Below are positions 1-64,000 of a stretch of 64,000 bases of DNA, in pieces; position 1 is the first letter of the stretch, and every line of letters begins with the position of its first letter. Both the position numbers and the translations under genes were made by a program. The notes under the pieces were generated by a model that saw only the letters and a list, made by a program, of their open reading frames with translations, did not search any database and was not told the origin of the DNA. The DNA is taken from the NCBI GenBank assembly GCA_965649825.1, contig OZ287708.1, positions 639,411 to 703,410 of the forward strand. The letters are read 5' to 3'. This DNA comes from Penicillus capitatus. Its lineage: Eukaryota; Plantae; Chlorophyta.

Positions 1-11
1 CCGAAGGACTG

Positions 12-1566
12 ATGAGAGACACGCTGCTGCTAGCTCCAATCGATGTTTATAACCCAATTGTACAGACCTGTTTCACGTGGCCACTGTTCTTTAATGCCGA
101 CCTCGACGCCAATCGACTCATCGCAGCGCTGAAAGCTCTTTTACGAAAATACCCCTGTCTCTGTGGAAGACTCCGCCCCCATAACGATTTGCGTTTCGTC
201 GTTGAGGTCTTTTCAAAAAGTCAGTGACGCCTTGGATGATTTGCTTTTGGTTAGATCGATCCGGAAGGAGAGACCCCTTGTTGGGTTCCGTTTATGGAAC
301 TGCAGTCGAACATGTCGATAACGAAAGCAATCACGAAACATAGCAAGCTCCGAAGCAAAACAGCAGATTTTCCAGTTCTTCCTGATGTGCAGTTCACGAT
401 GGACACAATCATAGATCATGAAAAACAGATCATGTATCAGTGGTCACTCTGTATCTTTATCCTGAGTTGTGAAGTTGTGCAGAGAAGAAGTTCCGATGGG
501 AAAGTTCCGATTAATACACTTTGCAGATGGCTGTTCATTGACGATAACGATTTCTCACGTTTTGATCGACGCCCAGCGCTGCATCGAAATGATGATCGAT
601 CTAGGCCGTGCTTACAGAGGCCTAGACGTCCCGGATCGCAATCACGATCGCTCTTGTTTATGGCCAGATCAATTAGCAAAGCATTACACTATCCCGGGAA
701 AAGAGATTGCCAATTTACCACGAGTCGCCTCTCGAAACAGAGAAAAGATTGTCTCTCATCAAAATCCCCAAGAAGGCTGCGTACAGGAGGCTCTTTATTT
801 CAGCAAGGTCATACAAGTGTGATATCAATTTGCCTTTCAATGGGTTGCGTAGGAGGTCGTGAACAAGATGAAGTCCATTGCCAGACCCTTTCTCGCAGAA
901 GGCGAATATCTCTCCACTAATGACGTACTTTCTGCTTTTGTACTGTTGCTCAAGTATGAAGTGAATGGAAGAATGAGTGAGGATGGGTCGCTTGATGTGA
1001 CAGATACTGTGGCCGCATGCTCAGTTGAGTGTCTCAAGAACGGCGTGCGTATTTTTCCAGAGAATTTTCTCGGTAACGGTTCGGTAGCTATACTCTTTTC
1101 CACACGGAGACTGGAAATCGAAGGCAGATCTCTATCCGAGATTTTTGTCGCTTTTGCCAAGATGGTGCGAAAAGGCATCACAGATTATAGACAACAGCCA
1201 GAGCTCCAGATTAATACGTTCTTAAGAACATACCACATGATTACGACAGGAAAGATGTCTTCGGCGATGGAATCGATTGTGTCTTTTGTGTCCAACGTGT
1301 CTCGTACACCGTGGAACGCTATCGATTTCGGCACAGGACCTCCAAGAATGGCAAAACTTACAAACCTGTTGCCGTTCAACGGCGTTCAGACAACAATTGG
1401 ACCTGCTCCTGGAGAAGACAATGGAGTCCTTGTGTACATGGTGTTCACTGAAAGCCAGTACGCTAAGTTCAAGAAATCGAGAGTGGTACAGACAATTGCC
1501 CCTGACATGAAGCTCTTCTACTCCGAAATCACCGCGGAGGAAGTGGATGCCATGCTCAACTCCTGA
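12..1566 (+). CDS. BAHD/HXXXD-type acyl-CoA-dependent acyltransferase (transferase family), multi-exon; 5' end may lie upstream of the window
   Basis: Three short GT-AG introns join ORFs 12-227, 294-, 469-822 and 859-1566. Catalytic HXXXD motif (SHVLIDA) and C-terminal DFGxG motif (IDFGTG) are present. Confidence 0.8.
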
Positions 1567-2429
1567 CGTCTGGCGAATGCAATATCTCTTTCTTGATCAT
1601 CCCTTTATTTCATTCTTTCTGTCGAAAGATTACCAAACAATCATCGCTCGTGGACGTGTTGGATCAAGAAACGTCACTGTCGAATGACAGGACGTTCACC
1701 CTATAAAACAACGTACTGATCGTCCTGTAAGAATACCCGTCTGGCTCTCCTCGCATCGCGGCCTCTAAGCGCGGACCAATCGCCGACCCTATCGGTCCTA
1801 ACAGACGATCGCACAATTGTGCCTGCGATTCGTGTGATGAATAAACATCTTATTGGACATCCACCATAAGTCACATCGTGCATCAGGTTGTCTTGTCATC
1901 ATTAGACATCTTGTAAACACAAAACGCATATGTCTTCGCCGAGTGTGCTTTGCTCGTGCGCCTCGATATCAGTCTTGGGTCCCGTTAGGGTCAGACAGTG
2001 ACATTCATGGTCCAATTACCTCATCAGAGTAGGTAAAATAAATACTGCCGGGATACGTTTCAGGCAAGCCGACAGTTAAGCCCGGCGGTGATGGATGAAA
2101 ATCACGATAGCATCCCTGTCGCAAAAGGGTTAGGTAGCAAGCAATGGTGTGATGACGACGGCAGAATTCGTGAATTAAAGATATCGGAGTTTATCTGACG
2201 AAGATCTGTCCTCGAAACTCGACTATCCACCTTGAAGTCGGTATCAAGAAATGGATGCACTGTGTTCGTCGATCACAGTCAGTGGAATCATCTCATTCGG
2301 AGTTTACTGCGTAGCTAAACGATCTAGCCTTTCGAACCGGAGAAAATGGAGCTGCACATATACCGTGATACAAAACGCAACACTCCGCCTCACTCCTGCA
2401 ATGTTCTGTCGTTATTTGGACATCCAATG

Positions 2430-2615
2430 TGAGCCGTTCGATCTGCTCGATGGCTGTCGGTCGGTTTCGATCTGCTCGATGGCTGTCCGATTAACGCATT
2501 TTAGATAACATCGATCCTCTTCGATTGTTCGAATAGTCTAGCGGACTTCGATTGCGTGCGATTAGATAATTATCAATATCGTTCTTTCACAGTGACACCA
2601 CAAATCGATTATGTG
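2430..2615 (+). repeat. Dispersed ATCGAT-rich repeat, copy A, with internal 29-bp tandem duplication (2437-2458 / 2466-2487)
   Basis: 2547-2588 matches the reverse complement of 16271-16312 at 35/42 nt. It also aligns with 20989-21020. Confidence 0.75.
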
Positions 2616-2622
2616 ATTTTAA

Positions 2623-4190
2623 CTATTTGGAATGCAGCGAAGCCACCAAACCGAATCGGCATTTCTCTTCGGGCAAAATGTACGCATCTCTAGCATCTTC
2701 CTTCTCGATGTTTTCCTTGCCTCTACGCGAGGCGACGTCTGTAGATTCCATCGACTTGGAAGAGGAGGATAGACTGTCAACTAATTTATCAAATCGTCCG
2801 GCGCTGTCGGTATCTGTTTCATTTATCGACGTCCATCTCTGTATATTGTTCTTCAAAATAAGGATGCCTTCGCGAATCGAATCCATCGTAGCAGAATCAT
2901 CAGAACGTTCCGCGAAAACTGAAGAACTTGAGCGTTGGATGCGTACGACACGATCAGGTGTTTCTCGTTTCATCTTTGTCAGACAACACCGCGATTGTGA
3001 TCGCGGTGTCGCCGACACCGTAGAAATTCGTCGATCATGCGACCTGTTTTCTCCTCCCCACTCATCTATCTCCTCTTCCGCAACTAGTCCTGCGATGGAG
3101 AAAAACCTTCGATGGTAACATACAGATGATCAGCACACCGAGGTTGTCGACGGGTCGTAAGCGATCCGTATGACGACGAAGAAGCGCTGTAGAGGAATGC
3201 TCTCTCGGTTCGATCATTTTATTCTTGTCTGTGATATCTGATTGGTCATCATCGTGAGAGACGGGCCTTCTATCTCTAAAATTCGAACTGTTGGCATCGC
3301 CGATCTCCTCCACTTCTGCAAAGCAGCGTTTCATGGATTCCGAAGGATCCTCAACGTAATCTTTTGTCTCCGGGATTCCAGTCAGCTGATCTGACAATCG
3401 CTGCGTCTCAACTGAGAGCACAGCCTATGTTGGCAACGAGAAGATGATTCGGAGAACCTCCTGTTCGTTGTTCCGTCAAACATGATTGCGAAATCATACT
3501 CCACGGCGTCGACAACAAAGCGTCCGTTTCATGCGAGCCGACGCCACTCTCAAATTCCTCTAAATCTGTATCCAGATAATGTTGGTAGCAACGCGTTCGC
3601 TTCAATTGGTCGATCTCAATTGTCTTAGCCGCGAGCAGATGTCTCAACCGCAGGATCTCTGCCTTGTATCTATACTCTTATCGATTCGTCTTTCATCGAC
3701 AGAACTCGACGAGAATGACGCACGCGGCAAGCACAGAAGATGCACTCGTCGTCAAGCGATCGTGTCTTCGTGTGCCCCTTCGAATCGAATCGTCTTGCGT
3801 ACTGCATGAGGCGTTGACACATGGGCTGTGCATTATTTCTGTATCGACAGCCACAGACTCTGTCATCGCACTCTTTAATCCTCAGCAGCAGCGCATTAAA
3901 GTCTGTTCATTACAGTCAAAGCATCCAAGTTTAGAACACGGGGACCGTATAACCAACCGTCTATCGTATCAGTCACGTCACGCGTCAGGAAGAGCTTCTC
4001 TTCGTAGATCTAGTCTCGCATTGCTTTCTTCTCGCTCGGTTTTTAGCGAAAGCACTCTTTTCTCCGTCGAGATGAGTATTCGAGATGGCGTTCGAAATGA
4101 AGGATGGAATGTCAGGCATTGAGAGATTCCTACCCTCTTATATTACTCGGATGCATGAGGAAAGGGGCGACGTCGAACTCCATTCCACAC
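2623..4190 (-). CDS. Hypothetical multi-exon, Ser/charged-rich protein; 5' exons uncertain
   Basis: Consecutive minus-strand ORFs 3408-3647, 3062-3421 and 2623-3018 have protein-like composition and intron-sized gaps. No recognisable domain. Confidence 0.4.
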
Positions 4191-5252
4191 GTCTTATCCC
4201 CCTCTTCGCCCTTCGTCCTCCACGCGAAGCGCCATCATTATCACCACATGACGGCGTTCTGTGGTTTTCTTAAATAATAACCAATCGAAGCGCGACGTTA
4301 AGTAATGTTTGCCAAGTTCTACGCAGAGTATGGCCGGCGTCCTCATGTGACTCTATCGAACCGGGACAATCGGGTTAGAGCTCGCTCATATCGTAGTGAC
4401 GTTTTTTATCGTGGCGATCACGCGTTTCGATTCTAGCCAAAGGATTCTTTATATTTTTCAGTCCACGTGTCATGCACGACATCATCATGGGCTTTTCATA
4501 GACTACACCTCTCCGCAAAGGCAATTGCGTGCCGGTGTCGTCATCATTCTCATCGACGGATGTTTTTTTTTCTTAAAACGCTGCATTAACGAACGGAGTC
4601 ATGCTCTACCGATCACATCTTATCGGTTTGTCGGTGGCAGTATGTCAACCGCAAAGTGATCGCATGACATCGGTCTCGATCCTATCTTCTTCGCATGCAC
4701 ACGCATTGGACAAATCACGGATGCATTTATTAGCAGAGATATGGATCGGATCTGTTGAACGGTGTGTAGAGCGGCATCTCTGACGAGACAAGAGAAGGAA
4801 ACAGAAATACAATCCGGATAATGTGACACGAACAGGCGAGAAGAGAATCGTCAGATTGCTCAAATCGCATCTGTTCCTTCATGGATACACCTGTCACATC
4901 ATTCTCTATGGCATAATAACAGCGTCTTAATATTCGCAGAACAGATGTTTCTCTTAACAAACACTAGCACAAAACAGGATGGGGTCAAATCTGTAGAGTC
5001 AACAGCTTATCCTATTCTCCAACAGGTAACAGAAATGCATGAGGACCCGCGGTCTGCACTTCTTTGTTTATGTTAGGTTAGGTAAGTACGTAGGGTATAC
5101 GCTCATGTGTACAGCAATCAAGCAAGCAAACATACATGCGTAGACAACTGCATGCCTCTTTCCATTCGGAAACTCTTGGGAGGCTACAAAAACCACAAAC
5201 AAGCTGATATGCGTGCGTGTGTACATGCGTTGATACACAATGGACATTATCA

Positions 5253-6590
5253 TCAGGATACCGATAATCCTTGAAGACCGCTTCCGATAATGTAGGCACT
5301 GTTGTTCTGATAAACTGCCGTTGGCCTCGGAATTCCCAAGAAGTCTTTATTCTGATGTCCCACAGCATTTGTATTATATAGTGGCTGTGTTAGTGGGCTA
5401 GACGACAACAGCATTTTCCCTTTATATGGACAATCCTCTGTCTGTCGCCGAATGCCGCGTGTTTCGTTCACGACAGAGAGATTGAGATAACAGTTCAGAG
5501 TGTGAGGATGCCCTTTGCCCAGAGAAGATTGCAGCAAAACTAATGCGCTCATGCACAGAAACAACGCTTCTTTGTAATTCCCTTGACGATACAACGAGAA
5601 CGCCAACCATTCCATCGAATCCGCCAACAACGGATTATTTCCGCCTACATACAAAGCACACACACATACACACATTGCCAAACGTCACATCAGAGAACAC
5701 ATGCCTACCTATGCATCTGATACCAATACATAGCGCTCTTCTATGTAAGATTTCAGCTTCGCATTGATAATCCAGTCCGTTCAACTGACAAGCCACTAGA
5801 CTCAACAGGTATGCGATATACATGTTCTCTGTATAAGCCGTCGACTTGACAGTCTGTGACAAACATCGCGAGATGGCGCCGGATGGTCCCTTACTCACCA
5901 CTTCCAGCAAGGCCATCAACGATGTGACAGCCTTCACCAATTTTTGCCATTTTTCACAACAAAATTCACACGGGTTACCTTTCGAATTCTGTTTATTCCC
6001 AATTCGCATTCAAGCACATTATCGTACTCCGTAAACGGAACTCTACAGAAAGACCATCCTCCGTCACATTCTCACACAAACGAATCGGAGAGTCACACTT
6101 CCACAACTCGTGGAAATTTCTCGGGTTATACGCATATCGATGAGGTTGAGATTGATGGTTTCCGAGCTGTGTGCCAGCAGACACGACCAAAGCTGCTGAG
6201 TTGATCATACTCTTCACGAAGAATCTCCCGTACCTGCAGAGGAACCCCGAATCTGTCATTCTCGTCGCCTCGCTGCGGAGCCTGTTTACTATGTCGTTCA
6301 ATTCGTGTGTCACATAAGAGTCTTTCGCTTTCGACAAAAAAAGGTGTCCGAAGCGAATACCTGCGACTTAGGCCAAATTGGAACCCAATGAAGAGAACGC
6401 AACAGAAACGAAAACCTTCAGTAAACGTAGCGATCTTTGAATGTGTCGTGCATTGTATTACAATGGACCTCATCAATGATGTCGATCATCCGATCTCATG
6501 ACTTTGTAACGCCCACTCCTCTTCATCATACGATGGAGTGACGAACGCATTTGTGTCTTCGATGGCGATGGCGATCGATGCCATCGTCAT
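5253..6590 (-). CDS. TPR protein (kinesin light chain / TPR_12-like repeats), multi-exon; both ends uncertain
   Basis: TPR_12-like motifs LADSMEWLAFSLYRQGNYKEALFLCMSALVLLQSSLGKGHPHTLNCYLNL and AEILHRRALCI in ORFs 5253-5681 and 5635-6009. Confidence 0.55.
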
Positions 6591-6714
6591 CGATGACGAA
6601 CAACTCAAAAAAGAAAACAGAATGGTTATGGCAAAATTCTGTGGTGGATGTTGATCTGTGTGTGCCGGGGTCATGTACATCCATCGTTTTATGCAAAACT
6701 GTAACGAGCAGTGT

Positions 6715-8158
6715 TCAGCTGGTCGATCTCTTCGACCTCGTCAGTCGAGACAACAGGCCACAGAAGAACGGTTTGCGAGTGTATTGTTCAACTTCTGCCT
6801 CTCTATAGACGATCGCTGTGGCAGGAGTGATCGACCCGCCGCTCTGTTCTTTGTTGATAATGTCAGTGGTCTGATCGCGCGGAATCTTTGCCGCAGAGAT
6901 ATTGTCTTCAGCAGGAGGTGTCTTTGGCATCACCATGACATCTGATTCGTCATGTCCGTAGCCAAGGCGCACGGCTTCCTGTGCCGCCTGACGTGCGACT
7001 TCTGCAATTTGATTCGGGTGCACACGATGTCTTTCTTCGGCGATCTGTTCCTGGCGGCGCATCGCTGCGCTGGCGGCCAGAACGGCCAGTTCATACGCTC
7101 GGCGACGGTTTGGACGGACTTCTGCTCCAAGACCGCGTCGAATAGCAAAACTTGCGGCATCGCGAGCGACCGTCGCAAGAAACTCTTTGCGTTCCGTCAT
7201 CTGACCTTCTGCGACGGCCTCATCGGCGAGACCACGTTGAATGGCCGCCCCGGCTGCCATGCGGGCCACCTCAGCAACCAGTTCAGACGGTGGCTCAGGG
7301 TGATCGATCAGTTGATGATCGATCGCAAACTGTGCCACTTCCTGAGCCGTCTTGAAATCGTTCTCATCGACATCCGCTGGACGCTTTGCGCTTTTCTTGA
7401 GTGCAGCCTCCGCTGCTGACTTCGAAATGTCGGACAGCGTTCGCAATGTACTGACGGATGGTCTTTCAAATCCGTGTCCCTGTTGCAGAGCCGCACTTGC
7501 CACCAAGGTCGCCACTTTCTGACGTTCGTGATCGTGCTCGGCATCGTGCACCGCACGATCTTCCGCAGCTAGGAGCTTCTGAATCGCAGCACTGGCGGCA
7601 TGTCTCGCCACCTCGGCCAAATCGTTAAGCGTTGGATCGTGACGCTCATCTGGCACAAGTTTACGCTGAATCGCAGCATCTGCTGCCGCTTCCGCTAAGG
7701 ACGATACCTGAGGACAAAATCTTTTCACTCTTTTGCCGGATACAGGTATCACACACTTTCTTTAGGGCGGAGGTATCGACAACGTCTTCTCCAAAATGGT
7801 GTTGCATAGCAGAACTCGCAGCCAAAATCGATAATTCCTGCAGTCGCGATTTCTGTTGGTCCGTCACGTTGGGTTCGCATTCGTCTCGTGCCATTCCTTT
7901 TTGTATGGCAGCCGAGGCCGCGTCCAGAGCAACCGCATGCAATTGCGCAAAGGTCACCGGCGCCAAGTCTTCTCCCTTAATCAGGCCCTTCTTTACAGCC
8001 ACCTCCGCGACCTCTTTCGCCACGGAATTGCGCCTCTGTAATAACCCGAAGTCGACTTCCGTCTCGCTGACGTCTTCTCCAAGTCCGTGCTGAATAGCGG
8101 CGCCTGCAACACGCGCCGCCAGTTCCGCTCTCTGATGCTTCCTCTCTTCTGTCTCCAT
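6715..8158 (-). CDS. Uncharacterised Ala-rich helical repeat protein (~464 aa, 13 repeats)
   Basis: ORFs 7661-8158 and 6715-7752 join in frame across a 49-nt GT-AG intron (7708-7756; ALKK|VSSLAE). The motif [ED]xAxxAAxAA[ILM][QR]xG[LM] recurs. Confidence 0.8.
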
Positions 8159-8340
8159 AGAATCGTTGATGTTATGGACTCGTGCGTTTCGGCTATAGAT
8201 GCGTTTCGTTCGTTACGTTCAGATGTTCGTTTGTCGACTGTTCGTATAGACAGCGCAGCACGCGTCAGTCTGACATATGCATCATCATCAACAGAACTAA
8301 TGGTCTACGATTGAACACATCGAATCTGACTTGTCTTCAT

Positions 8341-10040
8341 TCAGAATACTCCAGGAATGATCATGAATGGCACAAGACTACAGTATGCCGCCCAATAATC
8401 GCCATACTTGACCCTGCACCTTTCGTCATCTCGATAAGCGCGATCCAGTAGCAGCAGTGTCAAGTAGACGACATAAAAGTATTGCAATCCCTATGACAAG
8501 CGCACCCTGTTACCGCATAAGTATCGACAGGCACCTCACGTTGTTGAATAACCCAGTTGCTGTCCACAAGAATGACGCGAGAATTTCTGGCACATAATGA
8601 AAATGCCGAGCGACGCCCCACCTAAAGTCGCAGATAATGAACATTGCTGAAGAAGACATCGATCGCACCATCCTGACGCCAAGAGTAGTGTCTGCTTCTG
8701 ACCGTTTCCTGTTTCGTAAACCGCATTGATCTTGCGTGGCGGTTTTCCCCAGATCAATAACTTCCCATTCAACTGGCGGAAAGTCTGTGTCAATGAGCAC
8801 ACAATGGCTCTCGGCCGTCACACTCTGCGGAATTGTGCTAACCTGGCGTTGACGATCGACGTCGTAGTTGACATAGATGCACAACAGCCCACATATCAAG
8901 ATTGAAGCAGCCAGGGGTAAGCCAAGCTTCACAGGGTTCTTCACCAGATAGAGAGCTGGTGATGTGTATATGCCAGGTACCCAAGTAAGACATCCCCAGC
9001 AAAGATAATATCCAGCTCGATCGTGTGCAATATCCATCGAGCTCCAGTAACCAGTTTCCCACAAGAAGAATTTGAAAACGTAGATCTCCATCAGAGCCAC
9101 CGAAATCACCATAGAGTCAGCAACGTAGCCATACATCTCGTATTGTTTGGCTGCATAGCAGAGAATGAGGACGGCCCAACTCATCATACCCATACGACAG
9201 TTTGTCCATGTCTTGATATCAAACCACTTACCGATTCTTGGATACAACTCCATCCCTGAAGGCATAAAGTGTGACAAAGTGAGTGAGAGCTAATAAGAGA
9301 GGAGTGTGACAAACCCCAATAAAAATCGTAAACAAAGCTTCCAGTGGAGCCAGAGTCAGAAGAGGAAGGAAATAGATGCCCCTTGATGTGCAACAATGCA
9401 CACAGTGCCAAGCTGAAGATGTTCAGCGCGCTCAGAATCTCTCCAAACATATCGTAGATCCGAGCAGGCGAGAAAGCATTGCTCCACCAGCCAATGGCAA
9501 ACAGCAGCAGAGTCGCCAGCAATGACTGGACACCATTTGCCTAGAAGCAGCCACATATTCCCATGTCTCAAAACCGTACTCATATCTCGACGTTCTACCG
9601 TGTATATCGGCGTGTTGCCCTTTGGCGTAATGGGTCCATTCACACGCTTTCCAGGCAAAAATAGTTGAAAGGCAGCCTGGATCAAACCAAAAATACCGAT
9701 GGCGAATACTGCCTCTCGACTAGGCAGCGTATAGAAGGCGCGCAGGAACGCGAAACCTTCCTCCTGCACCTTGGTATAGAAGTCCGTCACGGATCCGGCG
9801 AATTGAGTATGCACCACACATCTGCAGCAACCGTTAAGACCCACCCACCAATCTCAAAAGAGATCTGCCTTACACAAGCATCGTAAACATAGGAGCGCCG
9901 AACATCAAGGCGAAGACGCCTGTCAGTGCAAGGGTCTCTCCCTTGATCCCCGTGATACCCCAGACGGTCGGGCGTCTTCGTGCGCCATGGTTGTCAGCCC
10001 ACGTCTTTGTCGCCATGTTCGCGGCGGTCATCTTCGCCAT
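8341..10040 (-). CDS. DHCR7: 7-dehydrocholesterol / sterol delta-7 reductase (DWF5-like, ERG4/ERG24 family), multi-exon
   Basis: Signature MDIAHDRAGYYLCWGCLTWVPGIYT; also GPITPKGNTPIYT, ARHFHYVPEI and the C-terminal LDRAYRDDERCRVKYG...IIPGVF*. Confidence 0.93.
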
Positions 10041-10042
10041 CG

Positions 10043-10999
10043 ATGCAAATGGCACTGTTCAATTTGCTAAGTTGTATCGCCTTGTGTTTTCTCCCTCACG
10101 TTTTGTATTACTACGCGACACCACTGTGAGACAAGTCTTTGGCCGGAAGCTCGATCGGCAGACGTGTTTGTCAGGGCGGAGTTCGGTGTTCTGAGAACTG
10201 TTGGTCAAGCTTTGTTCTTTAATGCTGCAACCTCTGCTTTTAAAGTCTGAATGATTAAGTAGATGATAATTGAGGATTCGTATGTAGGTCGTCCTGCTTG
10301 CATGTCTGCTTCCTGGAACAGAACTGACGAAGCAGGATTTTTGGCAGGTGCCGTCGTGTTCATTCTAGCACTGCTGCCAAGAGATGACTGGTTGGTTGGG
10401 CAGGACGTGGCCCAAGTGATTGTCGGCTTGACAGATTTGCTGGGGCTGTACTTAGCACTGACACAGAAATGGACACACAAGAGCATTTCCAACGAGCACC
10501 GATTTCAAGCGGTGGGATTGGGATGGTCGTTCGGTGACAGTCTGTTGCGGCGTTTGATGCCCATGTGGGTCACAGGCTTCACTCCTGAATTCTCCATCGA
10601 CAATGTCATCGAAGCAATTCGATCCAACATCGTCATGGTAATCACCAATCGCACCATCTCAGTCTATGGTGCTAACCAGGGATGGTACAGGTACACTCCA
10701 TAACCTTCGCCGCCGTCGGTACACTTGTTTTCAACAAGCGCATTCGACGAGGACCGTTTGCTGTCGTCTACAAACTCGTCTTACTCCTCCTTACCCTTCT
10801 GCCACTGATCTTTACGTGCGTGAGATCCAACAGCCTGATGATGTAGATGGAGATGGAGGCTGGCCATGATGACAGGTATGTGGAGAAATCTCGGAATTGG
10901 ACGGGATTTCACGCTCTGGGCTTCGAAGCCATCGTGACGATCGTTTCAGCACTCATCTGCTGGGAGCTGAACACAAATGCCCAAAAGAAAACGACATAA
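10043..10999 (+). CDS. TMEM147: Transmembrane protein 147 (BOS/multipass translocon subunit), multi-exon; start ATG at 10043 or 10049
   Basis: Spliced N-terminus MALFNLLSCIALCFLPHVLYYYAT resembles the family MTxFHFFNC...PHxVYY start. The core TDLLGLYLAL...QAVGLGWSFGDSLLRRLMPMWV...EF..NI is present. Confidence 0.85.
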
Positions 11000-11157
11000 T
11001 TGACAACCATCCATCCATTGCCACGCATTTAAGGAGATGGCATTCGCTCGCGTTTGCCATTTGCGTTTAAGCGTGTCGTAGACTTTTCGCATCGGTCGCG
11101 ATTTTTATTCTGCCATCCCCTTATTCTGCATTCGTCTTCATCTTTTACGTAACGAGA

Positions 11158-11898
11158 ATGAGTCATGAACATCCAACGCTGAGCCGCACGTCGGCGCCTC
11201 CCCCTCAGTTGGCGCGTTCAGAAACAGAGGAGTCGCAGCGCGATGGATATTCTTCGAGGCGCCTGCAGCGAACGTCAACATACTCGGACCTGACACGGGA
11301 ATCTCTCCGAGCATATCTAGAGAAAAGAGGAGCAGGTCTTCAGCGTTCTTCCGTCCGAGCAGCGCATGAACTGGCTCGTCGCAGCGAACATCCATTAGCC
11401 TGCACGGTCAGCGTGCGTCTTACCGAACGCAAAACGGGAGGACATGTCTACTACAAATACGACGGCTCACGTTTTCAGCATGCTGATGCCACAGTCAAAG
11501 TTGTTAAAGGAATCACGTATGATGTGCACGTGGTTGTCAAACCGTCCATCGACATCGTCGGTAACGTCCTGTATTTTCGAAGCATGACTGCTCCAGATGA
11601 AGAGCGCTCCAGTGTCATTTACGTCGACAAAAACCGCAAAGACTCGAAGGAGTTGTTGGGAACATGGAAGTGTGACTATGAGATTGGAAAGAAGGGACAG
11701 CGCTCAGAAGTGGTCATCACCGGTCATCTGGCGCATTTCGGAGAGTTTGCTGTGCCTGTGATGACGAAAGTCTATGCACAGGGTCAGAAACATGCCGTTC
11801 AGGGATTCAAATTAAGATGGGTTGTCTTCGAATTGAAGCGCAAACAAGACATCCACACGGGCATGTGTCAGTTAGACTCTGTACGATACATGAGCTAG
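11158..11898 (+). CDS. CNRIP1: CB1 cannabinoid receptor-interacting protein 1 (CRIP1a/CNRIP1) family protein, intronless, with a Ser/Arg-rich N-terminal extension
   Basis: VYYKYDGSRF...TVKVVKGITYDVHVVVKP and GKKGQRSEVVITGHLAHFGEFAVPVMTKVY parallel CNRIP1 VFFKVDGQRF...TIKLLTGSSYKVEVKIKP and [30 protein letters not shown] (recalled from memory). Confidence 0.72.
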   Translation: MSHEHPTLSRTSAPPPQLARSETEESQRDGYSSRRLQRTSTYSDLTRESLRAYLEKRGAGLQRSSVRAAHELARRSEHPLACTVSVRLTERKTGGHVYYKYDGSRFQHADATVKVVKGITYDVHVVVKPSIDIVGNVLYFRSMTAPDEERSSVIYVDKNRKDSKELLGTWKCDYEIGKKGQRSEVVITGHLAHFGEFAVPVMTKVYAQGQKHAVQGFKLRWVVFELKRKQDIHTGMCQLDSVRYMS

Positions 11899-11927
11899 AT
11901 CTCTCCCGACGATGAGGAAGCAAAATA

Positions 11928-14068
11928 ATGGCGGACACGTGTTACGATTTGGATGTACCTCTCGCGAGACGCGCGAAACGACGCGAAAAGCGAAGGAGTG
12001 CGGAGGGAGATATCGTTATTATCGACAACGGCTCGTATGAATTGAGAGCTGGTTTCGGCGGCGGCGATGCGCCCTGTCTACGTTTCCCCAATCAGCTGAT
12101 TCGACCTCGGGCTCGATGGTCGACAGATTTCGAAACGGTGGTGGGTGAGAGTCACTTCAATGTCAAGGGATTCGATTTTGGAAGGGCGGCGGTTCGGAGT
12201 CCCTTCGATGCCAATGTCGTCGTCAATTTCGACACTCAAGAAGCCATTCTCGATTACGCTTTTGATCGATTGGGATTCGAAGGTAAAGAATGAGCAACGG
12301 CGCAATAGAATGTGATGCACATCTCCTCTGTCGGTGTAGAATCGATGGAACGCTGCAGATTGGTCATGACAGAGTGTCTCCTCAATCCAATCTATTGCCG
12401 AAAGACGATGACGCAGTTGCTGTTTGAGGGATACGGCATATCTCATGCAGCATACGTCCCGGATGCATTGGCAGCATTTCATTGCAACCGGCACATCGGT
12501 CGTTGTCCGTCCAATGCTGTGCTCGTGCATTCTGGTCATTCTGCCACACATATTGTGCCGATCGTTGACGGACAGGCTCATCTGCTCTATGCACAGCGAT
12601 CCAAGATCTGTGGTGTGATGGACGCGATCGTGTGTCTGTTTTGTGATCTGAAGGGTTGGGTGTAGGTTCTCAGGCAACGACGCATTTGCAACAACTCTTG
12701 ACGATCCATAATCCTCAATGTGCTGCATCGGTCAACAAACATGTGGTGGAATTGCTTAAGGAGCAATGCACGTTCTGTTCGCTAGACTATGTGCGTGATG
12801 TGACAGTTGCTGGAGATTGGAAGTCATCCAGAGGCCTGGGATTAAAAGTCCTATTGCCAAAGAGCATCGCTGGCGCTGGCAGTGTCCAAGAGAGTTCTGC
12901 CAACAGAGATGTTGACAAAGCAATGAAGGCAGAAGAGCAGCGCATGCGATTGAAAGCTATGTCTCTCAAGAGAAAACAAAAGATGATTCAGGAAAAAGAA
13001 GAACTACTCATCTATCTCCGAGACATCGAACAGCAGGTTTCTGTCATTCGATGCAGCAGAGCAGCTCAATGGATGGTCTTTGGATGATCTTAGATTTCTA
13101 TAGCACAGGACCCGGATGTCATCAGTGAGTTGTTGGAAGATGCAGAAGTGAGCAGCAAAGAAGGATTACAGAAGTGCATTGACACGACTGTGGTATCTCT
13201 GCAAAAACTAAAACAGCCTGAGTCGGTCGCAGCTCCAGCCTCCACACAGAGCATATCCAATCCGCCGCCAGCTGAAGATATCGATGTGCTCAGGGAACGA
13301 TATCGAGCGATTCGAGAACGACTCGATCATCGAAAACGCAGTCGCTTGAGCCAAGAAGGCATATCTGGGGCATCTTCAAAACGCATTTCGTCTGCCCAGC
13401 GCCGACGCATGAAACTCGTGGCTGAGGCTGCTGCTCAGGAAGACGAGGATGATTTTGGCGCAGATGACAGGGACTGGGATGTCTACAAAGAGATGGACAC
13501 AGCTGCTTGCTCTGTGGCCGAACTCAACCGACAGGACGAAGCAGAACTGAAAGAGCTTCGTGAAAAGCTGCAGCAGTGTGGTGAGGACATGGAAGAAATG
13601 CCCTCCGTCGAAATCGGGCCTCCGCAGCTCATGGGGCAGCTGGATGAAAACCATGTGTACCTCTCTGTGGAGCGTCTGCGCGTTGCGGAGTTGCTGTTTC
13701 AGCCAAGTCTGATGGGCATCGATCAGGCTGGAGTTCCAGAAATCGTGTCGCGTGTCTTAAAGAGTCTTCCGCCGGAAGTGGTCTCGCAAGTGGACGAGAC
13801 CCTCTTGCTTTGTGGAGGGAATGCTGCTTATAAAGGCCTCGATGCGCGACTTGCAGCAGAAATGTGTTCTCTGAGACCATTCGGTCGTCCGATGAACGTC
13901 ATCACAGCAGACGATTTCTTCTTGGACACCTGGAAGGGGGCAGCGCAGTTTGCAACATCAGACATGGCCATGCAGTCGAACATCTCTCGGGCAGAGTATC
14001 AAGAAGTGGGAGCCGGAATCGTAGAAAGAAAACGCATTCCCTTTGTCTATTACGCTTCAGATCCTTAG
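11928..14068 (+). CDS. ARP5: Actin-related protein 5 (INO80 complex), multi-exon
   Basis: IIIDNGSYELRAGF, SPFDANVVVNFDTQEAILDYAFDRLG, EDDFGADDRDWDVY, VERLRVAELLFQPSLMGIDQAG, LDTWKGAAQFA. Confidence 0.92.
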
Positions 14069-14216
14069 GCTTAGAGCTAGATCACTGCCCCTCTGCTAAG
14101 CTGCATTTGATGTGACTCTCGAACAACAACGGATTGGAGGGTTGGAAAACGATCGATCGTTTGAATGGAATGCTGTCGATTGAAATGTGTACAAAACGCG
14201 ATGCTGTGCACCTCGT

Positions 14217-14403
14217 CCAGGACCCGGTCGATCATCGGCGAAAGATGACTCATCAAACGTCATCTCCTTTTCCAGAAAGCGATAGGTCCAGGACCCGGTC
14301 GATCATCGGCGAAAGATGAGTCATCAAACGTCATCTCCTTTTCCAGAAAGCGATAGGTCCAGGACCCGGTCGATCATCGGCGAAAGATGACTCATCAAAC
14401 GTC
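14217..14403 (+). repeat. 71-bp tandem repeat (2.6 copies) ending 12 nt before the carboxypeptidase ATG; each unit carries GATGA[C/G]TCATC
   Basis: Units start at 14217, 14288 and 14359. They are identical except for the central base of the palindrome (14249 C, 14320 G, 14391 C). Confidence 0.95.
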
Positions 14404-14415
14404 TTCTGCGTAGAG

Positions 14416-16155
14416 ATGGAGTTCGCCGTGAAACGGATACTGTGGTTATCGACTTGCTTCTTCTCCTTCGGTGCTGCGACGTCGAATAACTGGCCATTGG
14501 CAGAACCTGACTATTCTGTCTATCACCGACAGTGTGCCTTTGAGCATTCAGTGTCCTTTCTGTCTTGACGCTTTCGATCTCAGAAATGCGCTTCAGCAAT
14601 CGGTGAAAGAGATTGTGGACCGGCATCCAACGTTCATGAAGGCAGAACATCGCAAGCATCCTTTGTCGAGTTCTGAATGTTTCGCCGCATAGATGGAGAA
14701 CATGGATAAGACAGCTGGAAATTACTCTGTCTCTTTGCCTGTCTGTGTGTCCCATTGCAATGCAAATACACTGAAGTCCTATCTTTCTTCTTTTTCCTTC
14801 AGGTGGTCACCGTGCAGCCAGGTGGTTGGACAATGAGCGAAGAGAACAAGCTTCGAATTCTGATGGTCCATCGCAGCCATCTCGATGTTAATCGCTGAGT
14901 TGCGATCTGCTGTTAGTCTTTTGGACAACATGGAAGGGAATTCATCTCAACGGAGTTGGGACTTAAGTTACTTCAGTGCTTCGATGGCGCATCTCAGATG
15001 AGGACGTGCATTCGAAATACCACACAGTACGACATCGTCCAGTCCATTCTAGAGCGCAGCATTTTCAAGGCCAGGAAGATACAGTTCGATAACAAGGGAT
15101 GGAAACGGTTTCGTTCTTAGATCATTCCCATCGAAAACCCGAGAGGACGTGAAAGGGTGGAGAATGGTGAACTGTGTGAGCGAAAAAACGGCCGCGGTGT
15201 GGATATCAATCGGAATTGGGACATAGATTGGGGCGTGAAAGAAAAAGACTATGATCCAAGTGAAGAGTATGGTGGCGAATTTGCTTTCAGGTTGTCGCAC
15301 TGACTGTTTGTCTACTCCTATATCGATGCTGGTCGATTTAGTGAACCAGAGACGATGTTGTTGAGAGACTTGGCCAGTGGATTTGCTCCTCATGTATGGG
15401 TGTCCGTCCATTCAGGAATGTGTGCGATTTTCATGCCGTACGATCGAATCGGCGAAATGCCGACAGGACCATCCGCCGAAGCACAGTTCGAAATCCTACG
15501 GATTATGAAAACGGAGAATCTGCTTGACGAATGTGAATATGGACCAGGAGGAAAGACAGTTGGCTATGTTGCCCATGGCACTGCCACGGATTACATGTAC
15601 TCCGTCCTTAATATTCCCCTGGCCTTTACATGGGAGATTTATGGCGACACAACGGCTCAGTATGAAGACTGCTTTAGAATGTTTAATCCGCTGACAGTGG
15701 AAAAACTTCGGGTGGATCTCTGCAGTAGAATTACCATCTGTGCTGACCGGATAGAGTTTCTAGATTACACTTTCCATGTGGATTGCAGCGATCTTCAAAT
15801 TCATTCAGCTGCTTCCAGATCATCCAGATATACAGAGGCATTTTGATCGCATGGATACGGATCCACCACTAAAGTGATGTCCTTCAATAAAGAGAATAAA
15901 GAATTCGATGACTGATGTGATTTGTCGATTGGCAGAATGGAAATTGCAGAGGTCGAGAAAGAGAATGAAATGCAGGCAGCTTCGCATACAGTGATCGAGT
16001 CTTCCTTCCGAACGATGCACCGAGAGAAGTCTTTTAAAATTGACATTATGCCTCTGCTAATGGGATTGACGCCGCTAATTCTGGGAATGGTCGTTGTGCT
16101 GCGTCTGTTTGCTGCACGTCCTAGATTTCATCGAAATAGAAGCAATCCGGCATGA
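14416..16155 (+). CDS. M14 zinc carboxypeptidase with signal peptide and C-terminal transmembrane helix, multi-exon
   Basis: N-terminal signal-like MEFAVKRILWLSTCFFSFGAA; Zn motif GQHGRE; NGRGVDINRNW; SEPET; SVHSG; GTATDYMY; WEIYGD; hydrophobic C-tail. Confidence 0.88.
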
Positions 16156-16224
16156 TCGCTAAACGAAGACGAAGGCCACTTTCTGTTCGAACTCCTGTGT
16201 GCATCATCTACCAAAAAGCATCAG

Positions 16225-16470
16225 ATCAGAAGAAAAGAATGTGTCGCAATCTGTAAAAGAAGGCGACAGCGAAAAGACGATATTGAGAATTATTGAATAG
16301 CACGTAATCGAAACTCGTTAGGCGATTAAACAATCAAAGACGCCTGATTAATAAGTAACCGATTAATCGAAATTTCGAACCTATCAATAGCAATCGGGAC
16401 GATCAGCAGCGATCGATCGATTCGAGACCTCATCAGCAGCGATCGATCGATTCGAGACCTGAGATAAATC
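16225..16470 (-). repeat. Dispersed ATCGAT-rich repeat, copy B, with internal 30-bp tandem duplication (16402-16431 / 16432-16461)
   Basis: Reverse complement of 16434-16460 matches 20580-20606 at 24/27 nt. Reverse complement of 16271-16312 matches 2547-2588 at 35/42 nt. Confidence 0.8.
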
Positions 16471-16858
16471 AGCGCTGAAGTGTTTGTAACAAAAATACAT
16501 AACATACATACTCTCCGTGTCGATATCGCTGCTTTGCGACGAACTTTCGTCTCTAAACTCAACATCGTCTTGAAAAACTTTCTGTTTATGCGTTTTGTCG
16601 GAAGATGTGATCCGGTCACATGATTTCATGTCAGGATGCCTGAGCAAAGTGCAACATCAATTTCATTTTCACATATCCAGTTAATCAGTCAGTCCGCCGC
16701 AAGAGTCACTATCGATACAGACTTCGCTTGTGTTGTTCGCAACGTCGTCAACCATTGTTTTACCACGAGGGAATAAGCATCATCACATAGCAAAAAAACC
16801 GTCAAAGCAAGTCCCATCTTGAAGAAGTGCATGGTTGAAGACAATCAACCACATCATA

Positions 16859-19800
16859 TTAGTCACGGACTCTGGATTCATATGTCCACAGTCTATCCGT
16901 CAGTTCAAAAAACCGATCATCTCTCTCAACGCAGAGACTGAGATCTCTGCAAAACAGTTAACAAAGACATTTTAGAGGTAAAGGCACATCACTTGTGAAA
17001 GTTGATGAAATTCTGAAGCGTGATGTCTTCATGTGAGATTGCCAAAATGATTTCGTTTAAAGCAGCAACTGTCGATTTCGCGCCGGCAATAACCTCTGGA
17101 TGGTTCTCCACTCTGCACTGTCGCATCAAGTCGGCTACGCTCAATACTCCATCATCCGATCTGTCGTTATCATCTGCTCATAGCACATCACTCAATAACC
17201 CTCCATGTCATTTATTACCATGATCTCGACCATTTAGGCGATGGAAGATCTTTGTGACATGGCGTTCTCGATTCTTGAATTCCACGAGGTCTCGTAGAGC
17301 GTCGATCAATGTATAGATATTGATGCAATCTGTCTCGAGCGGGTCGAAAAGCACAAAGATTCGCAGCAGAGAACGAGATTTCAGTGGATGACTCAATGGA
17401 GCCGACGATTGCCGCAGTTCGTCAAAGTCTGCACCAACGTCCATCACTGTTCAAGAGAAAAGAGTGGAGGAAGATACCCAGCATGCCACTGCCTCCTGAG
17501 CATTTCTTCAGCTGAGCCACGAATCGAACCATCCCGAATTCCCCATTCTGTCGAACTCTGTCAACGATTTCGAACATCTGTTCGCGTTCTTCGGGAGTAT
17601 TGGAAAAATCAGCTGTTTCCAGTCGTATCCTGGAGCTCAGTTCCTCGCCTGGCAAAGCATCCACAATATCTGTTATTTGTAAATAGCGAGTGAACGATTC
17701 ACTGGTCGTGTCTGTCTGAAGGAATCTCTCGACGCGGTGTGAGCGTTGCAGGGCAAAGTTTCCAGTCACCACATTTTCCACCAACTGACGAAAACTGCCG
17801 TCAAACACTTGTGCCTGCAATCTTTACTGTTTTCGCAGAAAATGGGATGTTTGATGGTACGCGTTCAATCATGCTTCGTAGCTGTACTGCTTGCGCTCGA
17901 CTCATCTTACAACCGAACGATGCTTCGACCTTCTTCTCCAGACCTTCCGTCCTTAATCCCATGCCGAAACTTTTCATCAGACGTTGTCTGTTGGATGCAG
18001 GATTACGAAGTGCATTTGCATGGATTGTAATCGCCATACCTGTAACCTTCTGTCAAGGCATCCCTCAATTGCGGGTCCAGTTCAAACACTGGTACCAAGT
18101 CTTTACTATTGAGCTTCCACAAGGTGCATGATGTGAAAGTTCTCAGTGTCACCGGATAACGTCTACAGGCACAAGCTGTTACAAAGTCATTACAAAACAA
18201 AAAGAATCGCACGAGAGATGAGGAATGATGTGAGAGAGAACTCCGGCTTCAGCACAGGTCTCGGGACCCTGGATGGAATAGGCAATCACTTCATTGAACA
18301 GCACAGACATCTGTCCTCGTTCTAGAATGTACAAAGCGTTCGCCTCATCACCTTGTTTAACCAACTCGTGACCTTGATGCATTCTCACAGAGTGAAACTG
18401 TATCCATAAGACAGGGATTACCAGGAGGAAGGGCAACGGGAACAAGGCGTCCGGCCACCAGTCTCAAGGTAGCGCGGTTGATGCCCGAGAAGACTTTTAG
18501 TTGCCGCATCAGGGTTCTGAGAGCAAGAAACGGGTCAGCTGGCATTTCACCGTGTTAGCACGTTTCTCACTTGGTGACCTTGTAGATCACTTCTGTTCTT
18601 AGAGATATCGGCAACTCTTCAAGAATCTCTTCTTCATCGAAATCGTTCGACTGCCTTTCGATTTCACTGTAGTATGACTAGAGAACATTCGTTTGTCTAT
18701 GTTAGCGGGTGATGGGTTCACACATTGATTTTTTTGACAATAGGATGCTCAAGCTTTCTGTACTTCATCCATCGACTGATCATTTGCTTCTTTTTCTTCG
18801 TTTCTTCTTTGAACTGAAGCGACTTTAGCCCACTCTTTACCAGCTCAGAAATAGAACCAACCAGCAGACCAAACAGCATGATGTGCGACAGCATGACAAA
18901 AATGAGTACAATCATTTCCGAGAAAGAATTCGGAGTGATGTCTCCATATCCTACAGTTGTCACCTGCATCAACGAAACATATCGCATGCTGATCGTTCGC
19001 AGAGTAGAAGCTCTACTGTAGTGACTGCCCAGTAAAGGCTTGTGAGATAGAGTTCGGGTTGTGTATGGTTGGCAATGAGATCCAGCACATATTGATGTGT
19101 ATCCAAGACATCGGCTGGAATCTCCTGTGTTGCTGAGATGTATTTATAGACCCATGTACCGCCAAGATCTTCACTTTCCCAGTCAGCAATGTAAAAGAGT
19201 AAACAGCCCAGGAAGTTCATCATCACCAGCATCGAGTAGATGACGCTGAGTAGATAGACGAGTCCACTTGGCAACTTGAAGCCCCAGATGGAGGAAGAAC
19301 TCCCGACAAACGAACTTCCATAGATCCTCTAGTAGCATCACCACTTCTTTTCTGTAGTAAAGAACGATCTCTACTTTTAGGATTCTGTAGATTCTCAATA
19401 GACGAAAGAGGCGCAGGACTGCCACATCATCTGATTGGTTGCCAAAACCGAGGAATATTAACATGTAGATCTACAGCGCAGCAGCAAGGTGACAGCTGAT
19501 GAAACAACTGACTGGTCTCTACTTCGTAGAAGAATGGTGTGACAGAAAGGACATCGATCCATGCACCACCCCACTTCAGATAATAGCAGAGAATATGTTT
19601 TCCATCCATGACCACTTTCTTCTTATAGTCGTAGTGCGCCACAAACCCAACATGGAGATTTACGAAGATGTCGAACAAAATGATGCCGCCTGTGTGATCG
19701 TGATACCGAGCGTGGAGGAGATGGCTGGAGCAATACCAAAGAGAAGTTCAATGGTCGTCGTGATATCCTTCATATCATCACCAGCGCGGCCGGCAAATGC

Positions 19801-20467
19801 AACAATGATAGGAACAAGAAACGCAGTATAGGAAGCATCGATCGCGTTGATCAACTTCGTCCAGTATCGATATTGATCGCTGTAGGGACTGAGAACAGGC
19901 AATCCCACAACAGATTTGTGCCTGAACCAGCACTTGATTGTCTTGCCAACAAAAGTGTGTTCTCTACTGTGGCATCGAGGGATGTGGATCGTGATTGGCG
20001 TCATGTTTATCGATGTGCTTATCGTTGTAGTAGTCATTGTCATCGTAGGCTTCAAAGAAATTCGTAAACACTCCCGAAGCGCGACGCCCCAACGACGCCT
20101 TAAGAAAGAGTTCGAAACTCTGTCGATTGGGTTCTGCTGTTCGCGATATGTTGGAATGCCGTGGTTCGTATTCGTGGAATTCAAAAGGGACCCCCGGGCC
20201 AGGAAACCGAGAGTTGCGGTGACCTTCTGGCATCGCGTCAACTTCGACGTGGCATTCTGCCTCGCTTACATTCTGGACGACGCCCTCCGTATTGCTCATG
20301 TTGGTGCGACGCACAATATCGGCGAAACTGGAACAAAGGCACGAAGTGCAACAATGATGTATTCGATGTGACGTCTTTGACGAAGCGTCTACTGAATGGT
20401 GCCCTAGTGATCTGTTTTCCCTGTTTGTTACCCTCAGATGGTATTTTCTCAACGTCGTAAGTTTCAT
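16859..20467 (-). CDS. Voltage-gated, cyclic nucleotide-binding-domain K+ channel with C-terminal EF-hand-like motifs, multi-exon; 3' end approximate
   Basis: S4 LRLFRLLRIYRILK; pore LYWAVTT...TTVGYGDITP; CNBD (LVKQGDEANALYILERG); C-terminal FDPLETDCINIYTL and DRSDDGVLSVADL. Confidence 0.85.
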
Positions 20468-20564
20468 GGACAATAACCCTTTGTCGAAAAGTGGCGACGT
20501 TGTAAAGATTAGTACATACTTAGTAACAAGCGACACACGTGATCTTTGATGTCAAAAACATCGA

Positions 20565-21055
20565 CATTGATTTCTCTTCAAGTCTCGAATAGATCGATCG
20601 ATGCTGGTAGACGTCCGGCAAATCGATCGCTATTGATTGACATCGATCGTGGTCTACTCAATTCATCGATATTGCTTCACCGACAGGAGGACTATCGACA
20701 AGGCATTACGACAGTCAATTTGTCGATGATCGAGCGAACGACTACTGATTGTCGTGTCACGCTTCGGTCTATACCACCACGTCAACTCCGATTAATCGAT
20801 TGTAAGAAAACGAGATCGAATCACAGATTTAGAATTGCCGATCATGTTTCTATCGAACTGATCGACACAACACGTTCGACGAGTTACTGTTCAACAATTC
20901 ACTATCGATTTCGATCTGTTCGATCGATTTCGATTAATCGAGCTATCGATTGAATCGTGCCTTCTGAATTGTTCAATCGTCTGACGATTTCGATTTTGCG
21001 CGTTTGAATGATTCTCAATACCACAGATTTGCAACGGCACTATTTCATTCTCTCA
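20565..21055 (+). repeat. Dispersed ATCGAT-rich repeat, copy C (longest)
   Basis: Collinear with the reverse complement of copy B at both ends (20565-20640 and 20915-21055), with ~280 extra ATCGAT-rich bp inside. Shares the TTCGATT...ATTCTCAATA core with copy A. Confidence 0.8.
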
Positions 21056-21123
21056 GCTCGGCGCTCTGCTAACTCGTGTTTCTGACATGGCCGTCCTGTT
21101 TGATTGGCTGTTACGTCTATCGA

Positions 21124-21588
21124 TCAGCTATCCACCTCCGTCAATCCCGGAAATGGTGCGTAACGATATGATTTGTTCATGATGTATCGCACAATGTGGG
21201 AATTGTTGAGATCTCGATCACATTTGGTCGTTTGTTCTTTGCAAACGCGGCATGGCTGTCGATTCCCAAAACACGGATCTTTGTGTCGAGGCTGAAAAAA
21301 TCGAACTAGTACTCCTTGCTTTCCATCCATTGATATCGATTCGGCTACTTGTTAGGCGCGATCTGACGAGATCTCAATTGACAAGACGCATCGATGAGAG
21401 GATTTGTGAAAATCCGAAAGACAATGCTTTCGACTGACGACATTCTGCACACAAGCGTCGTTGTCATGAGCATTGACTTTTGAATGTCGTCGCTGGTTCG
21501 GTAACACATAGCCACATGAAACTAAAACGTGGAAGAACAGGATAGCCGAGGGGGAGAAAACGCAATAAAAAACCAACAATTTGGCCAT
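21124..21588 (-). CDS. Possible small Cys-containing protein with a hydrophobic N-terminus
   Basis: ORFs 21352-21600 and 21124-21330 join in frame only through a 45-nt GC-AG intron (21345-21389). No family recognised. Confidence 0.3.
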
Positions 21589-21618
21589 GGGTAAATGCAC
21601 TAGGAAACGAACACATAT

Positions 21619-24600
21619 CTACTCTGAGATCGGCATGATACAAGGCTGAAGTTGATGATAGGAATGATCAAAACGCTTTGCAAATTCCAAAAGGCATTTC
21701 AGGTGCTGTTTGGGATTGTTGCCATTCATTTCTCCAAGCCATTGGACTGCTGCACTCAATTGCTGCTCAACCACGCTTTCTTCTTGCTTCAAAAAACTCC
21801 GAGCCCCGCCTGCTTCCATAAGAAACTGATGACTTTTCACGAGGAATGCCCGTTGCTCATCGATGAAGTTCTCACAATGACGGATCTTGATTTCTGGCAC
21901 CATCAAGGACTCGACGGCCGTCCATTGTTTCCCCGACATACTGCGGAACTCCCTTTCCAAAAGATCAAAGCCTTTGTCCACTTCAGACAACAAATCAGAA
22001 ACGCCGTCTTCCATAAAACACACTGCATCCGACAGGCACTCCAGTTCCATGAGCAGGTAGTCGGTGGTTGAGATGATGCCCCCTGTGGCCACATCTTTAT
22101 CTCGGATGATCATCGCCATAAAATCCAACAGCGTTGTGATCTTCTCTTCCACTCTTGGCCCTTCCAGTGCTTGAGATATAGCTGTCGGAACACTTCCGGC
22201 ACGCTTGAGTGGCTCAGTTTCTACAGCGCTGCTCTGAGAAGAAGCCTTGCTACTTACGCGTGTGTCCCATAATCGAGAGAGGGATTCAATCTTTATACCC
22301 CCAGCATTTCCTCGCGATGTTCCTCTGTTCATGGTGTTACCCACCTCAAAAGAGAATTCTGTCAGAACAGGGAACCGTGTGGAACATGTGGCTTACCGAG
22401 AGAACAGTAGCAAGCACCGATTGAAGTCTCTTGCTTTCACGGATCTGATGACAGGCAGTCTTGATTGTCTGTAACATATCAATCGCTTCTGAATAATTCC
22501 TCTCCCATGTTCGAATCGCTAGTTGGCAAGCAGCTTTGACGCGCAAGCGAGGAACGACGGTCATAGCGACCAAGATCTTTTCGGGCACAGACAGATCCTT
22601 TTCGTCATGTTCGTTGAGATCACGAATCTCCCCTTCCGTTGGTCCAATCTGAGAACAAAGCATTCTATCAAGAGCCACAGGTCGATCAAGAGATGCACTT
22701 GAGACAGCAGATCAAGCTCTTCGTCTGTCATTCCGTCCCCTGACAATACAGCTCGACAAATCTCATCAATCCCCGTGAAGTGCTTGAATCGCGTCATCAT
22801 GATCGAGACGTTGTTCGCACGTCCCACAGACAAAGCCATTGTCGATCCCGATTTCTTAACAGACGGCGTCGTTGTGACGGCCGCGTTCTTTGACTTGAGT
22901 TGGTCGTCATTGCAGAATAAAGTCTCCAGCATATTGAGATATTCGGGTGCTAATTCTCCCTGCGTTAATGAACTCCACACCGTTCCACTCTGTTTCGGGG
23001 TAATATCCCAAAAGAATGACTTGGTCTTCGACACAGGCCGATTCTGAACAACAGATCTCATAGGCTGCTGAATTTCCGACAATGACAGGAATGAACCTTG
23101 AGCGAGGGAGACGGTGTGAGAGAAATGGAAGAAGAACGTCGCGCTTTGGATCGAGGTGGCGGCGGAGGCGGCGGTGGAGCAGGTACACGACTAACAGCTT
23201 TCTTTTTAGGTCTCTCCTTCTCAGCCTTTTCAGCAGGAACAGAAGTGGACGCTTCTTTATCCTTTTCTGTCTCAGCTACAGTCACACACCTGCGATTCAG
23301 AGATGCATTGCGTGTTGTCTGCCTCACTATTGCGATGATCAGAGAGAACAGGCCTCGTCGTAGTGGTACTGCCTTCTGAGGCAAATGGTGTCGCAGGAGT
23401 TTTAGTTGTCACGATTTCCTTTTCTTTTTTAATTGGTTCCATGGCCTGGACTGGAGGAATCTCTGTCTCCGCTTTTCTTTCTACTTCTTGTGACAAGCGC
23501 TCTGGCAACTGGGATGGTAATCGTCTTGAGGGCACTTCTGTCTTCTGGAGACTTTCGACGGTTGCGTAGATAGATGGCAGCAACCCCCCTGTCTGTGCCA
23601 GCCACTTATTCTTGTAGTCACTGAAACTCATACTCGGTACTTCTCTGTATATGCTCACAGTTGTATAACCAGAGTTTGCATGAGATATCTTACTCTTCTT
23701 CCTCAGAGCTCTCTCCGTATGTGAGAGTGAGCTCCATAGTGACGTTGCAAGCTGGATTATCCAAGACATGTCGCATGTCCATTCCTAAACAGGATAAATC
23801 TCCCGACGAGAGACGAACGATTCCAGCCTCCATAAACGCCGAATGGAAAGAGAAAGCCACAACTGGAGGGTCATTTGTGGATATACAGTCTTTTACAAAC
23901 CAGAGGCCGACCACACAGTCTCCTGTGACGGACACCTCAGGAGACACCTCCACAGCGGAATCCTGCATTTCACCGAAACCTCTCACCATTGGGAAGCAGA
24001 CTGCAAAGTGTACTTGGATGGGTACGACCTCTTTCCATTTCAGCTTTCCGCCTTGGTAAATGACAAGAACAGGATGTAACAATGAGTCTTTCCACCTCTC
24101 CGAGAGTAACCGTGTTACTCGGAGGTTTCTAAACAACACCCGTGAGCTTTGCTTAGACAAGGAGTTCTGGTTTACGTTTTGATTTCATCGAGACCTGTTA
24201 TAATGACGTGATCGACAGCCAGTGGCGTGTTCTGTGATGGTGGTGGATTCGGTGTGTAAAGGATGGATAAGAAATACTGTGCGTATCGTTTACGTGCTGG
24301 CCCTCCATAGCTGAAAACAAAACACGATTCTTCGTCGATCGGCATTTCGTGGATCGGGAAAGACCTGTCGATCTTATTCGTATCGATGCCAATACTGTAC
24401 ATCACTTGCGAAACGTCACTATCCGGTTCTTCAGGTGTTGCAAATGCTACAGAGAAGAGCAAATAAACGCCACGATGCGAACAATGATAGCGGCAGCGAT
24501 GCCGATCGGTCACACCTTTGTCGTTAACGTTCCAGTGAGCACCCGATTCCATATGCTGCAGTGAAGAATGATGTAGGGATGAAGTCTTCTCCGAATCGCC

Positions 24601-25250
24601 AAGATATGCCAGATAACAGCCAACAACAAACTTTAGTGCTTCCTCCCCAGACCCAACAGCTGGACTGTTCGCGTGAAGAAACTATGTGACAAATTCGAGC
24701 GGCGTTTTGTGTGTTGCATAATAGGGAGGACATATCGGCTTACTGTGACATTCTTGTCGTTTATCCTAAGCCAACTGTGCATGGTAGAGCAGATAGTAAA
24801 GAGTATGTCTAAAGGAATGAGATCAGAGCCTGGCGCAACATTCTTCCCCGATGATGGGCAATCCACGACTCGGTGGTCAAACAGCCGCAACTGTGTTGGG
24901 TCTGTCCATGGATCGCCCAGATTCATTACCAACACATTATCCATTCCTCCGCAATGAGTTTTCAAATAATGAGCAGCAGACGCCATCTGATGATGCCGTT
25001 GCCTTCAGAGCAGTATGTCTGCAATGATCATTTCAAGGAGATGGCTGCACTTGTCGGCCTCGTGCCATGGTGGATGTGCCAATCGATTGTTGTGAAGTGC
25101 CCGGCCGTCTACACTGAGGGGAGAATCGGAGAATGTAGTGGCACCGGACTTTGTACCGGTCACCAAACCGAAAATGCGATCGGTCAAGTGCAGTAGGCCA
25201 CATGGCGGGGGAAAATGGTCGTTGAGAACAGGCAGGCAACTCACAATCAT
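21619..25250 (-). CDS. Class II formin (PTEN-like phosphatase/C2 - FH1 - FH2), multi-exon
   Basis: N-terminal PPCGLLHLTDRIF and MHSWLRINDKNV (plant class II PTEN domain); C2 segment TGDCVV...FSFHSAF; polyproline APPPPPPPP; FH2 KTKSFFWDI...RANNVSIMMTRF...VPRLRVK. Confidence 0.88.
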
Positions 25251-25556
25251 CGTCGCTATCACTGCCACTCGAGGCTCTTTCAGGCCTATACCCAAATTCT
25301 CTATTCGTTCACATTCGACGCAGGCTGTTTCCGTGTATTACCAATTTGGCGCTTGTGCTGTGAATTTTGAGGCAGTAAGTCGCGGCAGTTTGTTCCGCAG
25401 GGCGTTGAACATCACCTAGAGACGAAGTGCTCGTAGGTAATACAACTGGAATAAAAAAGATGCGACGCGTCGGCTCCGTGCGAGAAGTCTCGTCCGTCGT
25501 TCACCGCGAGACGTACAACAGTCGTACAGGATTACGATTTGGACACATCACTCGAA

Positions 25557-26285
25557 TCAACCGGACGACCGAAACAGCGTCCCGCAACAAGACAAGCATC
25601 CTCGATAGACCATGACCATAACAGTCTTGGCACTCTCGGCTCCGCCAGGGAAGTAGGAGACGACATAGTAGATCAGTGCCAGTACTTGGAGACCACAGCA
25701 GAGAAGGGATAGAATGTAGCTTTTGAGTACGATGGCTGCGTACAGGGTGGCAAAGAGCGTTGCCATATAGGCAGCACTGAACCAGATGCGCTCTTTCGAG
25801 ACCATGTGCTTCAATTGCTTCTTCCATCCTCGAAGGCTCGTAAAGGCAGAGAGGATAAGGAGACTGCCTAGAGAGAAACTGAATGCAAATTTTGAAGGCG
25901 ATAGAACGACGAGAGGCAGAGCCACGGTGAAAGCCAGGAAGAGCATCACGAATCCTGCAATCAAGAATCCACCAAAGTAGTACCAATTCTGCATCGATGT
26001 GGCTCTGTGACATGGAAAGGCAGTTGAATGGAGAGGGCGAAGGAAGGGAAAGCGATTATACTCAGTCACAGTCTCTCGTGTCGAGGAGACAGCTGCGGAC
26101 ACGCGATTCGTCAGGTCGTTGACGGCGGTCGTAAAGAGAGACGTCGAAGGTTCAGTCGCGCCACCAGACTCGATATCACGTTGCGCGTCGTTGTTCGAGT
26201 ATTTGGTCCATTCGGCCAAAACAGACGAGCTCGGCACTTCGCCTGAGGAGCTCTCGAAACCAAAGAAGGAACGAATGCTGTCCAT
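25557..26285 (-). CDS. SFT2: Got1/Sft2-family vesicle transport protein
   Basis: FLAFTVALPLVVLSPSKFAFSFSLGSLLILSAF...LKHMVSKERIWFS...QVLALIYYVVSYFPGG; one in-frame intron. Confidence 0.88.
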   Translation of the reverse strand: MDSIRSFFGFESSSGEVPSSSVLAEWTKYSNNDAQRDIESGGATEPSTSLFTTAVNDLTNRVSAAVSSTRETVTEYNRFPFLRPLHSTAFPCHRATSMQNWYYFGGFLIAGFVMLFLAFTVALPLVVLSPSKFAFSFSLGSLLILSAFTSLRGWKKQLKHMVSKERIWFSAAYMATLFATLYAAIVLKSYILSLLCCGLQVLALIYYVVSYFPGGAESAKTVMVMVYRGCLSCCGTLFRSSG

Positions 26286-26612
26286 AACGAATGGGACACG
26301 TGTCGCACTTCGAATGCAAAACAGCCCTTCAGTTTCCCGTTCTGAACATCGGCGGTTGAAGGGCAGCAGTGCTCGAACGCCTGGCAAGATTTATTAAAGA
26401 TGTCTGGCAAAGGTGCCTATTGCAGAACGCAATCCTCAGCTCTTTCCTCCTTTATTGATCAGCTAGGATCGGTCATCTGTTTTGAATCATAATGTGAAAA
26501 GCTCTCGACTCTGTAAAGAGTGAGATCTCTGAATCAATCAAATCGTATTTTCTCACACAAAGAACGATGAAATCGCCTGCAGTGCGCAATCTAAGCAGCG
26601 TTGCGCCTGGTG

Positions 26613-27930
26613 TTACCCGTTGAGTTTCCAGCTGCGTATCACGCCGTCATCGCCACAAGAGATGACTTTTGAGTTCATCAAAACAACAAAAAGAATGGGA
26701 GGATCGTCAACATCGACTGTTCGGAGCATCTCCCCGTTGAGAATGTCCCACACATGAATTTTCCCATCCCATCCAGCACTGGCAACTTGCATTCGATTCA
26801 AAGATACACTGCGAACAGCGCGGGTATGTCCATGCAGTGTCAGGACCGAAGCCCAGGACTGCATGTCCCACAAGCGAACGGTGCTGTCATAGGAACCTGT
26901 TGCAAGCATGTTCTTTTGGATGGCCAAAGAGTAGACGGGTCCAGTATGATCACGGAGAACATGCAAACAAGCTCCTGTGTCTCTAGACCAGACCTTCACG
27001 GTACAATCGCCGGAGCCGCTGAAAATCAAACGCTCATCGACTTGTAGACACCAGATCGGCTTTGGATGAGCACAAATGTGGAATTTACAGCTTCCATTGC
27101 ATTTGTCTAAGACAATGAGACTTCCATTTAACGCACCAGCCACCTACAGACAGTGTTCCACACATCTATCTAGCCACGAGACACATTGGTCGAGGCCTTA
27201 CAATAATCTCCTGATCCATGGCAATACATGTCACGACGGACTTATGGACGACTGATGTAAACACATGTACTAGAGTTGGTGAATGGCCATACATGATCAC
27301 TTTGCCTTGTCCAGTTCCCAAAGCAAGCGAACTTCCATAAAAAGCTAATCGACAGACACCGCACTTAAGCACGCGTCTGGATGAAAGGTGTTTGTCTGAC
27401 CTATACATGTTGCACGGTGAGCTGGGATATCCACGTCGCAGATCGTATGGTCTGTGGTCAAATTCCAAAGCTTGAATCTGTTCTTGGTGCAAGCAGCTAG
27501 CTTGTCGCCATTAAAAGAAAGACACCTGCAGAAGAGACGGATTGTCTATAGATGAGCAGGAGTGAAGGAACGAGACTTGATGTTTTGTTTGGAGCAGTAT
27601 AATTTCTCCTCTTGCAATGTGGAATAGCGCCATCTTTGTTGCGCACCGAATTCTTTTCTCCACTCTACCCGATGCCACATTTCGACGCACTCGGTTCCGT
27701 AAGTGGCCAAACATATCTTCTTCCATAGAAAGGCGTCGTCCTTGCACATTCCGTGCCAGAGCTTGCAAACGAGGGGCGCCGTGCTTAACAAGAATAGACC
27801 ATCGAGACAAACAAGGATCTCTCTCAATACATCGTTTGGCAAGTTTAGCCAATTTCTTTCAGTGGCCTCATCTGACTGCTGCTCCCCCGAATCTGCAGCC
27901 GTGTGGTACTTTACCGAATTTTCCTGTTAA
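26613..27930 (-). CDS. F-box/WD40 repeat protein (FBXW7/SEL-10-like), multi-exon; 5' end unresolved
   Basis: F-box LPNDVLREILVCLD...VCKLWHGMCKDDAFLWKKIC; WD40 repeats FSGSGDCTVKVWS, ATGSYDSTVRLWD, ASAGWDGKIHVWD. Confidence 0.85.
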
Positions 27931-28244
27931 CACACGATTGCCTAGAAAGAGCTGTGCACTCGGGTACACTCACATGCCACAATTGCCGAGACATACTCAC
28001 CCGCTGTTACTTGTGCTCCGCGAACTGCTATCTAAAGAAATGCATAACCGTCCACCTTTGGTCCGTTTCCACCTCGGCGGTTGATCCGCTTGTACCCGCA
28101 GAAAATATTCTGTCAAGAGCAAGAAGTTTGTCCGCAGTCCACGGAAACCCACTCAATATTGCTCGGACGATTTCTTGGCTGCATACTTCTGGCAGCGATG
28201 GAACTCTTCCTCCTTACATCTGCCACATTACGTCGACCAAACGC

Positions 28245-29151
28245 ATGACACCATCAGCGTGGGTTTCATGCATAAAGAGACCGGAAGGATTCGCCGTGCT
28301 CTCGATCCATAGAGAACCCGTCAACGCTTTCGATCTAAATCTGTGGCAACAACTCGACGAAAACATTCGTCACTTGGAAAACGATGCCACGTCGTCACCG
28401 CTGTCCACTTGTGTGAAGATGCTATTGTTTATGTCTAGGATCAAGGGAGTGATTATTTGTTCTGGACTGAAGCGGGATCTGTTTACGGCAGGAAACGATT
28501 TGGGAGAGCTCTATGCACCCAATACATCCCTCCAACGCTACAAACAGTTCTGGAAAACGTCGAATGCCTGTCTGGCACATATTCTTGTATCGCCACTTGT
28601 CACCATCTCAGCCATTCGTGGACAGTGTCCAGCGGGAGGTGGACTCCATACAAGCCAAATCCAAGAACAATGGAATTCTGAGTCCAATACTGTTCCTAGG
28701 TTGCATGTTGTCACTGTGCTGTGATTATCGTCTCATGACGGACTTCGGTCGAATCGGTTTGAATGAAGTCGGACTCGGTATTCCTGTTCCAGGTTATTGG
28801 GGTGAACTCTTTGGAAGAACAATAGGACATGGTCCAGCACGAACCCTTCTTCTGAGTGGAACCATGCTTCCTTCTCAGAAAGCACTGGAACTTGGACTGC
28901 TCGACGACATGTGTGAGAAATCTTTACTGATGCCACGAGCTGAAGCACAGATGACGAAGATGTTAAAGATCCCCAGTGAAGGTCGAGCAGCAACAAAGAT
29001 ACGCATGTTCGGTGGTTTCGTTGAACAATGGACGAATGCTTTGGAGGAAGAGGCAGAATGGGCATTTGTATTCCTGAGCCGTCCCAAGAATGTGCAGTTC
29101 CTCAAGTCCATCATGGACGGACTATCGAACAAGCATTCTGCTCGATTGTAA
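28245..29151 (+). CDS. Enoyl-CoA delta-isomerase (crotonase superfamily, ECI1-like), multi-exon
   Basis: EPVNAFDL, FTAGNDLGELY, AIRGQCPAGG, IGLNEVGLGIPVP, ALELGLLD. Confidence 0.88.
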
Positions 29152-29481
29152 ACTGTCTCGCAGATAATGAAGTTGCTTGCATCCTGCGAAAGAATGCTTG
29201 CAAACCATGAGATGCCGTCGATAGCGACATCCTTGTTGCCGATCGCTGTAAATTCAATGCCATCGATGGGTCACATCAAGAGTAGGTGTTGGCAAAGAGT
29301 GGCGAGTGGGCTTCGTTTTCGACAGCGAGGAATCGATCAAAGTTATGTCAAATGCTAAATCGTGTCGTTACAGAGTCACACAAGTAAAAGTGATCGTGTG
29401 ATTTTGCTGATCAGAGCAATCCATGCTGATTTGACGATCCAACCAACCATGGCAATATGAAAACTCTGAAGAATAAAATGT

Positions 29482-30732
29482 TCAAGAATGTCCTTTTGCT
29501 GTATTTGTTTCGCACTCAGTTGCATGAAGGTTCTCCATATGAGATGACTCCACTGCGATATGTCTTCCGTCATCAACTGGAAGCGAAGCGGCATCGAAAT
29601 TCCCCACTGTCGGCGTCAATGTTGCTGCAGGAATCGAATCCGGAAAACTCGGTTGCATTGCCTGATCATAAGATGTGACTGGCATTTGAATAGAGCATTC
29701 ACCAGCGGGTAGATTTTCCAACGGCTGCTGTGATAATTGAGGCAATCTCGCCACTTGAGATAATACTGTCTGCCAAGAAACAAGATGCTGTCGCCCGTCA
29801 TGCAAAATGATGACAGGCTGGCTCATCGCAATATGACGAAAATCCAAGACAGGTTGTTGTTTCGCAGCTGGATCTGTCTCCGATGCCATCTCTGTATCAT
29901 TCTGCTCGATCGGTTGCGCAACAGAGTTGATGACATTGGGTTTGAAATCGGATGCAATCGGCGACACGGGTAAGGGATGGATGGGCAGGACATCGGATCG
30001 AGCAGCGAGCTCTGCATAAATAGACGATGGCATCGGACGGGTTATGCTCGTAGGATGCATGGACGTATCGGATACACTGATCTGCCCCATTCGCGTCAAG
30101 GACTCTGGCGTCACGCCTTCCATGAACGTCTTTTCTTCCAATACTGTGGAGGACGCATGTGGGTCTTGGAAACTGTTGGATCGCGCTTTTGCATCTGCAA
30201 AGAGCTTCTGTTGCATAGCAATCTGTTGTTCTTCACTGTATCCCGCTGCATCTGCTGCTGTCTTGTGCCCTCTTGGCCTCAGTGCCGCTATCAGAACACA
30301 GCTACCGTGATGTTATGGTGTGGAGAAGCAGACCTGATTTGTTTTTGTTCTCTTCTTTCCACGAATTCCATGCTTCTTTGACGTCTGGCACGAATTCTCC
30401 GAATCCCAATTCTTCCAAGGCTTTTAGAACGTGTTCTGGATGAATTGTGTTTTTCTTTTCGCGTGTTGAGACATCGTTCGATTCGGTAGATAAAAGATTG
30501 ACAAACTCTGTTGGCACAGGAAAGCTCTCCGCGGATGCACGACGGCGTCGGTGTCATACCTGTGCAGCATTCGATGAGCATATCGAGCGAATCCGATCCA
30601 AGTCGTAAATCGTTTGGCGTTAGCTCACGTATCATCTTCGATAACGTCGCTGCGGCGAAAAAAAAGAGTGAGAGGCGGCGGTGCTGGTCGAAGGCTGAGA
30701 CCTTTTGGCAAAGAGACGTCGGACTCGTCCAT
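29482..30732 (-). CDS. DR1: Negative cofactor 2 beta (Dr1 / NF-YB-type histone fold) with a long C-terminal extension
   Basis: MDESDVSLPKA...LDMLIECCT|EFVNLLSTESND...TIHPEHVLKALEELGF; QQIAMQQKLFADAKAR followed by ~230 extra aa. Confidence 0.85.
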
Positions 30733-30856
30733 AATCGGCATAGCGGAACGTCGGAGTGGTCTTCAAGACGACGAGGCCACGAGCGCTAATAGGAATGTGT
30801 CTTCGTGAGCGTCTGAAAATTGTACACAAATGGGCATCATTATACCGTGGAGGATA

Positions 30857-32592
30857 TTAGAAGGTAAGTTTGTACCCACGGATGTCCTGACCTTCCAGCG
30901 TCTCTTTTAGACGACGCATCAATCCCAGACGCAATTCGCCAAAATTTGCGACCTCACGCTTCAGAGCCGTCGCCTAAAAGAACGACGACATGAGTGAAGA
31001 GAGAAAGAGATGTGCGCAATGTGCTACCGCTATTTCTAGGGTCACTTCAGAATCGGATAGAGCTCCCACGTTGACGCCGAAAGGAATGCCATGGTTCAAT
31101 CCAGGAAACTCCTCCAGTGTTTTCGTGATAACTTGAATTACATCATCCAGCTACACATAAAACCCGATGATGAGATTCTACGGAGAGGAGTAGGTGGGTA
31201 GGGACCTTGTCGAAATGCTCGAGGCCGAATTTGAGAACGATGTGTATCCTGCGACCGGATTCCAATGGTAAAATGGCTCGTGTCGGAAATCGGGACTCGT
31301 TTCCAATCACCATTTCTGCCAACAGCTGCACAAGAAGGGCATTGTCCTCAGCTGCACTCAAAGAGTGCGTGTTCGCACTTTGTTTGGCAGAGCGAGTGGA
31401 TAGTTGCGATCTGTCTGGACAATGGTTCTCAGGGGATTGATTCTTTCCACGATGCCGTTGTAGATGAGGGATCCATTGTTGCTGAAGATCTGAACACGAT
31501 CGCCAGCAACAAACGGTCGAGATAGAAACTATAGAGAGAACATGTGAGATCATCACGTCTACGATGTATGAATCGGCGGCTTTACGAGATTGATCCCTGC
31601 AATCATGTTGGCGAGGACAGATTGTGCACTGAGTCCGACAACGATGCCACTGACCCCTCCAAATGTCAAAAGCGGTCGAATGTCAAATCCTGCCAGTCCA
31701 GCAGCGGAGACCACACCCAATCCGACAATTGCCCAGGAGAGGATATCATTCAAAGGAATCACGATACGCTTGTAATCTTGCAACAGAGCTGGAGATCTCT
31801 TGGCCCATTGTTCGAGCAGCCACGTGACATACTGGTTCTTAAATGTCACCAGGAACCATATTCTGTCAAGAACATTGAGAGAAATGGCGATCGATCAGGA
31901 CCTACCCTGCCAGGAGGAACACTTGTTTCAGTACGATGCCGACGAAGTCATCGATCGGTTGCAGAACTTGCAGAGCGAGATCCAGAAACATTTCCAATCG
32001 GCGTCCAAGTGTATTGCGTGTGCATGTTGTGCAGAGACGCATGGTCTCATTCAATCGACAAGTGAGGACGCGAACGCAGTGGAAGATCGCAGAGAGGGGC
32101 AAGAAGAATGCCAGAGGTGCCGACAATGCACGCAAGACAGCGCCTGCCACCGTTTTGCTTCGCTTGACGCGACTGTCCGGGGCCAATTCAGACGTCCATG
32201 TTGCCTAAAGCATGCCTCTGTGTATGAATTCGAGGAAGAAAGGTCGAGACTTCGGTGTGTTTTCGGGTGAAGACGTGCAGCAATCGGATAGCCACGTACG
32301 TCGCGATCGCCGTCGTCACAATTTCGGCTGCTGCCGCTGTGAGAGGTGACCAGACTGGCGTGGACACTTCGAAGACGAGAGGGATTTGCGCATACTGATC
32401 TTCCAAAGCGACGCGCACAAGTGGTCGAACGGCAGGTCGATGGGAAAGAGAAGGACGCCATGAACAGAGCCGTGCAAAAACAGGCGACCCCTCAATACAA
32501 CGCTTCTCTGGCCTGCGCTGCCATTCATGCGCGTTTGGGCGTTGCACTGAAGGCAGTCTTTGGAGAGAGAGCTGCAGGCGCACGAAACGCAT
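30857..32592 (-). CDS. MscS-like mechanosensitive channel (MSL1-like, probably organellar), multi-exon
   Basis: Arg-rich N-terminus; FDIRPLLTFGGVSGIVVGLSAQSVLANMIAGINL|FLSRPFVAGDRVQ...GIVERINPLRT. Confidence 0.85.
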
Positions 32593-32601
32593 TATGTTAA
32601 A

Positions 32602-33827
32602 ATGGCTGAAGGCGACGACTTTGATCAACACGAACCACTACGACGGGATCTCACTGGTTGGCCACTGCTGAATGCAGGCACGACGTGGATAGATACAGAC
32701 AGACCTGCGGGATATGGACCACACACACGAGTGCCACTTCGTCCATCTGTCCTCTGCCCGTCTCGCCATGACCACCATCTGCACCTCAGAGTCGAGAACA
32801 TGAAGCGACGAGCGACAGTTTCGGTGCCTTTGTCTCTGAGACAGACGAATGGCGAGATCTTCTCTTGGTTGCTTTCCTAGACTGATGGTATGTATTCGCG
32901 CACCGTTGACGTACGCGCTGACCGAAATCTCGTCACCGCGTGTCCAGTAGCATTCATCCGAGTGCGCAGGCAAGGTCAGCATCATCTGCCTGTCATGCAT
33001 CACGACGTCTTCGGACAACCGAATCCTCTGCCTCTTTCTTCGCACATTTGTCTGTCATGAACGCGTTGGTGTTGCCAAAATAAGAAAGAATGAACAATAG
33101 CATCGTAACTACATGCTATAAACTTGAATCTCTTCATTACGGTATGTTGTTCTTTGATCTCTGCCCAAGGGAGAACAATATCTCTTTCCTGCAGAACATG
33201 TCACATCTGATAGAATTAACGGCAGCACAGATAACAGAGCATCGAACACTCGAAGACGTGGTCTAAACGAGCGACAGCGGCGAGTCAAGAGCGGTGCAAA
33301 CAGCCATTGCTCTGGGTAGCTAACCTTGCTGAACGAATGAACGATGCACCCGAGGTCTCATTTCAGATCACCGAAGAATAAAATCCGGTCTCTTCGAGTC
33401 GACTTCCGTAAGGCCTCTTATCGCGCAACTGACATACTTAAAACAAAAAATGCCCACGATACCCATTTATTGCACCGAAGTCGTTGTGTTTCAGCGATAG
33501 TGTTTGTAGAAGCGAGAAACCCCAAAGGTCCTCTAACGAACAATAAGGAAAGGAACCAATCAACCGATGGTGGAGGTGAACTCCAACATATGACAGTCCA
33601 CGTATGCTAACAGAACGTATTCCTCTTTGACAGACGACAGCGACCCACAAGATGACAATGTTATACAAAAAATAAAACAAAACTGCCCGTCCAGATTGAT
33701 CTTTGATCCAGATACAAAGACACATCGTAAACTAAGAGAAGTCATGCGTGGTTTTCGTAGTAGCCTCAAGAGAAAGCGAAACTACATGGTTTCGTTGAAT
33801 GAAATTGGATTTGGTGTCAACGGATAA
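32602..33827 (+). CDS. Hypothetical multi-exon protein
   Basis: One continuous reading frame can be built from ATG 32602 to TAA 33827 with 45-63-nt GT-AG introns, including a 7-nt micro-exon at 32881-32887. No family recognised. Confidence 0.35.
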
Positions 33828-33858
33828 CCACTTAGAATCGTCAATGGTCACTGGCTCA

Positions 33859-34752
33859 TCAAGCAAATCCTGCAAAGAAGAATGTCATGTTAGCCTGAGG
33901 TGCAAGGGGAGAGGAGGAGGCAACCTGTGAGAACCATTTTGACAGGACAGCGCTTTCTGTCCTCCAAGGCGGAAGGCTTTCCTGTTCCTGTTGGAAAGCT
34001 TCTTCCATCTGAGCAGCTATTAGAACAATTAACTCCCTAAATGTACTGGCTTCGGCGACAAATGATTCTGGCAGATGCTCTGCAAAAGCTGCACACTGAG
34101 GCTGATCACATCCTGTAATGAATTGATCTCTGAAATGCGTTTGAATAATGATTTCCTCCTGTTCCCCGTCCCATACACTCGCCAACTCCTTCGGACGAAG
34201 GACGACAAGAAACACATGATGGAGTCTGTGCACAGAACGCTCCAAATTGTTATTCACCGTTCTCTTTATGACATTAAAGTTATTCTTTAACATCTCTTTG
34301 GCTATATCATCCACAGATTTCCCACTCAAGCAATCCGTCAATCTCCTCAACTGTATACACAGACGTCAGCTGGAAGAAGAGGACGGCAAGGAGTCGTTCG
34401 TCACTTCGAGAAGGTATGGATCCGAAGTGCCAAGGAGAGTTTGAATGCTCTGTATATGCGTGATGTCTAGCTCAACTTCCTCCCTCTGCTGTTCGGTGTT
34501 TATTTCGAGGTCGAAAATGAGCTCGTCACCAAGCGCGGCGGAATTCGTTAAAAGAATATCTGAGCTTTCTGATTCGAAGAGCTCGACATCTTTACCTCTG
34601 CCGTCATATCGCGGCTTATGGTACTCTGTCTTAAGTTCTTCAGTTGTTCGGCCACATTTTGTCCACGGAAACAAAACGAAACGCAATATCTGAAGCATTC
34701 GCAAGAACTTCAACAACGACGATGATGACAGCACTGGGTCGATTTGGAGCAT
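33859..34752 (-). CDS. DUF506 / PDDEXK-like plant-type protein
   Basis: IIQTHFRDQF...LPESFVA...LIVLIAAQMEEAFQQEQESLPPWRTESAVLSKW matches the DUF506 C-terminal LPPWR...KW signature. Confidence 0.82.
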
Positions 34753-34832
34753 GGAACGAAAAGACGTGATGCGACGGCGTCTGTGTAACAGTCGAATCGT
34801 ACGTGTCTTCTACAGAGGGTCCTCATCCAATC

Positions 34833-35285
34833 ATGGCCCGACGCCCTGTCGAACAGCCCTGGCAACATTCCGGCACAGCGATGGATCTATCCCTCTATTC
34901 CAAGATCGATGACGCTCTCGCAGGAATGGACACTGCGTTTCAGAGCCTTCTGAGTGCGGGACTTGCGCGTGACGAGGAGGATGAACAGAGTCAGCCTGCT
35001 GAGAGCGTCGGTGCTCCCGTTTTTGCGCGAGAAATCGGAACCCACGCCTCGAATGCACTGCAAGCGATTCACCGTTTAAAACAGACGTCCATTCACAGCG
35101 ACTGGAAAACAAACAGCGAGAACAAGGAACACATTCGCATTCGGTTGGAATTGGAGCACAAAAGAATGAGCAATAAGCTGAATCAGATGAGGGACGAATT
35201 GAGGGGGTTGGTCTTGGCGACGGAATCGAATCTCGAGGCATGGAGTGTTGAATCGTCAGACGTGAAGGATGTGATGAATGCTTGA
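34833..35285 (+). CDS. MED22: Mediator subunit 22 (Surfeit locus 5 family), intronless
   Basis: KIDDALAGMDTAFQSLL, AIHRLKQTSIHSDW and ATESNL parallel plant MED22 RVETDITSVVDNFTQIV, SELKQTAIFSGF and ELESHY. Confidence 0.7.
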   Translation: MARRPVEQPWQHSGTAMDLSLYSKIDDALAGMDTAFQSLLSAGLARDEEDEQSQPAESVGAPVFAREIGTHASNALQAIHRLKQTSIHSDWKTNSENKEHIRIRLELEHKRMSNKLNQMRDELRGLVLATESNLEAWSVESSDVKDVMNA

Positions 35286-35292
35286 TGCGGTC

Positions 35293-38200
35293 ATGTGGCT
35301 CGATGGCGCGCACACACTCGCGTCCTACGCTCGACCATGTATCGTCCCGATAGTGCGACCACGACGGGTTGTGGGACTGAGAAGACCGCGTTCGATGGCC
35401 GTTCGTCACAGAGGCGACAGAATTCGGCAGGTGGACGGAGTAGAAGCGTGCTCGCTTTTGAAGGCGCAGTAGGTATGGATCCCGTTTGCGAGTGGAGAAG
35501 GGGTAGAGATGGACGAGGAAGCGTTAGCTATTCGACGGAAAGAAACGTCGTCGTCGTCAGCAAATGCAGCCGGGCCGAGATTGGGATTTCGTCGATGGGT
35601 GAATCGCATTCTCGGCGAGCCGTTGTCGTCTGCCTTCGATGTGCCCGATCATTGGAAAGCACAAATGTCCAAAGGAGATCTGTCCCGACTCGAAAAGTGC
35701 GCGCCAGTCATGACAAAGACAACGTGTCGTCGACGGAATTGGAGGAGCCAGGTACTATGATCGCGTTGCAAAGATCAATTCTCTGGAATCCGATTACCAA
35801 AAGATGACCGACACTGAGCTCCAGTCCATGACAGGTGCAGAGCTATATTGACTTCATCGTTTGTGTATGCACACACGCGTGGTGTTAAGCAGATCAATTT
35901 CGGAAACGGTTGGAAGAGGGAGAATCGATGGAATCTGTGATGATCGAAGCCTTCGCCGTCGTACGAGAAGTGGCAGACCGTGTTCTGAACATGCGGCATT
36001 ACGATTGTCAATTGGTCTCTACTCCACACAAAGTTTGATGCAAGGGTGACCCGGGTCGCCTCAATTAGGTGGGCGGCATGATTTTGCATGAGGGGCTGAT
36101 TGCAGAGATGGCGACAGGAGAGGGTAAGACACTTGTTGCCACACTGCCCGTATATCTGAACGCCTGCGCTGGGAAGACCGTGCACATCATCACCGTCAAT
36201 GAGTACCTTGCAGAAAGAGATGCCAAATGGTCTGTCTGTTTGTCTGTCCTACCAAAGTCGGTTCGGTCGAAGAGAGAGGTTTAGGATGGGCCGCATTTAT
36301 GGATTTCTCGGAATGACCACCACTTCTATCAAGACTTCAATGTCCGTACGCGAACTGCAAGATGCTTACAAGCATCAAATCATCTATGTAACGGCTCAGA
36401 AACTCTGCTTCGACTACTTGCATGACTGGAGTGCCATGTCCACGAATGAAATGGTCTCGAAGAATGCTATCAACAGAGGCGTCCATTCTCCTGACTCTTG
36501 TATTTCGGCGTAGGTGTTAAGCCCTCTGGACTACGGCATTGTGGATGAAGTGGATTCCATTTTGATCGATGAATCGCGGACGCCAATGATTCTCAGTTCT
36601 CCAGGGTACCAAGACACCCACAGGATCAAGACGAGTGCACAGGTATGTCATCTGCCAAACAGATACGATACGCATGACAAAGCCACGAACTCTGTGTTAC
36701 TGTTTAGGTGTTCTATAACTTGATGGAGGTCGAGAGATATGAATTGCTCAATCGCTTTGCAAATCAAGTGGAGTCGCTGGAGTTGCTGTCCAAACGGATA
36801 CCCAAGAAGATTCCGATAGCAGATATCGACACTGTCCGTAGCGCCATCGTTCTGTTGATGCGCATCATGGATGAAACAGAGTGAGAAGCTTGTATGGAAG
36901 AGGAGATGAGGGCATGTGTGTTTCAGATTTCTGCAGGAGAGATGGGCGACAGTCTACTTTCGTGAGGATCTAGAGTATCTCAGTGATGTGCGGATTCTGC
37001 GAACTGCCGATAACTACAGAAGCGCGCTGTATCATCTGGCGTCGGTCTTTTCGTGGGCCAAAACTCGCCTGCTCTATACCATCGACGCTCGGGGACAACG
37101 CGTGACGGTGTCGGCATTTGGAGCAAATCTCTTCAAAGATCGACTCGGTAGAGAGAACTCTTGTCTTCTTCGTTGCTCAAATCGTTGACAGAGGCGCTCG
37201 GCGAAAAAGTCGAGGGATCGAGTGGCGTTGCGTTGTGGGAAGTTCAATCCGAAGAGGATCCTTGGGGTCCATACCTTGTGAATGCCATCAAAGTGAGCAA
37301 GGAATGCTACCGAATGAACATTCTATGTGCGAGTCTGTTCTCGAAGGCGAACGAGTTCTTCACACTGGGCAAGAATTATATCGTGGTAGATGGGAAGGTG
37401 ACGATCATCGATGAGTCGACAGGAAGAATGCGACTGAATTCTCGATGGCAAAACGGTCTGCACGAGGCCGTCGAAGCCAAAGAACGTATTTATCAAGAGA
37501 ACAAGAAACAGAGAGAAGGCGTCGATTTGGAGACACTCATCAAAATAAGCGAACAGGACAGATTATTGGCCAGCATTACTTTCCAAGTCTTCTTCAAATA
37601 CTATGCGAAACTTGCAGGAATGTCGGTCAGTGAACAGCACTTGACAGACAGAAGTCATCATGACAGATGGTTCTGCAGGGAACGGCATTGAGTGAAGAGG
37701 CTGAGTTCTATGAGACATATGGGCTATCGGTAGACACAACACTGCCTTCATCTCTGGGGTTTATAAGTGGTTGTGGTGTCTAGGTCGTGCAGATACCGAC
37801 CCATCGGCCTTCACAGAGAAAAGATCGCCCTTCTATACTTTTTCAGCAATCAAATGACAAACTCAACTATCTACTCGCTGCTCTTGCGAAGTGCGGTGGT
37901 GTCCGGTAAACAGTGCGCACAGCTCTGGTGACGTCTGAGTGTGTTTGTGCGTTCAGTCCTGTCTTGATCGGAACGAATTCTGTTGAAGAATCGGAGGCCT
38001 TGATGTCGTCACTCAAGATGAACTGGGTGAATTATGAAAATGAAATCATTTGGGATGGAGAAAACCGATTTCATCAAGGGTAGAGATCACGGCGTCCTGT
38101 GAATGACATGCCATTAAAGAGCAGCTTGTAGGAAGCTGCTCATGTTGAATGCTCGACCAGAGGTGGTGAAAAACGAGAGTCGCGTCATTGCCCAAGCTGG

Positions 38201-40765
38201 CTTGCCAGGAATGGTGACAGTCGCCACTCGTATGGCCGGAAGAGGAACAGACATATTACTAGGAGGCAATCCCAGAGGTCTCGTTGAGAATGCCCTGTTC
38301 AAAGGCGTTTTGGATCACTTACTGCCAGATTCGAACCAAACTACCACCAAACTGGCCATTCGTGAACTCGATTTGCATGCCGAAGATTCGGCCATTGCGT
38401 CGCCCACAATCAAAGGACTCATGACGGCAGCCTTGAGCAGAGGACAGGCATCAGAGGAATTGCTCGAAACGGCAGAAGATGCAGAGAAGCTCATGAACCA
38501 TGTGATGACCGTGACAGAGAGCCTGAAGAGAGATGTTCACGACAGAGTGCAGGAGTGGGTGCGTTTTCTCACAAGATCATTTGTGGAGGTGATATTCACA
38601 GGACAACTGAGCCGACAACAGACACAGCGCACATCGTCCAACCAGATTTTGAAACGACAGTTCGAAGGCACATCGTCGAGGTTCTGTGCGACAGAGAAGA
38701 CGAACTGGAGAAGGTATGTGTTCGACGATCACCTACCTGCCAAAACCTGAGAGACATCAGCAGGAATCCCCGTTTGCTCAATCGCTCATCAAGTGTGCTC
38801 TCTACGTATGGCTCTGGTTCGAACAGCGATGTCAGATCTATGCCGGACAAGTAAGAACAATTGCTTTGTCGTCTTTGCGGACGGATGGGTGTTTGTGTGA
38901 AGGTTCGTGCATCTGGTGGTCTATTCGTCATCGGCATGTCTGTGGCGGAATCTAGACGCATCGAAAATCAACTACGTGTACAATGCATCCTGTTTCTGCT
39001 GAAGGACTTGCATCTGTGGTTTAGGGAAGAGCAGGTCGTCAAGGAGATCCAGGAGAGAGTCTCATGCTGGCGGATGTTTCGGATAATATGTTCCGAACAT
39101 GGAACCTTGGACGTGCGCCATTTACCTCTTCTGGATTTGAATCGACACGTTTTGCTTTTAGCGATTCGTCTCGTACTGGATGACGCATCAAACAGCAATT
39201 TCGTGAAGATTGAAGGCGGCATTGCACAGATCGTCATCAACAACACACGCAATCAACTGGAAGATGTTTACCGAAACGGCCGTCGATCGGTATGTCTATG
39301 GCGTGGATGACAATCGAGTCACTTGTTTGGCAAAAAGGTGGCAGACTATGATGAGGTCATGGAAGGAATCCGCAAACAATTCCGTTTTCTAAAGCAGATC
39401 ATCAGCGGAGGAACGAATGAGGAGAGAACGCAACTGATTTACGCATGGATCCAGGTGGGCCACTCTTCGGTCCTTTGCTCTTAATGGGAGATTCGTGGAG
39501 CCCAGGAGATTGCCAATGACCTTGTCCTAAAGTATACAGATGGCGGCGACAAGCACCCTAAGACATGGAATCTGTGGCAGTCTGATGACGGCGGCGCATC
39601 TGAGAGTGCTGAGACAGAAATGGGCAACTCATTGGAAGAGGTCATCGATAAACTGTATAATCCAAAAGACCGAACATCCCTCTTTCCTTTCCAAAACGTC
39701 CGAAAACAACAATACCCATCTCTTGCAGAGGTCACATCACATAATGCAGATGGCTTGATAATAATATGGACGGTGCAATCAGGTGGCAAAGGAAGGCCTG
39801 AAAGGCGAGAAGGAGCTTCGGAAAACGCTGAATACCATCTGCAGATTGCCATTTGTGCGCGTGGTGCCATTCACATCTGTCATGAAGCACGATATTTCGA
39901 CAGCACTGCAATCATGTATCGGATTCCGTGATCATCCATCGGAAGCTTTTTGTGTGTCCTCTTTAGTGTCAAAGCCAAAGGCAAGTGCAGCACAACACTT
40001 CTTGATGGGACGCCTTAAAATGACGCTCGAGATTCGTCACGGTTTGGCACTTCGCAAGAGACTCATTCAGTCGGACAATTCATCGACGGAGGACAAAACT
40101 TATGGCAAATATACGCGTCAGGTGAAACCCTCTACCTATGGACACCTTCCCAAATAATCTCCCTACTGTTCCAGGTCCAGATGCTGCAAGAGTACGTCGG
40201 CGAGTTGATGATCATGCTGTACGAAGAGCGGAAGTTCCAGCTCATCACAGACTTCGCCAGAGAGGATGGCTTCAGCAGACAAAGTGCCGTGAATCGACTC
40301 CAGTCCATTCAACGCATCACCATGCTACTTCAATTGAACAATCTCTGGACCAATTTCCTGCAGGTACACATAACAGTCCAGATGTGAAGACGCCCTGTCC
40401 TTCTACCGTCTCTGTCTTAGTTTTCTGACAAGCTGAAAACGACAACGCCTTTGACGTCTGTGCGAAGCTCGCCTCTCGAAGAGTTTGCTGTCGAGGCGCG
40501 TAAAGAATTTACATCACAGTTGATGCACTATCGGCGTGCAGTTGTGATTGCTATGGTGACACCGTCGATCGATATCACCTCGGATAAAGATCTGAATCTC
40601 TGGATCGATCTAATGCAGTCCGTGGAGCAGCAGCTCATTGAATCGGCTGCCCCAGATTCGCCTGAGCCCGTTTTGAATGACATACGCAATCTTCTTTTGA
40701 ATGATGCATCGACAGAGCAGATGGAATCTGAACATCCACCCCACGAAACACCATCCGGATATTGA
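35293..40765 (+). CDS. SECA2: Plastid preprotein translocase SecA (SECA2-like), many introns
   Basis: Transit-peptide-like first exon; [11 protein letters not shown]; [12 protein letters not shown]; [16 protein letters not shown]; IIDESTGR...[10 protein letters not shown]; [17 protein letters not shown]; [10 protein letters not shown]...GRQGDPG. GGNP and the long insertions favour the SECA2 paralogue. Confidence 0.88.
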
Positions 40766-40789
40766 TTTTGAATAATATCAAACGTCGTG

Positions 40790-42865
<2,076 letters not shown>

Positions 42866-43102
42866 CCATCGTTGTTTGGCACAATTGCTTTGTTAAGAAC
42901 CTACCAAGCGTCTGTTTGTTCGCCATCCTAACAGCATAGCATTCAATGTTGAACATTTGGCGTCCTTGGCAGCTGTCTCCTTGCAGAAAAGGCCTGGAGG
43001 TAGTCATCATGCATCTCTGTTTGACGCCCTGAAAAGCATCGTCTTTGTGATGAAGCAGCATTGGTGCCTTTTTTGGAAAAGTCTATCGGAATCTTGTACT
43101 TC

Positions 43103-45609
43103 CTAGAGCAGCTGCGGATCCGCATGCCAGAATTTAAGCTGCAGACAGAATGACCTTCTCGCAGGATAGTTAGCAGAGTAACTTCGTTGTTGCATCGGCC
43201 GATAGGCACAGGATTTTGAATCTTTCCGTTTCTGACAAGACCCTGAACTCGAACTCACGTCCATCATCCGCTCGGCGTTCTGAAGCTTGCTGTCCACAGG
43301 ACTTCGTGCATTTTGGGAGGTCTGCCTTCTGAAGTCACCCATTAAATGCGAACCAGCTGTCTGTCCGTATCCCTTCTCCGATACTGTTTCTTGCCTATTT
43401 TCATGGCTATTCTGCCGGATTTTCTTATCCCCTGCATGCTCAGGGAAGCACCGCGTTGAATCCTCAAGAAAAACGGCATTCTATCAGTGGAAGACCGTAG
43501 GATGGTCTTTGTTTACTGTGGACGATTCTCGGTAAGCGTCAGTCTGAGGACTTTTGTCGCCGTCGTCACCCACAGAGCAGCATAGTAATCTCTCACACGC
43601 ACCATTCTTTACAAAGAAAGGCACATGCATCAGCGCTTCCACCAGCTCTTCTGCCTGCTTCTGAACCTATTATCATGCATACATCCTTTCAAATTCTTGA
43701 AGCCAGTGCGCAAAGAGTAGAGGTTTGTACTTCGAGCCTCTTATCTGCGAAGAGTGTCTCGCAATGCTGCAGAAGGGAAGCCGAATGTTCTTCCCATACA
43801 GGGTCCTCTTCGAAGTGTAGGGAAAAGGCATTCAGTAGGGCAATGCCTTCCTGTTGTCTTTGTATGGACGGCAAGGCATCCAGGAGCCATGCCAATATTC
43901 CAATTCGCTGCATCGATGCAGCACAGGAGGTGTTCTGAATCAAGTTGGCAAGGCAGATCATGGTCATCCGTTGGATCCTATCTCTGATCTCACTGTCCTC
44001 AGGAGTGGACTCCGAAGAGCGACAGTCAAAAGCCGTCGTCAGCGCCGCAAACAGTATTTCAGTAACATTCTGGCAACCTGCAAGATACTGGCAGCCATTC
44101 TGTTCTGAAGACAAAACCTGAAGAAATTCAAACAGCTCCAGCGTTACAGGAATAGCGCTTCTTGAGAGCAAAGCCTGTAGCAGACATATGCCACACGTAT
44201 CACAATGGCAAGAGGTATCACCTCGACAAGAGTCGGATCCTGTTGAACATCGAGCAGATCGCCGTAGACAAAGGACTGGATGTGATTCGATCTCATCTCT
44301 GATCCTTGCGCCGTTGCGATTTGATCGCGCAACTGACGAAGCAATTGACAGACACTATCGTCTTTGTCCTTCTGCATGAATGCTGTTGGACGTCAGCGCT
44401 TCCTATTGAGCGATCATCGACCTTCAGCGATTCTTGGATCGCAGCGATGTCGTCCTTTCCGGATGGAGATGCTGAGAGAACCTCTGGGTTGTGGTTGTTC
44501 CAGTCGATGTTGTCTTCAATCATCATGACATCTGAACACCCAAGGCTTTCGGGCACATCTTTTAGCTCTCCTTCCTGATGCATAACACAGCCCGCATGCT
44601 GGTGGTAAAAATCACGGAGACCCATCCTGTGCAGGAAAACGGAGAAGAGTATACCAACCACATCGTGATTATGTATATACCTATTCTGATGCACCTCGGG
44701 AATATCGATGGCTTTTTGGTCTTCACTGCATGACCCACTTTTAAGCTGTTCGGCAGAAGCAGTCAAGCAAGTGGAAGTATGGTGATCTGGCTGCTCTTCG
44801 TTAGAGAGGCTTTTGTGCTGTGGCGCTTCTTCGTCGGATCTTCCGCACTGCGCTCGGTATAGAGTACAAAGTGTTGGACAAGTTTCTTCTGTTGGAAGCT
44901 TTTCCAAGAAGCTTTCGAGGCGATCCATCAATTGATCCCTCCACTCTTCAGTAAACAGATGGCGAAAAGTTGGATGTTTCTTCAGATCTGAGACATAGGG
45001 CAAGGCAAAGTAAGGCAGCAAGTCGGGCTGCTCCGTAAGCTTCGCTGCCTGATCTCCCATCCACTTTCTTAGGTCACGCATCATAGACTGCCGTTTCGTT
45101 TCCTGCAACGCGCCACGATCCACTGCCCAATATACCCGCAGCCAAAACTCCATCTACCACCACACACATCACCTCTTTGTTCGCGATCTCTGTGCGGCCT
45201 TACTTTTAGTCCCTCCCCATCTCTCCTCTGAAACAGAGGGATGTGTTTTCGCCACATCTTCCAAAACGCCTCTGGCTCGCCATCCACAACGAAAGAAACC
45301 TATGTGTCGTCGTGTCAGTGATATGCATGTCGTGGACGTATCCCATTCACCAAGAGTTCTTTGATGAGATTCTTGTCGTCGCTCGAATCGATGGGCTGAC
45401 GACATGGCAGTTCTGTTTGCGACCGTTCGAGCCGCTCCGATGCGAAAATCTGTCACGGGCGTTGTCACGCCACCGTCAACGTCATGCATCATCGCGATGG
45501 CATGGACGGCAACCTTTGACGTTTCGTCAAATCCATAGAAATCGAAGAACTCCGCGATCCACGTAGATACCCCGTCGACTGTCGCGTTCCACGATTCTTG
45601 GCCCTCCAT
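43103..45609 (-). CDS. ARMC9: LisH/armadillo ciliary protein ARMC9; 3' end approximate
   Basis: IAEFFDFYGFDET (LisH); FWKMWRKHIP...MEFWLRVYWAV; LLPYFALPYVSDLKKHPTFRHLFTEEW; ARM-like LSSEQNGCQYL. Confidence 0.82.
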
Positions 45610-45896
45610 TCGCCTACGATGGCGCTTTAATGATAGAGAATGAAACACATGGACGACATATCACAGAACCACCATCAGCATTCGTTTCACATGCACTTCA
45701 CTATGAACTGAGGTCGTAACAATATAGTTGATACGCACAAACGCACACGTCCTCTTCATCACCATCATCTCCTCAACGATACTGACTCTCTCGTCCTGAA
45801 GAGACATAGAGAAGAGGGTGAGACTGGGTACCAGGTTTTCTGTGTGAATGGCACGATCATGAACAAATGGATCAGAAAGCGGAGGACGTATCGGGT

Positions 45897-46552
45897 TTAG
45901 CGTATGTGTTTATTACTGTTCTCGCCATTTCTGAGTGTATCTCTGGCTTGGGTAATAAGGGATTCGACACGGATCGTCATTGGCACAAACTCTAGTACAA
46001 CACACCTGTCACATCAAAAAGCAAGGTCATGCCTCGCTCACCGTGCAGAAACTCGAGTCTCGTTTGCGAATGAATACTCTTTGCTGCAGACACAACACAT
46101 TTCTCTACACATCTGTTATGTAAAATGGAGAATCTTGCCGAGTTGATGATAGCCCATGGTGTTCGGTTCTTCAAAAGGTCCATTCTCGCAAGCCAGTTGC
46201 GTCAATTTCCCGACAAAGAGCTCCTGTTCGAGCCATATCTTCAAGAAAGAGACAACGGGGTCGGACGGCATACCGTTGCGACGGTCATAAGAGTGACGGC
46301 CTCTTCGGCAAAACGTCCATCGCGATGTTCTTTCATGATCTTTCGCACTCGGGCTATCGGAAGGGGCTGTTCAACAGAGATGTTAGCATTCGACAACGGT
46401 GGCTTTGATGGGGAGACGCGTTTGGGTGTCGGTGGCTCAGCTGGTTCCGCCTCGGTCGTCGGTGGAGAGTGGGGAGCGTAAACAACGTCGACTGATGTCG
46501 TCCCTTCCGCAGATTCCCGGTTCTCCGGCATCTCGCTTGGTGGACGTTCCAT
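45897..46552 (-). CDS. Histone-fold protein (CBFD/NF-YC type; DPB3/POLE4/CHRAC1-like)
   Basis: LPIARVRKIMK...EEAVTLMTVAT|ELFVGKL...YHQL|AKSIHSQTRLEFLH|EFVP; includes a GC-AG intron at 46084-46138. Confidence 0.8.
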
Positions 46553-46575
46553 TCTGATGCATTTAGGAAGTGATC

Positions 46576-48335
46576 ATGCACAGCGCAGTTAAGACGCGGA
46601 ATATTACGGCGCTGTTTAGAGGGTGGCGTTCTTTGTTGAAACGACGCGCCGCTGTGGAATTGGTGGAGGTGCATCCAACCGCGGCGTCAGATCTTGTGCA
46701 GTTTCGCCTTCTATCGCGAGTACGCGAGTAGCGCAGTCACGGTGTAACGTGATCGCGTGCGAACGACGTGTCTTTCCAGACAGGTCGTCTGCCATGCACG
46801 ACATAGCTGGAAGAATGGGATGCCTGGGTCTGCACGTACACACTTTGGACAACGCGGGTTCGGCACTTTTCGGTACCCAGTCTGGATGAGTCAGAACTCA
46901 GACGGCAGTGGAGGAGACGTTTCAGACACAGGCATGCAGGGAATGCAGATCTAGGATATCCATAAATGTTTGTTTGTTCAGATGATGAAGATGATACCGG
47001 ATCAGCAGAGGTGAAGAAACTCGATGAAGACAAGGATCTGCAAGAGAACGTCGACGAAGAGGAAGAAGGAAGAGCCATTGCCGAAGATACCGTCCGTGCC
47101 ATGACAGAAGAGATGTCATCGGACGACGACGCCGACAGAGAGACAGAGGAGGATGACGGCGATGAAGACAAGGATGTGCAAGAGAACGCCAATGGAGAGG
47201 AACAAGGAAAAAGCATTTCCGAAGATACCACCGTCCCTGCTATCACGGAAAAAATGTCATCCGATGGCGATGCCGACAAAGAGGCCAAGGAGGACGATAA
47301 GGATGAAGATATGAGTGTGAGTGTTATGCATCAGGCGAGTTGATCGCAGTTTTCGATTTCGTGTTTTTGGAATGACGTGAAGCAAGCAGGTTGTCGACGT
47401 CGATAGCTTTTTGCAGAGCGAGAGATTTCATGGAGAGACAGTTGCTTATCAACGACGACCGAGTCTGTCGCAGCCACCCGAGGAAGAGACTGACGAGCCC
47501 GTTTCTTTGCCACAGCTCGCTTCAGAGCAACGACGAAAACTCTTCTGGGAATATATGGAGAGTCCGAACAAAAAGAGGTCATGCCTGTCGTGAACTTGGT
47601 TCCTGAATGTATAGGGTGGTTTCGTTTAGACACCTGCTCAATCAGATTCTGCTGCCCAAGAGCTTGGACGAAGGGGAGGAATGTGGTGTGGACAAAAGTG
47701 ATATGATCCGTAAAGATGATTTTGCAGATTTCTTAGTCGATGTCCGCTCATCGCATAAGGCTGTCAAATCTGGTACCATTCAACGGTACCGAGCCATGAT
47801 CGTCGTCGGCAATTTCCAGGCAGGCTCTGATGGATGAATGCATGAAGATGAATACTCAACGGGAATGTGTGCAGGGTATCGTAGGGTTTGGCCTGGGCAA
47901 ATCGGCCACGGTTCAGGGAGCCATCGGCAAAGCAACACACATCGCTTTTAAGAATCTTGTTGCCATTCCTCTCTACCGTCAGCACACCATTTACGAAGCC
48001 GCCAGTGCCAAAGTCACAGCCACCAAAGTTCACACGATTCCGCTCCTTTTCTCTCGTCCTTTGCTTCATCCTGCATAATACAGGTGTTGATGTGGCCAAG
48101 ATCTCGTGGTTTTGGCATAGTGGCAAACCCTATCCTCTACGGTTGCTGTGATTTGATTGGCATCCGGGACATTAGCATCAAAGTGATCGGATCGCGTAAT
48201 CGGTTCAACATGATCAAAGGCTTCTTCGCTGCTCTGGAGAGTGTCCGTTCCGCGATCGAAATCGCCGAAGAGAAAGGCGTTTACATGCGCGAAGTATGTC
48301 TCTTCCCTCCCCCGCGGACGCTCGACATGACGTGA
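46576..48335 (+). CDS. Organellar (probably mitochondrial) ribosomal protein uS5 with a long acidic N-terminal region
   Basis: S5 core RYRAMIVVGNFQ|GIVGFGLGKSA...GKA and SRGFGIVANP...CDLIGIRDISIKVIGSRNRFNMIKGFFAAL. Linkage to the upstream transit-like and acidic exons is inferred from in-frame splice sites. Confidence 0.72.
47023..47310 (+). repeat. Coding tandem duplication, ~138-141 bp unit (46-47 aa, acidic), 2 copies plus the start of a third
   Basis: GATGAAGACAAGGAT(C/G)TGCAAGAGAAC at 47023 and 47161; DEDKDLQENV...EDTVRAMTEEMSSDDDAD versus DEDKDVQENA...EDTTVPAITEKMSSDGDAD. Confidence 0.9.
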
Positions 48336-48531
48336 CGTTTCTATTCTGACGGTTAGAGCAATCTATATAAAATGTTGGGCAGGGCCACTTCAACTCGTCT
48401 AATCTCTGAATCCACGCTGACGTACGTTCCAGTGAACGTGTTTATTGTAAACAAGCTTCGCAGTTCTACAGCCCCAGAAGTTTTGCCCTAAATCTATCAG
48501 TGCCCTTTCCCGTTCCTCAACGTCGCGGTCG

Positions 48532-49480
48532 ATGTCGACTTTCTCTCCCAAACGCCCTGACAGCCGTGCGAAAGTAGTCGACGTTTTGTTCGCGCAGCAA
48601 GTGAACCCTCTGCGCGTCTGTTCACAGGATAGATACTCCCCGTCCGGGCCAAACGTAACGTTTACGCGTAACGCAGGTCCAAAGGAGCTACCAGGTATCC
48701 GGCACGTTTCCTTCGTCCGGTGACTCTTTGAATGACCTCTTCGTTTGTCATACCCTGCAGGAACTGCTGTGTATGGCCTTCAGGAAATTCCTGTCAAACG
48801 ACCGCAAAAGTCTCGATACTCTCTGCAGCCATCCATGCATGCATCAAAGTGCTCTACTGTTGCAGAGACAAGTTTGAAAAGTCAAAGGCTGAATTAAATG
48901 TCAAGCAGAGTAAGATTCGGCCCAGTATCAACACCAAAATGCGCAAAGTCATGGAGTCGAACCGAAGGAACCCCATTGCCATGAATCCCATCGTGTGTCT
49001 CGATTTGGCCTGTTGGCCAGCCACGCATTCTTGCTGACGTGTATGGTTGTGCTGTGTAGATTCCGTCTGGTAGCAAGAGAGATACCCCAACGTTCCGGTC
49101 GTCTCCTGGCAATCCCCTAAATCATCATCAAGGCGAAAAGGGCGTCAATGGTGTAAGTGCCTCGTCTGATGGCAGCGATGAACATAAGTAACTGAACACT
49201 GTTGTGTTTGTCTGTTGTTCAGAATGCGCTTCGTTCTTCGTCGCGATATGCAGCACGATTGAAATTCGAGGCCGCTCACTCGAATTCCCCAGCATCTGAC
49301 GAAAACAAATATGCAAGTCAGTGGGAAGCATGTCGCAACGTAAAAGAAGCAAAAACCAAAGAGACTTCCATTCTTCGAACACATCCTCATGGTGCCACTC
49401 AAGGACTTATTTATCACACCCGGCCGGATGGCCTGTCTCTTCCAGGACTTGGCTATGGCACCCCTTCTTGTCAGTCATAA
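48532..49480 (+). CDS. Hypothetical basic protein, multi-exon
   Basis: Four GT-AG introns give a continuous frame from MSTFSPKR to GYGTPSCQS*. No domain recognised. Confidence 0.5.
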
Positions 49481-50576
49481 TGCAATTTACATTCCTCATA
49501 TACACAAGCGTCCTCTTACGTCAGTGTGTGTTATGTGAGTGAGGGAAGGTCGAATAAGATTTCCGAGTCAACTACCACTATATCCTTTCTAAATCATTCT
49601 ATCCTTGAAGATAATGGCACAGCAATTGTGCATGACTTCAATTCTTTATGTTGCTCGACGTTTGTGCATGCATCACAACGACTGACTGTCTTGCGATTTT
49701 ATTCGATCATCTGCCGGAAGAAATCTTATGCTGTGGGCCTCGGTTTCGATCAAGAATGCAGCTTTGCTGCGGGCACTCTTGACAATCAATCACAACGTGT
49801 TGGCTGGTTGGCTGGCACGCAAGCATCTGCAATCCATTCCTAAATCAGAACGTTGTCGTTGTCGACAGTGATGTCCTCCTCTTTGTCGTTTCCACGTCAA
49901 TGCTAATGCTGCTACTGTTGTTGTTGTTGCTGTCATGAACGACTTCCGACATAGCATTCGCTCATAAGCGTGACTGTTCTTCGTGTGCCTGCTTGCCTGC
50001 CGTATTATTGTGTAACAAGCACTTAGATTTCTCTCGATAGTTGTCCTACTTTCTGAGTGAGGATCGATATTTCGCCAGACTGTTGTCGAAAATTCTTAGT
50101 CCATTCACTTATGAAACAAAGAAACAACCCAGAATCACAGTATGAAAGTGTGGGACCAGGATGAATGAAGACTTGGGAAATGACAGATAAACGTGGAGAG
50201 AAGGGTTGCTTCGATTGGATGCCATATCCGATCGAACGCATTCCTCTGACAATTCGCCTTCATTGTTTGCTCTCATTTTGCAAGCGGTGCATTTCTGGTC
50301 GCTCTTGTGTCATCAAGCTATGCCGGAATCTGGCAATAAAGGAATTACAACTCTTGCGCATATCTGACGGGCTTTATGCGTCATGTCTAATGCTGACCGA
50401 GAGACATCAAGAAGCCGTGTTTCTGTTCAAACTAGCAGAGATCGGCAATCGTTTGCTGTTTGTTGTGAAAAGTTTTGTCATGGTCTGGGAACGCGATGTG
50501 ACAGCTCAGCGTGTAGATGTCTGCCAGTCAGTCAGGCACAACAACATGAACTCCTGCCTGCACACTCATCTCTTCA

Positions 50577-53500
50577 ATGCTCAACGTTTCGAGGGCGCAC
50601 ATCGAAGACGTCATTGCGCAGCTGGCGTCCCAGACGCTGTTAGATGTTGGTCGACCCGTCGATCTCACTCGGACCGATGGCGCCATCGATTATCTCTTGC
50701 TTACCGCGCCGAGTGGCAAAGCTGTCGTCTACGAAGTGGCAACCCCAAGGGATCTGCATCGGCTTTCTCTTGTTGAATTGGCGCTGACGACACGGTGAGG
50801 TTAGATGTTATGGTGGAGGTAGCAAAGAGACAGGATGTAGGGAAGCGGAGCGGGTTTATGTATTGCCAAAGGGGCTGCAAATCTATGATGCGCTGTTTGG
50901 ACTCGATTTCCAGACGCTCGCCGATCTTTCGTGCGAATCGCTTGAGACTCTCAAAGAAGACGCCCAACAGCAACGGACGTGCGAGGTGCACAATAATCTC
51001 ATCGTATGGCTGGAAAACAGTCAGATCGTGGTGGTGCACATTACGGGAACCTACTGTGCCCGATAACATCGATCACTCTCACACATTGTAACGACTGTCG
51101 ATGTGTGTGCAGTTGAGAAGGTATGCTGTTCCGTCATATCGAATTTTACAGAAACAGAAACGGTGAGAAAGTGTGACCAGGGAGATTGAAGCACCACATG
51201 TTCTGCTGTTATCTAGATGCGCGTTACAACGCTGTCCACAGTGGACGTGGATGTGGGTCCTCTGTGTCAATTGGTACTCAGTGGGCAAAACCTAGGCGTC
51301 GTACTTAAGAGTCACTGCCGTATGGTGGCTGCACGGTCTTCTCACACGATTCAGATATTTAAACTCGAAAACTCGCAACTAACACATATTGGCTATGTTC
51401 GACATCCTGGTGTTCGATTAACGGATATGCAGTTCTGCCCTTACTCTTACCCAGAGCTGACCTATTGTTGCTCCGATGGATCGATCCATGCTGTCCGACT
51501 AGACAAGACGTTTGAAAATCTGCCAATGCCACTCCACTCGACGGAATGGGCAGCACGTAGTGATCTGCTGGAGGACGAAGAGACAACAAAGTGTCTGTGC
51601 TGTTACGGGATGCATCCAAGACAAGTGCTGTTTTCCCTGAAGAACAGTCTTTCTTCTGTGCACGGAGGATCGGGTGCGTTGTTTCGCAGAGAGGGATATC
51701 CATCGTGACGTTGAGTGTATACACAGGCACTTCCATCGTGAGTGAGGTCTTGTTGGAGTATGATGAGAGTGAGAGTATTCAGAGTTTGCAGACAACACAG
51801 TCGGCTGTGGATGGATCTACCATGCACGATCCATTTCTTCTGGCCGTCATGACGAACAAACGCATCAGATTACACGACCTGCGCACACTTCCGGACATTC
51901 TGCTGTCCTGGGAACTCGTTTTTGATTGTCGACTACCGGACATCATGCATTTTACGCTCGAACCAGATATCTTTTCAGGCGGGAACGAAGAAGGAACGGA
52001 GATGCAGACCGGTCTCACGCATGTGCGTGTGGGTCGCATTGTTTATGGGAGCAGAACATCGGGGGACATGTATCAGACGTTCTTTCGAATTGGCGATCCT
52101 CAGATGGCGGTGCACATAACGCCCACCAAGACATCGCGCCGGCGATACCGAATTTCGTTTGAGAATCTGGACAAGGCAAAACGACAGTTACCTGTTGTCC
52201 ACACACGTTTTCGCCAGTATCTGGATATTCCCTATCTTCTCTGCAGCAGCCTTGCTGAACACGATGACGATATTCACAGCAGAGCTGTCCATCTCGCCAG
52301 AATTGCACGGCGGCGGCATGCATTGGATCCTCAACAGAAAAGACTGTTGCCTCTTGAAGAAATGCGCCAATGGAGAGAACTGTTGCAACATTCCGAAGAC
52401 ATCTGTGGATCTGGATGGATCTCACTGCCACACATCGATGGTTATATTCGCGGAGTGCTCATCCGGATGAACGCTGTCGGCGATCTCATTATTCAACCGA
52501 TGACAACGTGGTCACGCGAACGTCCTAGGAATGTTCGCCGCCACTCTGTTTCGCAATGGAAGGTGCTGCAAGAAGAGGATCTGGATTTGAGTGATGCATG
52601 TGACTGGAGAGGAGCCGATCGGCGAATTGACCTCTCCAAGTTCGATTTAGGCATCCACATTCCATCAAGGCGATGGGATGCCGTTGATCGGGAAGACGTC
52701 ACAGAAGCAGCAAAGTTTCGATGTGGAATTCCTTCATATCTGCTCAGCAGTCACATCAAGCATTCTATTGAATTATCGCATCCAGATGTTGTACCGAGAC
52801 GGAAGCAAAGTCTGCAGAGAATGGCAAGAGGGTCGCAGAAAAAGACGCCCTGTTTGCCAATGAATCTTCACCGAAAGCATTTGCAGAAATACGATTCCGC
52901 AAAACCGTTTCCGGTCTCAGACAGCAGCAAAGTGTTTTGGGCAGAAGCAGATCTTGCTGCCGTACTTGGCGGCGACACAGGGACAACGCTGTGGAGCTGT
53001 GTAGAGGATCTCAAGTGGAAAATCATGTCCAAGATGCAAGGAGGCGACACACGATCTCCCAAGAATCCCGAATCCAAAGGCGATTCAGAACGAGAAACAG
53101 AAATACAGGCAATTGCCATTAAACCGTGGAAATCCGATGCCAAAACCTTTCGACTTATTCAAAGAAAGTGCTGCAAGATGCCGGAGAAAAGAGTACGGGC
53201 TTTAGCATCTCTGATCAGCTCAAATCATCCTGTGTTTTCACCGTCAGACGAGCAGATGATGAAAGAGGTTCTTCAACAGCACGCAGCAACATCTGCTGGA
53301 ATTCGACAGACCCTTGTTAAATCAAGACCACCTTCGTACATCCCGATGGACAATCTGTGTGATGCGGAGAAGAAGGACAAGTGGGAATATGGAAGTGACG
53401 CATCCAATGGCGCAGATGTTGTTTTTCTCCCAGTGTGGACAGCGGAGAGGGGTGGAGTGGAGGCCAGAATCACATTTGAAGCTCCTTGCTACCAACCATT

Positions 53501-53627
53501 CATGGAATTCCCTCAGACAGAAGAGGGAGAGGCAGGCATCCAAGAGATGCTGAATCTGTGGCGAAACGAATGGCAAGAAGGGCACCAGGGAACGATGCAC
53601 GAGCACATCGAATCTGATGCATCATAA
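50577..53627 (+). CDS. TAF1C: RNA polymerase I TBP-associated factor TAF1C-like beta-propeller protein
   Basis: 678-aa terminal ORF plus upstream exons; VAARSSHTIQIF, DMQFCPYSYPELTYCCSDGSIH, CCYGMHPRQVL and RLHDLR...LLSWE are typical of the TAF1C propeller. Confidence 0.6.
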
Positions 53628-53925
53628 TCTTTAATAAAAGACACCGATATACCGTTCAAGGATTCATGACCGCACACAGAAGTGTCAAGCGAGCATTATT
53701 TTCCCATGTGTGCCGTGCAGACAAAGCAGGCAGATTTTTCCTGTGCCGTTGGATGTGACATCACAGATGAAGGTGACTTGATGTGACTGCAGAGGCCGTG
53801 GACCAGACATCTCTTCCGTCAGCATGCCAATTACAGATTAAGTGTGTCAAACAAATCAATGGTCAAACGCTTTTGTGGAGCTGTGCTCTTTTCAGCGGAA
53901 CGATGCGATTTCTCGCGAACATCTC

Positions 53926-54475
53926 TCAGTTTTTGTTCAGCATGCGAATGATCTACACACATCGCTCTTTTCTCAGAGAACCGCCGATACGTTGGCAACC
54001 TACTGCTTCATTCGGAAAGATGCCAATGTTATCTAGTCCCTTTTGAAAGGTCTAAAACACACAACGCATCTCGTTTCTGTGACAGCGGCCTTAAGGCGTG
54101 TTTCAGCAAATGGATGGCGTCACGATCATCACAGCGTCATCAGTCCGAACGCAAAGTCCGTCATCACGAACAGCACTGCCTCGTTGTCGCTTACTTTGCG
54201 AACAATGTGGTTGTAGTGCCTCTCTGCTGTCTGAGTTTCGGTTTGAGGATCGAGGTAGCCACTCGAACGGCGCGTCTTGGTGCACCTAGTTACGCAGAAA
54301 TGGTATTTTTGGACGAGGCGCCGACGCGGAGAGGACATTACATGAGGTCGGGGTCGGACACGAGGAGTCGTGATATGAATCCCGTAAAGCCAAGTGCCGC
54401 CGCAGAGGTAAAGAATAGAATAGGGTATGCCTCGGGAACGAGAAATCGTCTCAAGTTTGTCGTCACCGCGGCCAT
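53926..54475 (-). CDS. B12D: B12D / NDUFA4 (MLRQ)-family mitochondrial protein, 4 exons
   Basis: RFLVPEAYPILFFTSAAALGFTGFISRLLVSDPDLM|CTKTRRSSG...ERHYNHIVRK|TFQKGLDNIGIFPNEA|IIRMLNKN*; second intron 54052-54194 (143 nt). Confidence 0.78.
54096..54176 (-). ncRNA. Intronic box C/D snoRNA with two guides, predicted to target LSU rRNA
   Basis: Box C GTGATGA (54167-54161), D' CTGA (54143-54140), C' GTGATGA (54132-54126), D CTGA (54106-54103); terminal stem TGTT/AACA. The D guide CGCCATCCATTT is complementary to the conserved LSU AAAUGGAUGGCG. It lies inside an unusually long intron. Confidence 0.85.
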
Positions 54476-54672
54476 TTCTGTAGGATCGAGCGTCGAACCG
54501 AAAGAATAAGCGAATTGGCGAAGAATGAAAGCACGCACGTAGATCTCGAATTTATACAACGACGGAGAGGCAAATGATGAAGATCATGAAAGCGACGTCG
54601 CCGAGGGAAATAATGACAGAGATGGTTTTGACGAATTTTCTCGTTTCGCGGAAAGTGTCACCCTTTGTGACG

Positions 54673-55676
54673 ATGTCGAGCGCGATGATCGATTCTGTCA
54701 AGTGGCTGAATGGCTGGATTCAATTGTTGACCAGCGACCCCTATCGGTTTTCAGCGGTAGTGGTTGTGATATCACTCCTTTTCTGGACGGTCCAGCAACT
54801 CTACGATCGTTGCGTTGCCTCCTGTGTCGTCCTCGCCCGTTCACTTGTCGTATATGTTGCAGTGGGGTACGAGTGGTGGAATCGAAAAACAATTCTGATC
54901 GTTGGCCCTTCACGCTCCGGAAAGACCACACTGTTCTGCAAGGTCAACTATCGCAGACTCCTGTGCGCTCGCTCTACACATGACAACATCTATAGTTAAC
55001 GGGGAGAGATGTTGGCAACTTGACGCCGACACACGACCCACGGAAGGCACTTCGAAAAGTGAGATTGGCACCACATGTCGTCGCAGATGTGTGACGAGAT
55101 GCTGTAGGTCGGCAAGGGATGGATGTCTTATGTGACATTGGTAGATCTGCCTGGGAGTTCTTCTCTGTCGCGCCATACGGATATATGGATAAGGAAAGCC
55201 GATGCTGTGATCTTCGTCATCGACGGCGCTGCTTATCGAGAGACTGTCCATGATGCAGCAAAGTCTCTGGTCCTCTCTGTCGCTCTCTTGCTAAGCGCGT
55301 TTTGCAGGAAGCTGCACAAGATCACAGAGGATCCTGTTCTGCAGAGAACAAAACGTGCCCCGACACTCATTGCTGTCAATAAGAGTGACTTGGGCGCCAG
55401 AGTACACACAACGCGGTTCATCAAACACAACCTGCAGTGCGAGATGTGGGTCTCTCTGGTCGAGTCTTTGATGTTTGAATGTCTATCGAGACTGTGTGTA
55501 GTGATGACATTCGGATGCAGGAGAAACGCAATGGGTCAGGAGAGGGCTTTTCTTTTGATAAGGTCCCCGGTACGCTGGTTTTTGCATCCATGTCTTCTAA
55601 GCTTAATGCCTACAACCCCGTCATACAGTTTCTGGAAAAAGTGCACGAGGGACACCCGGCTGTGTGGAGGAGATGA
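54673..55676 (+). CDS. SRPRB: Signal recognition particle receptor beta subunit, multi-exon
   Basis: N-terminal TM helix; ILIVGPSRSGKTTLF; LVDLPGS...AVIFVIDG; LIAVNKSD; GEGFSFDK. Confidence 0.85.
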
Positions 55677-55743
55677 ACTGAACGAGTCATATAGGTGTTA
55701 GAATCGCATTACAGACAGAGATGATTGTGCCTGTGGATGTCTA

Positions 55744-57767
55744 TTATGTGAACGAATCTTGCTTGAGTGATTGCGTGTGTCTTGAATGTGTGACCCATTC
55801 CGTCACACTTCTTCCATCACACTTTTGCCATGGGACACTCAAGAATCCTGGCTGATCTGTAAAAACTCTCTGTGCTTTGGAAACCTCTGTCTGTAGCGAA
55901 TGCAATGCTTCATGTCCCTTGGATATAAATGCATCAATCTTATCCATAGCCTCCTGTGTCTCTTTCGTGTGATTCTCGTCCTTTTCTGCCAGTCTTAGAG
56001 TATGAGATACGAGAGAATGTATATCAGCGGATATTTCAGACTGCCGATGTAGGAGCAGCTCGCGAAGAGATGCATGAAAGAGCGTCGATTGGAGAGCTGC
56101 TGAAACGTGAGCGAAAAGCGCATCTGGAGCTTCGATCTTGAGCAGTGGAGCTGCTTGCTTCAACTCCGTCACCACCTGAAGCAGCATCACTTACAGATCT
56201 CGACTACCTTGACTCGAATACACACTTCTTTGAGAGAGGCCGTCGAATAGGGGATACTCTCTGTACTTCCCATCTCTGTCAAGACATTATCCCATCGCTG
56301 CAGAAGCGGAAGGTCTGGCGTATCGTGTGTGACATCCTGTTTGCGGAGACTGGCTTCCTTTCGTCTGCCGACGAGATCGACTTGTCGATACTTCTCGAGT
56401 TCTTTGCCCACTTCTTGTTGCAATTCCTTGAGGCTCTCCAGACATGTGGATACAACCGAAGGCAATGACTTCTCGAGTTTCGTTTTCACCACTTCGGCCG
56501 TTGCTTCGAAATCTTTCTGGAGCTGATGCAGCTGATCTCTGCCGTGTAGCAAAAGAAGATCCATTTGATGAGATTGTTCCACTTGATCCTGCACCTGTCG
56601 ATAGAGACCTTTCGCCTGTTTCTGTGCCTCTTCGCCTGACGAATATCCCTTTGCCATTTGCTCGATCTCTTTTTTGAGCACTTCGATCTCACTCTCGAGG
56701 CAGAGACCATCGAGTTGACTGTTGAAGCTCTCGCGGCATTCAGTCGCTTCTACAGCTGCTAGAAATTTCTGAACAGTTGACGATTGTTTCAAAGCTGCCA
56801 GTCGTCTCTCATTGGCATCTTCTATTCGATGCCGTTCTGCAAAGGACTTGAAACCGGCCATCAGCATTTCCTCGATCGCTTTTGTCTGAGGAGCATAGAC
56901 TGCTACACCCGTGTCTTCTGTCGTACAGCTAGCGCACTTTGCCTCGAATTGCGATGCTCCAAATAGGGCCTCCTCACCAGCGATTTTGAAGAATTGTGTT
57001 AGACGACGGCTGTGATGAGCATAGAGACAACCCATATCTGTCATGAGTTGACTGATGACAGGGTCCTTGACTTCTGGACAAGCTTCGATTCTGGGAAACA
57101 CCTCCTGTGCTGTCAGCATTACACCCATCGGACGCTTCCTCAGTTTTTGGCTCAGACCATCGCTCATGAAATCATACATTGTATACAGCACAGATTCAAA
57201 ATCTGCCATCCCGATCTCTTCCTCCTCCTGCATAGCTTTCCGCACCGATCCATTGTGCTTCGACAGAAAATGCATCTCCTTATCCATCGACTTGATCGCT
57301 TCTTCTGTTCGGCCAGTTACCGCGGCGAGAACTTTCGATCGTTGCACTCGACTCTCCATAACGGCTCTCTGTCTCGCAGTCTCGCTCTCCACTTTGCCCA
57401 AGTCATTAGCGAGTTGCGACACGTGTGATTTGAGTCTATCGATCTCGATCCCGTATTGCTCGGCCCTTTGTCTGAGCTTCTGAATGCGTTTGATCTGATT
57501 GCGGCGTTTCTCCATGTCCTCTTGCGTTCTTTGGCGCATCTCCAGCGTCGCCTGTCTTTGGAGTTTGATCTCGACTTTGTGTTTCATTTCTTTGACGACA
57601 TCTGGTGGACGGCACGCAACAAAAAGGGCATTCCACACGTCCATCATCTCGCCTCGGCACAGAGGCATGAGGCTCTCTTTCTTGAGGCCCTGACCTCGAT
57701 ATCCCATTTCTTTGAGCCAACGCGAAACATCTCTTTCCGTTCCACTGCTCGTAAACGCACGATACAT
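55744..57767 (-). CDS. HAUS5: HAUS augmin complex subunit 5
   Basis: RWLKEMGYR...LCRGEMMDVWNALF matches the HAUS5/AUG5 N-terminal WLxxEMGY...LCRGNMxxIW motif; long coiled coil; one intron near 56190. Confidence 0.78.
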
Positions 57768-57830
57768 TGGCGGACGTCACGATCGAACGAACAAACGAAC
57801 GCATTCTTGCGACAGACACCTAGAGATCGT

Positions 57831-59297
57831 TCAGTCCCCCAAGACGACAGGTGTTTCCTCGAAAAGCCGGACGCCAATTCGAACGTGTCGTGCATTTGCT
57901 TCGCTGTACTTGGCGGCAACGTCTTCATTCGGCATGAGAATATCGTCAGCGATTGGCACTCCTTGCTCCTGAACGTATGAGGCCACAGACTGATCTCCTG
58001 AGACGGCACCGGCTTGAAGAGCAGCACCCAGAGCAGCAGATTCGGGTTCCAAAGGAAACCGTAGAGGTACTTGGAAAGCATCGGCAATGATGCGTCTCCA
58101 TAAACGATTTTTGGATCCTCCTCCCACAACTCTGAGCTCCTTGATCGTCATACCCAGCGCTTCCATCCTCTTAGACCCGTTCAATACCGTGAATGTTGCC
58201 CCCTCTAGAGCAGCGCGATAGATCAATCCCGGACGCATTGTGCCAGGAGTGAGGCCGTATAGGACGCCTCTTGCATGCGGCCAATTTGGTGTCCTTTCTC
58301 CAGTGAGGTATGGCAGAAAGCTCACTCCTTGACACCCGATCGGTTCTTTTTCGGCGAGGGCAGTCAACTCCTCGTGGCTGAGGCTGAATCCTCGCTTCAC
58401 CTCTTCCACCACTCCAGTACAGCTGATAGTGCAGACCAGTGGCATCCATCGATCCGTGGCATCACAGAATTCACACACAACACCCGTCTTATCAAGAATG
58501 GGTTTCGCCGAGCAGCCAAACAGACAAGCAGAAGTGCCCAGAGAGAGAACGACAGTCCCATCTGTGACCGCACCGGCACCCAGGGCACTCATCATGTTAT
58601 CTCCTGAACCGGGCGAGACGATGACATCTGTCGACAGACCGAATGCCTCTGCCGCTGCAGGTGTCAACCTACCGATCACTGCATTTGAGTCGACAAGGGG
58701 AGGAATCTTGTCAGCCAAAGAGGGATCGACCAGATCGAGCACCTCCCGATCAAAACACTTTTTCAAAATGTCCAGACCTCCAACTCCACTGGCATCTCCA
58801 CACTCCATGCACATTCTCCCTGTGAGCCTGTAGTTGATATAATCATGTGGCAGTAACACATGTTTCAGTCGGGCGTAGTTCTCAGGCTCATTGTTCTTCA
58901 TCCACAGAATCTTCGTCAGTGTAATGGAAGGGACCATGACATGGCCGAGTTTCTCTGAGAGTTCTGCCGCTTCTTTGCTGCTCTCCACATCGCACCATAG
59001 TTTTGCAGGTCGAATGATTTCGTTTTCCTCATCGAGAGCCACGAGGCCATGCTGCTGTCCACTCACTCCAATGCCCCGAATGGCACTCCGATCTTCAATT
59101 TTCTCAAGAATACAATGCACTGTCTCCTGACATGCAGCAAACCATGTCTCCGGGTGTTGTTCTGCCCGTCCCGGGACATCGGTAGAGAGCAATCCGTAGC
59201 TAACAGAGGCACGTGCCACTACCACTCTGTTTTCGTCGTCATAGAGGATCGCTTTAGTGCCTTGTGTTCCAACATCTAACCCGATCAAGAGTGGCAT
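57831..59297 (-). CDS. xylB: Xylulokinase (FGGY family), bacterial type, intronless; alternative upstream ATG at 59351
   Basis: IGLDVGTQGTKA; GIGVSGQQHGLVALD...IRPAKLWCD; LLPHDYINYRLTG; GDNMMSALG; FLPYLTGERTP; VVGGGSK...WRRIIAD; ESAALGAALQA. Confidence 0.92.
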   Translation of the reverse strand: MPLLIGLDVGTQGTKAILYDDENRVVVARASVSYGLLSTDVPGRAEQHPETWFAACQETVHCILEKIEDRSAIRGIGVSGQQHGLVALDEENEIIRPAKLWCDVESSKEAAELSEKLGHVMVPSITLTKILWMKNNEPENYARLKHVLLPHDYINYRLTGRMCMECGDASGVGGLDILKKCFDREVLDLVDPSLADKIPPLVDSNAVIGRLTPAAAEAFGLSTDVIVSPGSGDNMMSALGAGAVTDGTVVLSLGTSACLFGCSAKPILDKTGVVCEFCDATDRWMPLVCTISCTGVVEEVKRGFSLSHEELTALAEKEPIGCQGVSFLPYLTGERTPNWPHARGVLYGLTPGTMRPGLIYRAALEGATFTVLNGSKRMEALGMTIKELRVVGGGSKNRLWRRIIADAFQVPLRFPLEPESAALGAALQAGAVSGDQSVASYVQEQGVPIADDILMPNEDVAAKYSEANARHVRIGVRLFEETPVVLGD

Positions 59298-59413
59298 GAT
59301 TTCAGGTCGTGCTTCGACGACGGTTGTTCGAAGAGGTTGATGCACGTCCATTTCGCGGTGGACTTCGCATTTTGGCGGTCATCTTGCTAGGCGGGTTCGA
59401 AGAGTGACAGAGG

Positions 59414-60244
59414 ATGGAGACAGCAGTAGCTAAGGCTCCATGGGACATCCTTGCGCTCGATATCATGACATCCATGCCCAAATCAGAGAATGGATATCGA
59501 GCAGTGCTCGTGGTCGTGGACACGGCGTCCCGTTGGTTGGAGTTGTTGCCCTTGCGTTCTGATGACCCTCTTGAAGCCGCCTTTGTTTTGGAACAAAGCG
59601 TGTTTCTGACATTTGGCCCATCCACGTCCGTTCTCTTGCCAAGCGAGAAGGCCGAATTCGAGAATCCTTTTCCAAAAATTCTGAAGAAATACGATGTGAA
59701 GCCAGGCAACCTCGACCACGCTAACCCTCAAGTGCGAACGATGGTGAGCCGTTGCCTCAAAGAAGCAAAGCGAGACCTAATTCTGATGAAACGTGAATAT
59801 CCGACTGTTCCGTGGGATCATTTGCTGAAACATGTGTCTTACAAACACCGCACACGTCGTCATGTCAGTATGACATCCACCCCTCAGAAACTTGTCTTGC
59901 CATTTACGCCTATCGAGAACACAGAGACGACGGTGGATGAAGTCATGGCCGATGACGAAGATTGTGTCGATCCGTCGGCATCCGTCTCTATTCGAGCACA
60001 ACGGGATCATCGATTGGCTTTAGAGCAGGAACGCCATTGGTTTAAGTCGAAGCTGGAGAGCTTTGGGGGATTGTCTTTGACACTGAAAGCAGAGGCCATG
60101 AAGTCCAAGATGCTGCTGGATCATTCCGCATCGGTGACGCTCGATGGGAAGTCTCTTACATCTCCATCAAAGGCAAAAGCCATGAGAAAGAAGACCAAAC
60201 ACTGCTGGAGAATTGCTTCCCTGGGCGGACGACCTGTTATGTGA
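59414..60244 (+). CDS. Retroelement integrase core (rve)-derived protein, catalytically degenerate, intronless; no flanking element
   Basis: PWDILALDIM...ENGYRAVLVVVDTASRWLELLPL...FG...NPQ...WDHLLKHVSYKHRTRRHVSMTSTPQKL follows the Ty3/Gypsy rve pattern. The second catalytic D and the E are not conserved. Confidence 0.78.
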   Translation: METAVAKAPWDILALDIMTSMPKSENGYRAVLVVVDTASRWLELLPLRSDDPLEAAFVLEQSVFLTFGPSTSVLLPSEKAEFENPFPKILKKYDVKPGNLDHANPQVRTMVSRCLKEAKRDLILMKREYPTVPWDHLLKHVSYKHRTRRHVSMTSTPQKLVLPFTPIENTETTVDEVMADDEDCVDPSASVSIRAQRDHRLALEQERHWFKSKLESFGGLSLTLKAEAMKSKMLLDHSASVTLDGKSLTSPSKAKAMRKKTKHCWRIASLGGRPVM

Positions 60245-60540
60245 ATAAAGAGATCAGCCAGTCGTATGAACTCGAGAGTCTTTGGATCTTTATGCATTGT
60301 GTTTCTGAGCAGCAGAAGTAGTCGCAGTAATAGTAGCCCCTTCTATTCGTGTGTTCATTTTTTGCTTGCCGTCGTCAGAATCTTCAGCCTTTCCTAACCT
60401 ACCGCTATTCATTCTTTCATCGGGAAAACAACAAGAAAAAATCAAGTCGAGAAGGGAGAGCCCTCAACCGAGCGGCTTCGTTTTCTATCGCTTATTCATA
60501 AAACACTCTGAGAGCGAAAACGGCAGAAATTGACGTATTG

Positions 60541-61335
60541 CTAGCTCTTCACTACTTTGCAGTTGTAGTAGCACCACCACCAAGGGACTGGCAGATAATA
60601 GGTCTTGTATCCAGACATTGGACATGCGTCCGAGTAACGCATGTAACAACTGCAATCGTATAGCGGACACGCAGGCCCATCTGGAATGCCTTCTCGAGCC
60701 GCATCTGTTGGTGATCCGTCTGCAGACGTCACCCGAAGTTTCTCTACGACGAACATCCCTTACGATTCTATCTTGTTATTTCGGGTCTATCTACCTTGCC
60801 AATTGGAATGCGCACAGATCCGATGTGGCGTCAAGTCTGGTTTCGTCGCATTGAGTTTGTAGAGAAAGGGTTCAAAGACGCTGCCGAGAATACGAATGGC
60901 GTCCGTTTCGTTGATGACGAATCCCGTCGGCGGCTCTGTGATAAACCGATAGCCAAAGCTGTGTTTCGGAACACCATATGCCTCCGCCTTCATGTGTCTC
61001 TTTTCAAACTCGGCGATATCCCACCCTAAAACGACAGCAATAAGCGCAGAGGTGATCGAAGACAAGAGAGTATCACCTGAACTCTCCTTAAGGTCAGATG
61101 GACATGCACCCTCGACTGCATTCACCCTGTGTTCGGAACACGCGGAATGGCGAGATACATCAGATGCTGACGTTGAGCGAGAGAGGCCGTTGCCGAGAAA
61201 GCGAAGAGCAGAAAGGCGACAAATGTGATGCCACGCGCCATTCTGACGTTGTCGACGACGCCAGAAAGGATCGTCAAACTTTGGAATCGAAGAGGTCAAT
61301 GACTGCGATCTTGTCTCATGCGAAGTACATGCCAC
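60541..61335 (-). CDS. Hypothetical protein with a Cys/Trp/Tyr-rich C-terminus
   Basis: ORFs 60787-61335 and 60541-60756 are joined by a short GT-AG intron (WQG|MFVVEKL). The sequence is complex and protein-like, but I did not recognise the family. Confidence 0.55.
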
Positions 61336-61651
61336 GTTGGCGTGTCTTCCACATGGCCATGACTTTCAAGACGCCATGTCAGTGACGATCATTAGCAGAA
61401 CCACGTATACCGCACCACTGTTTTTATACGAGTCGTATCGGGGAAAAGCGTTGAACGCAAATCGTCCTTTTTGGAAGCAAAGGTCGACGCTTGTGTATTT
61501 TAAAGAATCCTATAAGAAATGAAAGGACGAGTGTTGTCTCGGATGTATAGTCGAATCGCTTAGCAGAATGGTAGCAAGCGGGCGAAACCCGCTTCCGTTA
61601 GATCCTCCGTTCACAAAGGCAACACATTTCATCTGAATTCCGTCGCAGAGA

Positions 61652-62920
61652 TTAAATACATCGACTCTCGAAGAAACAATGCCTTCGCTGCGAAAGAGGG
61701 TTTTCGCTTTCCATTTCGTCAGATGGTGTTTTCAAACTGAGCTTAAGTTTCGCACACTGACCGGCGTCGGATCCAAGGGGATAGATATGCTCACCAAAAC
61801 AGTCACACTTAATCTTGGCAACATCCGAGACGCGCATCATGCAACACGGTATTCGCCGTCGAATATCTCGCTGATAGGTCGTTCCTTTTGGCAAGTAAAC
61901 AAACGACGCATCTCTTTGGTTGCACTACCGACTGGACAATGTCTCCAGATGATTAGTATTTCTCCATGGTGAAGATGACGCATGCTTCACATTCACAAAG
62001 GCTAGTAGCTTGCGCGATGTTGAAGCGTCTTGCGCGAAAACTTGATAATACGCACAAGAATGCTATTCGGTTGAAGAGAAACTTTTGCAGGTCCATTCGT
62101 AATGGCAGTTGGTGCTGACAACACGTTATCAGTCATCATCCTTAAACCCCATCCATGCGTTGAACAACGAGACGCGGCACCCGTTTCTATTCGCGTCTCG
62201 CTCAGACGGATACCGCTAAAAAATACTCTGGCATCACTTGTGCTGTGCGCCATTCGATCCCCGAGGCAGCATCGTCTCAGCGTCCATTCGGACCTGACCA
62301 ACCAACCAACCATAACTACGCAGCACGGTGGATATCTAGGCAGCAACAAGACATTCCGTCCGTTCTCCGGATTTCTCAGCGCATTGCTGGACGTGTGCCT
62401 CTCGATGGATGGATGGATATTATCCGTGGTCCACAGAACAGCAAACGTGTCCCGTGCCGAAGACGACGATTCACGCTGCTTATCCCTTTAGCGAATTCAC
62501 ACTGCGTTATCCACTCTGCATTGTAACCTGCTGACGGATTCCATTCCTCCCGGTTCCAAGAGAAACGGGTCCTTAGCAGTCGATGACGAGCGTACGTTGC
62601 CGTCATCATTACCTAATGCACTCAGGCAGATAAGCATGAGTGATCTCCTACTGGTCTGTGGAGGCACATCTCCACAGTTTATCTGCCGTTCACGCCGTAT
62701 CCGATGACGTTAGGCCATATACTTGTGGCTGGCAGAGCTCCAGCGGGTTTTCTTCATGCAATCGATGATGCTTTTTATGACGCAGCCAGGTAGCACTTGG
62801 ATTATTTGCCTTCCCGTCCATCCAAACATAGCAGTCGTTGGTCAGATAGCGTATCGCCGTTTGTCGACCGACTTCCGAAGGAGTCGTGTTCGGAGCATTA
62901 GTTTCTCGTTTCTGCCACAT
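61652..62920 (-). CDS. Possible hypothetical multi-exon gene
   Basis: A chain of minus-strand ORFs (62690-62920, 62002-62349, 61652-61894) with intron-sized gaps. Exon structure unresolved. Confidence 0.25.
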
Positions 62921-62922
62921 CG

Positions 62923-63450
62923 ATGCCGACGGACTCTCCAATGGCTTTTTACGGATGCAGTGGTCTAACAGCAGATGCAGACAACGTGCTCGTCTACCCA
63001 GCCAATACGCACGTTCGCATTATTGGAAACAAAAGAACGCAGGCGTCGCTTACTGGCCAAGAGGGTATTGTGATTAAGACGGTCGGTCTGGGCGGATGGC
63101 ACTGGTTGGAGCTGAAGAACGGCACAACTGTCAAAGTGCAACGCAATGCGCTCTGTCTGGTGGATGACGCTGCATCGGATAGCTGCTTTGAAGGAGCCTC
63201 GACTCCGTCTGAGAGATCCAGCACTCGTGGATGCTCAGAGTTCCATTCATTAATGGCACGTACCGCTGGCGGTGTCAACCTGCAGAAACTCAGCACGATG
63301 GCCTTGATGAGATACGCCCACCTCTATGGACTCCGCATCGGACCGCGCGTCAGTCGTGATGTCTTAATCAAACATGTACTGTGGCATTTCGAGTCGTTGT
63401 CGACCGACGAATCGTCGATTCTGACGTCTTTGTGCCAGCGAGGCCGTTAG
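62923..63450 (+). CDS. SAP30 Sin3-binding-domain protein with an N-terminal KOW/SH3-like module (plant At1g19330-like), intronless
   Basis: VRIIGNKRTQASLTGQEGIVIKTVGLGGWHWLELKNGTTVKVQRNAL; VNLQKLSTMALMRYAHLYGL...SRDVLIKHVLWHF...DESSILTSL. Confidence 0.8.
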   Translation: MPTDSPMAFYGCSGLTADADNVLVYPANTHVRIIGNKRTQASLTGQEGIVIKTVGLGGWHWLELKNGTTVKVQRNALCLVDDAASDSCFEGASTPSERSSTRGCSEFHSLMARTAGGVNLQKLSTMALMRYAHLYGLRIGPRVSRDVLIKHVLWHFESLSTDESSILTSLCQRGR

Positions 63451-64000
63451 GTTCTAGGAAATGATCATACAGGAAGCAGATCGCACGTGTTCTCTGACTC
63501 AACATCTGAAGATCATTGAGAGATCAAATGCTTCCGTGTACGTACAAAGAATCTTAGGTGGTAGATTTGACGATCTACATCAATGACATGTGTTTGTCCT
63601 TTCGGAAATGTCATCTCAGGCGGAGAGGTCTATTCTTAACACGTTTCTCTTGAACCTTATCATGTCTTGTTAGCATTTTTTGGAAACTGTACGAACACCC
63701 TGCCAGTTACCTACTTTGTTTGTTTGTTCGTTCGATCGTTACAGAATCGATTTGTTGAGTGTCTCGATGGACAGACAGAAAGATACACAACATCCTTCTT
63801 TTCATTTTTGCCGTTGCGTCTCTTTTATAAATTCTTTGTGGGGTCAGGATGATTTGGCCTTTGTGTCTCAAATCGAACGTCGTCGATTCGGACAACTACT
63901 CGAGCGGCGTGGATGGCGGCAATACTCAGTCCTTCGTTATTTTCTCCATGCGACTTAACATCTCTTTCATTTGCGCATCCGTCGCGCGTTCGATCGTGTA

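Follow-up and report, generated by a model that had tools for sequence, protein, structure and literature searches.

Do two genes whose start codons are separated by only a few nucleotides form a functional unit, or have they simply been pressed together by genome compaction? This question is raised by a locus in a 64,000-nt stretch of DNA of the chlorophyte Penicillus capitatus (referred to below as the window), in which two nuclear genes, DHCR7 (minus strand) and TMEM147 (plus strand), are arranged divergently, head to head, with conserved ATGs 8 nt apart. The closest named relatives of this alga are Bryopsis and Ostreobium (order Bryopsidales). The first-pass annotation of the window had placed both starts inside one palindrome, with no intergenic DNA left, and had proposed an obligatory antisense overlap as well as the coupling of a sterol reductase to its biogenesis or stability partner. 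When the junction and the ATG positions were re-read, all of its coordinates proved correct.

Identity of the two genes

The spliced models of the two genes are as follows.

8341 to 10040, minus strand: DHCR7/DWF5-type sterol delta-7 reductase gene (458 aa, seven exons)
10040-9874, 9821-9599, 9540-9315, 9255-8843, 8784-8669, 8621-8540 and 8490-8341, minus strand: DHCR7 exons
10049 to 10999, plus strand: TMEM147 (DUF2053) gene (229 aa, six exons)
10049-10125, 10175-10244, 10288-10347, 10404-10637, 10691-10815 and 10876-10999, plus strand: TMEM147 exons

The names originally given to both genes stand, on the basis of Pfam matches, homologues and PDB alignment. The DHCR7 protein matches Pfam PF01222 (ERG4_ERG24) with an E value of 2.8e-79 and contains the full-length domain (residues 36-458, corresponding to profile positions 7-432 of 432). 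Its best homologues are 7-dehydrocholesterol reductases/DWF5 by name (55-60% identity), the closest being DWF5/7-DHCR of Bryopsis, Ostreobium and Coccomyxa (57-60%). Nearly all named proteins among the best 120 matches are annotated as 7-dehydrocholesterol reductase, DWF5 or sterol reductase, and share 50-60% identity across >90% of the DHCR7 length, whereas the PDB relatives are delta-14 reductases only and far weaker (E 1.3e-59 and 1.3e-40). In a neighbour-joining tree the protein clusters with the Bryopsis and Ostreobium DHCR7, with a bootstrap value of just 52. As judged by these similarities, the minus-strand gene is nearer to delta-7 reductases than to C-14 or C-24(28) reductases, and the predicted activity of its product is the NADPH-dependent reduction of the sterol C7-C8 double bond.

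All DHCR7 introns are 47-59 nt long and bounded by GT..AG. Comparison with the related assembly L003 and the more distant L005 revealed that the exons are mostly better conserved than the introns and that alignment gaps are located in introns; the exception is the N-terminus of the L005 protein, which is 7 codons shorter.

The TMEM147 introns (43-60 nt) are likewise GT..AG throughout. The protein gives a full-length match to Pfam PF09767 (DUF2053; E 2.9e-38), with profile positions 1-155 of 160 corresponding to residues 2-160, so that profile position 1 falls at residue 2. Residues 1-205 of mammalian TMEM147 (PDB 7tm3 chain 6) align with residues 1-210 of the algal protein (E 1.1e-11), residue 1 of the model starting at 10049 being paired with residue 1 of the mammalian chain. 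The alignment with the 229-aa proteins P0003 (Bryopsis) and P0004 (a second alga) is free of gaps, and the lengths are 229 aa in the window, 229 aa in Bryopsis and 224 aa in mammals. TMEM147 is a subunit of the ribosome-bound multipass translocon (PDB 7tm3, 7tut, 6w6l), within the TMEM147-Nicalin-NOMO (BOS) complex.

Start codons and the spacer between them

The junction between the two genes comprises the following elements.

10014 to 10031, minus strand: downstream in-frame DHCR7 ATGs (A at 10031 and 10016), not conserved
10038 to 10045: palindrome CATCGATG, consisting of the DHCR7 start codon (CAT, 10038-10040), CG (10041-10042) and an upstream in-frame TMEM147 ATG (10043-10045)
10041 to 10048: spacer CGATGCAA, the 8 nt that separate the conserved start codons and constitute all of the "intergenic" DNA
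10043 to 10045, plus strand: upstream in-frame TMEM147 ATG, which would add Met-Gln; present only in the window, L002, L003 and L004

Conservation points to 10040 as the DHCR7 start, this being the sole conserved ATG among the in-frame candidates, and the frame is closed by a stop 6 codons further upstream. Neither 10031 nor 10016 is likely to be the start codon, since these ATGs are not conserved (L003/L004 have Val and Gln codons at these positions, and only one ATG is present in L005). For the plus-strand gene TMEM147, the same kind of comparison places the orthologous start at 10049 (MALF...) and not at 10043. The 10049 start is common to Bryopsis, P0004, the Pfam DUF2053 profile and mammalian TMEM147, whereas the 10043 ATG is missing in L005 and Bryopsis, and in L005 an in-frame TAA directly precedes the TMEM147 ATG. 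This leaves a conserved spacer of 8 nt. The near-zero spacing reported earlier is thus correct, as is the distance of 2 nt to the 10043 ATG within the window, although this ATG is not conserved and the gap shared with relatives is the longer one.

Could the starts nevertheless be mis-assigned, with the true ATGs located downstream, or with unrecognised upstream exons, and a normal intergenic region present? Alternative in-frame ATGs do exist, two for DHCR7 (10031 and 10016) and one for TMEM147 (10043), the best Kozak-like context (A at -3, G at +4) being that of 10016. However, the non-conservation of the two minus-strand candidates, the stops upstream of 10040 and of the L005 TMEM147 ATG, the agreement of the TMEM147 N-terminus with residue 1 of its orthologues, and the location of the next in-frame DHCR7 Met within the first transmembrane segment make such an error very improbable. 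Moreover, even the most distant alternative ATGs (10016 and 10049) have just 32 nt between them, as the first-pass annotation had also calculated. Downstream start codons and upstream coding exons are largely refuted by the lack of ATG conservation and by the upstream in-frame stops.

CATCGATGCAAATGG is identical in three further independent assemblies (L002, L003 and L004), which also have the same letters in the spacer. In L005, a more distant relative with a protein identity of about 67%, the spacer is again 8 nt long, with a different sequence, TTTTGTAA. The idea that misassembly or a deletion confined to one strain produced the junction, and that the pair is non-functional as seen, has practically nothing to recommend it: the same junction is found at about 85-93% nucleotide identity (by segment) in L003/L004 and at 93-100% in L002, the spacing recurs in the far more divergent L005, and both genes have intact reading frames and canonical splice sites. 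An assembly artefact is refuted by the L002, L003 and L004 junctions together with the L005 spacing, and nothing was found in its favour.

The palindrome, which had been singled out as a notable feature, is incidental. It does not extend past 8 nt, is missing from L005 and Bryopsis, and any arrangement of the type CAT-NN-ATG is palindromic when NN is self-complementary (4 of the 16 dinucleotides). It is a by-product of two ATGs on either side of CG and is not significant in itself.

The lack of intergenic DNA is not special to this pair either, since very small spacers are general in the window's genome. Only 29 nt separate the stop codon of a CNRIP1-like gene from the ATG of an Arp gene (24-31 nt in three relatives), and 63 nt lie between the xylulokinase stop and the HAUS5 ATG. 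Such compaction implies that transcription units intrude into their neighbours.

Conservation and possible significance of the pairing

The divergent pair was found in four genomes of the window's clade. It is also present in Bryopsis sp. KO-2023 (L001), where an ERG4_ERG24 gene on the minus strand and a DUF2053 gene on the plus strand have their ATGs at 7842 and 8001, respectively, with 158 nt between them and a central TATATATA in the intergenic region. In Ostreobium, sequence resembling TMEM147 exons 1 and 2 lies divergently upstream of DHCR7. The HMM match of this remnant is weak (E 0.0076, versus >1.7 at four control loci), and the copy looks decayed (ACG in place of ATG, and a frameshift) beside an intact DHCR7; later TMEM147 exons were searched for at this locus and not found. 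At the loci checked in Coccomyxa, Nannochloris and Chloropicon the two genes are not linked. The linkage is lineage-restricted, and its absence from these three algae means that any selective benefit is not general. The genomes of Nannochloris and Chloropicon are also compact, yet lack the linkage. When JGI metagenome contigs were scanned with the TMEM147 alignment, 126 pattern matches were obtained, and tblastn confirmed none of them.

In tblastx analysis, DHCR7 and TMEM147 were the only window genes present at the Bryopsis pair locus, and xylulokinase was the only gene that the Bryopsis xylulokinase locus had in common with the window. In total, one of the five adjacencies compared between the window and Bryopsis is conserved, namely DHCR7-TMEM147; the four broken ones are too small a sample of background synteny for statistics. 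Because these four are not conserved, the pairing is probably not a chance adjacency. With regard to linkage being absent from relatives, which the first-pass annotation took as the mark of chance, the picture is divided: Bryopsis and the four clade genomes have the pair, and Coccomyxa, Nannochloris and Chloropicon do not.

An ancestral origin does not in itself imply a function. The adjacency may be functionally meaningless, with two unrelated ER-membrane housekeeping genes sharing an ancestral bidirectional promoter and persisting together only because any break within such a short spacer would destroy the two of them; the human interaction between their products would then be a coincidence noticed afterwards. 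We give this reading somewhat less than an even chance. The absence of linkage in three green algae and the decay of the Ostreobium TMEM147 copy while DHCR7 stayed intact are in its favour, and tight spacing is indeed general (158, 162 and 215 nt in head-to-head pairs of Bryopsis, 29-63 nt in tandem in the window). TMEM147 serves many clients as a multipass-translocon subunit, and it is thus not very improbable for the literature to connect it with some neighbour of its gene. On the other side, the xylulokinase/UDPGP pair of Bryopsis, equally tight and head to head (162 nt), was not kept in the window, and tightness alone therefore did not preserve pairs. The breakage of all four of the other adjacencies (4/4) also speaks against this reading, as does the published interaction, which in the account given in PMC8508377 is specific to ERG4/ERG24-type LBR and DHCR7.

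The same source, in summarising Christodoulou et al. 2020, bears out the statement of the first-pass annotation that human TMEM147 binds the sterol reductases LBR (through its sterol-reductase domain) and DHCR7, and reports that DHCR7 transcript and protein fall when TMEM147 is silenced (PMC8508377). The protein families involved are the same two as in the algal pair: TMEM147 of the alga can be aligned with its mammalian counterpart from end to end, and its reductase matches DHCR7/DWF5 at orthologue level. The human link exists at the level of protein-protein contact and of expression, whereas the algal link is known as genomic adjacency alone. In humans, TMEM147 and DHCR7 are located on separate chromosomes.

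The pair may have been kept because TMEM147 helps to make or stabilise ERG4/ERG24-type reductases. The stronger version of this idea, that the pair has been a co-regulated unit since a Bryopsidales-type ancestor, with TMEM147 as a dedicated biogenesis or stability factor of these reductases, we regard as distinctly unlikely. If it were true, algal genome architecture would independently corroborate an interaction known only from human cell culture, and the collapse to 8 nt would have created an obligate 5'-5' antisense overlap tying together the expression of both mRNAs. If the linkage has been selected at all, it would provide comparative-genomic support, from a distant lineage, for TMEM147 and DHCR7-type reductases working together, and would make their relationship testable outside mammalian cells. 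If the pairing is merely frozen ancestry, it is an ordinary outcome of genome compaction.

Bidirectional gene pairs that use one promoter region are widespread in animals, fungi and plants (e.g. H2A-H2B and COL4A1-COL4A2), the classical promoters of this kind measuring roughly 100-1000 bp. The algal pair resembles them in (i) its head-to-head orientation, (ii) its very short shared upstream region, (iii) the retention of the arrangement in a distant relative (Bryopsis), and (iv) the reported physical interaction of the products. Bryopsis, with 158 nt and the central TATATATA, has the ordinary bidirectional form. The window differs in that its 8 nt separate start codons, not transcription start sites, and in that no dedicated promoter DNA remains. 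The pair is a new example of an already known kind of arrangement.

Transcript leaders and promoters

With so short a spacer, the first exon of each gene would have to accommodate any longer leader and any upstream core promoter of the other.

9874 to 10040, minus strand: DHCR7 exon 1, which must house any TMEM147 leader in excess of 8 nt and any core promoter upstream of TMEM147
10049 to 10125, plus strand: TMEM147 exon 1, which must house any DHCR7 leader in excess of 8 nt and any core promoter upstream of DHCR7

Two out-of-frame ATGs are present on the plus strand of DHCR7 exon 1, one at 10015 (-34; window and L002 only) and one at 9987 (-62; in all four genomes), positions that speak for a short TMEM147 leader. 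Upstream of the DHCR7 start, the minus strand has an ATG-free stretch of 263 nt in the window and L002, and of 228 nt in L003/L004 (background probability about 0.01). As a sign of a longer DHCR7 leader this stretch is suggestive only, because it is not conserved in L005 or Bryopsis, where it extends for just 42 and 57 nt, respectively. The identity of DHCR7 exon 1 to L003 (0.856) is no higher than that of the other exons, and comparison of both first exons with L003 and L005 revealed no nucleotide constraint beyond coding, i.e. nothing that would mark an embedded promoter. The whole window was also scanned against Rfam and for tRNAs, with no hits.

No transcript contigs of the window's clade were present among the protein-search matches. 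Those of other species, L006 (TMEM147, with an 84-nt leader) and L010 (DHCR7, with a leader of about 160 nt), carry no recognisable antisense coding sequence of the partner gene and are uninformative for the window.

Antisense overlap would be avoided if both mRNAs were leaderless or nearly so, with start sites within the 8 nt of the spacer or at the ATGs themselves. Long leaders would be burdened by upstream ATGs, those at -34 and -62 in the case of TMEM147 and, in L005, those at -42, -74 and -84 for DHCR7 and at -27 for TMEM147, and the retention of the 8-nt spacing in divergent relatives also fits with such starts. We nevertheless consider leaderless mRNAs unlikely: the ATG-free stretch of 228-263 nt in four genomes suggests a longer DHCR7 leader, and the 29-63 nt between tandem neighbours imply that transcription units overlap in this genome in any case. 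Translation on very short leaders has been described for Giardia and for TISU-type mammalian mRNAs; to our knowledge, diverging RNA polymerase II starts within 8 nt, with leaders of 0-8 nt, are without precedent in green algae.

The explanation that we favour, and hold to be somewhat more likely than not, is that compaction followed pairing, with transcription initiating within the partner gene. The pairing would be older than the compaction, the 158-nt intergenic region of Bryopsis representing an earlier form, and in the window's lineage the shared promoter region would have been reduced to 8 nt. Because only these 8 nt are left, RNA polymerase II would have to assemble on the first coding exon of the partner, and perhaps also on its first intron. 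Most likely, both genes would be served by one nucleosome-free initiation zone with the two ATGs at its centre. We infer that each transcript would begin inside exon 1 of the partner, by a few up to a few tens of nucleotides, so that the leaders would be short and the transcripts would overlap briefly, head to head and in antisense, and that the two genes would be co-regulated by construction.

From the sequence comparisons, overlap of the mRNA 5' ends and functional co-regulation are plausible. The "obligatory" sense-antisense overlap and the selection for functional coupling put forward in the first-pass annotation go further than this: if the combined leaders measured no more than 8 nt there would be no overlap.

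In compacted eukaryotic genomes, transcripts begin or end within neighbouring genes; a 2005 PNAS article by Williams et al. reportedly described such overlapping transcription in microsporidia, in cryptophyte and chlorarachniophyte nucleomorphs, and in Giardia. The spacers of the window (8, 29 and 63 nt) are similarly too short for promoters and UTRs. Unlike these parasites and reduced endosymbiont nuclei, the window appears to belong to the nuclear genome of a free-living type of green alga, with spliceosomal introns of 43-60 nt in large number. A divergent ATG gap of 8 nt in such an intron-rich genome offers a clean natural case for studying RNA polymerase II initiation without dedicated promoter DNA.

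The codon-usage map of coding potential was too noisy for first exons, and one further head-to-head pair was measurable in the window. Xylulokinase and an rve-like ORF lie head to head there, 116 nt apart, as measured from a homology-supported start.

Structure and identity of the divergent genes

Two genes transcribed from opposite strands were modelled in the window:

10040-9874, 9821-9599, 9540-9315, 9255-8843, 8784-8669, 8621-8540, 8490-8341, minus strand: DHCR7 gene, seven exons, spliced model
10049-10125, 10175-10244, 10288-10347, 10404-10637, 10691-10815, 10876-10999, plus strand: TMEM147 gene, six-exon model

The DHCR7 model contains six GT..AG introns (47–59 nt), and its spliced product (458 aa) is matched across almost its full length by the Pfam domain ERG4_ERG24 (E 2.8e-79). 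The best database matches are green-algal and land-plant proteins annotated as 7-dehydrocholesterol reductase or as DWF5 (50–60% identity), the top three listed being those of Bryopsis sp. KO-2023 (60%), Ostreobium quekettii (57%) and Coccomyxa (60%); delta-14 sterol reductases of solved structure gave far weaker matches. On the basis of these similarities, we accept the minus-strand gene as a DHCR7/DWF5 orthologue. In a neighbor-joining tree, the encoded protein groups with those of Bryopsis, Ostreobium and two transcriptomes, with a bootstrap value of only 52%.

The TMEM147 product (229 aa; introns of 43–60 nt), two small exons of which were placed by comparison with the Bryopsis protein, aligns without gaps to its counterparts in Bryopsis and a second alga, both also 229 aa long. 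It is matched by Pfam DUF2053 from profile position 1 (E 2.9e-38), and its residue 1 is aligned to residue 1 of mammalian TMEM147 in ribosome-translocon structures (PDB 7tm3, 6w6l). Also in view of these structures, we take TMEM147 to be a member of the translocon-associated BOS complex.

Comparison with related genomes revealed that the exons of both genes are generally more conserved than the introns. Alignment gaps are confined to introns, except at the DHCR7 N-terminus of L005 (a more divergent relative carrying the same gene pair), which is 7 codons shorter. Both models are consistent with this conservation pattern. The introns of DHCR7 and TMEM147 (11 in total; window 8341-10999) are without exception 43–60 nt long with GT..AG ends, a very narrow size range that accompanies the extreme gene density.

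Start codons and the spacer

The first-pass annotation had placed the two ATGs 2 nt apart within a palindrome. Re-reading of the sequence confirmed all of its coordinates: CATCGATG occupies positions 10038-10045, DHCR7 (minus strand) has in-frame ATGs whose A lies at 10040, 10031 or 10016, and those of TMEM147 (plus strand) are at 10043 and 10049. The TMEM147 start common to orthologues is 10049 (MALFNLL...). The ATG at 10043 would extend the protein by Met-Gln only and is missing from L005 and Bryopsis; in L005 an in-frame TAA lies immediately 5' of the TMEM147 ATG. In L003 and L004, two other assemblies of the window's clade, the counterparts of the 10031 and 10016 ATGs are Val and Gln codons, which leaves 10040 as the only conserved DHCR7 ATG; an in-frame stop is located six codons 5' of it. 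CATCGATGCAAATGG is identical in three related assemblies.

The conserved starts, 10040 and 10049, therefore leave the coding sequences 8 nt apart (10041-10048): the near-zero spacing that had been proposed holds, with 8 nt in place of 2 nt. The spacer of L005, whose TMEM147 is ~67% identical to that of the window (exon nucleotide identity ~55–77%), is also exactly 8 nt long and differs in sequence (TTTTGTAA). The palindrome, previously considered a notable feature, is incidental: it is restricted to genomes with the extra 10043 ATG and not extended beyond, and for ATGs 2 nt apart, 4 of the 16 dinucleotides yield a palindrome.

Short spacers and transcription of the pair

A tiny spacer is not special to DHCR7 and TMEM147. 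Only 29 nt separate the end of a CNRIP1-like gene (11898) from the ATG of an actin-related gene (11928; window 11896-11930), and this junction measures 24–31 nt in three relatives (L002 9637-9667, L003 9634-9666, L005 9653-9678), which would imply overlapping or polycistronic transcription of the tandem genes. On the minus strand, 63 nt lie between the xylulokinase (FGGY) stop codon (57831-57833) and the HAUS5 ATG (57767), a further very short spacer between tandem genes. The distance from DHCR7 to its downstream neighbour is 182 nt, that from TMEM147 to the CNRIP1-like gene is 158 nt, and in the one other divergent pair measurable in the window, xylulokinase and an rve-like ORF, the ATGs are 116 nt apart. 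Given such short spacers, transcription units in this genome would commonly extend into their neighbours, and the 8-nt spacer is the extreme of this general trend.

Several other coding regions of the window deserve mention. The gene downstream of DHCR7 (6715-8158, minus strand) encodes a product rich in 'A-x-x-AAS/GAAIQ-K/R-GL'-type repeats, with no Pfam match; it is conserved in L005 (60–80% identity, tblastx). The longest open reading frame (51564-53624, plus strand, 687 aa) has positive coding potential, yet relaxing the Pfam threshold to E 0.1 gave no match. The coding potential of the rve-like ORF (59414-60244, plus strand) is good, and its match to the integrase core is weak and below threshold (E 0.0035); it may represent a transposon integrase that has been domesticated or is decaying. 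In Bryopsis, xylulokinase is paired head to head with UDPGP instead.

The 8 nt between the DHCR7 and TMEM147 ATGs leave two possibilities: combined leaders of no more than 8 nt, or transcripts each starting within the first exon of the partner. A search for transcripts from the window's clade yielded none, and in the contigs of other species (TMEM147 in L006, DHCR7 in L010) no antisense coding sequence of the partner was recognisable. On the plus strand 5' of TMEM147, one out-of-frame ATG, at -34, occurs in the window and L002, and another, at -62, in all four close genomes; they argue for a short leader. On the minus strand 5' of the DHCR7 start, there is no ATG for 263 nt in the window (10041-10303) and L002 and for 228 nt in L003 and L004 (background probability of such a 228–263-nt stretch in four genomes, ~0.01); L005 and Bryopsis have ATG-free stretches of only 42 and 57 nt, respectively. 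No extra nucleotide conservation was found in the first exons of either gene in comparison with related genomes. These indirect clues to leader length are mixed. The best reading, we infer, is a single initiation zone common to both genes, with the two ATGs at its centre; leaders would be short on both sides, and the transcripts would overlap head to head by a few tens of nucleotides. DHCR7 and TMEM147 would therefore be co-regulated by construction.

Conservation of the pair and its possible meaning

In Bryopsis sp. KO-2023, annotated ERG4_ERG24 (458 aa) and DUF2053 (229 aa) genes are also arranged head to head, their ATGs 158 nt apart. At the centre of this intergenic region (L001 7843-8000) is a TATA-like palindrome, CCCATATATAGCGC, as would be anticipated for a bidirectional promoter of the ordinary type. 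A 3-codon upstream ORF (MYS*) lies 57 nt 5' of the DHCR7 ATG. By tblastx, this 18-kb locus of Bryopsis has no genes in common with the full 64-kb window other than DHCR7 and TMEM147, and the outer neighbours of the pair differ. As a control for background synteny we used the Bryopsis locus of xylulokinase (window 57834-59297, minus strand), located on the same 11.4-Mb contig. Xylulokinase alone is common to this locus and the window; its comparably tight divergent arrangement with UDPGP (162 nt) is not kept in the latter. DHCR7-TMEM147 is the one adjacency kept among the five compared.

In O. quekettii (L007 9500-10200, CAJHUC010000951.1), DHCR7 is preceded, in divergent orientation, by unannotated sequences similar to the first two exons of TMEM147 (family HMM E 0.0076, versus >1.7 in four control loci). 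Where the start codon would stand they read ACG, a frameshift is present, and no TMEM147 exons after exon 2 were found at this locus. This sequence may be a decayed copy, and lends weak support to ancestral pairing. The annotated O. quekettii DHCR7 (521 aa) begins 63 codons 5' of the start that orthologues have in common (MTAKGDKEGQAW...) and is probably over-extended.

The first-pass annotation had regarded absence of linkage in equally compact relatives as a sign of chance adjacency. The linkage is present in Bryopsis and the window's clade; in Coccomyxa, Nannochloris and Chloropicon, TMEM147 was not found within 10 kb of DHCR7; the genomes of the latter two are compact.

The interaction of TMEM147 with LBR and DHCR7, on which the proposed functional coupling drew, was cited accurately: according to PMC8508377, TMEM147 interacts with LBR (through the sterol-reductase domain of LBR) and with DHCR7, and its silencing lowers DHCR7 transcript and protein levels. 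The pairing in Bryopsis and the window's clade fits selection for co-expression; a frozen bidirectional promoter accounts for the adjacency equally well, and both the restriction of the pairing to one lineage and the possibly decayed Ostreobium copy call for caution against a strong functional claim. The original observation holds with a spacing of 8 nt, and its interpretation is partly supported. Conserved divergent gene pairs in compact genomes where transcription units intrude on one another are an already known kind of arrangement; the present pair is noteworthy for its extreme spacing and because an interaction of its two products has been reported in humans.
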